DNA of 64,000 nt, from assembly GCA_965235115.1 (NCBI GenBank), contig OZ249436.1, forward strand, positions 34,846,001-34,910,000. Reading direction: 5' to 3'. Source of the stretch: Laetmonice hystrix (Eukaryota). Both the position numbers and the translations under genes were made by a program. Positions 1-64,000 of the stretch are shown piece after piece. Every line of letters begins with the position of its first letter. Within the stretch, counting starts at the first letter, position 1. A model generated the notes under the pieces. The model was not told the DNA's origin, did not search any database, and was given only the letters and a program-made list of their open reading frames with translations.

Positions 1-354
1 TGAGCACTGCCTGTAGTGACTCTATACCTACCTATAGGATTCTTAGCTCTGGTTTCCTTAGTGTCTACACTACGTCAGTGTCTGTTTTATCCCTATCACT
101 ACTGAATGCTCACGTTTTCTCCAGAGATTTCCTATTTATTGTCAAGATCTTGGTACATATTGTATCAGTGTCGATGGTGTATACACAGTGAACAAGTTTG
201 CATCATGTTGTGTGTCCACATTATTTTATACATTGTACAGGTACATTTTATACTTGGCCACCCCCATGGTTTTGCTTTCCCTCACGACCAACTTGAGTTT
301 CTTTCGCTCGTTTCCCCCATTTTCATTATTATTTATTTGCGTCCTGTAATTTAG

Positions 355-3300
355 CATCTCCGTCGTCGTCAGTACCGACTCGGGCGCCTTGTGTTTGTCC
401 CGAACATGTCCCGGTGAAAGCCACTGTGGACCTACAGCAACGAAGCACCACCACTGGTCAGTCCCTATAGCAACCGTTACCATGGAAATCACATGGCCAA
501 ACATTGCATGCCAGTCTCATTGGTTTATAACATCCTCACATCATCACAATCCATTGTTTTAAAATAACGTGACGACATCAACCGTTACCATGGCAACCAG
601 TCGTTTGAAAGAATAGACAAATATTGTGGTTCTTAGACTGAGTTGGCTAGTTGTACTAATTGGGTGTTTCTGTAATTAATGTAGGTCTGAATGCCATGGT
701 AACCTCAGATGTTGTTGTGTCCTAGACGTATATTTAACCCTAGCACTTCTGGACAGCAGTCTCGACCCAGGGCGGCTTTCTTCTGGCTTTTTGTTTTCTG
801 TTTATTCTCAACCTTTTGTAAAAATCTAGAAACCTGGAACTGATTTTGTTCTTTTAGTTGGATTATTAGTCCATTTAGACTCGTCACTTATGTAGTATAC
901 CCTCTCCTTTCAGTTTATTAGTGTAAGGTGGCTGGGATAGATCATAAGTTAGAGAACAACGTGCAAGACTGTAGTTCAGAAAAAAATGCAATATTTGGAA
1001 TGTTGCAGTACCAAAATTGAAAGTATACTCATTTCCACTGAATGAAGTTATTTAAGTGTATAAAACAAGTTGTGTCTTAATGCATGTCTGTTTGTCACAT
1101 AATAGTACTAATATCTGTAGAAGAGATCTTTCATGGTGTTTGAATATTTGTCAATTTTTACGAATTCTGAAAAGAAAAATTTGGAAAAAGAGATCCTTTT
1201 TGTGTGTTGGAAATTGTACACGTAATATTGATGGCCATGTCAAGGCTTTGAAATGAATTATCAGTCATAGAGATCTTCAGTCATCACAGTAGCAATCGAA
1301 ATTACACAAGTAATTGGGTTAATTATTATCATCGTGTATATTTAGAGAACATAGAAAACAAAAACTGGAACATCTCAAGATGTAGCATATATAATTTAAG
1401 GTTGTACAGACTTGTAGACGTGTGTACTAATTAAGGAACAAAGTTGTGTGCAACAGAATGCATCGTGGATTGTGTTGGGAATGTGACCACGTTAAGATTC
1501 CGTTAATGTTAGTGTGATCGGAAATGTCCTAAAGTGTTAGGGTACACCATGTTAATCAATTGTTTTTATCCGCTTCGATCGGTAGGCCCTAACGAGCCCC
1601 CCGCCAACAACCCCTGTCAATGTGTTTAACACAGCACAAGTCGGCTACCGTGTGGGGCTGGGCTTACTTTGTTTTCAGCTGTGTGCTGCCAGTTGACACT
1701 AACTTACCGATAGGGGCCAGTACTCACCATGTGTAACATTGTCTTCCCAGTCCGTACTGGCTACTCGCTGCAGTTGGCCTTGTTGACTCTTGCTGAATGC
1801 AGTTGCTAGCTTGGAAAGGGATGCAGCTACGGAGTGTTCACCAAACTTGGCCTTTTCACGGATGTTTTTTCCCCACACAAAGCAAAACCAACAAATGCTT
1901 TCAGTCTCAATGCTACTCTATTTCATTGATGATAATTATATTATAAAGCGTTAAAAATATATTTTCCATCTGTTGTGTGACGTGTGCATTGTCTGACAGT
2001 TTTGAGCCTGACTAATCGTACACGGAATCTAGAGCACATACTCTGGGAAACGTTTATGCCACTGATTTTTTAAAGTAAATCCAATTTTACCATTTATAAA
2101 CCAGAAATGTTCCCTTAGAGATAGATTCCTCTACTTTTAAACACAGCGAGTGGTGGTCTGACATTGAAAGGATCAGGAACTCCTTATGTAGGCCTCCGTG
2201 CCCTTTGACCTTGTATTGCACTGCTTGATTGATTTGATTGAATTGATTGCTCAGTTTTGATTTGTTTCTCCTCAAACAGCCAATCAGGATGTGGACGTTG
2301 GTGGCAGTAGAGAACATGTAGAAGCAAAAAATAGTATCCCAGCCATAGTTCCCGGCAGCCTTCAGGACAAGGGTAAGGCTCCACGCTCGCCACACTCTCT
2401 CCCTCACCATGGTTACCGCCAATCACCTGGCTCGACACATTTTCTACACCGGCTCTTGGCCAATCAGATGGCATTTTACTAGGCGTAAATTGCTTTGATT
2501 TTTGCGCAGGAGTTGCTAGCACGTTGTGAAAAACGAAAGTTTTATGTACGTTTGACTCGTCAAACATAATTTAAGTCACGATATATGATTTAATACAATA
2601 TAATTTTGCCCAGGTTGACTATCCCAAAGACCATTAGAGAGTTGCGTCTAAGTATTTGTATTTTATTAGTATTTTAGTCAACAATTTTTTACATGCAACC
2701 TGTCGTTGTGTTTATGCCTGTAGCTATACGACTTGACTTGAAGCTTTTCACTTCGAATATTCCTTTTTCTTTTTGCTCTTTTGTAACATTATCCATTGGT
2801 AACATGCTCTAACTACCTCCGTTATTTGGGCTGCATGCTTTCTTGTTCTGCATGGGGAAAAGTTGGTTTTATAACTTTGGAGACTAATATTGAGAGCATT
2901 CAGTTCCCCCAACACCTTCAATCATTATCTTTGTTTTAATTTTCCTTCCCCTTATCTTATTTTATCATGATGGGGTATTCTTCAGTAGTTCGTAGAACCA
3001 GTATATTAGGAACGTTCATTTTTGTTCACTTTTTTTTTTGGGGGGGGGGGGGGTAGAGAGAAAGGAGGGGGTGAATTTAGCTGGTTTGTTGTGTGTAGGG
3101 TTAGATGGTGTAGTCGTGGTTGGTGGTTCTGGTGGTGTAGACCTCGCATGTTGTTGGAGGTTGAAGGCAGCCACTGTGTGGAAGAAGATGAAGTGAATAG
3201 CGTTGAGCCCAATCCTTGTGTATCTTTACTTCACGACCTTGTAATACTCACATACACGCACACTTACCTGCTAAACCTTTCACCAACCCATTGCCAATGA

Positions 3301-3916
3301 ATTTTTGTTACAAATTAACCATATCCTCACTCATAACTAACATATCATCCATCGCTCCATGAAAAAACATGCATGCTTGACACTGACTTTCTCCGCACTT
3401 TGGTAGTATTTCAGTATTTCCAGGAACCCGAATGCATTGGATGTTTGCCATGTAGCGTAGCTAGAGCTTGTAACACTGTTGATATAATAATGTAGCCAGG
3501 TGATTCGCCCGTGTTTGACAATGTTTGTGTTTTGATCGGATCTTGCAGGACCTGAGATCGGAGCATCACGACAGGTTCAGAGTGGTACGTGTAGCGCCGC
3601 CACCCTGGCTGTGGCCACCGTCGTCGCTATCCTCCTATCTCTGGCCGTCGGCTTCCTTGGCGGTTACCGACTCAGTTTGTACCGAAACAAGGCGCACTCG
3701 GACGAACTCTTCATGGGGGTCAAGGGGGACCCACACAAAAACTTGAACCGGTTCGATAATGACCCGTACCGGTACAACCACACGGACCACTACGTACCAC
3801 AGCGAGCCGAGAAACAATTAAATGTCGTCTTGAACCCACTCAAGTCGAACACTAAACTGCCAAACGGCAGCGCAGAGACCAAAGTCCAACAGAAGGGAAA
3901 CAAGGTGTACTTATAG
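355..3916 (+). CDS. Sema1a: Class-1 transmembrane semaphorin (Sema-1a-like), 3' part. Exons 355-456, 2280-2372, 3549-3916; the 5' end lies upstream of the window
   Basis: Three exons join in frame through phase-1 GT-AG introns: ...SPSSSVPTRAPCVCPEH...|NQDVDVGG...QDK|GPEIGASRQVQSGTCSAATLAVATVVAILLSLAVGFLGGYRLSLYR (TM helix), then a tail ending LNVVLNPLKSNTKLPNGSAETKVQQKGNKVYL*. The TM and tail resemble insect Sema-1a/fasciclin IV C-termini as I recall them. The sema domain is not in the window, so identity rests on the tail. Confidence 0.7.
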
Positions 3917-6900
3917 TGCTAGGCGTCGGCGGCCATTTTGTTGGTTTGTTTTCTTGTTGTAGATAAATGAAATGATCCCACCCCAATTGACGTGTACAGA
4001 TGTACATAGTGTGTGGCGGGAATTGTGGGTTAAAGTTGATACCCGCAGACGGCCGCATCACCGGCAACTTATACAGCATTGTTTAGTGGACACAAAAGGA
4101 TGCTGCTAACAACCATCACCATCACTGATCGTGTAGAGTTCACAACACGCCCAGACAACCTCTCCCGACCACGGGAGAGTAAGAGAGATACTAACAACGT
4201 CATAAAGACGATGGAGGCGGCAAACACTTGGCAAACGGCCCGGACAGTATTTAAAAACATGACAAACTTGTGGTCCCCCAGAAAGGGGACGTCATAGATT
4301 GCTGCGGAGGTTTTGTCTGTTCTTCTCCTACGTGTAGCAGTGAGCAGAGGTTCAGATGGTAGCGAAACCTTAGAGGATTCCACAGTGTACAGCTTTCCGA
4401 GTCACCGGGACAGGCAGAGCCCTCTGGTGTGGAAACGACCAGGAGAGCCGCGAGAGAGATGGAGATAGGGAGAGAGAGAGAGATCACAGCCATGTTGAGA
4501 AGAAACATTCCAGCATGACTCGCAGATGGCGTCGAGTCGACAGGCCTGTGCCCCACAGTATACGACCCCACCCCCACCGCATGGAATCATTTATCATTGA
4601 GTGACCAACATAACGAAGTGTGATTTTGACAACAGTGCACCATTGTAAATAGACTTAGCGTCATGCAACCAGGCTGCCGGGGGGGGGGGGGGCTCACCGT
4701 CGCCATGTGCACCCGGTCTTTGCTCGCGTATTTTTTGTTTGTATATGTACAGTGTAGATATATGCAATGTTATGTCATTTTGTACCAAGTTAGGAAGGGG
4801 GAACCTCTTCCCAGTCAGTGCAACCCCTTCCGCGCCTCCCAGTGGAACCATTTATGTTTCAGTACATACATGTATATGTATGATATGTAAAGGTATATGT
4901 TTTAATGCGATCTACAAACACAACTAGGCCTAATATCGAATCGCCACTTTTAGACCAAAAATCTGATTTTACATTGTAACTATTTCTGAATGCTTCGGTA
5001 GTTAGGCATGAAGCTGTGGCCTTTTATGCTGTTGTTTCTCTATTATAATAGTATTATGCTTGTGTTCATCGTCATTATGGGCGTTTATAGCTCCCAGACC
5101 ACCCTAATTTACTTTGGCAAAGGCAGCACATAAATGATATATCATCATTTAAAGGTATCATCAACTCATTATAAGGCAAGCCAACACCACTAATGGAACG
5201 TATCCGGTAAAAATAGAAACCTTGAAATAAGTCACAATGGGCAGGTGGCAGCACTAGCGCAAGGATCCATGCAATGAATGCGAGGCCTTCCACCAGCGTA
5301 GTTGTTAGTCTACAACCATAGAACCGTTCATGCTGATTAAAAATGAGAGAAAGAGATAAAAGCTATGCAAGTATTTTTACCCAGTGTATTTGATGGAGTG
5401 CATCCTGTGTGGTTTAAGCTCACACTATCATGTACAGAATGATCTCATAACTGGAAGAAATAATGTGTTTCTCTACGCTGGACAACGTACAAAACTAGGT
5501 TAGTGTAATAAAGACCCACGTTGTAATACCCATGACAACCCCCTAGCGATGAGATACTGGGGGGTGGGGGAATCGTTAAGGTTGAAGGAAGTCAATTCTT
5601 CAATCAATTCGTCAATGTGCTTATCTTGTTGTGGTCATAATGGTGCAGAACGGAGACGTGAGAGTTGGTGGGTGTGGCCAGCTCTGGGTGGGTGTGTTTC
5701 ATTGGGTGTACGACGCAGTCTGTGCTGTAACTGCCAAGGTGAGGGGGTCGGGGGGCACACAAGTTGGTCTGCTACATGCGTGCCCGACTGGGATCCGTCA
5801 GTATTTAACCTGCTTGTAGCAATAATAACCAGTGGAGTGGGTGGGGGTTAGGGGGGTGTGGGTAGTAATCCTACTACTCTCTAAGGATGAACGGTTAGGG
5901 GGGTAGGGAACGTAACATGTTGAAAACACTAAAATATGCGACGCACTTAGCTCAGGCATAGGTTCCACTTGATCTAATTTTTCTCATCAGGCGACGTGTA
6001 CTCTAGTGTCTAGTGGTGACCGTTCACAGCGCCACACATTGTTTTACTGGTCACCATTTTAATATACCGGTATATATACGTATATAGCACCTGTTCGACG
6101 CCAAACACACCTCGGGTCTCGCTGCGCTGAATCTGGGCAGAACTACCGGGTAGTTTACCCTCTTGCATTTTACGTTTTCTCTATACAAATTAAACATTTC
6201 GTCCGCTTTTATACGCTGCCTTTTCTCCCAGCACGTGGACTTTACCGGAATTTACAGTAATTATACAAGTAGTGGCTGCCCAATAATTAGCCCAGTGAGT
6301 GGAGAGTGTTTGGTAGTAGGCAGTCTATGTCACTGACCAACAGTTGAAGGGATATGGTGTCCCAGCACCTCTTTCCCCTGACCATACGACAACCGAGATC
6401 ATATTTTGCACCTTGAGCTGATTATAACAGCAATCCGTGTACAGCTAAATGACATACTATCCCATATGCATAGTATTGTGCAAGCACATTACTGCATAGT
6501 CAATGTTCGATTACTGATAACTATAGGATGTTTTTAACCGAGAGACTTTTTATGAGGCACATACCTTTTTTTTTCCCCCGACACTTTTTGTTAAAGAAAT
6601 GTAATGACACAATGCTTGAGTGCAATACTAGTACAGTGAACTCCAGTGTCAGTGTAGGTTGGGAACAAATCATGCACGTGTATTAATTCTTGAATGTTAC
6701 ACTTGTAACTGAGTTACTGTACCTTCATTTTACAGTTCGAGTTAAGAGGCGCACAGTACCATAATAATCTTATAACTTCAAATTTGTCCATTAAGAAAAT
6801 GGGTCCAAGCACTTAATGTAATGTTAGGTCAGGGAGGTGATTTCGAGTGATTTGTTTATTTCCCTCGTAAGGGCAAATTGAAATTATAATTGACTGCTGT

Positions 6901-8174
6901 CAGTAAGAAGTGAAGATGTGTATAAATCTCTTGACTTGGCTATATTTAATCCGACGTTACTTATTTATTATAGACAGCATGTGGTAGATCAGAGAGGGCC
7001 CTGGGAAGTGTTGACCAGGGCGCCCTCTACAGGCAGTAGGCGCTTCATTCAACTCATTGTAATTGTTGAAAACACTGCAATAATGACGTGTTCCATATTT
7101 CATTCAGAGAACCTACATTGCGAGTGCTGCAGGATCTTCCAGCAAGTGTATATACAACAAATGGACACTAGTTAGTTATCCCAGTTTATGAGTTTATCAC
7201 ATAGTTTTACGACAAACTCGAGATTGGAAACCATCCTTTACAGATGCTGCAGTTGTGATTAGACTTATTGGCTCATTTTGAGGATTCTTTTTTCATCGCA
7301 GCATCTGCATGACACACTGCTTGTTCTTCATTTACGGAGAGTAGAACTCTGCCGTTCCCTGTGCCGTATGTTGAATTGTTGAATCAATATTTTATAAACG
7401 AAGCATAAGCAATCGATAACGATGTTTGAGAGTCTTTAGGCGACTAAGGAAGTCGAGGCGTAACTCCCACAGTTATTTTTAATGAGCAAGCCATAGGCAA
7501 CGGAATTAACCGAAGAAAGAAATACAACTTAAGTGTACGCGACTATATGTGCGACTAGGAGACACAGTAATTGTTCTCTCAGCTAAATGGTTTGTGTTTT
7601 TTCCGGCATTGTTATTACGAAAACTACTTCTACAGGATTGAAATCCAAATTAAAGTAAAAAAATGAGCTATGGCGGCTTTTAATGAAGAAAACTTTTGTT
7701 GTGCTGAAATAGGACGGCCGACGTGAGGGAGGTACGGTCAAGGTGTTGGAACTGACATTGTTCATAACTTATTGATTTATGCCATGATGTACATAATTGC
7801 TCATATTAAATCATTTTGCCACAACAAACGCTAACCTGGTTCTAACTTTTATTTTTGTATGACATAAAAATAAAATAGAATATCGATGAAACTATGAAGT
7901 GCTTATTTGTTTGTTTTTTGTTATTTTCAATTTTTAACATCTTACTTTTCAACCGCTGATTACAAAATGGTGGACCTGGAGTGACCAAGATGATCATATT
8001 AAACTAAAAAGGGGTGATGTGATACCAACTTTACCGCCAGTCGGCGCCAGTGTTGGCCCGAAGACTAGTGAACAAACTCAGTACATGTACATGTCCTTGC
8101 TTGGTGGGAAGAGATAATTGAGTTGCTCGTAACCTACCCGCAGAGCTATATAGCCATCAAATTAGAGAAATTTA

Positions 8175-8442
8175 CAAGACCGGATCCAGGATTTGTTTCA
8201 AGGGGGAGGGGCTGTAGTCGGCCAACGAAAGAGTTCTAACAAATTTTCTTGACATGTGAAAAAACATTTTATTTTCAAGATACATTTCGGTCTATTACAT
8301 TTGAACTATAAAAAATAATGTTAGCAAGAACAAATCAAGAGGCAAGTTGACAGCATCTATACTTTTAAGGGTTATTCTATCTTTTTTAGGATTTCTAAGG
8401 GGGGTGTAACCCCACAACCCGCCCCCAATGGATCCATCCCTG
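8175..8442. mobile_element. MITE of the CA(G/C)xGGCGGATCC-terminal family
   Basis: Degenerate TIRs caagaccggatcc / ggatccatccctg. Perfect 5-bp TSD ATTTA at 8170-8174 and 8443-8447. Confidence 0.65.
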
Positions 8443-9047
8443 ATTTAGGCCTTAAATCAAAATATTTTCGGGGTGTCATGCCCCCTTACCTAGTGACACG
8501 ACTCGACACCTTTAGTTATTCATTGACTAGGATCAGCAGACAATAAGGTCTAGATTCTAAGCGTAAAACCTAGAAATTACGCATCCTCTTTGCTTCTTTA
8601 TAGGTGAGAAGGGGGCTAATATTCTTGATTTCATGTAAACGAAGTTGTGCTTCTGCTGCATGTTTCCAAGAGAGTTTAGACTGTGTATGGGCCCAGACCT
8701 AAAAGGCTAGATGTGTTACCCCGTTAGGTTGTGGAGCGACTTCCATCAAACAGTGACGAGTCATGATCAGTCGTGACCCCCAACTTCTAGAAGGACTTCC
8801 AACGCCGAATGCGTGCTGAGCAAGAAGGACTTCCCGTGTGGCCATGCGTGACGTCACTAGACAAAGTTTACCTAAGGGCTCTAAGGCCAGGCTTGCAGTT
8901 TATAGCAGACGTGAGAGTGGCTTCCTCACGGGGACATGCAATAAAAACGCATGCACACAGATGGGACGCCACATTCCCATCCAGACTCTGGAGCGGCAAA
9001 CAGACATTACCTACAGACAGACTGGGCTTCAACATCTACCTTCAACG

Positions 9048-10362
9048 ATGGCAGACTTGTTCTACTACCCCTACCTGGCAACGCCTAGGGCTGAGTGTCC
9101 AGGTACAGTATGAATTTGGAAACAGGGCCTAAGGGTGACTTTAACGTAAGGACCGAGCCTATAGATAGGTTAGGGCTCTATATAGCTAGCCTACGTGGCG
9201 TGTTACATCTTCCTCAGTCTGTTACCCCGTAAAGCTAGATGTATTTTTAATTATCTTCCAATATTATCTTACGTACAGGTGCAACCCCTGACAACCGGGT
9301 GCAGCGTCAGCTTTGCACTGAACCCCTCGCGAAGCGTCAAAGACGTAGCCGGACACATTTTACCTGCAGCGACATCGAGCGGCTGGAAGCGGCATTCACC
9401 CTTGACCCCTATCCCGACATCCATCTGAGGGAACTGCTCGCAGACGACATCGGCGTTTCAGAGACGAGGATACAGGTCAGTATAGTTTGACAACGTTCTG
9501 ACACCACAGCACATCTGGATCTAAGATTATAGTTTAGCGTTGTCCCTTAATGGTTTATACAATATAGACACATCATGAGCCGAATACTATACGAATAAAG
9601 AGCATAGATTCTATTTAATATCTGAAAATATTTGGTTGTTCCAGACCTGGTTCCAGAACAAGCGTCGCCGGAACAGAAGACAGTTCGGACACCGTACCAA
9701 GGCTGCACCTGTCGTTAGGCTGACTCCCGTCAGCGTCCCTCCCCCGAGAAGACGGAGCCGCGTCATCTCGCCCCAGACCAAGAGCTACATGGTCGTCAGG
9801 ACGTCAGACGGTGACGTAATGAACCACAACCACAGCGTCATCATCGACCTCAGCCTTAGGTGAGACAAACCAGATTGTCGATGGTAGATGGGACCTTGTC
9901 CTAGTAATAAAAACAGAATCATCCCTGCTGCTAAACCTAGGTCTATATCTACGCCATCTTTCCACCCTTTCCAGGCCTGCCTCCAGCGACTCCAGTGAGT
10001 CTCGTCACCCAGACGCCGACCGCCCTTTCTGGTCACCGTGGGCGACTCCCTCCAGGGCCAGCACACACACGAGGGAGCTCCGACAAACGTCCCCGATAGC
10101 GTCGCCCGAGACCACCTGCCAACAGAGTGACTCCATCCCTGAATCTCCCGGACTTTCACCGTTCGTCTTCAGTCCTAGGTCGTCCAGCCTCCTGGACCGC
10201 GCCAGTAGCGGCTTGAACCTCGTCTTCGTCTTCCCAGAGGTGACGTCACTGCCAGCAGACGAGGAGCTAGCAGCGGTCAAAGTTGAAGACGTTGAGGCAC
10301 CATCCCCGGGGTACGCGAGCTGTGACTCAGACTGTGGCAGTCCAATCAACGTCTGCGACTGA
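9048..10362 (+). CDS. Divergent PRD-class (Q50 paired-like) homeobox transcription factor, ~284 aa. Exons 9048-9102, 9279-9475, 9645-9859, 9975-10362
   Basis: Homeodomain QRRSRTHFTCSDIERLEAAFTLDPYPDIHLRELLADDIGVSETRIQ|TWFQNKRRRNRRQF has P26, W48, F49, Q50, N51, R53 and the PRD-class phase-0 intron between codons 46 and 47. All four exons join in frame (855 nt). AATAAA at ~10412 and ~10459. Confidence 0.9.
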
Positions 10363-10750
10363 GGAGCCGGACAGAAGTGATCCCGTCAAATAAGAACAAA
10401 GAAGAATTGTAAATAAAATAGATAATTATCAGACCTTATGTGTACAAAGAAGAATTGTAAATAAAATTGGTAATGATATCTATGACGTGACCCTACCGTA
10501 AAGCGACCTGATACGTCAGCCTACGGCCCGCTATCCTTGCCTGTCCCTTTTACCCCAGTCAGTTGTCAAAATGAGTTCGCATTGACTCCCGCACATGACC
10601 GCATCCGCAATATTTGGGTCCCAGGCAAATATAAACCGAGGGACGCCATGTCGACGAACCTTTCATGCTTTCATGATCCAAAAATAATATAATGAAAATG
10701 ATGTTGCACAGATCTCAACTCTTAGAAGAGCCTACCTTACCAAGCCGAGT

Positions 10751-11168
10751 CAGTGGGGGATCGGGGGGGGGGGGGGGCCGCAGGGGCGTTGGAAGATAAA
10801 TTGTTTGTCGTGTAAAAAGACAGGTACGGCCGGGCCCATTGATGACTACAACCTGTACTGTAGCGCGATTTATGCCTGATTGTATTACATTAAGTGTATC
10901 AAAATTTATAAATTGTAAATCACTTAGCATATGCAGTATTTCTGAAATTTTTATTTTTATAACGTTTACACAGAATATTCATGTTTAGCTTTCACGAAAA
11001 GCTGCATACTAATAAGCAAAGCAGCATGCTATATATTATGTAGGCCTATAGTGTAATATTATTGATTATTAGCTCTACCTTTTTTAATAGAGGAAATTAA
11101 TATATAATGAACTTGTCTGTGAAAATTTTGCGCCCCCCCCCCTTGACCAAATTCTGGATCCGCCATTG
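10751..11168. mobile_element. Degenerate GGCGGATCC-family MITE
   Basis: Ends cagtgggggatc and ggatccgccattg, with subterminal G/C runs as in other copies. No TSD found. Confidence 0.4.
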
Positions 11169-11180
11169 GATATGGTTTAT

Positions 11181-12856
11181 CAGGGGCGCCGCTGCCTATT
11201 TCAAAGTGGGGGGGGGGGCAATCTTGGTGTGATTGACCTTCCCCCCCGAGATTTATGTACCATAAGAATTGCAAAATGACAGTGTATTCTGGGCTCCGAC
11301 TTTGGGAATATAAAAGGCCATCGGTGTTATTTCCCGGCTTCTCAGCATCAAACTAAAGAGCTTTTGATGCCGACCTTTTGCTCAAGATTAATGTATTAAT
11401 CAGTGAGGGATTCACCAGGGGGCTTGCCGCCCCCCTTAGATCTTCCCTTTTTGTATGAAGATCTTGGTGTGATTGACCTTCCCCCCCGAGATTTATGTAC
11501 CATAAGAATTGCAAAATAGATATCTAACAGTGTATTTACCCCCCGGGGCGGATCCAAGATTTTGTTGTTGCGGGGGGGGGGGGGGGGGGGGGGTCAGAAG
11601 GTGCCTGCGCCGAGAGGGGGGGGGGGGCTCCGACTGAAAATGTTTGGGAATATAAAAGGCCATAGATGCTATTTCCCGGCTTCTCAGCATCAAACTAAAG
11701 AGCTTTCGATGCCGAACTTCTGCTCAAAATTAATGTATTAATCAGTGAGGGATTCAGGGGGCTTGCCCCCCTTAGATCTTCCCTTTTTGTATGAAGATGT
11801 ATTACTATTAGTAGTTACAATGGAATCATGCCGAGCGTAGCGAGACTAAAATTTTTTTAGGTGCATGGGCCCCACCTGGCCCTTGACATCACAAGAAACA
11901 GTATCAAGCAAAATTTTTCAGAAGCAAAAACAGTTGACGATTAAGCCTAAAACACACTTTTACCAAATAAAATAGAGACCGTCCCCATCCTACTTGCCAC
12001 TCTCTATTCTACCACACTAGGCCTAGTAAAAAATTGGTAAACCTCACTCATTAATAATAAATGAATACATGGCCTAACGCTGTCAGACAATAATTGAAGC
12101 GTGGCCTAGATTTCCTAGAGCTAAATAATAGACCTGAATATTCAGGTCTATATGAGCTAAACAAGAGACGGTACAGGGGCGGATCCAGCTTTTTCAAGTA
12201 GGGGGGTCCATCGTTTTTAGGGGCGCAACCGGAGTGACTGAACGAGCACAGAAGGCCCAAAGCTTTGCTAAGGGGTCCGGGGGCATGCCCCCCGGAAAAA
12301 TTTCAAATTAAAGGTGCAATTTAGTGAAATCTGATGCATTTTGGAGCACAAAATAAGCTATTTAAAGACCAATGATATCAAAAGTCTTATGTAGCCCTAC
12401 AATGCCGTGAGGCGCCATTAACGGCAGGAGGGGCGCCATGAAACTTTAGGGGGGGGGGGGGGGGGTCCAGACCCTATATGTGACCCCCTTCCCTGGATCC
12501 GCCAGTGTGGTATAGACTAAGGTACACAGGGAAGCTGCAGGGGGCCTGGGCCGCGGTTAGGCCCATATTAATTATAGAAGAGCAAAGCATAGACCTATCT
12601 CCTAAACATATTCAAAGACACACCGATGGCCTATATATTATAGGCGAAAGCCAAGATTAAAAATGATCAAAATATATCTTAACTTTGCCTCCCATGGGCC
12701 ATTGACCTTCAAAAGCAGGCATATGGAGTATAAGAAGACCTGTAGATCTATTAGGCCTATCTTCAACTTCAAGGAGCCTTTGACCTTTTTAGGTCGCCAG
12801 CAAAAGTGGGGGGGGGGGACATGTCCCCCCCGTCCCCCCCGGCAGCGGCGCCCCTG
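11181..12856. mobile_element. Non-autonomous DNA transposon with internal duplication and a nested MITE
   Basis: Perfect 16-bp TIR CAGGGGCGCCGCTGCC at 11181-11196 and 12841-12856. Internal direct duplication (~11221-11460 vs ~11461-11797). No TSD evident. Confidence 0.6.
12174..12507. mobile_element. GGCGGATCC-family MITE nested in the 11181-12856 element
   Basis: TIRs CAGGGGCGGATCCAG / CTGGATCCGCCAGTG. Flanks CGGTA / TGGTA (5-bp TSD with one CpG-type change). Confidence 0.7.
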
Positions 12857-13387
12857 TTGCAGGAATCTTTACACCTAGTGCCATGTCCACTATAGCGGCA
12901 AGTTTGTATGTATGTATGTATGTTTATTTAGACTCACAAGAAAAACAACACATTTTACAATCATTTGAAATTATACACAAGTAGAGCAATCCTTATGAGT
13001 CAAGGCTAAAATCATCCTTAGTCGTGTTGGACTGTAAACCAGGTACAAAAAACACTTGTATTGTTGCACGAAGAAAACAGTAATATACATCAGGTACCTG
13101 GCCGGATGATGCCTGAACATAACATCATTAACTTAAACTAGATAACATGCTGCTTGAAAGAATGAAGACATGACAAGAATGTTTCGACATGAAGACTACA
13201 GTCACCACCAACAGGGGGCGCGGCGGAATCTCGGCAAGGGATGAGCGGGTCTCCATCCGACGAGATATGCGTCCCGTCCCACACCAGTCTCTGCTCACCA
13301 GTATAGGCATCGTCAAGCTGCTCTATCGGGTATTAGGCTGCGAACGCTGCACAGGGACACCGGGATCTAGCCTTTCGAAATAGTCAA

Positions 13388-16300
13388 ATGAAAATGGCTT
13401 CCTGTGGGACTGGCTTCCTGATAACGTGTTTGCTGTTGATGACGGCTGGTAAGTTACTCTAGTCATGTACAACATATAACCTTAGTCACTTTGGTGGTGT
13501 TAACACGCAAGTTACTCATCAGGAAAATATATAAACGGTGAATTACATTACATTTAGTACATACAATGTGTAAACGTAACAGAACAAGGGGCGCCTCCTG
13601 AAGGTTTTTATATTATTGCCGGATGGCTGCTAATTTCTTTTCCTATTTATACTTCTTAAAATGATACATTGCAAATTAATTTTGCACATAATATGAAATA
13701 TTCTGGCACATATTTTTCATTGTATCTCCGGCATCGTCGCTGCATGCATGCCTCAAACAGCTAGTGATCGCTTGATTGTTGACCTTATAGAGGATACGGG
13801 TTCTTAATTACTGAATATTTGCTTGTGAAGTGAGAAAAACTTTGCCTTCTATATGTGACCCCTATGGTTAACGAAATAGTGGCATGGAGTGAAGTTCGGT
13901 AATAAGCTGGTAAGCTGGTAAGTTACTCGTCATGATTATAGAAACACCTTTCGCAGTGCAGATTTTGGCCTCTTTCATGAAAGCAAAGCCTTTCTCATAT
14001 AAACATTTTTTATAAATATATATCTACACAGGGGAGCCTTGAATGATATTGTTAGTAGCGCGCAGAGGGCAGATCTATAGCAACCTCTAATCGTAACCTA
14101 TACCCGCTCGACTCTAACCCTGACCCTCTGAGGTCGACGGTTCTCTAAACACACAGTGACATACACAGTCACTTAACACTTGATACCCCTATCCTCATGT
14201 ACCGCCCTGACCCAACCAGGTGTGCCAATGATCCCCGCCCAACCCGCACCAATGGCGAGCTGCGCCCATAGCCCGGCATAGGGAAACGTTTGGACGTCCA
14301 AAGTCGAGTAGAATCACTCAAATGGTCACTGGGTGCGAATTTACCGTGTGCCGAGCACTTTGATTCGCACTTGATTGATGGGTGTGAAAATATTTCAATA
14401 CCTGGAACCTGTTTCATGTGTCATGGCCTATATCAGGGTCCAGCCGTGGCATGGTGGCACTTAGGTTAAAACCATTCACTTCACCCAGAATAACCCACAA
14501 ATGAAATGTTTGCCGTGCCAATGATACTAGAGTGAGGGTTCACTGATGCTGATGGTTCTGACGGTCGGTCAGTGCTCGTATCAGTGACGCTGCACTCAAG
14601 GAGTACGTCATCAAAGAACCTCGATCGACGTTCTTTGACGTCATGCAGTCAGAGCCGAACGGTGAAAACGGAAGTTGGTGCATTCCCGTTCCTTACACAA
14701 TGTTCCATTCCTGATGTCACTTTCGTACGGGAAATCCCGATGGCCCAGCTATAGGAATGTTATCGAGAAACGTAATACAGTGAGATACGCACAATTACAA
14801 GCACACGCGAGAAACATTTATCCTATTTACCGACGTTAGGGTAAACTTGTATGTGTACAGTACATGTGTAGGCCGGCTACATAAAGCTTCTTCCATGTCT
14901 GCACAAGTACTTGTCCGTGGAAGCCAATGCCAGGCTTGTTCGTCGAGGCAGACGCGCCATAGGTCTACCAGTGGTATCAACAGTCTCTTTGTATAGTCTA
15001 TACATCGGTGCCCGTGGCGATCTCTTTCTCTTACCGCTTGAACTTACGCAGGCGTGGATCCAGGGGGCGCAGGGGGGCGCTTTTTTGAAGAAGTGACAAA
15101 GATTTTTGGTAGGCTAGGTCTAAATGCTTTGAGAAACTTTCGACGTGCCCCTCTGTGGTCATTTCCGTAACAGTTTCTATCTCCAGATGCCGGGAAGAAC
15201 TATTGTTTTATTGTCATTCGAAATTCAGCAATTTCCTTGGGGAGGACCCCCAGACCCCCCTCCCACTCGCGCATGTTCGCCTCACACTAGGGCGCCTCCT
15301 TTCGTGTAGTGCTGATTACACATACTCGTGTGTAAGGGGTGGGGACACCTCCCCTCTAAGTTCACAAATTTTATCATTCATTTTAGAAAAACTTTGTTAT
15401 AAGATATTTCTCTTTTTCGCTCGTCGAATTTAGTATATAGTGTGACACGCGGAAAGATTCCTTTCCATGTATGAATCACCACATTTATGCTGTTTCCCCC
15501 TATAACGTGAACCAGAACGTGCATGTTTTCAATCGTCTACCTGAATGTGGTTAAAAATGAATAACTCTGTTTTAGTCGAGAGTGCAAAAAGGTCTTAAAA
15601 TAGGACTTCCTGCACTGATTAAAGCCTTTTCATCGCACATATACAATACAGTTTTGAGGAAGTTTATCTGAGCTTTACAGATTTATTAAAGCTACACTTC
15701 ATGCCCTATCTGTGAATCTGTTGGAAACGGTTGTAAATTTTGGTAATGTAAATAATGCAATTTCGTTAAAATGATCTGACTGTGTCGCTCAACGTTCATT
15801 ATTCCGGACCGGACAGGGTTTTTTTCATCAAAGTTGTGGTTTCAACCAGAAAATGTCATTATACCAACGTATTCAATAACACAATAGCTGCTATTCAAAT
15901 GCCATAGTTGTATTTAGGTGTTTGTTCCTTTGTCACACAATTTCTATACGTATAGGGCCACCTCACAGGGAGGTCACGCAGGCAGGGCCATGGCTTGCCT
16001 GTACAACTATAGCGGCGTAGTTATCAGACCTAATATATTCTATGGGTTAGGAGCTCGTGTTTAGCTCGTTATTCTCTCCAGCTGGGTCCTTTCTGACACT
16101 GGAAGGGGCCACTTCTAGGAAGACCGTGTATAAATGACCCCTCGCAAAGTATCTGTGAACATCGGGTGCCTCTCAGTGAGATCTCACACCTGCCAGTTGT
16201 GAAATATTGCCCATGGATGGATCAGACCCAAGAGGCCTGTGCTGCCATATAATACTGTGGTAAGTGTCTTCAGTGACAGCACGACAATCATAGACTGATG

Positions 16301-16974
16301 ATCCACGTTCAAAAAACATGACATACATTTCTAACCCCTCCTCGCCCCCGCCCTATCAGCAAGAAAAATACAGTGGCTTGTATCTGATTCAACATTTCAC
16401 ATGCACATAATGAAATTTAATTACTACGTCCTCAGCCCCAGGAATTACGCGTCCTCATTGCGTATAGAATGGCAGGCCCCATTTTGACAAATGTCAACAC
16501 ATTCAAAAGCAGAAACGTAAAGTAATTGGCTTTATGCCATGGGCTCTAGCCCCTTTCCTAATTTGTCAGCTACACTGTCACGGATTAGCAATATCACCTA
16601 GCTTGATAAATGAAGATCACTGCATGACATAATGCACACAAACCGTTAACGTAATTAAAACCAAGATTGGCAATGATACTGTACATGTCTCTTGGGGTGT
16701 ACAGCAGGTCATTCCAAACATGAATGATTTATGGTTGGGACTTATCATCACCCCAGTCTTGATTAGTGGTCGTGCTTAAACAGCTTCATAATATAGGTTA
16801 TATTTCGAATATATGTTTCAATTAAATCCTCAAATTTTCATCAATTGCGGCATTATTAGAAAGTGTTGTAATGTTTGTTATAATGTCCTAAAGTGACGTA
16901 GTGTGTGATTGACGGTCGCCGTTGGAATTAACAATTTTTGAGGTCGTTCAAGCACCCTGACAAATTGATTTTGG

Positions 16975-17067
<93 letters not shown>

Positions 17068-20000
17068 CCTCCCTCTCTCTCCTTCTCTCTCTCTCTCTCT
17101 CTCTCATTTATCCGGCCCTAGCGTCTGTCTGTACCTCATCATTTTGTTACTTGATTTTTCTGTTTTGAAGGAGAGGATACATGCGTTGATATAGAGTAGG
17201 TCAGATACCCAACCTCCTGGTATCACGGAATGCACGCCGAACATGACGCACGTCATGAGGCAGCAATTACGGCACGCCACATGACGTCTCAACAACCAGC
17301 AGACGTCGTCATCTTAACGGATCTAGTAGAGTTATACTATAGGCTACCGTAAACCGTCAACATTATTACTGCCAGCCTCTTCAAACTATAAAAACGTAAA
17401 AAGGAGGTACAGGTCTATCATAAACACAATTTTCTACTGTGTATGAGCACTTGGAAGAACATTTGGTAGCTATTATAATAGGCCTACCCAGAAAACCTTT
17501 TTTACACACTGACTCAGGGGCACTTCTCCATCCAAACATGATGACATTTACAGAAACCTTGGATGTCGGCGTTTCTTCGCTCAACCAAACTTCTTCTTGA
17601 CTTTCAAGGAAACAAAAAGTTCTCGCATCAGAAAAAGTTTACCTGACGCGAATAAAATGTGATGGTCTTGGCATCATTCCTAGAGGTCATGTAAAGCGGA
17701 TATACTGCGGGCAACAGACATTGGCTGTACTATCTCTATCTGTAGACGTCCAAATATTAGTACGGTAAATAACTTGTACAATCAGTCTCATGTGAATAGC
17801 GCGTTATATGTGATACATTATTGGTATAGGACTATGATTAATTCACGAATGTAGTAGCCAAAGTTTGCATTAACACGCCCATAGTGGCAGACTTTTAAAA
17901 TCATGTAATAGCTATATAGCCTACATGTCTATGGCTGTATAGATCCTTCATTTAGATACAATAAGGGGAATTTCATGGGAGTACTGTAGGCATGGATTTC
18001 GCAGTTCAAAAGACTATTGCATTATCAATGCGTTATAGCAGGTGTACATTAAGAATACATAGGCACATCCGCGACACTGGACACCAATTTTTATGACTAC
18101 CACCAGAAACAGAAGCCCCATTAGGGTGAAGTTGCCACTCCATGTAGATAGCACGGAGAAATCTCTCATGTATATTTGATGGAATCAAGTGTAGGGTAAA
18201 CGCCACATCACCACTGTCAATGACATAATATGACAGGCGCACACACTGGTGTTTCGTGCCACGCTTATTGGTTATCTGTTTATCTGTGCGGGGGTGGGGA
18301 AGGGGATGGGGTGCGCCTACAAGCGAAATGCAACCCTTTCGAACAGAGCCCGGTGTCGGGTTGGTATGGTACATGCAAGAGGGGGGTTTCAGGCCTACAC
18401 TGAAAGGTCTGTATTATAACACATCTCAGCAGTATTTTTAATAGTACTACATGTACTAGTATAATCCCGGTAAGTCTGGAAGGGGTAGGTTATAGAAGTA
18501 TAGGTTATAGGAGTACAGTCAGTAACTGTTTGGATATTATGCATTCTTGTAGATAACCAAGGCCATTAGGGCTTTCATGGAAGGGCAGGGATCCGCCCCC
18601 GCCCCCTGTGTGAATATTGCATGATTTTATCTGTCTCAAAGACCTATATATGCATAAATTTGAAATGCTAGGAAGTAAGAATGATTGACCTCGGCCTAGG
18701 CTTATCTGTGTTTTGATTGGGGGCTCCTTGTGGTATCTTAGTCCTTGGGGAAGCCCCCCCCCCCTTTGGCAAAGGCAACCTTAGATCCTTACTGCTACAG
18801 ACTATGTACGCTTTGACCATCTGGGTGAATGTTGTGCACCAGTGATGTGAGAACAAAATTACTAGTCCATTTCCCTGGAGACTTTGGGAGCATTTACCTA
18901 GACAGTTGTCCTGCAGTAATACAATACAACCGCTCATGGCAGAAACAGGGAAAACAAAGCTGACTATGCGGACTCCCTCTTCAAACTGGTTGAGTCTACA
19001 TCACAAGTTTACTTAGTCTTAGGATGCTCGTGCCCTCGTCACAGACATCCAAATAAAAGGCAATCACTTCTAACTGCATGACTCTGTGAGACTACATGGT
19101 CAATGTATGGATGACGATTACACGCTATAAAACGTTTAGACTCTCCAGTAGACCTACCATTATATCGGAGGTAGGTCATTGAGAATGACTTAAATGGTTC
19201 GACATCAAATGGCCCATTATGGTACGTGAGATGTGGTGGATCCATAATTGATTTCTCTTATATCTTACATCCAGTCGTAGAACATTCTGTTATTATTATC
19301 ACAGAACCGAGAGATAGTCCTGATAGAAGTATATAATTACAGGGGCCTACTGCACAATATCTATCCTGGTATCGACGTACTGGGGCCTTCTGCACAATAT
19401 CTATCCTGATATAGACGTACAGGGGCCTTCTGCACAATATTAATCCTGGTAGACGTATTACAGGGGCCTACTGCACAATATCAATCCTGGTAGGCGTATT
19501 ACAGGGGCATACTGCACAATATCAATCCTGGTAGGCGTATATAATTACAGGGGCCTACTGCACAATATCAATCCTGGTAGGCGTATATAATTACAGGGGC
19601 CTACTGCACAATATCTATCCTTGATGGGGGATTTTTAACGCAGGTTATACACGAGATATAATAGCCCCGTTTTCATCGACAACATTGAATCCTCTATTTT
19701 GCGGCGGGAACTAACCTAACTAACTTATACCCTAGTCACACTAGAGGCGGAATGAACCGGAATGCCGTCGGAATGAAAGTTCTTTGTACATTCCTGGATA
19801 TTCGAAGTGAATTCTAAATATTCTGACTGCATTCTGAGTGCATTCCAAATATTCGGGCCCATTCTTGTTGGCGGCCCGAATGTTTTGCTCATGCTCAAAA
19901 CTTTCGAGGTGCATTCGAAGTGGAGAAATATCGAACGGCATTCGAAATGTATTCTAAATGCACTCTGACTGCATTCTAAATATTCTTACGGCATTCCAAC

Positions 20001-23000
20001 AGCATTCGAAACATTCTGATCGCATTCGAGGAAAAATCGAAAAGGCAAGCCACTTTAAATCCTGCCAGAATGTCCCGAATGAGCCTCGAATGAGCCGGAA
20101 TGCACCTCGAATGCATCTCGATTGCTGCCGGAATCTATACTCGGGACATTCTAAGTACATTCGAAGTACATTCCAAGTATTTCAACTGCATTCTGTTTAA
20201 ATTCTTGGACGTTCGAACCATATTCGGCTGCCATTCTGGGAGCGTTCTGACTGCATTCGAGGTGAATTCGTACAGCATTCGAGGCACCTTCCAACTAGAC
20301 TTCGGGCGGTATTTGGACAGCAATCGAACCGCACTCGTACGGCATTCGAGGTGCATTCTAAATATTCTGACTGCATTCTAACAACATTCTAAATATTCCT
20401 ACTGTGTTCCAACTACATTCGAGCTGCATTGGAGAGCTAATACACCCAGAATGTGCAAGAATCATTCGAGGCGGGTTCGAAGCGCATTCTAAGTATTCGA
20501 ACGGCATTCTTACAAAGCTGTAAGAATTTTGGTCAATTTGAAATTTGCTCCCGAATGTGGCGCGAATTTTGAGTATTCTTCATTCCGGCTGGTTCTGCTT
20601 GATTCCTGCTGATTCCGAATAAGTGTGACGGGGGTATTACTGACCTAACGTATTGACCTAACCCATTTGTTACAGAGCCCATCGTCTGTTACTGACCTAA
20701 CGTAATGAACTAACCCATGTCTATCTCATGTCACAGAGCCCATCGTGTCTGTTACTGACCTAACGTATTGACCTAACCCATGTCTATCTCATGTTACAGA
20801 GCCCATCGTGTCTGTTACTGACCTAACGTATTGACCTAACCCATGTCTATCTCATGTCACAGAGCCCATCGTGTCTGTTACTGACCTAACCTATTGACCT
20901 AACCCATGTCCATCTCATGTTACAGAGCCCATCGTGTCTGTTACTGACCTAACCTATTGACCTAACCCATGTCTATCTCATGTCACAGAGCCGATCGTGT
21001 CTATTACTGACCTAACGTATTGAACTAACCCATGTCCATCTCATGCTACAGAGCCCATCGTGTCTGTTACTGACCTAACGTATTGACCTAACCCATGTCT
21101 ATCTCATGTTACAGAGCCCATCGTGTCTGTTACTGACCTAACGTATTGAACGAACTCATGTCTATCTCATGCTACAGAGCCGATCGTGTCTATTACTGAC
21201 CTAACGTATTGACCTAACCCATGTCCATCTCATGTCACAGAGCCCATCGTGTCTGTTACTGACCTAACGTATTGACCTAACCCATGTCTATCTCATGTTA
21301 CAGAGCCCATCGTGTCTGTTACTGACCTAACGTATTGACCTAACCCATGTCTATCTCATGTCATAAAGCCCATCGTGTCTGTTACTGACCTAACGTATTG
21401 AACTAACCCATGTCTATCTCATGTTACAGAGCCCATCGTGTCTGTTACTGACCTAACGTATTGACCTAACCCATGTCTATCTCATGTTACAGAGCCGATC
21501 GTGTCTATTACTGACCTAACGTATTGAACTAACCTTTGTCTATCTCATGTTACAGAGCCCATCGTGTCTGTTACTGACCTAACGTATTGAACTAACCCAT
21601 GTCTATCTCATGTTACAGAGCCCATCGTGTCTGTTACTGACCTAACGTATTGACCTAACCCATGTCTATCTCATGTTACAGAGCCCATCGTGTCTGTTAC
21701 TGACCTAACGTATTGACCTAACCCATGTCTATCTCATGTTACAGAGCCCATCGTGTCTGTTACTGACCTAACGTATTGACCTAACCCATGTCTATCTCAT
21801 GTTACAGAGCCCATCGTGTCTGTTACTGACCTAACGTATTGACCTAACCCATGTCTATCTCATGTCACAGAGCCCATCGTGTCTGTTACTGACCTAACCT
21901 ATTGACCTAACCCATGTCTATCTCATGTCATAAAGCCCATCGTGTCTGTTACTGACCTAACGTATTGACCTAACCCATGTCTATCTCATGTTACAGAGCC
22001 CATCGTGTCTGTTACTGACCTAACGTATTGACCTAACCCATGTCTATCTCATGTCATAAAGCCCATCGTGTCTGTTACTGACCTAACGTATTGACCTAAC
22101 CCATGTCTATCTCATGTTACAGAGCCCATCGTGTCTGTTACTGACCTAACGTATTGACCTAACCCATGTCTATCTCATGTCATAAAGCCCATCGTGTCTG
22201 TTACTGACCTAACGTATTGATGACCTAACCCATGTCTATCTCATGTTACAGAGCCCATCGTCTGTTACTGACCTAACGTATTGACCTAACCCATGTCTAT
22301 CTCATGTCATAAAGCCCATCGTGTCTGTTACTGACCTAACGTATTGAACGAACCCATGCCCTTCTCATATTATAGAACCGATATGGTCCGTGTACGACCC
22401 GGGGACTCGCCTAGCGAGGATTCTGTTTAATGATTACATGGCCGACATCATCCCGAACTGTACCAACGAACTTGTCCGAGTGAAGGTGGGCATGGCACTC
22501 CGGGGAATCCTCGATGTGGTACGTATATCTACGTCAAAGGTCTACGTCATTTACGTCATGACGTCATTTCTGGTGTTAGCCTCCCAAAAAGTAAAACATA
22601 TGGGGGACTTTTAGGAGGAGACTATTATTATTCAATGGCAAGTTTGGGTGGGGTTCTCTGCCTGAGAACCTTATTCGCCAATGGTATTCACTGCTGCAGA
22701 ATGATCGACATTGATATCAATATCTATCCCGTGCTTTTAGCGGTAAAATTAATATTGGTGAGAAATCCAAGGTATTGATATTATATAAGTCTGATCGTAA
22801 ATTTATGGACATTATTATGGCCCCATGCTTCAAGTCATAAAGACGTAGGATGACTAGAGAAGTGCGTTACTCGACTGAAATTGCGTTTGCTGTGTTCCCT
22901 GCCCTTGCATTACCAGCTAATAAAGGAATATAGGTTATCTGGTTGATAACTGTCAAGGAGCGAGCTAAATGAGAAGACTGTGCGGGCTGCGATAAGTGAG

Positions 23001-26000
23001 AGTTTACATTGGATGTTGCCATCCTGAATAAACATCCGCATAAAGACAGCATACAGTAATACAGGCGACTTCTAGAGACTAGCAGCACGAAATGACCACC
23101 AGTGATGACGTGAACATCAATATCATGGCCCCTGAATAATTTTGATTTGTCTGAAACTTTTATTGACATATTTTTGCACACACAACCGAGCGGAGGAGAC
23201 GCAGGGAAGGAAGCGGAAAGAGACAGGCAAAAAGAAGGTGGTTGAAGAGTGTTTAAATGATCTCGTGCTATGTCAACCGATGTTTTGAAGTTATCAAATA
23301 CATCCCTGTCAGGACAGACATTAATGTTTGCCTACATGGTGAAATATAAACCTGTAGCAGGCCTCGAGTAGAACGCTCACTCCGACCGTTGTCGTGGCGC
23401 TTTCAGCCATGGCGGTATCATGTAACAACTTCCGGTAAATTCAAGACTGCGGCACACTTTAACAGTGCCCACCTATCTGTTCAATATCAGATCGAAGTTG
23501 ACATGCACACCAAAAGACAAACGCCACATTTACGTCCCAGAATATAGAAGGCCTAGGTATAAAAGATATGCATGTAGGCATACTGACAGTAAAGTATTAT
23601 GTAGTGCGTAGAATGTCATCTAAACCAAACACTGTTTGCTCATCTCTGCTATAGCTATACGCGTGTGACGAACGTTTCTATAACATAGTCTCCCCATGAG
23701 TTTGTGAGCACGTGAACGTGAAGCACATTAAGCGTGCCATAAAGCTATCATAATTTTAACAACGTAGCAGAACAGACATATATAACCTCGCGGTACGAAA
23801 GTGTAAGGATAGAAGGTTTTGGAATCAGGATATCTAATTTATTGCTCCATGGGTAGGCCACAGGCAACAGACCACATAGTGAGGCTATTCTTCAGGAGTG
23901 AAAGATTCTCATAATCGTATCACCCGTAATTGTAATCTATGGATTCACATTACTCGAAGATGGGCCCTCCAACTGGAGGAGTTAAAGTAATAATCTATAA
24001 TTTCTTCCTTCTTCCCCATCCCAGCCGTATTCGTAATCATCTGCATTTTAACTACGCCGCTGCTGGTCCCAACTTTAGTACAATATAAAGATTGCTTGTT
24101 GTCTGTCTGATATCATGAACAAATACATGCAGAGCAAACATTAGCGTTCCATTGATAACAAAAAGTTTATTGTACCACGGAAATTGGCGGAATATGATAT
24201 TGGTTCCTTCTTCGGGTGAAGAATCTATGTTCTATGTGTAACTGCTTTATTAGCCCGACTTCAACCAGACCAGCTTTAATATTGGATAACTCTCTGGCGA
24301 TAACTTGAGTACTCAATGGTTAATATGGGGCAATACATGACGTCGAGTCAACTAGAATTCCTCCTTGTGGATTGCAGTCATAAAGCCTTCGTATTTATAG
24401 ATATTGTTATTCTCTGCGTGGCACACATGGATTTCAATCCTTCCAGTACCATTTTTTCTCTCCGGTGTTCCGCAAATGGGTCATCAAAGGCTTTGAACTG
24501 TCCAGCTCTGTCTGTGCGACCGGGCATATAAAAGAACCCGTGCCATTTTTCGAGAAGGGTGGGGATTGCTACAGGTGACAGGATTCTTTCTCACTTCATC
24601 CTGGTCATCACCCACCCCTTGGGACCCGGGGTAAAATAGATCTTTAATAGCGAGAGAGGCCAAAATGCAGGATTGCTCCGCTTGGCGGAGGCAGGGCCTA
24701 TCCGCTCTACTGAGCGCCCTTTAGTTTTTATACTCTATACAAAGTGACAACCAATTGTTTTTCCAGGACGAGCCCAGCCAGATTGTGAAGGTTACAGTTT
24801 GGTTGCGTATGGTATGTAAGATTTAAGGAAGCTATAAAGCTCTCAACCCTCTGTGTAAATTTTCTCACATAGGCTGTTTTGTGATTCTGTATCTTTTAAA
24901 ACAAAATTCTAGATGTGTAAGAGATTAAAAACGTCATCAGCACGTAAGCTTTACTTACTGAGTACCGACTCCTTGTTCCCCCTTCCCTTACCCGTACCCG
25001 CCGGTGTGGACCCACAGGAGTGGATGGACTGTCGCCTGGCCTGGAACCAGACTGAACATTCACTGCCTCAACTGGTCGTCTCTAGTGATCGAATCTGGAT
25101 TCCAGACATAACCCTGTTTGACAGGTAGGCAACCTTGCGAGGTTAAACTTTTTGTGTGCATGCATTTGCTTACTGGCATTGGTCCTGAAATACGAGGTTC
25201 CCAATCTCCCAGTAAGTTTGGGGCGTTACTTCGAACCAATCTTGAGAATACTCCAACTGATGTATACTATATGGTATACATCTGTGCTTATAATCGATGC
25301 TTTAGTAAGCAGAGATTGTAAGTTACCTACGTAGTCTTCCAGTGAACTTATATATGTGCACTGCCACCTATAGTACATGTATATATTTAATATGTGTTTT
25401 AATGTGGTTAACAGCTCAAGCGTTAGGCCTATAACATAAGTTGACCAAAAGCAATGGAAAGTTCTTACCTAATTATAGTGACCTGCTTTAATGACTGTGC
25501 ATGCTCCAAGGACAGATATTGATCCCTATAGAAATAAACTCATTTTGTTGTCATTCTCTTTCGTTGAGCTCATTATTATTGACGGAGGTGTTAATTGTCA
25601 AAGGTAATTATTTATCCGTGCTACGGCACATGTTGCCTGTGTCACTGTAGATAGGATTATATGTGTACGTCTTCCTCCCATCAGGTATATAAGAAATAAT
25701 TACAGCTTGTCAAGATCACATTAAATGTAAACCCGTCCAGTAGTTATAACCTCTCCGTTTCTTGTTAATCACTATATTCTTTCTGACCAATACATCAAAG
25801 CCGCTGCTATCTATAAGATTATAATTAATAGTCAAGCATGGAGACAATTATGTCCTATCAAGTTGAGACATTGTAAAACCCGATTGACGTTTATCCATAT
25901 ACCGTAAAGGGCATGAATAACAATTCCTACCCATAACCTATCGCTGATTGTCATGTTTCCACAGTTCATATGTAGTATCCAAAATTAAACATTTCTCTAG

Positions 26001-29000
26001 CAGAGGAAACAGGGACTTGCACAGGCAGAAAAAGCATGAGTCAGCCTTAGAGTCCAACAGACATCAAAATTTACATGAAATTTAGTGCCAGATCCTGATG
26101 GAACATGTAATTTGTTGTTGTTAAAACTTAAAGGAGCGGTTATTGTACAAGAATATGAACTGTGTGTAAGCCGTTTTACAGACCAATTCCCCTAGTGACG
26201 TCATCAGGGGCAATGGTAAAGAATAGGCAGGAGTGAGACTGTGATGAGGCGCGAGATTCGAATTTTCAATATTTTTCTAAATTGAGAGGACTTCTCAGAA
26301 AACCTATCAGGGATACGGCTACAACTCAAAGTGATCTATCTAGATCAGTAAAGTTACCTATGTGATGTCAGTTGCACTTTAACCCATGGTACAATCTTTC
26401 TATAGATTTTCAAGACCCTTTATGCTTTTAGGAAGGAAAATCAAATTGGAACTTTTCAATAGTTTTACAATGTGTCCCTTGAAGTCACGCTGTCTATAGT
26501 TCACCAGAAACTTTGCTAAGTAAGTGTACAAATACAAAACCATTTTTTTAAATTTAGGCACAAATGGCAGAACTTGCATGGTTAGGCCTACAATACAAGT
26601 TCGGTACAATATTTACCGACTTAAATGTGGCGTGTTCCAGTCGCTGGCGATTAACATCGCCTATATGGGCATAAAGCACACAACTCTTCATTTCTTTCTT
26701 TCATTTCTTACTCTACCGTCCACGCTATATTCTAACACAACCTCCCTTGCAACCTTGCTGCTATGCACCTTTACTCAGCAAGCTTCCGGTGAACAACACA
26801 TGCATGCACTACTCAACAATAGCCTGTGCAGGGGAAAATAATTGTAAAGTCCGCCATTCAGGAATTAGAATATGCCTACTTGCCTACACATGATTTTGTG
26901 TAAATAAACCGTGTAGGCCTATCTTCATGATTAGTGGATATCATATGGCGAAGGTAATTCTTGAGTGCATCATGTGCTCGAGGCGGAGCAGAGGCGTGAC
27001 CGACTCATGCAATATTTGCATTAGTTCGTTACTGCCCTTAATTGAATAACGAGTAGGCCTATTCTAAAGAAACTTGGTGTCGGACTTTGAGTTTGTATGC
27101 TGACAGGTACCCATGTGTGGGTTTCCCTCTGATATAGCAGCACAGGTCAAGGATTGGAAGGAGTAGGACACTACTGCCCGATCATCTATCCCAGCGGCAA
27201 GGTTTTCTTCATGGCACCCGCCATCATAGACTTCTCCTGTAAGCTAGATGTCACCTACTTTCCTTACGACCGTCAGCGATGTCGAATAAAGGTTGGTTGC
27301 AGTGACGTAGGCCTAGCTACAAGCCCCCTACTTAGACTACTGTTTCAGCGTCTCGGACTTTTCTATAATGCCTACCATCCGGTACCAAACACTTAAACTT
27401 CTTTAAACTTAGGCTACCCAGCTGTTTATTAAATCACAGTTTCAATAAATGTTATGTGTAGACCTAGTCTAGGGCCTACTATAGGCCTATAGGCCTACCA
27501 ATATCTGAAATGTAACGGCTTTCCGTCCAATCTGGAGACATGTAGGCCGTAATTTGAGGTATGCCTATAGGCCAAATATGCCTATAGGCCTACATGTTAG
27601 ATGAACACAAATTAGGCCTCATAATGTGTCTGATAATTCACGCTTCAGTTCGCGTCCTGGTCACATGACGGTCACGAGATGGACGTCACAAACCGCTCTG
27701 CCGCCGGCGACACGTCCGTGTTTGTTGACAACGGCGAATGGAACCTTCTGGGCGTCCCCGTACGACGTAACGTCGTCTACTACCCGTGCTGTGACGAGCC
27801 CTACCCTGACGTCACATTCTATCTCGTTATCCAGCGCCAGTTCCTCTATTACTTCTTCAACCTGGTCATGCCGTGCGCCCTGATCAGCGGCATTGCCCTC
27901 CTCGTGTTCTGTCTGCCTCCAGAGTCAGGCGAGAAGATTTCACTAGGCATCACCGTCCTCCTCTCGCTCTGCGTCTTCCTGCTCATGGTGTCAGAGCGCA
28001 TGCCCGCCACCTCGGAGACAATTCCTCTTATTGGTAAGGTCACATGTTCCTTTGTCGCTTTGGCATCAATGTAGGCCCAATTCATGAATATCACAGGGGC
28101 ATCAATGTAGGCCCAATTCATGAATATTACAGCCCAAAGTTTTGGACCTAAATTTCTCTCTAGCTGGCGCATGGCTCAGAGGTCCATGATATTTCAAAAA
28201 GCATCCCAAATTGTGGACCTGTCTTTCCTATATGCCTCCCAAATTCCGGACCTTTTGGGGTTGTCAAAATTTAAGGGGGGGGGGGCAATGCTCCATGATA
28301 AGTACGGCTTTGTATTGGCCTAGGCTAGTAGGCCTAATACGCCCAAGTTAGCTACTTTCAGGAGCGACGTAACCGTAAATTTCTATTGCCTATGATAGAC
28401 TCTACGTGCCTTTTTGTTCTTGTCAGCGCGGTACTTTGCGGCGACCATCGTGCTAGCGTCAGTTTCCTGTGGTATGACGGTGATTGCCCTGAACGTCCGT
28501 CACCGTGGTGCAGCAGACCAGACGGTGCCGTCTTGGGTCCGAACTGTTGTCATCCGGGGACTGGGCAAGCTCCTCTGTATTGGCCCCAGCAAGGTATAAC
28601 TGCTTTCTTCAACACTTTCTGAATAATTGATAGTGTATTTAGGTAAAGGGCATTTAGCCATGACCTCTTGGGATTGGGGCATTTGGGGCCTAAAGATCTT
28701 AAACAACAGTGTTTGTCACTGACTGGGTATAAGGAAGATCTGCCTATAGAATTAAAAAAACAAACACACACAAAAACAGTGGCGTGTAGGTTAGGCGTAT
28801 AATAAAGTTGGACTTGCTATTGTTCTGCAGGCAGACCCTCACAACAATGACGACGAGCCCCACGTCCTGAACCCGCTCCTCTCTCCGCCTCTCGCCATTA
28901 ACTGCAACGACAAGACAGACGGGCGACCGGCCCACACAGACGTCCCAGCTTCTGGAAACAGCCGCGTCGAGGCGCTGATGGAGGAAGCCGTTCGTCTGCT

Positions 29001-29217
29001 CCGCGGGATCGCGCAGCGTTTCAAGGAACAGGACAGGAAGGAGAACGTCTCAAACGAATGGAGGACAGTGGCCATGGTTCTCGACCGGCTTTTCTTCTTC
29101 ATCGCCACCATTTTGGTGGTGGTTGTGACAGTGGCCATACTGACTGCATCGCCAGATCCGGAAGACTGGCAGGACCTGTCCTGGGCAGACAATGTACAAA
29201 TCAACACCCATCAATGA
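13388..29217 (+). CDS. Nicotinic acetylcholine receptor alpha-type subunit (alpha7/9/10-like, cation-selective), ~482 aa. Exons 13388-13448, 22376-22518, 24767-24811, 25018-25124, 27138-27291, 27649-28033, 28427-28593, 28831-29217
   Basis: Signal-peptide exon MKMASCGTGFLITCLLLMTA (least certain exon). Typical 45-nt DEPSQIVKVTVWLRM exon, WIPDITL, Cys-loop CKLDVTYFPYDRQRC, loop B FASWSHDG, loop C YYPCCDEPY with vicinal Cys, PPESGEKISLGITVLLS (TM2), EWRTVAMVLDRLFF (TM4). Exons sum to 1449 nt in frame. Confidence 0.93.
16978..17104. repeat. (CT)n microsatellite
   Basis: Long, slightly interrupted CT run. Confidence 0.95.
19330..19622. repeat. Minisatellite, ~40-46-bp unit, ~7 copies
   Basis: Repeated tacaggggcctactgcacaatatc(a/t)atcctggtagg... 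Confidence 0.9.
19728..20636. mobile_element. PIF/Harbinger-like non-autonomous element in nAChR intron 1
   Basis: TIRs TACCCTAGTCACACT / AGTGTGACGGGGGTA. 3-bp TSD TTA at 19725-19727 and 20637-20639. Interior built of gcattc/cgaatg subrepeats. Confidence 0.75.
20637..22394 (+). repeat. 63-bp tandem array (~27 copies) whose last unit is the functional acceptor of nAChR exon 2
   Basis: Unit gttactgacctaacgtattgacctaacccatgtctatctcatgttacagagcccatcgtgtct. The terminal unit reads ...cccttctcatattatag|AACCGATATGGTCCGTGTAC. Confidence 0.95.
24471..24560 (+). mobile_element. SINE central-domain remnant (Meta-SINE-like)
   Basis: tcatcaaaggc...ctgtctgtgcgaccgggcatataaaagaacccgtgcc...gagaaggg resembles the GCATATAAAAGA(T/A)CCC core of invertebrate SINEs. 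Recalled similarity, not searched. Confidence 0.35.
28062..28131. repeat. 36-bp tandem duplication in nAChR intron 6
   Basis: ggcatcaatgtaggcccaattcatgaatat(c/t)acag occurs twice in tandem. Confidence 0.85.
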
Positions 29218-29666
29218 ATTAGGATAGCCTATATTATTGCCGTCTATAAATATTTTGTGATCATTATTAGTCTTAACGGTAAATCCTTGAAAAACAGTCG
29301 GCTCGCAGTCGTAGACAGAAGTAAGCAGGGATCGTGCATGTTATCCCTCGCGTCTTCATGTTTTTACCATTTTTACATTTAAAATCTGACATTTCAAATT
29401 GCATGCATCGGAAAAAGAGTAAGGGCATTTGTCTTGAAGACGTAGTAACATAGACGTGAGACTCGGCTACCACTTGTTTTGACTATATTATTTATGGTAT
29501 AGTTTTTAAAATTGCTGTCTTGCCAAACTATACAGACGACCCGAGTCCTGGACGTAGATATAGGCCTACCAGTGTTATAAAAAAATGACACATTATTGTA
29601 GGTCCATTTGGTCATTATGAACGTCAGATTGCACGGCCACACGGCCAATACTTAGATTTATCAAGA

Positions 29667-29830
29667 CAGGGTTTCCTAGAGAATTTCACTGGGGGAGGAT
29701 GACTTTGCCGGGGAAGGGGGTAGCCTATAGTGTTAGGCATTTGGCAAATTTACAGTCAATCTTTTTGGCGGTCGAAATTGATTTTGGGGAGAGGAGTACC
29801 CCCCAAAAAGGAGGACCGTAGGAAACCCTG
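29667..29830. mobile_element. Small MITE
   Basis: 12-bp TIR CAGGGTTTCCTA / TAGGAAACCCTG. TSD unclear. Confidence 0.5.
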
Positions 29831-30517
29831 CAATGATAATGTTGGAATGAAACAGTAGGCTTAAATACGATACGATCTTTCACTCTGTACCTATTACACA
29901 AACACCCACCCCTGGGGCTAGGAACAGGGCCAGCCGGACCTTTTCACCGTTTATCTATACGCAGAGCTCTATGACCAAACATAATTATGGTGTAGTTGAT
30001 ATAGGAAAATCTGCCGTTGCTCGCCATCTGGGCAGTGTAAGCCCGATGTGATCTCTGGTGACAATGATGTAAAGATTGCCACTTCCTGTATCATTGGTAG
30101 GCCACAGACTGGACATCCAGTCACAGATGACTGTTATTATGTCGATGAGTATAGTTTATACAGAGAGGCTATAGGGGTAATTCCTTAATGACATTATAAT
30201 CGGCCCTTCACATGAAATCGGTGAGTCAATCTCCCCCCCCTCCCCGACGCCAAAATAAAATCCGCGCTATTCCGTGCTGACATGATCCCTCCAGAATAAG
30301 GTAATCAGACCAAATAGGATTGATTGTCGAGCCTTTTTCTTAGAAATATTCGCATGAGAGTGCTGAAAATGGTGTTTCAGAGCCTCCAGATTTCAGAAAT
30401 TTCCCCATCAATTTAATTCCCAATTCAGGAAGGGCCATATAGGTTGGATACTCTAATATCATTAAGGTCATATTTTCTAGTATTAACGAAGATAGGGGAC
30501 TTTTCGAACATACTGAT

Positions 30518-30784
30518 CACTGGCGGATCCAGGATTTCACTAAAGGGGGGGGGGGGGGATGCACAGAAAAGCAATTCGTGATTGTTTGCATTACTTATTA
30601 AAGCTCATGCTCTTGAATGAGAGTTTTAGAGATATAGGCCTACATAATAGCTCGGGGTTTCCCTGAGATACACCGTCAGTGTTAAAATTAATTAAAAATG
30701 AGTAGGCTATAGCCGTGTATAGGCCTAATTAGTGAAGCTAAAGGGGGCACGTGCCCCCTGTGCCCCCCTCTGGATCCGCCTTTG
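30518..30784. mobile_element. GGCGGATCC-family MITE
   Basis: TIRs CACTGGCGGATCCAG / CTGGATCCGCCTTTG. Perfect 5-bp TSD CTGAT. Confidence 0.8.
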
Positions 30785-32123
30785 CTGATAACCTCGTGAT
30801 ACAGAATGACCGTATACACTGTAAAAGTTGCAGACATTTCCAGAAATCTGTACAGTGAGTTTCTGAGTAATTCCTGAAGAGAGCAGGGAAGTGCTAAGGC
30901 CGTGAAGGTATTATTCTCTGTTCGGTATGTTTGATGACATAATTATGAAGAATGTACGTGTTATTGTAGGCCAGAGTTGGTGTGTGGGAAGGTGTGAGTT
31001 GGTGGAATCGTTCCATTTGTTTCGCTGATTCTAAATGTGTATGGGGCCTCAATGTGTAGGGCTATAATATTTTATGTTGTAAAATAAAATTATGGAGTCA
31101 TCGGCTTCAGATTGAAGTAGAGTCTACGTTTTAATGTTCTCTCAAAGGAATTATCTCTCATTGTAAGGGTGAGAATCCGACGAGGCAAAGTAACGCTTCT
31201 CTTATATATACCATTATCGCCCAATAAAAAGTTTGCACAGATTCTGGTGTGAAGCAGGGTGAACGAAGATTGTGGAGTGCCACCGTCCGTTTATTTTATT
31301 GAAAGTTTTCCATACTCCCTTGGTAGGTTGTACTTTATCATGTGTGAAATTTGCCAGTAAAGAGAGCTAATTATAGGAATTCCACTTTGCCCGCGAAATG
31401 ATATAAAATTGATTTTTGTGCCTTTAACAATACAAAGGCTGGTTACTTTTTCTTATAACTTCCCTCGGTGTGAGGGCCTATAATTTAATAGTCGTGTCAC
31501 CCCCATAAACCTAACGCTTTGTTGTCTTGATAACGTACAGATGTATTTATAATTGGGTCATGGGATGTATGCCACAAGCGACGTGGACTGGTACCGCCTG
31601 ACCCAATCGATATTCATTTAGAGCTGGGGACTAGTCTAATCCTAACATCTGGCATTACTCTTACTGGTGGAGCCGCCTGGCGGTCAACTTTACGTCTATG
31701 GCGAATGGACTACGTTGGACGACGGTTTCTTTTTGCCTCCTCTACTTTGCGTCATCTTTCTGGCACTGGTCTTATATGAAAGGGCTTGAAAATCTGAATC
31801 GGCCGTAACGTACGCGTTGAGCAACTTTACATCGACGTAAGCTGCAGTGGCGGGCCGCGAGGGCGGGGGGGGGGGGGGGCGAAGGCTATTTTATTATTGA
31901 CATAGCCGCTATATCGATATCACGTCTGTTATCGACATAGCCGCTGGTTTGTATTCTGTAATATAACTATCACCTATCCCTAATTAATCCATGATCCCAC
32001 AAAGTGCAAGTTTTGTAATACATGTAGGCCTACATGATTATTCGGTATATCCCCAATAAACAAAACAGAATAAGTGGCGCCACCTGTTGAGTATCCCCGC
32101 CACCTTCACATTGTTGGTGCTTT

Positions 32124-32147
32124 CATAGAACTGTTACACGTTCTATG
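32124..32147. mobile_element. 24-bp TIR remnant / transposon footprint
   Basis: CATAGAAC-8nt-GTTCTATG flanked by a perfect 7-bp direct repeat GTGCTTT. Confidence 0.6.
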
Positions 32148-32738
32148 GTGCTTTGTACGCTTTCACAGCGCCCTCTCCCGTTGTGGTTCCTATCCGATAG
32201 AGGGAGACAACGGCGTCACTGACGGTTGTCTGCCATAACGACGAGCGTCACCTTATAGACGGGATATCCAAGTTTGGAAGGTTTCCTTACCAACTGCTCA
32301 ATATTTTGCCCCACTTCCTATAAAACTATATAAGCAATCCCTTTCCAAGAATTCCTCATTTTCCTAAACACGCATATGATAGGCCTATAAAATGGGGCCC
32401 AAAATAACAGAGGCTACTGTGCCTGTGATATGAATACTTTTCAGGAAGTAGTGTAATATTTGGAAAAAAAACCCAGCAGACTTTTAGCTCCCCCCCCCCC
32501 CCTCATTCCCTTTAAAGACAGCCTTTAAATGATGTTTTATACAGGTTTCTTTATTGTAAATAAGATCACTCTATTGTGGCTCAACTCCATTCTTTGGGTA
32601 AACTTCAATATTTGTCACACTAGTCAAGGATCTTGGTGTATCTCACTGTCCACTTGCCCATGTTCAAGTATTTTCTTTCATTTCCCTTTCCCTGTGTGTT
32701 TTACATTCAACAGTCTAATGAAATCCAGAGTAGACGCA

Positions 32739-34308
32739 TCAGAAGACTTTCCACTTGTGCCGAATCTTCATTATCTGTCGCTTCCTGGTCAATTCTGCTT
32801 TCCGCAGCCTCCTCCAGTAGGCGTATGTGTCGTGGTCTATCTCCTCAATGGGCACTGGCCTCCGATCAGTATGTAGTGTCCATAGCCAATCAGGATACTC
32901 GCTGTCATCCTTCAACTCTGGATCAGTACCTTCCTTCATAATGTTACCACCACACAGCATGGTTGTCAGTTTCTTGGTGTCTGTCTCAATATCTTCATAG
33001 TGCTTCTTTGGGTCTGCACCTACATGTGCCAAAGTCTTTCCTGCAATTAATACAAATTTTTATGAAGTTAAAAGAATCTATAATATAGATTGAAAACTTT
33101 ATATAAAAAAAGAACTTGGCTTGTACAATTCTCTTTTTTTTGTACAATAAGGGCATTTCTGCAAATTGCAATCAAAAGAAGTCTGTCATTCCTGACATTG
33201 GAAGAGACAAGTTGGTCATTCTGCCATCAAAAATCGGACCTAATGCTATCTGCGAGGTGAGGCTCGTAGGGGATTCTCCTACATCCGACTAATGCATGCA
33301 GTCCTTTCGGAAACCACGCCTCTGGCTCTGGGCCTGGCCATGCGAGCTCAGCCTCAGGGCCCGGTTCCGTTGTGCAATTTATGTGAGCTGAGCAGCACTT
33401 TTCGTGAGCTGCTCACGGTCCACCGGTTCCTTTGTGTACTGTGAGCAGTGCTCACCGTGAGCTTTGCTCACGAAATTGCCGTGAGACTTGAGCAAGCTAA
33501 GGAGGATGCTCACGGTGTCGTGAGCAAGCGTGAGCAAGGGAGAATTTCACTCAAATTTACATATTTTTTTTCTTCCTTTCTTTTACTTATTTTGACCACG
33601 GGGAGCAGAATGTTGTTCTCCAGAAGCCTGTAAATATCGTTTCTGAAATTAAAAAGGATTTCTAGAGCAGCCTGTTGCTGAAAATACTCTGACAGTGTCC
33701 ACTCTGTCCCATATGGCAGTGTCACATTGTGGCCGCAGGCACACGCGTTATTGTGACGTTAGAAATGAGGCCCTATTGTTGTATCTAGAACAGTTCCAAA
33801 AGTATTGTGACGTCACCATATCTGGGTGATGACAATAAACTGTTACGTCATATAGTCTATCCATAGTTACGGTGTCTTGCTCACCGTGAGCAAGTGCTTA
33901 TGTGAGCAAGTGCTCAGGGTAAACAAAGGAACCCGATTTACTGCTCACGGTGAGCACTGCTCACGTAAGCAGTAAACTGCTGCTCAGCTCACAACATCTC
34001 AGCTCACGGAAAGAGGTAGACAACGGAACCGGGCCCAGTGCAGATCAGACAGAGTCTGAGAGTGAGAGATGACAGCCAGACACACTGGCCAGCAGGCCCA
34101 GAGATAGACTCTATTACTAGTAATTTAGATCTACTGTATTAGAACATTTACTCACGGATTACTGTTCAAAACTTTCGTTACCTGGTGGTTTTTTAACAGC
34201 ATAGCCAGCGTGTGAATTTTGCCAAATTGGTCCTACTTGACAGACGACAGAAGCAGATTTAAATAGATGATATTGCCGCACCACGACCCTCGCCATGGCC
34301 GCAGCCAT
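32739..34308 (-). CDS. MRPL54: Mitochondrial large-subunit ribosomal protein mL54, ~142 aa. Exons 34308-34182 and 33040-32739
   Basis: Presequence-like MAAAMARVVVRQYHLFKS... joins through a phase-1 intron to the family signature CGGNIMKEGTDPELKDDSEYPDWLW...YWRRLRK. Confidence 0.92.
33358..34035. mobile_element. Harbinger-type MITE in the MRPL54 intron
   Basis: Perfect TIR GGCCCGGTTCCGTTGT, 3-bp TSD CAG, and many subterminal GCTCAC/GTGAGC repeats. Confidence 0.85.
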
Positions 34309-35009
34309 CTTGAAACACAGGCAGAGATTAAAGCGCGCAGTATATAAATAGGACACGATATGGTTCAGGGACCGGACTGTTTGAAAACGTGCACCCAGTC
34401 ACTAAAAAAATCATATTTCTTACTGTGATCGGCGGACTTTGTTTCTGAAAGGGACTAAACATTTCTGCCATTCAGGCCTTCAGAGCCCCCCCCCAATAAA
34501 AATTGATTATCTTGTTTACTTTCAAGTGCATTTATTTCAATGATCGACGAGGAGACGCTTTTTGGAGCACTCGGTCAAGAATATTGGAATGGGTACCCAC
34601 TCCAATATTCTTGAATCGGTCACCAAGTTACTAAGTAACGCCTACCTAAAATTCATGTTGCCCTTCTATCACTAGTCTCTAACTATAGCTATGTGTCATA
34701 TATGTGCTAATTATATGTTATCAAAGCCCTCTTCTAACAGAAGACCTCATTTTATTAGGCCTACCTTGCAATGCCAATGGTGGTTCTTGCTTTTATTTCT
34801 CCATAATATGACATCTAATTAAACTATGTGCAATATTTTACAGCGGGAAGCTAAGAACCATCAATAGTTATCTAAAATTTCTAAAAGTCTAAAGGGCGTT
34901 CTCTGAATGTGAAGAAAATAAATGATAAAAGTAGACATCTATTCCTCCTTTCACTTCCGTCGCTTTCTTGTTTGTTGATATTTCAGTCGCGCGAATGAGA
35001 TTATTCAAT
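34309..35009. promoter_or_regulatory. Bidirectional promoter region between MRPL54 and AFG2B
   Basis: Start codons diverge ~700 bp apart. Both sit in YY1-like AA(G/T)ATGGCTGC contexts. ETS-like CACTTCCG at ~34952. Confidence 0.6.
34576..34613. mobile_element. 38-bp near-perfect palindrome, probable transposon footprint
   Basis: CAAGAATATTGGAATGGGT|ACCCACTCCAATATTCTTG (one mismatch), flanked by ACTCGGT / AATCGGT. Confidence 0.55.
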
Positions 35010-39693
<4,684 letters not shown>

Positions 39694-40851
39694 CGGAGGA
39701 GGATGTTATACGATGTGTATGTGGGGAGATGAGATTTATATCATGACGGCCATCTGGTCAAGACGTTAAGGGGTGGATATTATCACGTCAGACTGTTCGC
39801 AGTTTAATCTCCGGAGATACATGGCAGTGCTCATTCTTAAAAACTATCCATGATCTAAAGTTATAACGATATATAACAGTTTTTAGAATTTCATGGTGTC
39901 GATATACATTGTAGTTGTATAATTATTAAGAGATAAACGTTGTTTGGGCACTGACAGGAGCCTAAAAAATGAGGCTTCCAATGTTGTTTTCACAGAAGTA
40001 TTGGGCCAAATACGTGGTACCTAACACTGTCAGCAGTTAGGACTTTATTTTACCTGTCTGCCTCCTCGCTCAGGAAAATAAATGTCAATGGCCAGTGTGC
40101 CACTACCTGTACCGATGTGCTTTAGGTGTCTGAAATCTGATCGGTTCATTTTGACCTCGATTTTCAGTGGGAGCAAGGCCCGTCGGTCGTGATGACGCGC
40201 TTTTTCCTCCCGTGACGCGCACAGAATGTTCCTGCGAATGACGACAGGTGGCGCCCTATCTAATCCCATGTCGGCATTGCCCGAGCATGCAGCTTGAACA
40301 GCGTTCCAAGTTGTCCAACATACAGTTGGTTCCACTTAACCCGAACTCGGTTAACCCGAACTTTCGGTTAACCCAAACTTTTTTCAATTTCCCTGCAGAT
40401 TTCCTATTTAATACTGTCTATTTTGTCCGCTTAACCCGAATTCGGTTAACCCGAAATTTCGGTTAACCTGAACTGATTTTTATTTCCAAAGAGGCATTTT
40501 TTCCAGTTAACCCAAACTTTTTGTTTGCACAATCTCAGACTAGGTATACACAGGCAACACTTTAACATCACACCTGTGTAAGTGTTGAGTCACACCTCTT
40601 CTCTTTGCTGCTGTCTCTTGTACGTTATTCAATAGATCAAACATTCACAGTTTAAAGACGATCTCCAGGGGCTAATCTTTGAATTCAGGTCTCACCTCTA
40701 CCTTCTTAAGAAACTTGTGAATCTAATTTAGGAAGTGTGAGGCACAAGAGTCACACCTCTTCACTTTGTTGCTGACGCTTCTTGCTATAAAACAAGCCAG
40801 AACCTTACCACCCCAACTCATTCTTGATAAGACTGCCATACAGCTAGCACC

Positions 40852-41540
40852 ATGTCACAGAAACGGAAGCAATCTTCGTACCCCTTGTCAGTTAGCATTT
40901 TGCAACGTCTTGACAATGGAGAGAAGGCTAGTAAGCTTTCCAAGGAGTTAGGTATCACTGGCGGATCCGGGGGGGGGGGGGGGGGTCAGGGGGTTCGAAC
41001 CCCCCCTAAAATTTTGCAAAAACACACATTTTAACTTAACATTATAATTTAGAAGTTTTTTTTCTTTAGTCGCAAGATAAAAAACCACCTAAAATTTTTT
41101 TTTGCCTCGCTACACTCGGCAGGATTTCATCCTATAGCCAAAGATGCTGTTGGACTTGAGGAGGCCCTTTTGCCCTTGGTTGCATTGGTCATTGAATAGC
41201 TTATTTTGTGTTTAAAAATGCATCGGATTGCAACAAATTACACCCGGGGGGGGGCATGCCCTGGGACCCCCCTAGGAAGGCTTCGCGCCTTCGGCGCTTG
41301 CAGCCTTCGCGCCTTCGGCGCTCGTACGGTCACGTCTGTGTTACCCCGAAACATGTTGAACCCCCCCTAACGGAAAAAGCTGGATCCGCCCCTGTGTATA
41401 CCCCCCACCACTATTTCTCAGTGGAAGCAGCCCGCTAGTCGTGTTCAGATTTTTGCTGAGGGTGACCAAGGTTGTGGTGATTTGGCCCGTAAGAAAATCC
41501 GACAGTCAGCCTACCCCGACATTGAAGAAGCCCTTTTATA
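40852..41540 (+). pseudogene. Truncated CENP-B/Tigger-type transposase N-terminus, interrupted by a MITE
   Basis: MSQKRKQSSYPLSVSILQRLDNGEKASKLSKELGI [insertion] IPPTTISQWKQPASRVQIF...ARKKIRQSAYPDIEEALL. This is a psq-type HTH plus the start of the CENP-B HTH, then truncation. Confidence 0.8.
40956..41394. mobile_element. GGCGGATCC-family MITE nested in the Tigger transposase
   Basis: TIRs CACTGGCGGATCC / GGATCCGCCCCTG. Flanks GGTAT / TGTAT. Confidence 0.8.
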
Positions 41541-44049
41541 TATCGATATTTATGTTAAGCTGAACCAATAAAATGAGGTGAATTTTTTTGTAAAATATAC
41601 AACATATACATGTACAGCGGTTTCACTTTGACATAGGCCTAATGGTTACGAGCCTAAATGGGGCCATTTCGGTTAACCCGAATTTTCGGTTAACCCAAAC
41701 TTTTTTCAATTTCCCCAAAAGTTCGGGTTAAGTGGAACTAACTGTAATTAGAATTCTGGCCCCACCGCACTCTCGGGAACCAATATCCTGTCACGTATTT
41801 CGTCACCTCAAGGCTGGAGACCAATATCCTGTCTCTAGACAGGCCAGCTTACAGTTGAGAACGACATCCTACCACCAACCGGTCAAAGGGGCCTCGATTT
41901 CCGGTCTCTTTAATCGCGTCACATTCTAGGTGGACCGGTAATGGGAGTTGTAGTGTTCACATTTCGTGCGACTTGAGAGGATCACTTGAAACGATGTCTG
42001 TAATATCCTGACCTATAACTATGGGTGATTGTTCTCCTTATGTCGTCTTGGCCAAAGTGAACGTGGCCATCCAGGGGCACAGACTTGAGATGGTGGGATG
42101 TAAAATGCCGTCATAAACCGCGGGAACAAAGCCTGTTCCATTACCACTACAAGTAATGTAGATAAAGTAATATATTGTAAATGGAGCGAAATGATACTTT
42201 GATTATCTTTTGGTCGCAATATTCCTGTCTGAGCCGTGAGCTGACTACAGTTAGGTACATTTTACTCTGCTGGTGCTGCCTCTGAAATGGTTGACGTTGA
42301 CGTGTGTCTTTTTATTACTTTTATAAATTGGAAACTTTTATCAAAATATTGTCACATCGACCTTTTGTCGGTGTTTATGTTTGAACCTAAAAACCAAAAG
42401 GCGTTCTGGAGGAGCAGGGCACGTTAGAGATGTTGCGGCCTGTGCCGAATTACGCCAGACAGCAAAGGGCTAATAAAAAGAAATGGTGACTTGCGTATGG
42501 ACCATTAGGCTGAATGGAAAGCTGAGGCCTGGAGGACGGCTCAACAGACAGGGTTTTAATAGCGCTGTCGTGAAAGGCAAAGGAATCCCCGAAAGCCGTA
42601 GATCAGCTGGAAATATCGCGATAGACGGCGGGGTATTACGAGAGGTCAACACAATCCGTGACCCTGAGATTTGAGACGACTAGATCACGTGGCGATCTCA
42701 CCCCGTCATCCACCCGGCCAATGTGTAGGCCCCTAATGCCGATAAAAGCCGACGTCGTGTTTCAGCCTCGTAACGGCTGGTGCCAGAGGCCCGAATCTAT
42801 GGAAATATCGCACAGCTCTTCTTCCAGATTGCCCGAAAAGACGGTAGTCCTAACTCGCTGTAGATAGTCGTGTACATACTTGTGGCAGGGGCGCCCCGCT
42901 GAAAGGGGCGGGGGTTGGTAATAGGGCAAGAGATCATGGGGTGATATTATTTCTGTGGTATCTCTGACCGTAGTATTGCATTCCCACGAAAGGCAGCGCA
43001 TCTAAATAGGCGCTAAAGGTTGCCTGACACTGCGAGACACGGGGGAAATCTTGGCAATAGTCAAGAATTAATGTCCGCGCTGTGGTGGTCAGCCAATCCG
43101 AAAACCTTTTGGGCTGCCGACACTGAGGACAGAAAGTGATGTGGCGGTCGGTGGCCTTAGACACAACTCCAATCTGCCGTAGCCTTGGGCCGGCATCGAT
43201 TGCTGAGAGGGAATGGATCTTAGAGGTACATGTGTAATTGTGAGCCATCGATCTGGACAGAACCAAACACAATACGAAGCCCTGGGGGAGCGGGCGGTCG
43301 CTTGGCTGTGTTTAAATACATATGGGGGATGTCGGAGGGGGCAGGTCCGGCCCAGCGTCGAGGGTCGCGCAAACACAGCTCGGTCGGCATAGGGTTCACA
43401 CAAGTGCATCTTTACAGCCACTGATCTCAGCGTTCAGACCACGTCGGAATGTCTTCTTTCATAGGATTGGTTTTTTTAAATCATGTGTTTTTCTTAAAGA
43501 GGATGGAGCCATTTTGAGGGCATCACTGAAGAAGAAATCAAGGCACTGCGATGACAGTGCATGCGCAGTCGACTGCTGTACGTCTATACGAACTATTTGT
43601 CATGGAAAACGGAAGCAATGAGCAAGTGCCTTCGATTTACGTGTACATGTATTTAGAAAAAAGGGGAGACGATTGAAATTCATATTCAACGTGGTATACA
43701 TTGCAGACATTTTCACTACAGGACCTTGACAGTATAGGCCCATGCTGCTCGAGGAAAACGTGCGCTTGGAACGTTTTGAGAAAGTATTACATACACGTAT
43801 AGGCAGGGGCGGAACTATACACTCCACCATTCTTGCTCTCATTACACGGTGCGAGAACCAGTGGCGGGCCTACAGGTTGCAAGTTGTAACTTAGAGAGTT
43901 TCTGGTGTGCAAACCCTCATAGAATCTATACATTGACACATCATAATGTAAATGATTTCTCCTACATTTTGACATCAGACTGTTATAGTTTCAAGGGCTT
44001 AAAGGGATTGTCTCAACTGCGGGATCGACCGGAAACTTCAGATATAATG

Positions 44050-47000
44050 CTCACATCTTTTATTTTACGTAATAAACGACACCTATGTTTTTCATTTCCT
44101 TTATTTTATCCTGACTCGACGTCAGCGTTACAGCGTCATCTGCCAGCTTACACAATGGTCGATCATCTACAGATATTATTAATTAACTAAGGTGATATTA
44201 ATAAAGACATCACCGTTAAACATTCACAAACATATACACATGGCTTGTTGACATTGTAAGATAAGACATAGAAATACAGGGAAGATGGGTACAAATGCTT
44301 ATCCTGTCCTATGTACATCGTATCACTGACTTATAATTGAAGCCACTGGAAAGTTTGGAAAGTTAAGGCTAACTTGTGTAGTTGCGGCCAATTTACCGGA
44401 AAGGAGTTTGAGTTACGGCTATCTGCGAGGGGAAACGGGATCTCAAAGGTTGCCTGCAATCTGGGTATCTTGTGATTGAGGGGTATTATTGTTGCTCCTG
44501 TGATCCGCCAGAGCGAACAACAGCAGCCGTACGTTATATCAGAACACTGATGGCACTAGTTTAATGTCACCTCCTGATTGAATTCTAACCACGGACGGTA
44601 CGTGGCATGCTTTAAATATTACAACAAAAGTGTTAATAAGTTTGACAGGAGGATTCCTCACTGATATGTTTTCCTATATACATGAGCCAGATCCCGGCGG
44701 TAGGTGTTAGCGGAGAGTGTCGGTGGCGCCGTCCTCCAGTGTATAGACATGGTATTCCACCGGCTCCACTGTCACCCAATTCATCTCAATCACAACATCA
44801 CGCCACCATACGGGTAGTACTTAGGTAGTCAGTCCACGGGCTCCTAACACAAAGAGAGACAGAGAGGGGCGAGAAAATGTCTGCTCGCACCGCTCAATCA
44901 TAGAGAGGGAAGCTGCCGTCTCACTCAGGAGATGTCTTCCTATATGGCTTGCTGAAACATGCATGCAGGAGCGGGGACCTGTACAACGACAGTCCTGCTC
45001 CTTGAACTGTGATATATAGAACTAGCCTATATTTCTTAATTTATATCTTGAGTATAGGATCTTAAGTTTAAACACTTACTCGCCGGAGTTCATTTTGTTA
45101 TTAATGAACATCACTGATGCGATGATACGGTATTCCAATAATAAAAATAACTCTAAGAAAGACAACGAAAGGTCGATGCAGTAGAAACAGCACAAGTTTA
45201 TTATGCATACATATCCCTGGATGTAGCCTATGAGAATGAGCAAAATGGCAAACCTGCAGCCATGGATGATTTTGTTCTCGATGCAACATCGTTACCCGGA
45301 AGGTTTGCCGTTTTGTCCCTCCCCATTTGCAATATTCTCCTAATTCGCAAGGGGAATATTTCATACAGGAGAAAGCTTGTCTGTCGTCCGTAAACATGTG
45401 AGTCGCCTGCTTCAGAGGCCTTATTACATGTACTACTAACTACTAACTCACAGTCTGAGAATTGTTGCCCATCACGGTGCGCCTCAAGTTAAAATATTTA
45501 AGTGCACCAAACACATTCTCTTTAGTATTCTGCAGCGTTAATACATGCGTTGGTTCACTGATGCTCTGTAACTGGCAAGGTTTTCAAAACAACGCGCACA
45601 AACTGACATTAGGCGTTGAACACCAGTTATACACGACGGTTTGTCGCTATGACAACGGACGTCGTGCAACAATCTGTCCATGGGAAAACCTTGGATATTC
45701 TCGTCGGTCAGTTTTCCAACTGCAGTCTCCACTGTGTCATAAACGAACTGACGGTACCGGAAATTCATTACTAAAGTAATTTAGATAAAGAATGGTCAGA
45801 TGCTATTATTAGTAGGCCTATATAGGATGTTTTTATGGCCACGATTTACAGCTAAAAATCAGTGAATGGAGTGAGTATAGGCGCGAGTCCTTGAAATAGC
45901 TGTGAACTTTCATTCGTTTGAGGACGATGATGACCCTGGCTGTGCGGGAGGGGGGGGGGGGGGGGGCAGGGGGTGACCAACCAAACGATGTCCACTCAAA
46001 CGAATTTGAGTAGCACTGCCCTTTTCCATCCGTTGGTCGCCGTGTAGAACGGCCTTTGATGTTGTACGCTCTTTGATCATTCAATGAACGCTTGAGGGAA
46101 CATGTACACCCAGACAGGGCGACGGGCCAGCTAGAGTACGTGCTTCTAAACGTCAACAGGGTTTAATGTAGGGGCCTATGCCGGGAGAATAATACATTTT
46201 ACTAATTCAAAAAAAGTGGTTCATAGAACGATACGTATGTATGTACCGATAGATCTACGTCCATTTCTTTCTGTGACTTGTTGATTGGGTACACCTGACT
46301 GTAATGATAATTTCGGAATAAAACAGTTTGTGCAGTCGGCTTTTCGATTTTAGACTCTATATATAGGCCTAACTCACTAGGGAAAAAGAGAACGCATCGC
46401 AACGTCGCTTTTCCCCCCATTTACGTAGAAAGCACAAATGGGAAGTACCCCTGGCCAAGGTCAGCGCCTTGCCTGATCACCTGATCACACGTACCAGCCT
46501 ACTGGTAAACCCCTCCCAGTGGGGGCTATTTCACGCTGCCGGTCCGAATTTGTGACGTTGTGTGGCGGCAGACGATAAGACCTCGGCATCACCTTACGTC
46601 AAGCGTCTGTAAACGTGACTGAATGGGTGGCGGTCTGTGGAGAGCGAACACTTGGTCCTCCTGACGTGGAACAGGGACGGTTTCTAAGGAGTATAGAATT
46701 GAGTGTGAATGCGTGTGCTTTGGTCTGGAAACGACGTGAGAGTAGCTGTTGTCCGACGTAAAAAATGCGTGACACAGAGTAGGTCTAAATGTAATGATGT
46801 GGATGATATATTATGCTGGTGCCTTGCTGGTGCCTGATTAAATGCGCCAGTGCATGGTTGAAATGTTTGGTTCAAGTTTGGAAGTCTGCTTTTTAAGTAA
46901 ACTTCCAGGCCTAAGTGTTGGAGAAAAATGCTAACATGGGATGGTCTACGACAGTTAACCACGAGGTAACCGCCCATGGTAATTATACTCTGAATTATTC

Positions 47001-47278
47001 AGTCTGGTCCACATTCGCATCGAGGACACCAAACCCAGCGGCCCACGAACTGATCAGTCAGGCGAACACTTTGTCTTCCTGTTTTGCCGCTGTCTTTATT
47101 CATGCCAGGGCCTCTCGACATCCGTCTTCTTGACAGTCAACACGAGGCTAATCAGATCTCGGCTTACGTTCGCCGTGTTACCTGCGCAGGCAGCCAGGCC
47201 CGCCTCCTGGCGGCGCACGGGCGTACTGGCAGGCGGACAGCACGCCTCAATCAGCAGCTCGATACCCGCCGCTGTTGT
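44050..47278 (-). other. Candidate spliced transcript (lncRNA or small-ORF gene). Putative exons 47278-47182, 46660-46598, 45152-45080, 44843-~44050
   Basis: Three polypyrimidine-AG acceptors (plus one weak acceptor at 47279) and GTAA donors, all on the minus strand. AATAAA on the minus strand near 44060 and 44100. No recognisable protein. Confidence 0.3.
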
Positions 47279-48248
47279 CTACAGGCCACCACTGATTAGC
47301 ATGTATAGGAAGGGGCAGGCCAACTCTAACTCACTGATCCTAATTGGTAAACTGTGTAGAAACCCTGCCGAGGTCATGATGATCGTGTTATACAGGGGAA
47401 TGGAGAGGTGGTCCTGATCCTGGGTGGGCGGTAGCTGCATGGTGCAGCCTTTAATATAGCCTAGTGCTCTTCTTTTCTTTTAAATTCCATTTAAATGTTT
47501 TCATTAGCACATAATTCTCTTAATGCTCCGGTATTTTGGTAATAATAAAATTATTACGATAGATTATGTTGAATCTTTCGAAAACCCTCCGACACATACA
47601 TTTTTATTTTTAAGTAATATTTTGGGACGGCTATAAAAGTCACAGCTTAATTTATTTGTCGTCTACCTGCGCACAATTAAAAATTCGAGATGTGGTATCC
47701 CTTCTCCTAATTTTTGCCTTGCTTCGCTGAACGAAATCATAATCTCTTTTCTAATAGAATGAGAGAGAAATCTATGAATTCTGCATGCTGCTGTTATAAA
47801 ACCATGCACATAGGTTCAGTTATACACACGATTATTATCACGGAAAGAGACCCCTGGTATATTAGCCGACAGCGCTATATAATTTAGATGCAACACTCCA
47901 TTCTGTATATATACGCACTGTTAATGGCATGTAACATGCAGATGTTTTGAACAGAAGTGGCCGCCCTGAATACGACGACTTGCCGACCGAGGGCCCGATC
48001 TCATCCAACCCCTTGACCCGCTGCACGGGGGCGCGCGCCTTCCAGATTTCTCACGCAGAGCATGCCATCTTAAAGCCCAGTAAATCCCCATTATCCTCCC
48101 TAGCTATCTTCAAAGCTAATTGCCCCTGATATTTCTAGGTGAAAAGATTTCTAAACGGTAAAGTTCCTGCCCCATTATACTGTTTCGGCCTCAGGACGGA
48201 GATCAATGGCGGTTTCAGGACCCACTCGTCTGAACCCCTGCAAGCGCT

Positions 48249-48290
48249 CTCCCTCTGTCTCTGTCTCTGTCTTTGTCTCTCCCTCTCTCT

Positions 48291-48335
<45 letters not shown>
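48249..48335. repeat. (CT)n / CTGTCT microsatellite
   Basis: Seen directly. Confidence 0.9.
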
Positions 48336-48338
<3 letters not shown>

Positions 48339-48695
48339 CCATATGTATAGGCTATTGGACGAGGCAGAAGCAGCCTAGCGCCTTCAAGACATCGTTTTGT
48401 GTTTTGTCCCAGTACCAATCAATGTTCTATAATTACGTTTGGGACACACTCCAAGTCCCATATCCCTCTGACCGGCGGATCCAAACGGTTTGGGAGATAC
48501 TAGAATCCGCATCTGTCTGAGACCCTTAGCAGGTGGTCATGCCTACAGAGAGATGTGTCTGTACCTCTGCGGATTGAAGACCAAACTCTGCAAGGGAGTT
48601 GAATTAAATAAAGTGCTATTTCATAGATTTCCCGCAGGGGTTGATCCGTGCTAGGAATCGTTTTTTTAAAAGTGGCATTACACCCCTACCTGGCC

Positions 48696-51470
48696 GATGT
48701 CTGTGTATCGGACCCACAAATTGTAATGTCCGCTTTTGATATAGGATGTCTGTGTATCGGACCCACAGATTGTAATGACCTCTCAAAATGTGATGTCTGT
48801 GTATCGGGCCTACAGATTGTAATGACCTCCCGCGACAGGATGTCTGTGTATCGGTCCTCCAGATTCTATAATGTGATGTTGTGTATCGGTCCTACAGATT
48901 ATAATGTGCTGTCTGTGTATCGGTCCCACAGATTATAATGTGCTGTCTGTGTATCGGTCCCACAGATTATAATGTGATGTCTGTGTATCGGTCCCACAGA
49001 TTATAATGTGATGTCTGTGTATCGGTCCCACAGATTATAATGTGATGTCTGTGTATCGGTCCCACAGATTATAATGTGATGTCTGTGTATCGGTCCCACA
49101 GATTATAATGTGATGTCTGTGTATCGGTCACTACAGATTATAATGTGATGTCTGTGTATCGGTCCCACAGATTATAATGTGATGTCTGTGTATCGGTCCC
49201 ACAGATTATAATGTGATGTCTGTGTATCGGTCCCACAGATTATAATGTGATGTCTGTGTATCGGTCCCACAGATTATAATGTGATGTCTGTGTATCGGTC
49301 CCACAGATTATAATGTGATGTCTGTGTATCGGTCCCACAGATTATAATGTGATGTCTGTGTATCGGTCCCACAGATTATAATGTGATGTCTGTGTATCGG
49401 TCCCACAGATTATAATGTGATGTCTGTGTATCGGTCACTACAGATTATAATGTGATGTCTGTGTATCGGTCACTACAGATTATAATGTGATGTCTGTGTA
49501 TCGGTCACTACAGATTATAATGTGATGTCTGTGTATCGGTCACTACAGATTATAATGTGATGTCTGTGTATCGGTCACTACAGATTATAATGTGATGTCT
49601 GTGTATCGGTCACTACAGATTATAATGTGATGTCTGTGTATCGGTCCCACAGATTATAATGTGATGTCTGTGTATCGGTCCCACAGATTATAATGTGATG
49701 TCTGTGTATCGGTCACTACAGATTATAATGTGATGTCTGTGTATCGGTCACTACAGCTTATAATGTGATGTCTGTGTATCGGTCACTACAGATTATAATG
49801 TGATGTCTGTGTATCGGTCCCACAGATTATAATGTGATGTCTGTGTATCGGTCCCACAGATTATAATGTGATGTCTGTGTATCGGTCCCACAGATTATAA
49901 TGTGATGTCTGTGTATCGGTCCCACAGATTATAATGTGATGTCTGTGTATCGGTCCCACAGATTATAATGTGATGTCTGTGTATCGGTCCCACAGATTAT
50001 AATGTGATGTCTGTGTATCGGTCCCACAGATTATAATGTGATGTCTGTGTATCGGTCCCACAGATTATAATGTGATGTCTGTGTATCGGTCCCACAGATT
50101 ATAATGTGATGTCTGTGTATCGGTCCCACAGATTATAATGTGATGTCTGTGTATCGGTCCCACAGATTATAATGTGATGTCTGTGTATCGGTCCCACAGA
50201 TTATAATGTGATGTCTGTGTATCGGTCCCACAGATTATAATGTGATGTCTGTGTATCGGTCCCACAGATTATAATGTGATGTCTGTGTATCGGTCACTAC
50301 AGATTATAATGTGATGTCTGTGTATCGGTCACTACAGATTATAATGTGATGTCTGTGTATCGGTCACTACAGATTATAATGTGATGTCTGTGTATCGGTC
50401 ACTACAGATTATAATGTGATGTCTGTGTATCGGTCACTACAGATTATAATGTGATGTCTGTGTATCGGTCACTACAGATTATAATGTGATGTCTGTGTAT
50501 CGGTCCCACAGATTATAATGTGATGTCTGTGTATCGGTCCCACAGATTATAATGTGATGTCTGTGTATCGGTCACTACAGATTATAATGTGATGTCTGTG
50601 TATCGGTCACTACAGATTATAATGTGATGTCTGTGTATCGGTCACTACAGATTATAATGTGATGTCTGTGTATCGTTCCCACAGATTATAATGTGATGTC
50701 TGTGTATCGGTCCCACAGATTATAATGTGATGTCTGTGTATCGGTCACTACAGATTATAATGTGATGTCTGTGTATCGGTCACTACAGATTATAATGTGA
50801 TGTCTGTGTATCGGTCACTACAGATTATAATGTGATGTCTGTGTATCGGTCACTACAGATTATAATGTGATGTCTGTGTATCGGTCACTACAGATTATAA
50901 TGTGATGTCTGTGTATCGGTCACTACAGATTATAATGTGATGTCTGTGTATCGGTCACTACAGATTATAATGTGATGTCTGTGTATCGGTCCCACAGATT
51001 ATAATGTGATGTCTGTGTATCGGTCCCACAGATTATAATGTGATGTCTGTGTATCGGTCACTACAGATTATAATGTGATGTCTGTGTATCGGTCCCACAG
51101 ATTATAATGTGATGTCTGTGTATCGGTCCCACAGATTATAATGTGATGTCTGTGTATCGGTCCCACAGATTATAATGTGATGTCTGTGTATCGGTCCCAC
51201 AGATTATAATGTGATGTCTGTGTATCGGTCACTACAGATTATAATGTAATGTCTGTGTATCGGTCACTACAGATTATAATGTGATGTCTGTGTATCGGTC
51301 ACTACAGATTATAATGTGATGTCTGTGTATCGGTCACTACAGATTATAATGTGATGTCTGTGTATCGGTCCCACAGATTATAATGTGATGTCTGTGTATC
51401 GGTCACTACAGATTATAATGTGATATTTGTGGATCGGTTCTACATATTATAATGTGATGTGATGTATCTG
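48696..51470. repeat. Satellite array, 34/35-bp unit (~75 copies), preceded by a few longer degenerate units
   Basis: Unit gatgtctgtgtatcggt(cc/cact)acagattataatgt. Confidence 0.97.
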
Positions 51471-51479
51471 GACCCACAC

Positions 51480-53632
51480 TGAGATTGTAATGACCTCCCG
51501 TGATAGGATGTGTGTGTATCGGGTCCACAGATTGTAATGACCTCCCGTGACGGGATGAGTGTGTATCGGGTCCACAGATTGTAATGACCTCCCGTGATAT
51601 AGGATGAGTGTGTATCGGGTCCACAGATTGTAATGACCTCCCGTGATAGGATGTGTGTGTATCGGGTCCACAGATTGTAATGACCTCCCGTGACGGGATG
51701 AGTGTGTATCGGGTCCACAGATTGTAATGACCTCCCGTGATAGGATGTGTGTGTATCGGGTCCACAGATTGTAATGACCTCCCGTGATGGGATGAGTGTG
51801 TATCGGGTCCACAGATTGTAATGACCTCCCGTGATAGGATGTGTGTGTATCGGGTCCACAGATTGTAATGACCTCCCGTGACGGGATGAGTGTGTATCGG
51901 GTCCACAGATTGTAATGACCTCCCGTGATATAGGATGAGTGTGTATCGGGTCCACAGATTGTAATGACCTCCCGTGATATAGGATGAGTGTGTATCGGGT
52001 CCACAGATTGTAATGACCTCCCGTGATATAGGATGAGTGTGTATCGGGTCCACAGATTGTAATGACCTCCCGTGATGGGATGAGTGTGTATCGGGTCCAC
52101 AGATTGTAATGACCTCCCGTGATATAGGATGAGTGTGTATCGGGTCCACAGATTGTAATGACCTCCCGTGATAGGATGAGTGTGTATCGGGTCCACAGAT
52201 TGTAATGACCTCCCGTGATGGGATGAGTGTGTATCGGGTCCACAGATTGTAATGACCTCCCGTGATGGGATGAGTGTGTATCGGGTCCACAGATTGTAAT
52301 GACCTCCCGTGATATAGGATGAGTGTGTATCGGGTCCACAGATTGTAATGACCTCCCGTGATAGGATGAGTGTGTATCGGGTCCACAGATTGTAATGACC
52401 TCCCGTGATATAGGATGAGTGTGTATCGGGTCCACAGATTGTAATGACCTCCCGTGATATAGGATGAGTGTGTATCGGGTCCACAGATTGTAATGACCTC
52501 CCGTGATATAGGATGAGTGTGTATCGGGTCCACAGATTGTAATGACCTCCCGTGATAGGATGAGTGTGTATCGGGTCCACAGATTGTAATGACCTCCCGT
52601 GACGGGATGAGTGTGTATCGGGTCCACAGATTGTAATGACCTCCCGTGATAGGATGAGTGTGTATCGGGTCCACAGATTGTAATGACCTCCCGTGATATA
52701 GGATGAGTGTGTATCGGGTCCACAGATTGTAATGACCTCCCGTGATGGGATGAGTGTGTATCGGGTCCACAGATTGTAATGACCTCCCGTGATAGGATGA
52801 GTGTGTATCGGGTCCACAGATTGTAATGACCTCCCGTGACGGGATGAGTGTGTATCGGGTCCACAGATTGTAATGACCTCCCGTGATGGGATGAGTGTGT
52901 ATCGGGTCCACAGATTGTAATGACCTCCCGTGACGGGATGAGTGTGTATCGGGTCCACAGATTGTAATGACCTCCCGTGATGGGATGAGTGTGTATCGGG
53001 TCCACAGATTGTAATGACCTCCCGTGATGGGATGAGTGTGTATCGGGTCCACAGATTGTAATGACCTCCCGTGATGGGATGAGTGTGTATCGGGTCCACA
53101 GATTGTAATGACCTCCCGTGATAGGATGAGTGTGTATCGGGTCCACAGATTGTAATGACCTCCCGTAATGAGTGTGTATCGGGTCCACAGATTGTAATGA
53201 CCTCCCGTGATAGGATGAGTGTGTATCAGGTCCACAGATTGTAATGACCTCCCGTGATATAGGATGAGTGTGTATCGGGTCCACAGATTGTAATGACCTC
53301 CCGTGACGGGATGAGTGTGTATCGGACCCACAGATTGTAATGACCTCCCGTGATATAGGATGAGTGTGTATCGGGTCCACAGATTGTAATGACCTCCCGT
53401 GATGGGATGATTGTGTATCGGGTCCACAGATTGTAATGACCTCCCGTGATGAGTGTGTATCGGGTCCACAGATTGTAATGACCTCCCGTGATATAGGATG
53501 AGTGTGTATCGGGTCCACAGATTGTAATGACCTCCCGTGATAGGATGATTGTGTATCGGGTCCACAGATTGTAATGACCTCCCGTGATGGGATGAGTGTG
53601 TATCGGGTCCACAGATTGTAATGACCTCCCCG
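51480..53632. repeat. Satellite array, 47/49-bp unit (~45 copies), related to the 34-bp array
   Basis: Unit cagattgtaatgacctcccgtga(ta/tata/tg/cg)ggatgagtgtgtatcgggtcca. Confidence 0.97.
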
Positions 53633-53855
53633 AAAGAGTTGTCTAATTCCTCTCGGGTTTCCCACCGATCCCAACTGCCGTTTCGATGGCGCTGTTATAG
53701 GTCCACGTCCTATGGACGGTACAGGTTCAATATCCTATAGATGTGTTAATCGTTCCGCGACGTGGCTCGTCGTCTTTATTAGTTTGTCCTTCATGTCATG
53801 CCTGACTGGTTTCAGCCGCGGCATATAGGATTAACGTAAAATGGACCTTTGTGAC

Positions 53856-54759
53856 CAGTGGCTTAGCTACAAAATTTGCCAAGGGGTGCAAAGATATGAA
53901 ATTTTCCTAAAAGCAGTAAATGTTGATGACTACGTCTGTTTTTTAATGCGAAAATGAAGGAAAAAACGAAAAAAAACCAACGAATCATGCACCTAATAGT
54001 TCTAATAGATCCGCGAAACAATGCTATTGCATTAGAGTAAAACCTAGTAAATTAAAGGGATCATCTCACCCGCCGGATAGGCCGGAGTCTTCAGATTTAT
54101 GCTCACCTCCTCCTCACTACGGACGTACCTTATGGTACTGAATGTTTTTCATATTGATTCTGTTAACACCTTATGAGTAGATAGCTCTGTGGAATTATCC
54201 CTGGTGGTGGAAAATGACCCAAAAAAAACTAGCTGGAGTGCACGCTAACCTGATGAATGTCGCCGTTTTGGCATTTCGCCGAATCGTTTGAACTTTGTGT
54301 TGTCGTGGTGTAGATTTGAAGTCTGAACTTTGTGTTGTCGTGGTGTAGATTTGAAGTCTATTTTCGTAAGTACAAATAATTTGCATAGCAGTGTGCGTAT
54401 TATAAAAAACAACTCCCGAGGTCTCGGAAGCCAAGTAGGTCATTTTCAGTGACTGAAATAAGATTTGGCGACTTTTCGAATGTATTTTACATAATACCCG
54501 CCAAGTTCACAACGAAAGGTAGGGGAGCTTTGGATCATATCGGAGAACCCAATGCAGAGATATTTTTTTATGAAACGCTACGCATGACTCGAAATTCGTG
54601 AGACAACCCCTTTAAGGCGGCATATGCAATAAGTTTCTTTTTCCAAGCTCAGTTTCCCGACCGTGGAATTGCAGATTTCCCTGAGAAATTCCCCCAAACT
54701 TTCCCAAAATACTACTGGGGGGACAGTCTGCCCCACTGCCCCCGGTAGCTACGCCACTG
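53856..54759. mobile_element. hAT-type non-autonomous element
   Basis: TIRs CAGTGGCTTAGCTAC / GTAGCTACGCCACTG. Perfect 8-bp TSD TTTGTGAC. Confidence 0.85.
54056..54611. mobile_element. Kolobok-like MITE nested in the hAT element
   Basis: TTAA TSD. TIRs AGGGATCATCTCAC / GTGAGACAACCCCT. Internal 35-bp tandem duplication at ~54289-54359. Confidence 0.7.
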
Positions 54760-55910
54760 TTTGTGACGTACTATATCACTGTAAACTGAAATATAACCTT
54801 TTGACCCACTTTGAAACAGCTGGGTCTAGTGCTGCCGTGAGCATGCGCAAATGAAACCGGAACCGGAACGAGATTTAACATAGCTGCAGGCACACACTAT
54901 CAAAAGTGCCGGCATTCATTAGACCCCTATATAAAGGGCTTCGGCAGATCTGGTGTATTGCAGGCGATGCGACTCGGCCCAAAGTGTGAAACTCCATGCA
55001 ATAGTTGTTCGGGAAAGTCGGCGCTAGTTTAGTGATAAAAATCGGTGCCGTTTCTATTGGGAGGAATTTGAATTTGTCCAATTGGTTTGATATACTATAC
55101 ATGACAATTTAAGGCCCGTGTTGCCTACAAATATTCGCTTGCGGGTCTATAAGCTCATACAACAGCATGTATGATATTGATAAAATAAAGGTTACCAAGG
55201 TTACCAAATGCACGCCAACTGATAGATCAATTAAGCCAAGCTCATGAATCATGTCGTTAGTGGAGCGTTTTAAGCTGATGAAGAAATGAATTATAACCTG
55301 TCAGGCCGCGTCTTTCAATTCCAGACGACTATCAACCCCCTCCCTCCTTCCACTTCCAGTGAAGGGCATCATTGGTCGAACAGCTTCGATGTAACACTAG
55401 ATTTGATTACTGACCAGGCACTAAAAGCTTGTAGGGCACTAAGTTCATCACCCATAGCTCCTGACTCGGTATCGGTATCTCCGAGTTGCATTTGACCTTG
55501 TCGACATGTGCAATCACCAGGTGATATTCCTCGATTCACTGTTTGCATGTTCACCACACAAAGTACCGTCGATATAATACCCTCCTTTACCGTTTCCATA
55601 GACTCTTTAACGATTCCAATACACTGAGCGGCATCAATATGAAAGCTGCCAAATCGTGTCAATCACGCGAGTGAAGCTGCGCGGACGAAGTACCTCTGCC
55701 CCTAGGGACACACATCATGGCCGTCACAAAACGGCAGTTTGGCGCCAATCGTGCATTATTGATGCCAGAGTTATAGATCTATACCAGGGACATTGAAAGT
55801 ATAGATAAAATCTAGAGGGGCAATGAGATAGGAAATGAGGACATGCATGGATTGAGATGAATATTATAATGGTTGAGAGAGATATTAATGTGCACACCAT
55901 ATGCGACATT

Positions 55911-55954
<44 letters not shown>

Positions 55955-56020
55955 GGACAGAGAAAGACAGAGAGACACAGAGACACAGAGACAGACAGAG
56001 ACAGAGAGAGAGGGAGAGAG
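55911..56020. repeat. (GA)n / GACA microsatellite
   Basis: Seen directly. Confidence 0.9.
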
Positions 56021-57617
56021 AAATTTTTGAGAAGATATTACCAAAGTACTGACTTTCAATATACTATTATTTCCTCAGTAGTATAGTGTAAGTCTATATG
56101 TTTGGATTGCATGTCCATTATAATGGCATTAGTTCATAGGTAAAGATCATGCCTGGCCACGTACAATAGGTATAAAGGTAAGGTAGCATACAGGTAGCCG
56201 ACCTCATGTCCGCACTCTACACAATGGTTATCGCACCGTATTACGTGACCCTATAACCCCATTCCACCCCCGCCCCACCCCATCTCCCGGTTGTGAAAAT
56301 TGTCGTTTAAAAAGCTTGTTTAGTAACATTGTAGACATAGAAGTATACTGTCATGTACTTTACCAGAGCACAACAATCCCATTTGGCGTCACTGAGGTCC
56401 AGACCGGGTAACCTTGGGGGCGCCCAGATTCCTGTCATGATATTTAAAAACCGATAGGCCTATTCAGTTATTTATGTGATATATAATATCCATATAAACT
56501 TGGACTCGATCTTCAGGTCGATGAGTCGACACCATTCCGACATCCCTTCACTTGTTTGACCCGTCCTGTATTTGGAATACAGCAACACATTTAAAACACC
56601 AACTTGCTATACATGTATATTATGTGGCTTTGGTGCTACCTCTGCGCGGCCTTTCGGTAAATCCCCAGTAAATGCCATTGGCATGTAGAGGAGTCTACAT
56701 GTGGTCGCATGAAGATTAATACCAGATCTGATTGATGTTTATGTATGTGGTATTTCGGCGTGTAATATGGTATTCATGCATGCATGCAGCTGCCTGAAAA
56801 ATGGTATACGTGCTCCATCATCGTGTCTACCATATTAACGGACTTGCCCTGATGTAATACCACAGCGATATACATATGCAGGCAGGCTTAGCGGCGACTG
56901 AGGTCCCATTGACATGTGTCATTGTTTAACGGATCAATTATTTGGACGCGAGCAAGGGCAGTATTTTACATCAGTATACATAAGAGTTGGTTCTTGGTGC
57001 GACTAAAACATGTGTATGTAGAGTAAGCTGGCGAGGATGGGTGAGTTGTTATAGATTGCCGGGGATTTACGTTGCATATCAATCTATAGTCTCGTTGACA
57101 TCGTAGGCCTATAACTGAACGAATGCAACAAAAACCCTCCGACAAAGAGAGCCACGGATATTGGCTGTCAGTGCGGATAACAATATTGTTGGCGTCAAAC
57201 AAACGAGTTCCCTAACTGTAAGGTAAGCCGTCGATGTAAACTGTCACGACAAGTGTCAATTTGGCAAAGTGGTGGCTTTTTAAAATGGTACAGAATTGGT
57301 CGGTTTACCGCGCAGTTCCATTGAGGAATTCATCTGACGATTTGTGGGTCGAGCGTCGCCATGGTCACGTGATCCAGATGGACCCAGCAGACGATGAAAT
57401 TGTCCAACGCTCCGGCGGGAACAACGTCACTGTGACTCATGCATGCATGTATGGGCGCGCTGATTACACATTTAAATGGGGACCGTTTCAAGCTGCATGG
57501 GGAGGGGGGGGGGGGGCAATCACGCACGCCAACTCTGAATACAGTTAAAGTCTTTCAGTTTTCAGTGTTTTAGGAGTAATAGGTCATAGGCGTCGCACAT
57601 AGCTAGATACAGCATAG

Positions 57618-57716
<99 letters not shown>

Positions 57717-57955
57717 GACAGAGACAGAGACAGAGAGAGAGATAGAGAGAGAGCGACGTAGACGTAGACAGGCCTAAGTCGAAGCCGAACTTGATGTAAG
57801 TTGTAATAGTGTTTTTTAAATAGCGAAGAACCCTGACGACTTATTTCATATCGATAACGGAAATAAAGAATTCATTAATGAACTTGGCCCTGCTTTAACA
57901 AGTCCCCGAGGTGTTTTAAATCCACAATGGCCACGTTCTGATTACTAAAGGCTCG
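57618..57955 (+). repeat. Left arm of a diverged inverted duplication (includes a (GA)n/(GACA)n microsatellite)
   Basis: 57823-57935 aligns by eye with the reverse complement of ~59975-60088. Confidence 0.8.
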
Positions 57956-59012
57956 GTGTGTTTTCTCGCCCATCTGCCACTCGCATATTCGTAAATTTAA
58001 ACACAGTGGCCATCTGGCTTTCCATTCTTAATTAAAGGTCTAAATCTAGACCTTTATTGTTATTGGAGTCTATTACCTCCCAATCGTTACGCACTTACAC
58101 TATAACTGGTGATGGCAATACCATACATCAATGGTTGCTGTACTGAAACAAAGTTCATATTTTCACCGACATTGACTATTGGATAGGAACAGGAAACCGA
58201 AAAATGCCAACCCTATCATTGTTGCGCCTCCTTATAATTGGATACCGATCATATTCTACGCGGACAGCATATACTGCTGTTTCAGCAAGCCAAAGGTCAT
58301 CAAACAGCTAGGGTACCATTACTGTGTGGATCCGTGTGACGGGCATCACACCCCACTGGGAAATCTATCTACTTCACGTTGGGATCAAGCAATTCGGAGA
58401 CTTGTGTCGGGTCTCCTCGAAACAATATTCTATAGCGTAGAAACGAGGTACAGCGTATATTACAGGTCCTCGATGGTATCACGAGAGTCATAATGGGACA
58501 AATTATTACATGACATCTTTGGAGTTGACTAATGATTAATGATCACCTTTTTACGTGTTATTCCAGTGTGATTTTACAGCATTCGTGTTGATGTCTATAC
58601 TAAACCCCAATATACGTCCTGATATATGGGCCTACTGGAGGAGTGATGTATGAAGGTATGAATTATGAATGGACGACGTTTTGCCTGGTATTAAATACCT
58701 CATCTCCGCGAGTATATTGAAGGGGGTATATATTGTGTTGACCAGGTCTGCCGCCAGAGGCAATCGTGGCAGCGAAGGTCAGCGTATTAGTGAGGTCATC
58801 GACATTCTCAAAGTGGATGCCCCTTCACAAATCCTTCATCAAGTCAACTGGCCTCGAGGGTTCTTCATTATAGTAGGACTTACGTAACAGACCTGACCTC
58901 CAAACGGTTCAATGTCACGGATGGATAAGGTCAGGGATAAATGAGCAACGGAAACGTACTGCAATTATTCTTGTCCTTTGGCAATGCAATGACTGACTCT
59001 CTGACTCTCTGA

Positions 59013-59165
59013 CCCTCTCCCTCCCTGTCTCTTCTCTCTCCTCTCCCTCTCTCTTCTCCCTCTCTCTCTCCTCTCTCTCCTCTCTCTCCCTCTCTCTCCC
59101 CTCTCTCTCCCTATCTCTCTCCCACTCTCCCTCCCTTTCTCTTCTCTCCCCCTCTCTCTTCCCTC
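59013..59165. repeat. CT-rich low-complexity tract
   Basis: Seen directly. Confidence 0.85.
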
Positions 59166-59670
59166 CAGACAGTAGTATCAGTGTCTGTGGTTATCAACGT
59201 GTTTATTATGGCAGGCCCGGCAGACACGATGGAATCCCCGCCCCCCGCCTCCAGGCAGGTGGTGTGAGTAATGAACAACTGATATTGGCGGCTGGCGGCG
59301 GGTATTGCTGGAAAAAAAGGACGTTTTCATACCACGGGCGACAACCTGCTGCGCGATATGTTCCGTACGTATATCCACTCGTGTATGATTACTGGAGCAA
59401 GTGTCGTACATTTTATTACGAAAAAAGTTCTACACGTATTATTATATCAGAATGTAATGTTGTTCGCCCAGCAGCAATCATTTGGAACCAGCGGGCCTCG
59501 GCCGTCATGGGACCACATGGTTGGAGACGGGTTGAAATGTGTTGGTGGGTGGGTGGGTGTGGAGGGTTCATTGATCGACAACACGGCGGGTGGAGGGGGA
59601 GGACCGGAGTGGGGGTATCGTCGGCTGACGTTCCGCTGCACACATGCAGAAGTCTGCGCCAGTAGGGCAT

Positions 59671-59704
<34 letters not shown>
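59671..59704. repeat. (CAG)n trinucleotide repeat, ~11 units
   Basis: Seen directly. Confidence 0.95.
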
Positions 59705-59705
<1 letters not shown>

Positions 59706-59959
59706 TAAAGCGGCACGACCACAACAACGGCACGTGGACTTGCGGCACGCTGCTGTCAGCGAGTCTCCCTCTCCCTCTCTCTCTCTCTCCGGTCGTCCGT
59801 AGGTAAGGGACCTACGTAACTCCGGCAGGACCGGCTGACTATCGGCACACAAACGTAACATCATACCCAACTATATATACGGGCCCTTCTACAACCTCGC
59901 TGGAGCCACGGAGGAGCGACATTCGTTTTCAGGTAGGTCAATGGCAGGGTCGCAATTTG

Positions 59960-60164
59960 TGAGCGTTATCCCGACGGAATGTGGCCATTGTGGATTTACG
60001 ACACACCGTTGACTTGTTTAAGGGCCGAGTTCATTAATGAACTCTTTATCTTCGTTATCGACATGAGATAAGTCATCAGGATTCTTCGTAAAAACCACGA
60101 TTATGTCATATCTGCATGGCTTAGATCAAGGTCGGCTTGACTTGTGCCTGTCTCTCTCTGTCTG

Positions 60165-60195
<31 letters not shown>

Positions 60196-60203
60196 GTCTG
60201 TCT
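59960..60203 (-). repeat. Right arm of the diverged inverted duplication
   Basis: Reverse complement matches 57620-57955, including the flanking GA/GACA microsatellite. Confidence 0.8.
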
Positions 60204-63200
60204 GAATCCCAATTTGTCATGTACTCCGTCTCAAGAAATCAAAACCTCCTGTGTGTCTGCACATGACTGCCGCTGTACAATACAGGTATAGTAGACCTAC
60301 TGCAGTTATTCCCGGGCGTGTGTACATAAACCTACATGTCCATATGTACGACGCTAAATAATTTACACCTGGGGAGCGGCAGACACCTGTGAATCAGCAG
60401 GTGTTAAGCATCCCGTCTTTGAAAGACCGAGCACAACAATGTGCTTGCCCCTCAGCCATGCATCGATCCCGGCCCCGGCCCTTGGGTGGATGGGGTGTGG
60501 GTGTGGGTGTGGTGTGGGTGTGGTGGTGGGGGGGGGGGGGGCGAGACTCAGTATAGGGCCTACGTACGTTTATCACGCGCGTACAAAGCTGACAGATCGA
60601 TATGACGGAACGTTTGCCGTCCAGATGCTGGAGACTAAAGCTGAATCGTCTCTGACAATGAACATGGTATGATATCGAGCATTGTCTCTAATGCCATTCT
60701 CTTGTCTAATCGCTGTCAATTTCTTCGCAGAAATTCATACATTTTAATAGATTTACGACCAGGATAATTATCAACGAAAAATATATTGTGTTATACGAGC
60801 GGAATGAAGCACGGTGGCGTTCCAGTAATAGGCCCTCTGCCGCTGAACTTTTGGAGCCAGGCAAGAGTATGCCAATACTTCCTCTACCTAATTAGTTGAT
60901 GTGTTCATGATACGGTTACTATTTTTAGCATCAATAAGTCTGATGTTTCGTCAGGGGTTTAAGCCTTCCCTCTGATGTGGAGATTCGGACGACAATGTTA
61001 CATCGAATTGGATGGAGATACTGAGGACGTAACGTCATCCCCGTGAGCCGGAACCTCGCAAACGTGTACACGAGAGCCTTGTGACAAAAACCAAATGTCA
61101 TCACCGTCTTTAGGTTTCAACCAGCCAGCAGTCAGACTGCATGTATAGGCCTGCACGTCCACCGCCATGTTCTCACTTCTGCTTGTGCTCATAAATCAAA
61201 CCTTAAAATCAATCATAGAAATGGAGGTTAGATTTTGAGGATGGAGTAGCGATAACCCGCTGTAAAGATGCCACTTAGTCTTCTCGTCGGGGAGGTAGAT
61301 CCCTTAGAGCCATCAATGTGTTTCTTTATGTTTCTGTGTGCGCCGATGACGTTCACCCAACCCATGCAGGAGGCCTCCGATAGTTTCGTATTTCCTTCTC
61401 TCAAATAGAGTCTATATGAGAGCCCTGTCCTTCATGTACCAACAAGCAGATCCACAGGTTCGACCCCATTCGGCGCTGATATATCCCACCTTTGTAGACC
61501 TAATTCAGTCTCCACACCGTTAGTGACCCCCCTGGACCCAATTTGCAAATTCTTCCAGTTGAACACACTGTCAAAATCAGGCTTTGTTCTCTCTCCCTCT
61601 CCCTCCGTCTTGTTCCGGTGACGTCATCACGTCATGGCCGAAGGTCAGCGTTCCATATGGGTGTGATGGATCTAACGGACACGAGCTAAACAAAGCTTTG
61701 ACGTCGTCACAAGGGCGGAATTACTTTCGTTGTTCATCCGGGGCTGTCCGGCAGAATGAGCGCTGTCCGTCGTGTCTAGCGGCGGCTTTAATATTGACCG
61801 CCTGGTCGTAATACTGTGTAGAAGTAATTACACGTCGGCCGGCAATCAATAAGCTTGGCACCGACGTCACTCGGGGATAGATAGATGGAACGGGAATTGT
61901 GGAACTTCCATTGGAGGATAGAGACAATGTGGAACCAGCTGCGTGTTTCGAAGATGAATGGATATCGTCTAAGGAGGATGAGAAGGTGGCGGGGTGGGGG
62001 GTGGGGGGTGGGGAGTCTGTACCGCTGAGGTCAGCTCAAACTTTTCTCGTTTATACAACCTCCGCATGGAACAAGTTATTTCGAAACCCCCAACCTAAGA
62101 CGGTTTATTTATAATACTCTCATGCCCTGGACTCTTGCTGATGCACAGATAATTTCGACCTTCAATGGACAGAACAGGTCACGAGATTCTAGCTTCATGC
62201 GGCGTGCAAAACTTCAATTAGAGTTCTATTAAAAGTTCTTCTAATGGAATGTCGGGCCTACTAATAAAACACTTACAAACGCTCGAACAAATTAAAAAGA
62301 AAAAGTCGGCTGGCACAGTTGAGATTGTTTGCACCTCACAAAACGTTGCGTCGCTATAACGCTAAGAAGGTCATCACTCATTTAGCATCTTAACTGAGGA
62401 GGAGGATCACGCAATAGTCCGTCTCCGGCGTCAGTCCGACAACGTGCCCCGGCCACCGACCCTCAACCCCCACTCCCACCCCCACCTCACCCACACACCG
62501 AGCCAAACAGATCCATCATTAGTTTAGGCAGTTGAAGGAAGGAAACCTAAAAGAATGGCAGTGACGGGAAGGGGAGGTTGATGGACATGCGTATCAATGC
62601 CACATAAAGCTCTTAATCCCCGTCTTCCGTTCGTCTGAGGATATAGCGCGGGGATGGGGATTTAAAACAGACATGTGAGAAGATCCTTCGACGTGTGTGT
62701 CTGCCTTGACCGGGCGACGCCTATCTTGTAAGTGCGCCTCCAGTGGTTCTAATATATAACGTATAGAACAATTTTTTCTCTCCATAGTTCAATGTACAAC
62801 AATGTCACCATTCCATCCATAGGATACGTTTTTAACAAATGTAGGGCCCCACTGGCATAGAGTGATGACTCAGTTATTGGTGCAGCTGCTCATACAGATG
62901 AAATCTATGCGGTTCAAAAATCAAATTCCTGACCCAGCACGCATTGGCTGCACCTTACAACTGCCTATAAATTAGATCAGTCAAGCATCACAGCAAAATG
63001 CGGTCTAAATCCAGAATATTGAGATAACCCAACGTAATTTTCTCTTTAATCAATGATCACAACGAACATAAATACATCGAGGACTTGCATGGGTCCACCA
63101 GCTGAATGGCCTCTCCGCACACAAATATTGCGTGCGGGCATTTATCGGCGCTAGGCGGCGCTGCGGTATCTTGGGGGACTCGTCACGAAGAGGGCACCCT

Positions 63201-64000
63201 CGGGGAAAGACGTCCTCGTAGACCGCGGCAGTTAGGTTTACAGCACAGTGACCTGGGCAAGCCATGGGACCTGCTAGGACGGTGCGGTCATTTCACCCTG
63301 AGAACCTTTACAATATATTCATGTGAAGAAGGGGTTCTTACAATCTGTAGTAGCCTAACATTTGCCTAATTAGCTGGGCACTGTTCCCTCTGTTGGTGGC
63401 CTTATACTGGTCCACATAGTTGTCAGAGTAGACATGTAGGTCTACTATATGGCATGGAGGACGTAGTATATGGGCCTCGTGGGTCAACACAAGAGCCATC
63501 CATTTACTGTGAAGCGTGGTTTTTATTGTATCATATCGCCCCTTGAAAGTGTCTGACAACGATCGCCATACAAACACCCGAACAACCGCAATAGTGTGAT
63601 TTTATTATTTTCCGAGTTTTGAAGGAGTTTCATGGCGTAGACACAACGCTGGCCCTATGTTGGTTTAACCGTTAACGCCATGACCTAGAATCAAACATGA
63701 ACCAACGTTCACGTTGTTCCTACGTCGTATACCTTCTATCAGGTAATAGGTTTAGGCCTAATGGCAATGCTAATTTGTCTTTTATCAAATCTAGTCATGA
63801 AAGTATGAGTGCTATCTTGTCAGACGACGTTACGTCATACGGTGCGGGCCAGCTGCCGACGTTACGCGATTTTCTGCGCTGATAAACCAAAGTAATGGTC
63901 TACTGTCGATGGTTGACAGAGCACCGTAATCCTAGCGTTGTCTTCCTCAATGCACGGACTAATGTGACAAGAATGAGATTAGATAAGGGCTCAGCACAGG

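Follow-up and report, generated by a model that had tools for sequence, protein, structure and literature searches.

A homeobox gene lies on the forward (+) strand of the window, that is, of the whole 64-kb stretch of DNA that was analysed, at positions 9048-10362, and no further homeobox was found in these 64 kb. Spliced from the DNA, it comprises four exons separated by introns of 176, 169 and 115 bp, all bounded by GT..AG, and the 855-bp frame is predicted to encode a protein of 284 amino acids with no internal stop, so that the intact, compact four-exon gene described by the first-pass annotation stands. The contrast in GC content between coding sequence (0.60; GC3 0.69) and introns (0.39) argues that this is not a chance frame. 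The features of the gene are as follows:

9048..9102, + strand: exon 1, with the ATG, 18 codons and one base; eh1-like motif absent by motif scan
9279..9475, + strand: exon 2, coding for the linker and the first 46 homeodomain residues (homeobox from 9338)
9476..9644, + strand: intron 2 (phase 0), splitting the homeodomain after residue 46
9645..9859, + strand: exon 3, recognition helix, then a basic/Pro-rich tail
9645-9647 (T47), 9654-9656 (Q50), 9660-9662 (K52) and 9666-9668 (R54), + strand: recognition-helix codons in exon 3
9654..9656 (place 9655), + strand: codon 50, Gln in the window and Arg in contigs from 2/3 covering runs
9840..9854, + strand: degenerate PxDLS-like motif, residues 150-154, exon 3
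9975..10362, + strand: exon 4, Ser/Pro-rich acidic tail, then the stop
10345..10359, + strand: C-terminal I-N-V-x-D motif, common to the query and Owenia CAH1785182.1
10412..10465, + strand: two AATAAA (10412 and 10460), candidate poly(A) signals in the 3' region of the homeobox gene, doubled by a short direct duplication (10395-10470)

Translation likely starts at 9048; two further in-frame ATGs lie upstream (8844 and 8961), and an eh1-like motif was not seen by eye in either of the corresponding extensions. Exon 2 matches the Pfam family PF00046 (E 2.3e-9), whereas exons 3 and 4 gave no Pfam match and exon 4 gave no usable match in the ESM Atlas. Among the neighbouring genes, Pfam confirms those for a ligand-gated channel, a mitochondrial ribosomal protein and an AAA ATPase. 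Exons of the nicotinic-type channel (PF02931, PF02932) span 22348-29214 on the + strand, and the mitochondrial ribosomal protein gene (PF08561, - strand) stands apparently head to head with the AAA ATPase gene (+ strand) at 34398-35471, the latter having a first exon of 1.5 kb. A long tandem repeat array at 48600-53734, in which frames on the - strand run for 590-760 codons without a stop, is likely a minisatellite rather than a gene. The label Sema1a, formerly attached to the left neighbour, found no confirmation, as the last exon of that gene has no Pfam match.

The homeodomain occupies protein residues 39-98 and carries R5, F8, D12, L16, Y25, P26, T47, W48, F49, Q50, N51, K52, R53, R54 and R55, which confirms by homeodomain numbering the D12, T47, K52 and R54 read at first pass. 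Its assignment to the PRD class likewise holds, the top matches in the PDB being DUX4, Paired, Aristaless and CRX; every high-scoring homeodomain match among the matches listed is PRD-type. Interruption of the homeodomain by an intron after residue 46 is a PRD-type feature; the query gene has an intron there, and the predicted proteins of its relatives likewise break at that point. Membership of Pax was rejected on Q50 rather than S50 and on a stretch of just 38 residues ahead of the homeodomain.

Relatives were sought with phmmer using exon 2, which returned 1,654 proteins at E 0.001 (the best 150 of 1,654 were used), and with a profile search from 8 rows, which gave 66 further matches among 8,000 candidates; the matches were ranked against the whole homeodomain (60 residues). 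A word-index search with exon 2, which yielded 76 candidates, had no match at E 0.001, and a scan of metagenome contigs for a related locus gave 597 pattern matches, of which 0 were confirmed. The top full-length row among the matches listed is Owenia CAH1785182.1 (38/60 identical); homeodomain identity is 36-37/60 for Haliotis (three species), 34/60 for both P0043 and Lamellibrachia LSAT2_001385, and 33/58 for Lottia 100384 and 100387. The partial protein P0014 is the closest over residues 1-46 among the matches listed (32/46). Identity to the query amounts to 33 residues for Asterias XP_071804438.1, 31 for Saccoglossus XP_006819543.1, 28-31/60 for Mix/Bix rows and at most 32 for canonical rows. 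Lottia 100387 is PRD-V C1, and PRD-V as drawn in the same work also takes in Spirobranchus comp110811 (PRD-VIII), Aprd4 and Aprd6 (PMC6118893 supplement). The query has the group-typical residues R15, I28, V40, R55 and R58. A predicted model of a Haliotis relative suggests three helices, with low confidence elsewhere, and carries no weight in the reading of the query. Two candidate affiliations were set aside: Lopx, at ~17/60 to Lingula Lopx by eye, and the 'prop1' of PMC12550047, for which no tie to the PRD-V-type group was established.

Profiles were built alike for six groups, with canonical labels set by eye against the PMC6118893 supplement, and a leave-one-out control placed 40/40 members correctly. 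The query scored 122.9 bits with the spiralian profile (a set gathered by query-seeded searches), 90.1 with the ambulacrarian pair, 86.4 with the canonical families, 84.0 with Dux, 51.0 with Mix/Bix and 37.7 with Sebox. The tree was built from 60 columns and 49/80 rows, with 31 near-redundant or long rows dropped and without PRD-V A/B and Aprd rows. It placed the query with P0014 (81/85) inside an unstarred 27-row group (87/83), which holds all spiralian rows of PRD-V type together with the Asterias/Saccoglossus pair; 10 canonical rows stood apart from this group (95/84), and none of the starred branches contained the query. In the homeodomain phylogeny proposed as a check, the query groups weakly with the spiralian PRD-V type; AU tests rejected neither its placement with Mix/Bix (p 0.13) nor that with canonical families (p 0.23).

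On homeodomain sequence, the nearest named group is PRD-V C / PRD-VIII / amphioxus Aprd4 and Aprd6. Since a named group exists (123 bits against at most 90; best identity 38/60), the description of the gene as an orphan finds no support, and the lead towards Mix fares no better (28-31/60; 51 against 123 bits), the 'Mix-like' H29 being present also in P0043 and in several partial spiralian-type rows. The view of a non-canonical PRD gene, similar in kind to the novel ones of spiralians, is upheld.

Among the nine full-length spiralian rows, T47 occurs in 1/9, K52 in 1/9 (Owenia) and D12 in 1/9 (Lamellibrachia), so that the weight once placed on these three, each recurring among relatives, finds no support; residue 54 is S in 9/9 and R in the query, in keeping with the view that R54 is unusual. 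Inspection by eye of the alignment in the PMC6118893 supplement shows T47 in 5/17 PRD-V rows, K52 in Aprd4 and 3/3 PRD-VI rows, and R54 in 8/8 Lopx rows, with T47 and R54 together in Lingula Lopx. The 106 distinct homeodomains among the matches listed in the first search include 11 with T47, 9 with K52, 10 with R54 and 3 with R50. Within the PRD-V-type group, as far as the compared sequences go, R54 alone is private to the query.

Outside the homeodomain, alignment of the tails with 9 spiralian relatives was not significant (shuffle p 0.10-0.46), and among the 17 proteins of the tail shuffle test in all, Asterias alone reached p 0.014. By motif definitions set after inspection of the sequences, the degenerate DLS motif of the query, which we take to be CtBP-type, is matched by a full PLDLS in the Owenia and Gigantopelta relatives; of 220 proteins, Owenia alone ends like the query (I-N-V-x-D), and I-[DN]-V stands close to the C terminus in Haliotis, Gigantopelta and P0043, compared with 2/116 other proteins. 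A 7/8 residue match to Gigantopelta just past the DLS motif was discarded (E 0.18; tail alignment p 0.30). A reading of the C-terminal motif as presumably WDR5-type was also given up, the query having N for D and the matches listed offering no homeobox support. The eh1-like N-terminal motif is present in several relatives and absent from the query. Apart from these, an N-terminal SGYE[ST]D is common to the PRD-VIII-like proteins P0162, P0174, P0049, P0056, P0059, P0060, P0062, P0067 and P0076 and occurs in 0/116 other long proteins; it is possibly diagnostic of the weakly supported PRD-VIII-like clade.

A separate contig (runs X1-X3), which represents a paralog located elsewhere than in the window, matches homeodomain residues 22-52 almost exactly, corresponding to 9400-9477 and 9642-9662 of the window, and diverges on both sides; it has a different intron at the same site (after residue 46). 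This paralog was built by joining two loose ends, an inferred join across which the same three diagnostic bases recur in X1 and X3. As read by eye from the joined contig, it carries A12, T47, Q50, K52, S54 and R55. Over residues 12-46 it agrees with the outgroup P0014 at 30/35 positions (by eye) against 25/35 for the query, and the changes are one-sided towards the query (5:0, p 0.06; 6:0 counting residue 54, p 0.03); of the duplicated pair, the query is likely the copy that has diverged faster. The D12 of the query looks convergent with the Lamellibrachia/PRD-VIII type, because both the paralog and P0014 carry A12. Silent differences between query and paralog fall in 8/10 codons of the flanks and 1/29 of the centre among the rows listed (p 6e-6, or 7e-4 if four further table rows all lie in the centre, both inflated by the centre having been picked for being alignable). 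This pattern resembles gene conversion confined to the homeobox exons, of the kind described as centred on the homeobox for TPRX1/2 (PMC8208926), and T47 and K52 may then be shared with the paralog through conversion; R54 lies just outside the putative tract. With 0.2 changes per site, the probability that an unselected open frame would have lasted over the divergence of the two copies is 0.005, and the long silent divergence suggests that the query has long survived under selection.

Four runs of one sample, none of them recorded as RNA, cover the stretch, and their contigs contain a second version of the gene, which is either an allele or a collapsed, near-identical young copy. It differs from the window at 9 coding positions (6 amino-acid-changing and 3 silent), and neither a gap nor a stop occurs in the contigs that cover it. 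Four of the 6 amino-acid-changing variants lie outside the homeodomain; the two within it are T43A, found in 3/3 covering runs, and Q50R. Judging by the paralog and P0014, A43 is the ancestral state, and R54 is present in both versions. The coding variants give a per-site ratio of ~0.63, at which strong constraint (an omega of 0.1) is rejected (p 0.008) and neutrality is not, with amino-acid-changing variants at 0.009 per site against 0.011 per site for intron variants.

Studies of other homeodomains offer a guide to what these residues may do. Residues 47, 50 and 54 are the main determinants of the 3' half-site, and base 4 covaries with 47 and 54 (PMC3460184). In LEUTX, the change I47T left binding in place and compensated for a bulky residue 54 (PMC6258689). 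In the Q50 background of the reconstructed Bicoid ancestor, m54R alone raised the affinity for both motifs with the preference unchanged; Q50K and M54R are the two large-effect changes of Bicoid, and together they left caudal translation unrepressed in vivo (PMC6177261). Taken together, the results for T47 in LEUTX and for m54R and Q50K in the Bicoid ancestor suggest a factor that binds DNA at a TAAT-like core with tuned affinity, and the encoded protein is likely a DNA-binding transcription factor. According to this scheme, R5, N51 and R53 would read the TAAT-like core and Q50 would retain the usual 3' preference; T47 is predicted to be permissive for binding, and the private S54R would be expected to increase affinity and might shift which base is read at position 4. 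The N-terminal eh1-like motif would have been lost and the degenerate DLS and C-terminal I-N-V retained, so cofactors might be recruited via the tail motifs, a role as a weak repressor being a guess. The sister copy would retain the ancestral helix (S54, R55), and the query copy, its Q50R variant included, would be under loosened or shifting selection. The odd residues alone give no ground for RNA binding: that earlier proposal leaned on R54, which is common in Lopx and insufficient in reconstructed Bicoid.

As regards timing, oyster PRD4 (clade V) is expressed from egg to blastula and oyster PRD5, also of clade V, is expressed late (PMC5322547); the early phb genes have undergone duplication several times (PMC4709884), and the Spirobranchus PRD-VIII sequence came from adult regeneration. 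By analogy, the query factor probably acts in the early embryo. In sum, we favour, at a probability of roughly 0.65, a diverging duplicate of the PRD-V-type lineage that likely encodes a DNA-binding factor, probably of the early embryo, under loosened constraint.

The foremost, though unlikely, competitor is a redundant duplicate whose function was lost not long ago and which has begun to decay, with R54, T43 and Q50R as drift and the paralog doing the work. The near-equal density of amino-acid-changing and intron variants, the variant at residue 50, the loss of the eh1-like motif and the one-sided divergence from the paralog would all fit such decay. Against it, the window preserves an intact frame, splice sites and C-terminal motif, the contigs are free of gaps and stops, and the long silent divergence from the paralog indicates long survival under selection; moreover, 4/6 changes lie outside the homeodomain, 9 variants carry little power, and fast-evolving embryo PRD genes naturally have R50 or T47 (PMC6258689). 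Slightly less probable again is that the gene is an orphan, or a derived member of Mix/Bix, Dux, Sebox or a canonical family, and that it resembles PRD-V through long-branch convergence. The AU tests leave room for this, the alignment has just 60 columns, and PRD-V is without monophyletic support in Paps et al. 2015 (PMC5322547), which warns of possible long-branch attraction in PRD-V-type clades; yet the identity ranking, the profiles with their 40/40 control, residues R15, I28, V40, R55 and R58 and the C-terminal motif all agree on the PRD-V-type group, to which P0014 and the paralog bridge the query.

Less probable than either of these is a Bicoid-like innovation in which R54 has been gained and a basic residue 50 is arising, with new DNA specificity and possibly RNA binding or translational control. 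R54 is indeed found in both versions and in 0/9 full-length spiralian relatives, the R50/R54 version parallels the two large-effect changes behind the K50/R54 of Bicoid (PMC6177261), and residues 47, 50 and 54 are the very ones that govern the 3' half-site (PMC3460184). The in vivo failure of Q50K with M54R to repress caudal translation (PMC6177261) tells against it, as does the wide occurrence of R54 (8/8 Lopx rows; 10/106 homeodomains among the matches listed), for which the portions of the literature covered report no RNA binding in the Lopx or search homeodomains, and R50 is known at contig level in one sample. The Bicoid signature of K50 with R54 is not what was found, R54 being accompanied by Q50 (window) or R50 (second version). 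A narrower form, in which a duplicate from an ancient, rapidly evolving PRD lineage of the early embryo (spiralian PRD-V C/VIII, possibly one family with amphioxus Aprd and echinoderm phb) has R54 fixed and Q50/R50 segregating, so that the alleles read different DNA sites and R50/R54 might bind RNA, is a long shot of the same order. The Q50R variant makes a possible altered DNA preference more interesting.

Change in early spiralian development has been attributed to lineage-restricted PRD and TALE genes, and PRD-V/VIII genes are barely characterised. A literature search, which covered few subscription papers, did not find this gene or S54R/Q50R in the PRD-V group. As it stands, the gene extends an already described group by another fast-evolving member; new here are the S54 sister paralog, nearer the outgroup, and the second allele or copy with Q50R. 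The locus supplies a pair of paralogs whose divergence is one-sided, with signs of exon-limited gene conversion, and its natural S54/R54 and Q50/R50 states provide a three-way test of a homeodomain specificity shift after duplication.

Among known systems, PRD-V subgroup C (Lottia PRD-V C1-3; PMC5322547, PMC6118893) shares with the query Q50 and the lack of a paired box. The unclassified Owenia CAH1785182.1, Haliotis XP_071083769.1 and Gigantopelta proteins are likened to it, identity of the query with the group running from 33/58 to 38/60, and the likeness extends to R15, I28, V40, R55 and R58, to K52 in Owenia, and to the DLS and C-terminal I-[DN]-V; S54 and V47 are typical of the subgroup, whereas the query has R54, T47, no eh1-like motif and the Q50R variant. 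The Spirobranchus PRD-VIII / Aprd6 type, including Lamellibrachia LSAT2_001385, is 33-34/60 identical to the query and shares D12, and Spirobranchus PRD-VIII has PLDL after the homeodomain, like the DLS region of the query; this type differs by K55 and the N-terminal SGYE[ST]D, the query having R55 and lacking that motif. Bicoid resembles the query in being duplicate-derived and in R54, with a basic residue 50 in one query version, but it has a fixed K50 and a proven RNA target, whereas the query is of PRD class, has Q50 in the window and is known from sequence alone. Bicoid derives from Hox3/zen and belongs to the ANTP class. Lopx shares R54, and Lingula Lopx T47 with R54, in the published alignment, but has a YPN rather than a YPD loop, in addition to the low identity of its Lingula member (~17/60 by eye). 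The mammalian ETCHbox genes (LEUTX, ARGFX, TPRX1/2) show a comparable turnover of PRD paralogs, T47/R50 states and homeobox conversion (PMC6258689, PMC8208926), but they arose independently from CRX and offer an analogy only.

The echinoderm phb/pmar1/pplx and hemichordate phb-like genes, as fast-evolving, duplicated early-embryo PRD genes, provide a comparison in the manner of working; eh1 comes and goes among them and residue 50 varies, with H50 and no eh1 in Pplx (PMC4709884). The Asterias (P0088) and Saccoglossus (P0116) proteins have N-terminal eh1-like motifs and group weakly in the tree with spiralian PRD-V C/VIII (87/83), hinting at one bilaterian family with phb. A link between PRD-V and phb may have been discussed already by Yamazaki et al. 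in 2020 and Morino et al. in 2017. If the weak grouping of the Asterias and Saccoglossus proteins is true, an early-embryo PRD family would span Bilateria.

Follow-up and report, generated by a model that had tools for sequence, protein, structure and literature searches.

The exon 2 acceptor of a predicted nicotinic receptor gene lies at the right-hand end of a minisatellite array (positions 20637–22375, + strand) made of 63-bp units, 27 of which start upstream of the exon. Positions refer to the window, i.e. the whole 64-kb stretch of DNA that was analysed. We propose, with a probability of about 0.78, that this array is a tolerated 'mirage' minisatellite, the upstream copies of which are intron filler. 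Three of its features are those of mirages: the unit spans an intron–exon boundary, an AG is present in many but not all units, and a homogenised interior is bordered by a diverged unit. This reading is favoured by a homology between unit and boundary that exceeds chance and by the combination of a homogeneous interior with a diverged end unit, as observed in mirages. The evidence that points the other way comes from the strength and position of the decoy acceptors and is presented below.

A boundary-derived array in a receptor gene

The host gene is predicted from its sequence to encode a nicotinic receptor subunit of the alpha type, with best matches in annelids. The gene model comprises eight exons on the + strand (13388–29217), separated by introns that are all GT–AG, and contains an open frame of 482 amino acids. 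Its exons match PF02931 and PF02932 in Pfam, and the Cys-loop ligand-binding and transmembrane domains are both present. Loop C reads YYPCC in the model, and we take these vicinal cysteines to be the mark of an alpha subunit. The best match of exon 6 is found in Ridgeia piscesae (76%), Lamellibrachia satsuma also being among the best relatives, and an unusual sequence in exons 2–3 is common to the receptor and its relatives from these two species, which makes an annelid the probable host. Predicted exon 1 (13388–13448, + strand) would encode a signal peptide; it ends at a phase-1 donor (GTAAGT at 13449), gives an open frame and is the most hydrophobic of the 47 ATG-to-donor candidates between 10400 and 20636. 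Exon 2 (22376–22518, + strand, 143 nt) has an open frame and matches the siboglinid orthologues P0001 and P0002 with 52% and 46% identity, respectively, over the aligned part. Exons 3–8 (24767–24811, 25018–25124, 27138–27291, 27649–28033, 28427–28593 and 28831–29217, all on the + strand) are defined by GT–AG borders, an open frame and Pfam matches, the largest internal exon being 385 nt long. Since the last of the 50 AGs of the array region is the only one that gives an open frame and exon 2 matches its orthologues, the gene is intact; from these same two observations, we infer that the functional acceptor is the 22376 site.

Three further observations concern the gene and its surroundings. 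At 25100–25124, PDITLFD is found in the receptor, as opposed to LYN in most relatives, and LFD is also present in the two siboglinid orthologues; the tyrosine of LYN, in loop A, belongs to the agonist site. Ligand binding may thus be altered in this annelid subfamily. A near-perfect tandem duplication of 36 bp (28062–28132) lies 29 nt past the exon 6 donor, which it does not include. Upstream of the receptor, a homeobox gene (PF00046) is present on the + strand at 9186–10359.

The extent of the array in the assembly was determined in two ways, which agree with each other and bear out the roughly 27-fold amplification of the exon 2 acceptor, as a 63-bp array, put forward in an initial annotation of this DNA. 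TRF reports a period of 63, 27.1 copies and 94% matches over 20668–22376, and the unit register places the array start at 20637, with 27 unit starts (20676 to 22313) before the exon start at 22376. Each unit is made of a copy of approximately 15–24 nt of the exon start together with a copy of the intron end, in which the motifs CTGAC/CTAAC are present and the tract is 65% pyrimidine, an ordinary value for the window (47–82% in 16 predicted acceptors). The units are 63 nt long in 24 of 27 cases, two being 61 nt and one 66 nt long. They fall into 15 distinct types, nine units being identical to the consensus, and the interior 63-nt units show 0–5 differences as compared to seven for the last one. 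This diverged last unit forms the true acceptor region (22337–22375, + strand), with its TAG at 22373–22375 and no AG between 22315 and 22373. Within the window, no other copy of the array unit was found.

The unit resembles both sides of the intron 1/exon 2 boundary. Its consensus is identical to the true intron end at 32 of 39 nt and to the exon 2 start at 14 of 24 nt, a score equalled at 0.05% of the ~62,000 window positions; a shorter comparison with the exon start (10/16 nt) is equalled at 0.14% of the positions, and best-prefix tests give 0.001–0.01. At the protein level, six of eight residues are identical in register, whereas even a score of 4/8 is attained at just one of the 3568 other AG sites. 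More specifically, EPIVSV in the units corresponds to EPIWSV at the true exon, a TGA follows in frame, and the exon 1 donor is at 13448/13449, all as annotated initially. Four of the seven intron differences of the last unit recur in interior units, a count that disregards the apparent matches of the shortened first unit, which are register artefacts. Unit and exon differ mostly at third codon positions (6/8 vs 4/15; Fisher p 0.037), as would be expected if both lineages drifted and selection was maintained on the exon. The identity of the unit as a boundary copy therefore holds above chance by both nucleotide and amino acid tests. The direction of copying would have been from the boundary to the array. 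Among 50 candidates for closer orthologues, three passed, and their N-termini do not align to EPIWSV.

Could the likeness be fortuitous, the array being an ordinary intronic minisatellite that happens to abut the exon, or could its length be due to over-expansion in the assembly? The exon-side match is indeed short, its end was chosen after looking, and the most cautious test gives 0.01. Nevertheless, a chance likeness does not account well for the protein match, which is in a fixed register. As to an artefact, the 15 unit types are arranged in ordered patterns, there is no N anywhere in the 64-kb window, and the contigs of all three runs of one sample, which may be the assembly's own, contain array units as well as a specific variant junction. 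We consider either explanation very unlikely.

According to the preferred reading, that of a tolerated mirage, a 63-bp stretch over the intron 1/exon 2 boundary would have been duplicated once, probably by slippage between two short, similar sequences, TACTGACC at the left edge of the array (intron) and TACGACC at offset 17 of the exon. The array would then have grown and been homogenised by unequal exchange, leaving behind a diverged end unit and a diverged exon.

Decoy acceptors and the choice of the splice site

The initial annotation attributed a YACAG to every unit and counted some 26 acceptor-like sites. This is correct for 22 of the 27 units, which carry an in-register CAG (20676–22252, + strand), but not for the five others, where the motif is TAA. 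A second AG is found two bases on in each unit, and the upstream AGs number 49 in total. Splicing to any of them (49/49) would lead to a premature stop, at codons 27–32, in agreement with the original proposal, and the resulting peptides would end after 26, 27 or 31 residues. The stop had been placed in the frame EPIVSVTDLTY*; this applies generally (31 residues), but not to the two 61-nt units, which yield 26 residues. A coding use of the array, as a cassette exon, was considered and discarded: only 27 of 1438 AG–GT pairs are stop-free, and all of them are 6 nt long.

Acceptor strength was assessed with a matrix derived from 16 acceptors predicted by frame continuity in the window, one candidate having been dropped because of a motif mismatch. 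On this weak matrix (leave-one-out scores of 0.7–9.9 bits; 54 of 329 intronic AGs score no lower than the true site), the consensus decoy scores 7.0 bits vs 4.4 bits for the true site, and, among the intact decoys, 21 of 22 score higher than the true site and one equals it. The decoys also contain four branch-point-like motifs, as compared to two at the true site. Thus, the units are acceptor-like, as annotated, all 22 intact decoys scoring at least as high as the terminal site. That the decoys equal or exceed the true site in score and have two more branch-point-like motifs argues against their being merely tolerated. Weak as it is, the matrix offers no indication that the choice is governed by local strength.

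Acceptor position, not strength, probably decides which site is chosen. The exon starting at the true site is 143 nt long, whereas the decoys would give exons of 267–1843 nt; the nearest intact decoy, 22252, lies 124 nt upstream of the true acceptor and would give the 267-nt exon, the second nearest giving one of 396 nt. In the mechanism that we propose, the spliceosome would take the acceptor nearest to the exon 2 donor, through exon definition or proximity, and any leak from the nearest intact copy would yield a dead peptide of 26–31 residues. The idea that the spliceosome bypasses the upstream decoys one by one is unsupported. Duplicated globin acceptors, as summarised in PMC1557585, do not point in a single direction, the proximal copy being used in one study and the opposite being found in a second; overall, the published cases tend towards use of the proximal site. 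Note that the gene contains an internal exon of 385 nt, so that exons of 267 and 396 nt are in range and competition from the two nearest decoys is plausible. This observation, like the clustering of AG loss by the true site described hereafter, speaks against the tolerated reading.

The five AG-less (TAA) variants (21365–22312, + strand) precede unit starts 21367, 21934, 22060, 22186 and 22313, i.e. the 12th, 21st, 23rd, 25th and 27th, and hence occupy alternate units near the true acceptor. The unit adjoining the true acceptor is AG-less, and so are four of the last seven unit starts; 628 of 80730 permutations are as biased towards the 3' end, although the copies are not independent. The clustering suggests that decoys close to the true site may do some harm. 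Yet all five units represent one linked variant with the same three changes, the T at −3 being common with the true TAG, which indicates that AG loss was one event that spread locally, not five.

Acceptor-side mirages might then be leaky and edited by selection: near decoys would compete with the true site and cut the yield of receptor mRNA, selection would favour AG-less units by the true acceptor, and the order of the unit variants at the 3' end, perhaps together with allele length, would set the amount of full-length receptor mRNA, while total copy number would not matter. We regard this scenario, including its implication that order rather than copy number matters, as unlikely. It is consistent with the 3' clustering and with the good scores of the decoys on the window matrix, and the human 6-16 and CBS arrays, as described in PMC1557585, use their two nearest pseudo-sites. 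However, the local spread of a single mutation explains the cluster without selection, and intact decoys are still present near the exon, at 22252, 22123 and 21997. Were the leaky scenario true, a genome rich in such arrays would provide a natural experiment on 3' splice-site choice among equal copies.

The initial annotation offered a different idea, namely that copy number acts as a rheostat, more units sending more transcripts to premature stops and nonsense-mediated decay (NMD) and thereby tuning receptor dose. The stop encountered from every upstream AG is in line with this idea, and so is the ABCA7 VNTR, whose length goes together with exon 19 skipping and reduced expression according to PMC5954066; the same source indicates, however, that a cryptic site within that repeat is used to an extent unchanged by length. 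Moreover, use of the distant decoys would require exons of 0.5–1.8 kb. Since the human pseudo-sites that are used are the one or two nearest to the exon, total copy number is probably largely irrelevant. Furthermore, the premature stops lie at codons 27–32, within the first 200 nt, and NMD of the mis-spliced transcripts is uncertain because of this start-proximal position: in mammals, NMD often fails on start-proximal stops, the boundaries reported in PMC12776119 ranging from ~21 to 100 codons. Whether or not NMD acts, mis-spliced transcripts would fail to produce the receptor. Altogether, we hold a copy-number rheostat to be highly improbable. If it were true that decoy use scaled with allele structure, the array would amount to a heritable and rapidly mutating control of a neurotransmitter receptor.

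The element at the left edge of the array

A non-coding element of 909 bp with 15-nt terminal inverted repeats (TIRs; 13/15) occupies positions 19728–20636. It is flanked by TTA on both sides: the left copy of the target-site duplication is at 19725–19727 (+ strand), and the right one (20637–20639) coincides with the three bases at which the array opens. The initial annotation, which placed a MITE exactly at the left edge of the array, was right in this respect. The TTA duplication fits the 'Harbinger' assignment, and the element may be called PIF/Harbinger-like on the basis of its sequence, although a TA-duplication parse is possible too; neither of the two element ORFs tested matched Pfam. 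According to PMC4561436, MITEs of the mPing type use TTA/TAA, and Tourist-like PIF/Harbinger MITEs such as mPing are, like the element described here, non-coding and high in copy number, with short TIRs and a TTA duplication; our element differs in its length of 909 bp and in its internal degenerate repeats.

The edge was further compared with contigs over 19640–20736, i.e. the element plus the first unit, using three runs of one sample, which may be the assembly's own. The element belongs to a high-copy family, with a summed contig depth of thousands to tens of thousands vs ~30–50 for single-copy sequence, and ~35 of the 909 positions in the present copy depart from the family majority; within the window, no other copy was found. 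In all three runs, contigs have loose ends at both element termini (19724–19727 and 20637–20640). The summed depth over the first unit is ~900–2400, against the same 30–50, which is not to be read as a copy number.

One contig lacks the element (X2, depth 39.5). It joins 19707 to 20641 and continues through the first unit, of which it carries the 2-nt deletion, without the 10-nt deletion of the first partial unit of the window; the first unit is thus seen in a second form. In the bin to the left of the element, the whole depth is explained by this contig (39.5 × 31/37 = 33.1). The join is present in one contig from one of the three runs, X1 and X3 being without cover left of the element, a gap that carries no weight as evidence, and it skips 933 rather than 912 bases. 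These data point to a second allele with the array but without the element. As this contig displays the start of the array in the absence of the element, the element is not needed for the array. In the tolerated reading, the element would be present on one allele only and most likely came after the array.

Alternatively, the array may owe its origin to the transposon, repair at the right end of the element having copied the neighbouring 63 bp before the element was lost from one allele. The right TTA and the three bases that open the array are one and the same, and intron 1 minus the element contains 344 TTA/TAA sites on the + strand, of which the abutment is one, making coincidence unlikely per insertion; in addition, an exon-like remnant left of the element was not found. 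On the other side, the element-free contig carries the array start, the divergence of the element (~35/909) is far below that between the array and the end unit (7/39 and 10/24), and PIF/Harbinger elements usually excise precisely, as stated in PMC4561436, which the 933-base skip is not. We therefore judge a transposon origin doubtful and retain the order in which the array came first.

The sequence left of the element was also inspected. A candidate array remnant, an 11-nt match (10/11), was rejected, as 105 of 613 background windows score equally. A CTAAC run at 19708–19727 resembles the internal 13-nt subrepeat of the unit, a likeness that is not significant by itself; the run is the part that is missing or changed in the element-free contig. 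In the same intron, a 41/46-bp array of ~7 copies (19318–19621) ends ~105 bp left of the element.

Relation to known boundary arrays

Tandem copies of intron–exon boundaries have been named 'mirages' in amphioxus, where they affect Adh3, the globin genes BflGb6 and BflGb9, troponin C and PGBD5 (PMC3087553, PMC3902484); RT-PCR showed regular splicing there, undisturbed by the repeats. As described in PMC3087553, these arrays resemble the present one in that they are made of copies of an intron 3' end and an exon 5' start (BflGb6 being acceptor-side), in that the AG is retained in many units but not in all, in that border units escape homogenisation, and in unit length, the 63 bp found here falling within their range of 10–160 bp. 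The differences lie in the annelid-like host, in the number of units (27 vs 3–6 in BflGb6) and in the TIR element that abuts the array here. Moreover, normal splicing and length variation were demonstrated in amphioxus, whereas our array is known from genomic sequence.

Human minisatellites that span exon–intron boundaries, namely those of F7 IVS7, IFI6 (6-16), CBS IVS13, LMNB2 and PDGF (PMC1557585), likewise repeat pseudo-sites, in up to 25 copies, which are silent or used next to the exon only. All those described in that source are donor-side arrays of exact copies, whereas ours is acceptor-side and has diverged from the true site. CBS 844ins68 is a 68-bp duplication of an intron–exon boundary, through which the acceptor is repeated and stop codons are introduced; as presented in PMC11017215, it amounts to one extra copy rather than an array. 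The ABCA7 intron 18 VNTR provides a precedent for an effect of repeat length on splicing and expression, a retained unit leading to a premature stop (PMC5954066). According to the same account, however, this VNTR is donor-side with a 25-bp unit, and its length effect consists in exon skipping, not in decoy use.

Our literature search found no paper on annelid intron–exon boundary arrays and, under the name 'mirage', amphioxus cases only. The array is a further example of this known type, with strong decoys, adjacent AG-less units and a polymorphic element at its edge as local extras, and it extends a little-studied type of repeat to an annelid-like genome. With 22 acceptors that score at least as high as the true one and are set at fixed 63-nt steps, it also offers a test bed for the influence of donor distance on 3' splice-site choice.

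Two other regions of the window deserve mention. Two abutting arrays, 34 bp × 76 and 47 bp × 45, occupy 48696–53630, and 47-bp-like units are also present on the left flank; since the two arrays share a core, one derives from the other. The ORFs scanned around them match no Pfam family above its cut-off, and nothing was thus found to connect these arrays with a splice site. Finally, a mitochondrial ribosomal protein gene (PF08561, − strand) and a two-domain AAA ATPase gene (+ strand) are arranged head to head at 32742–39690.
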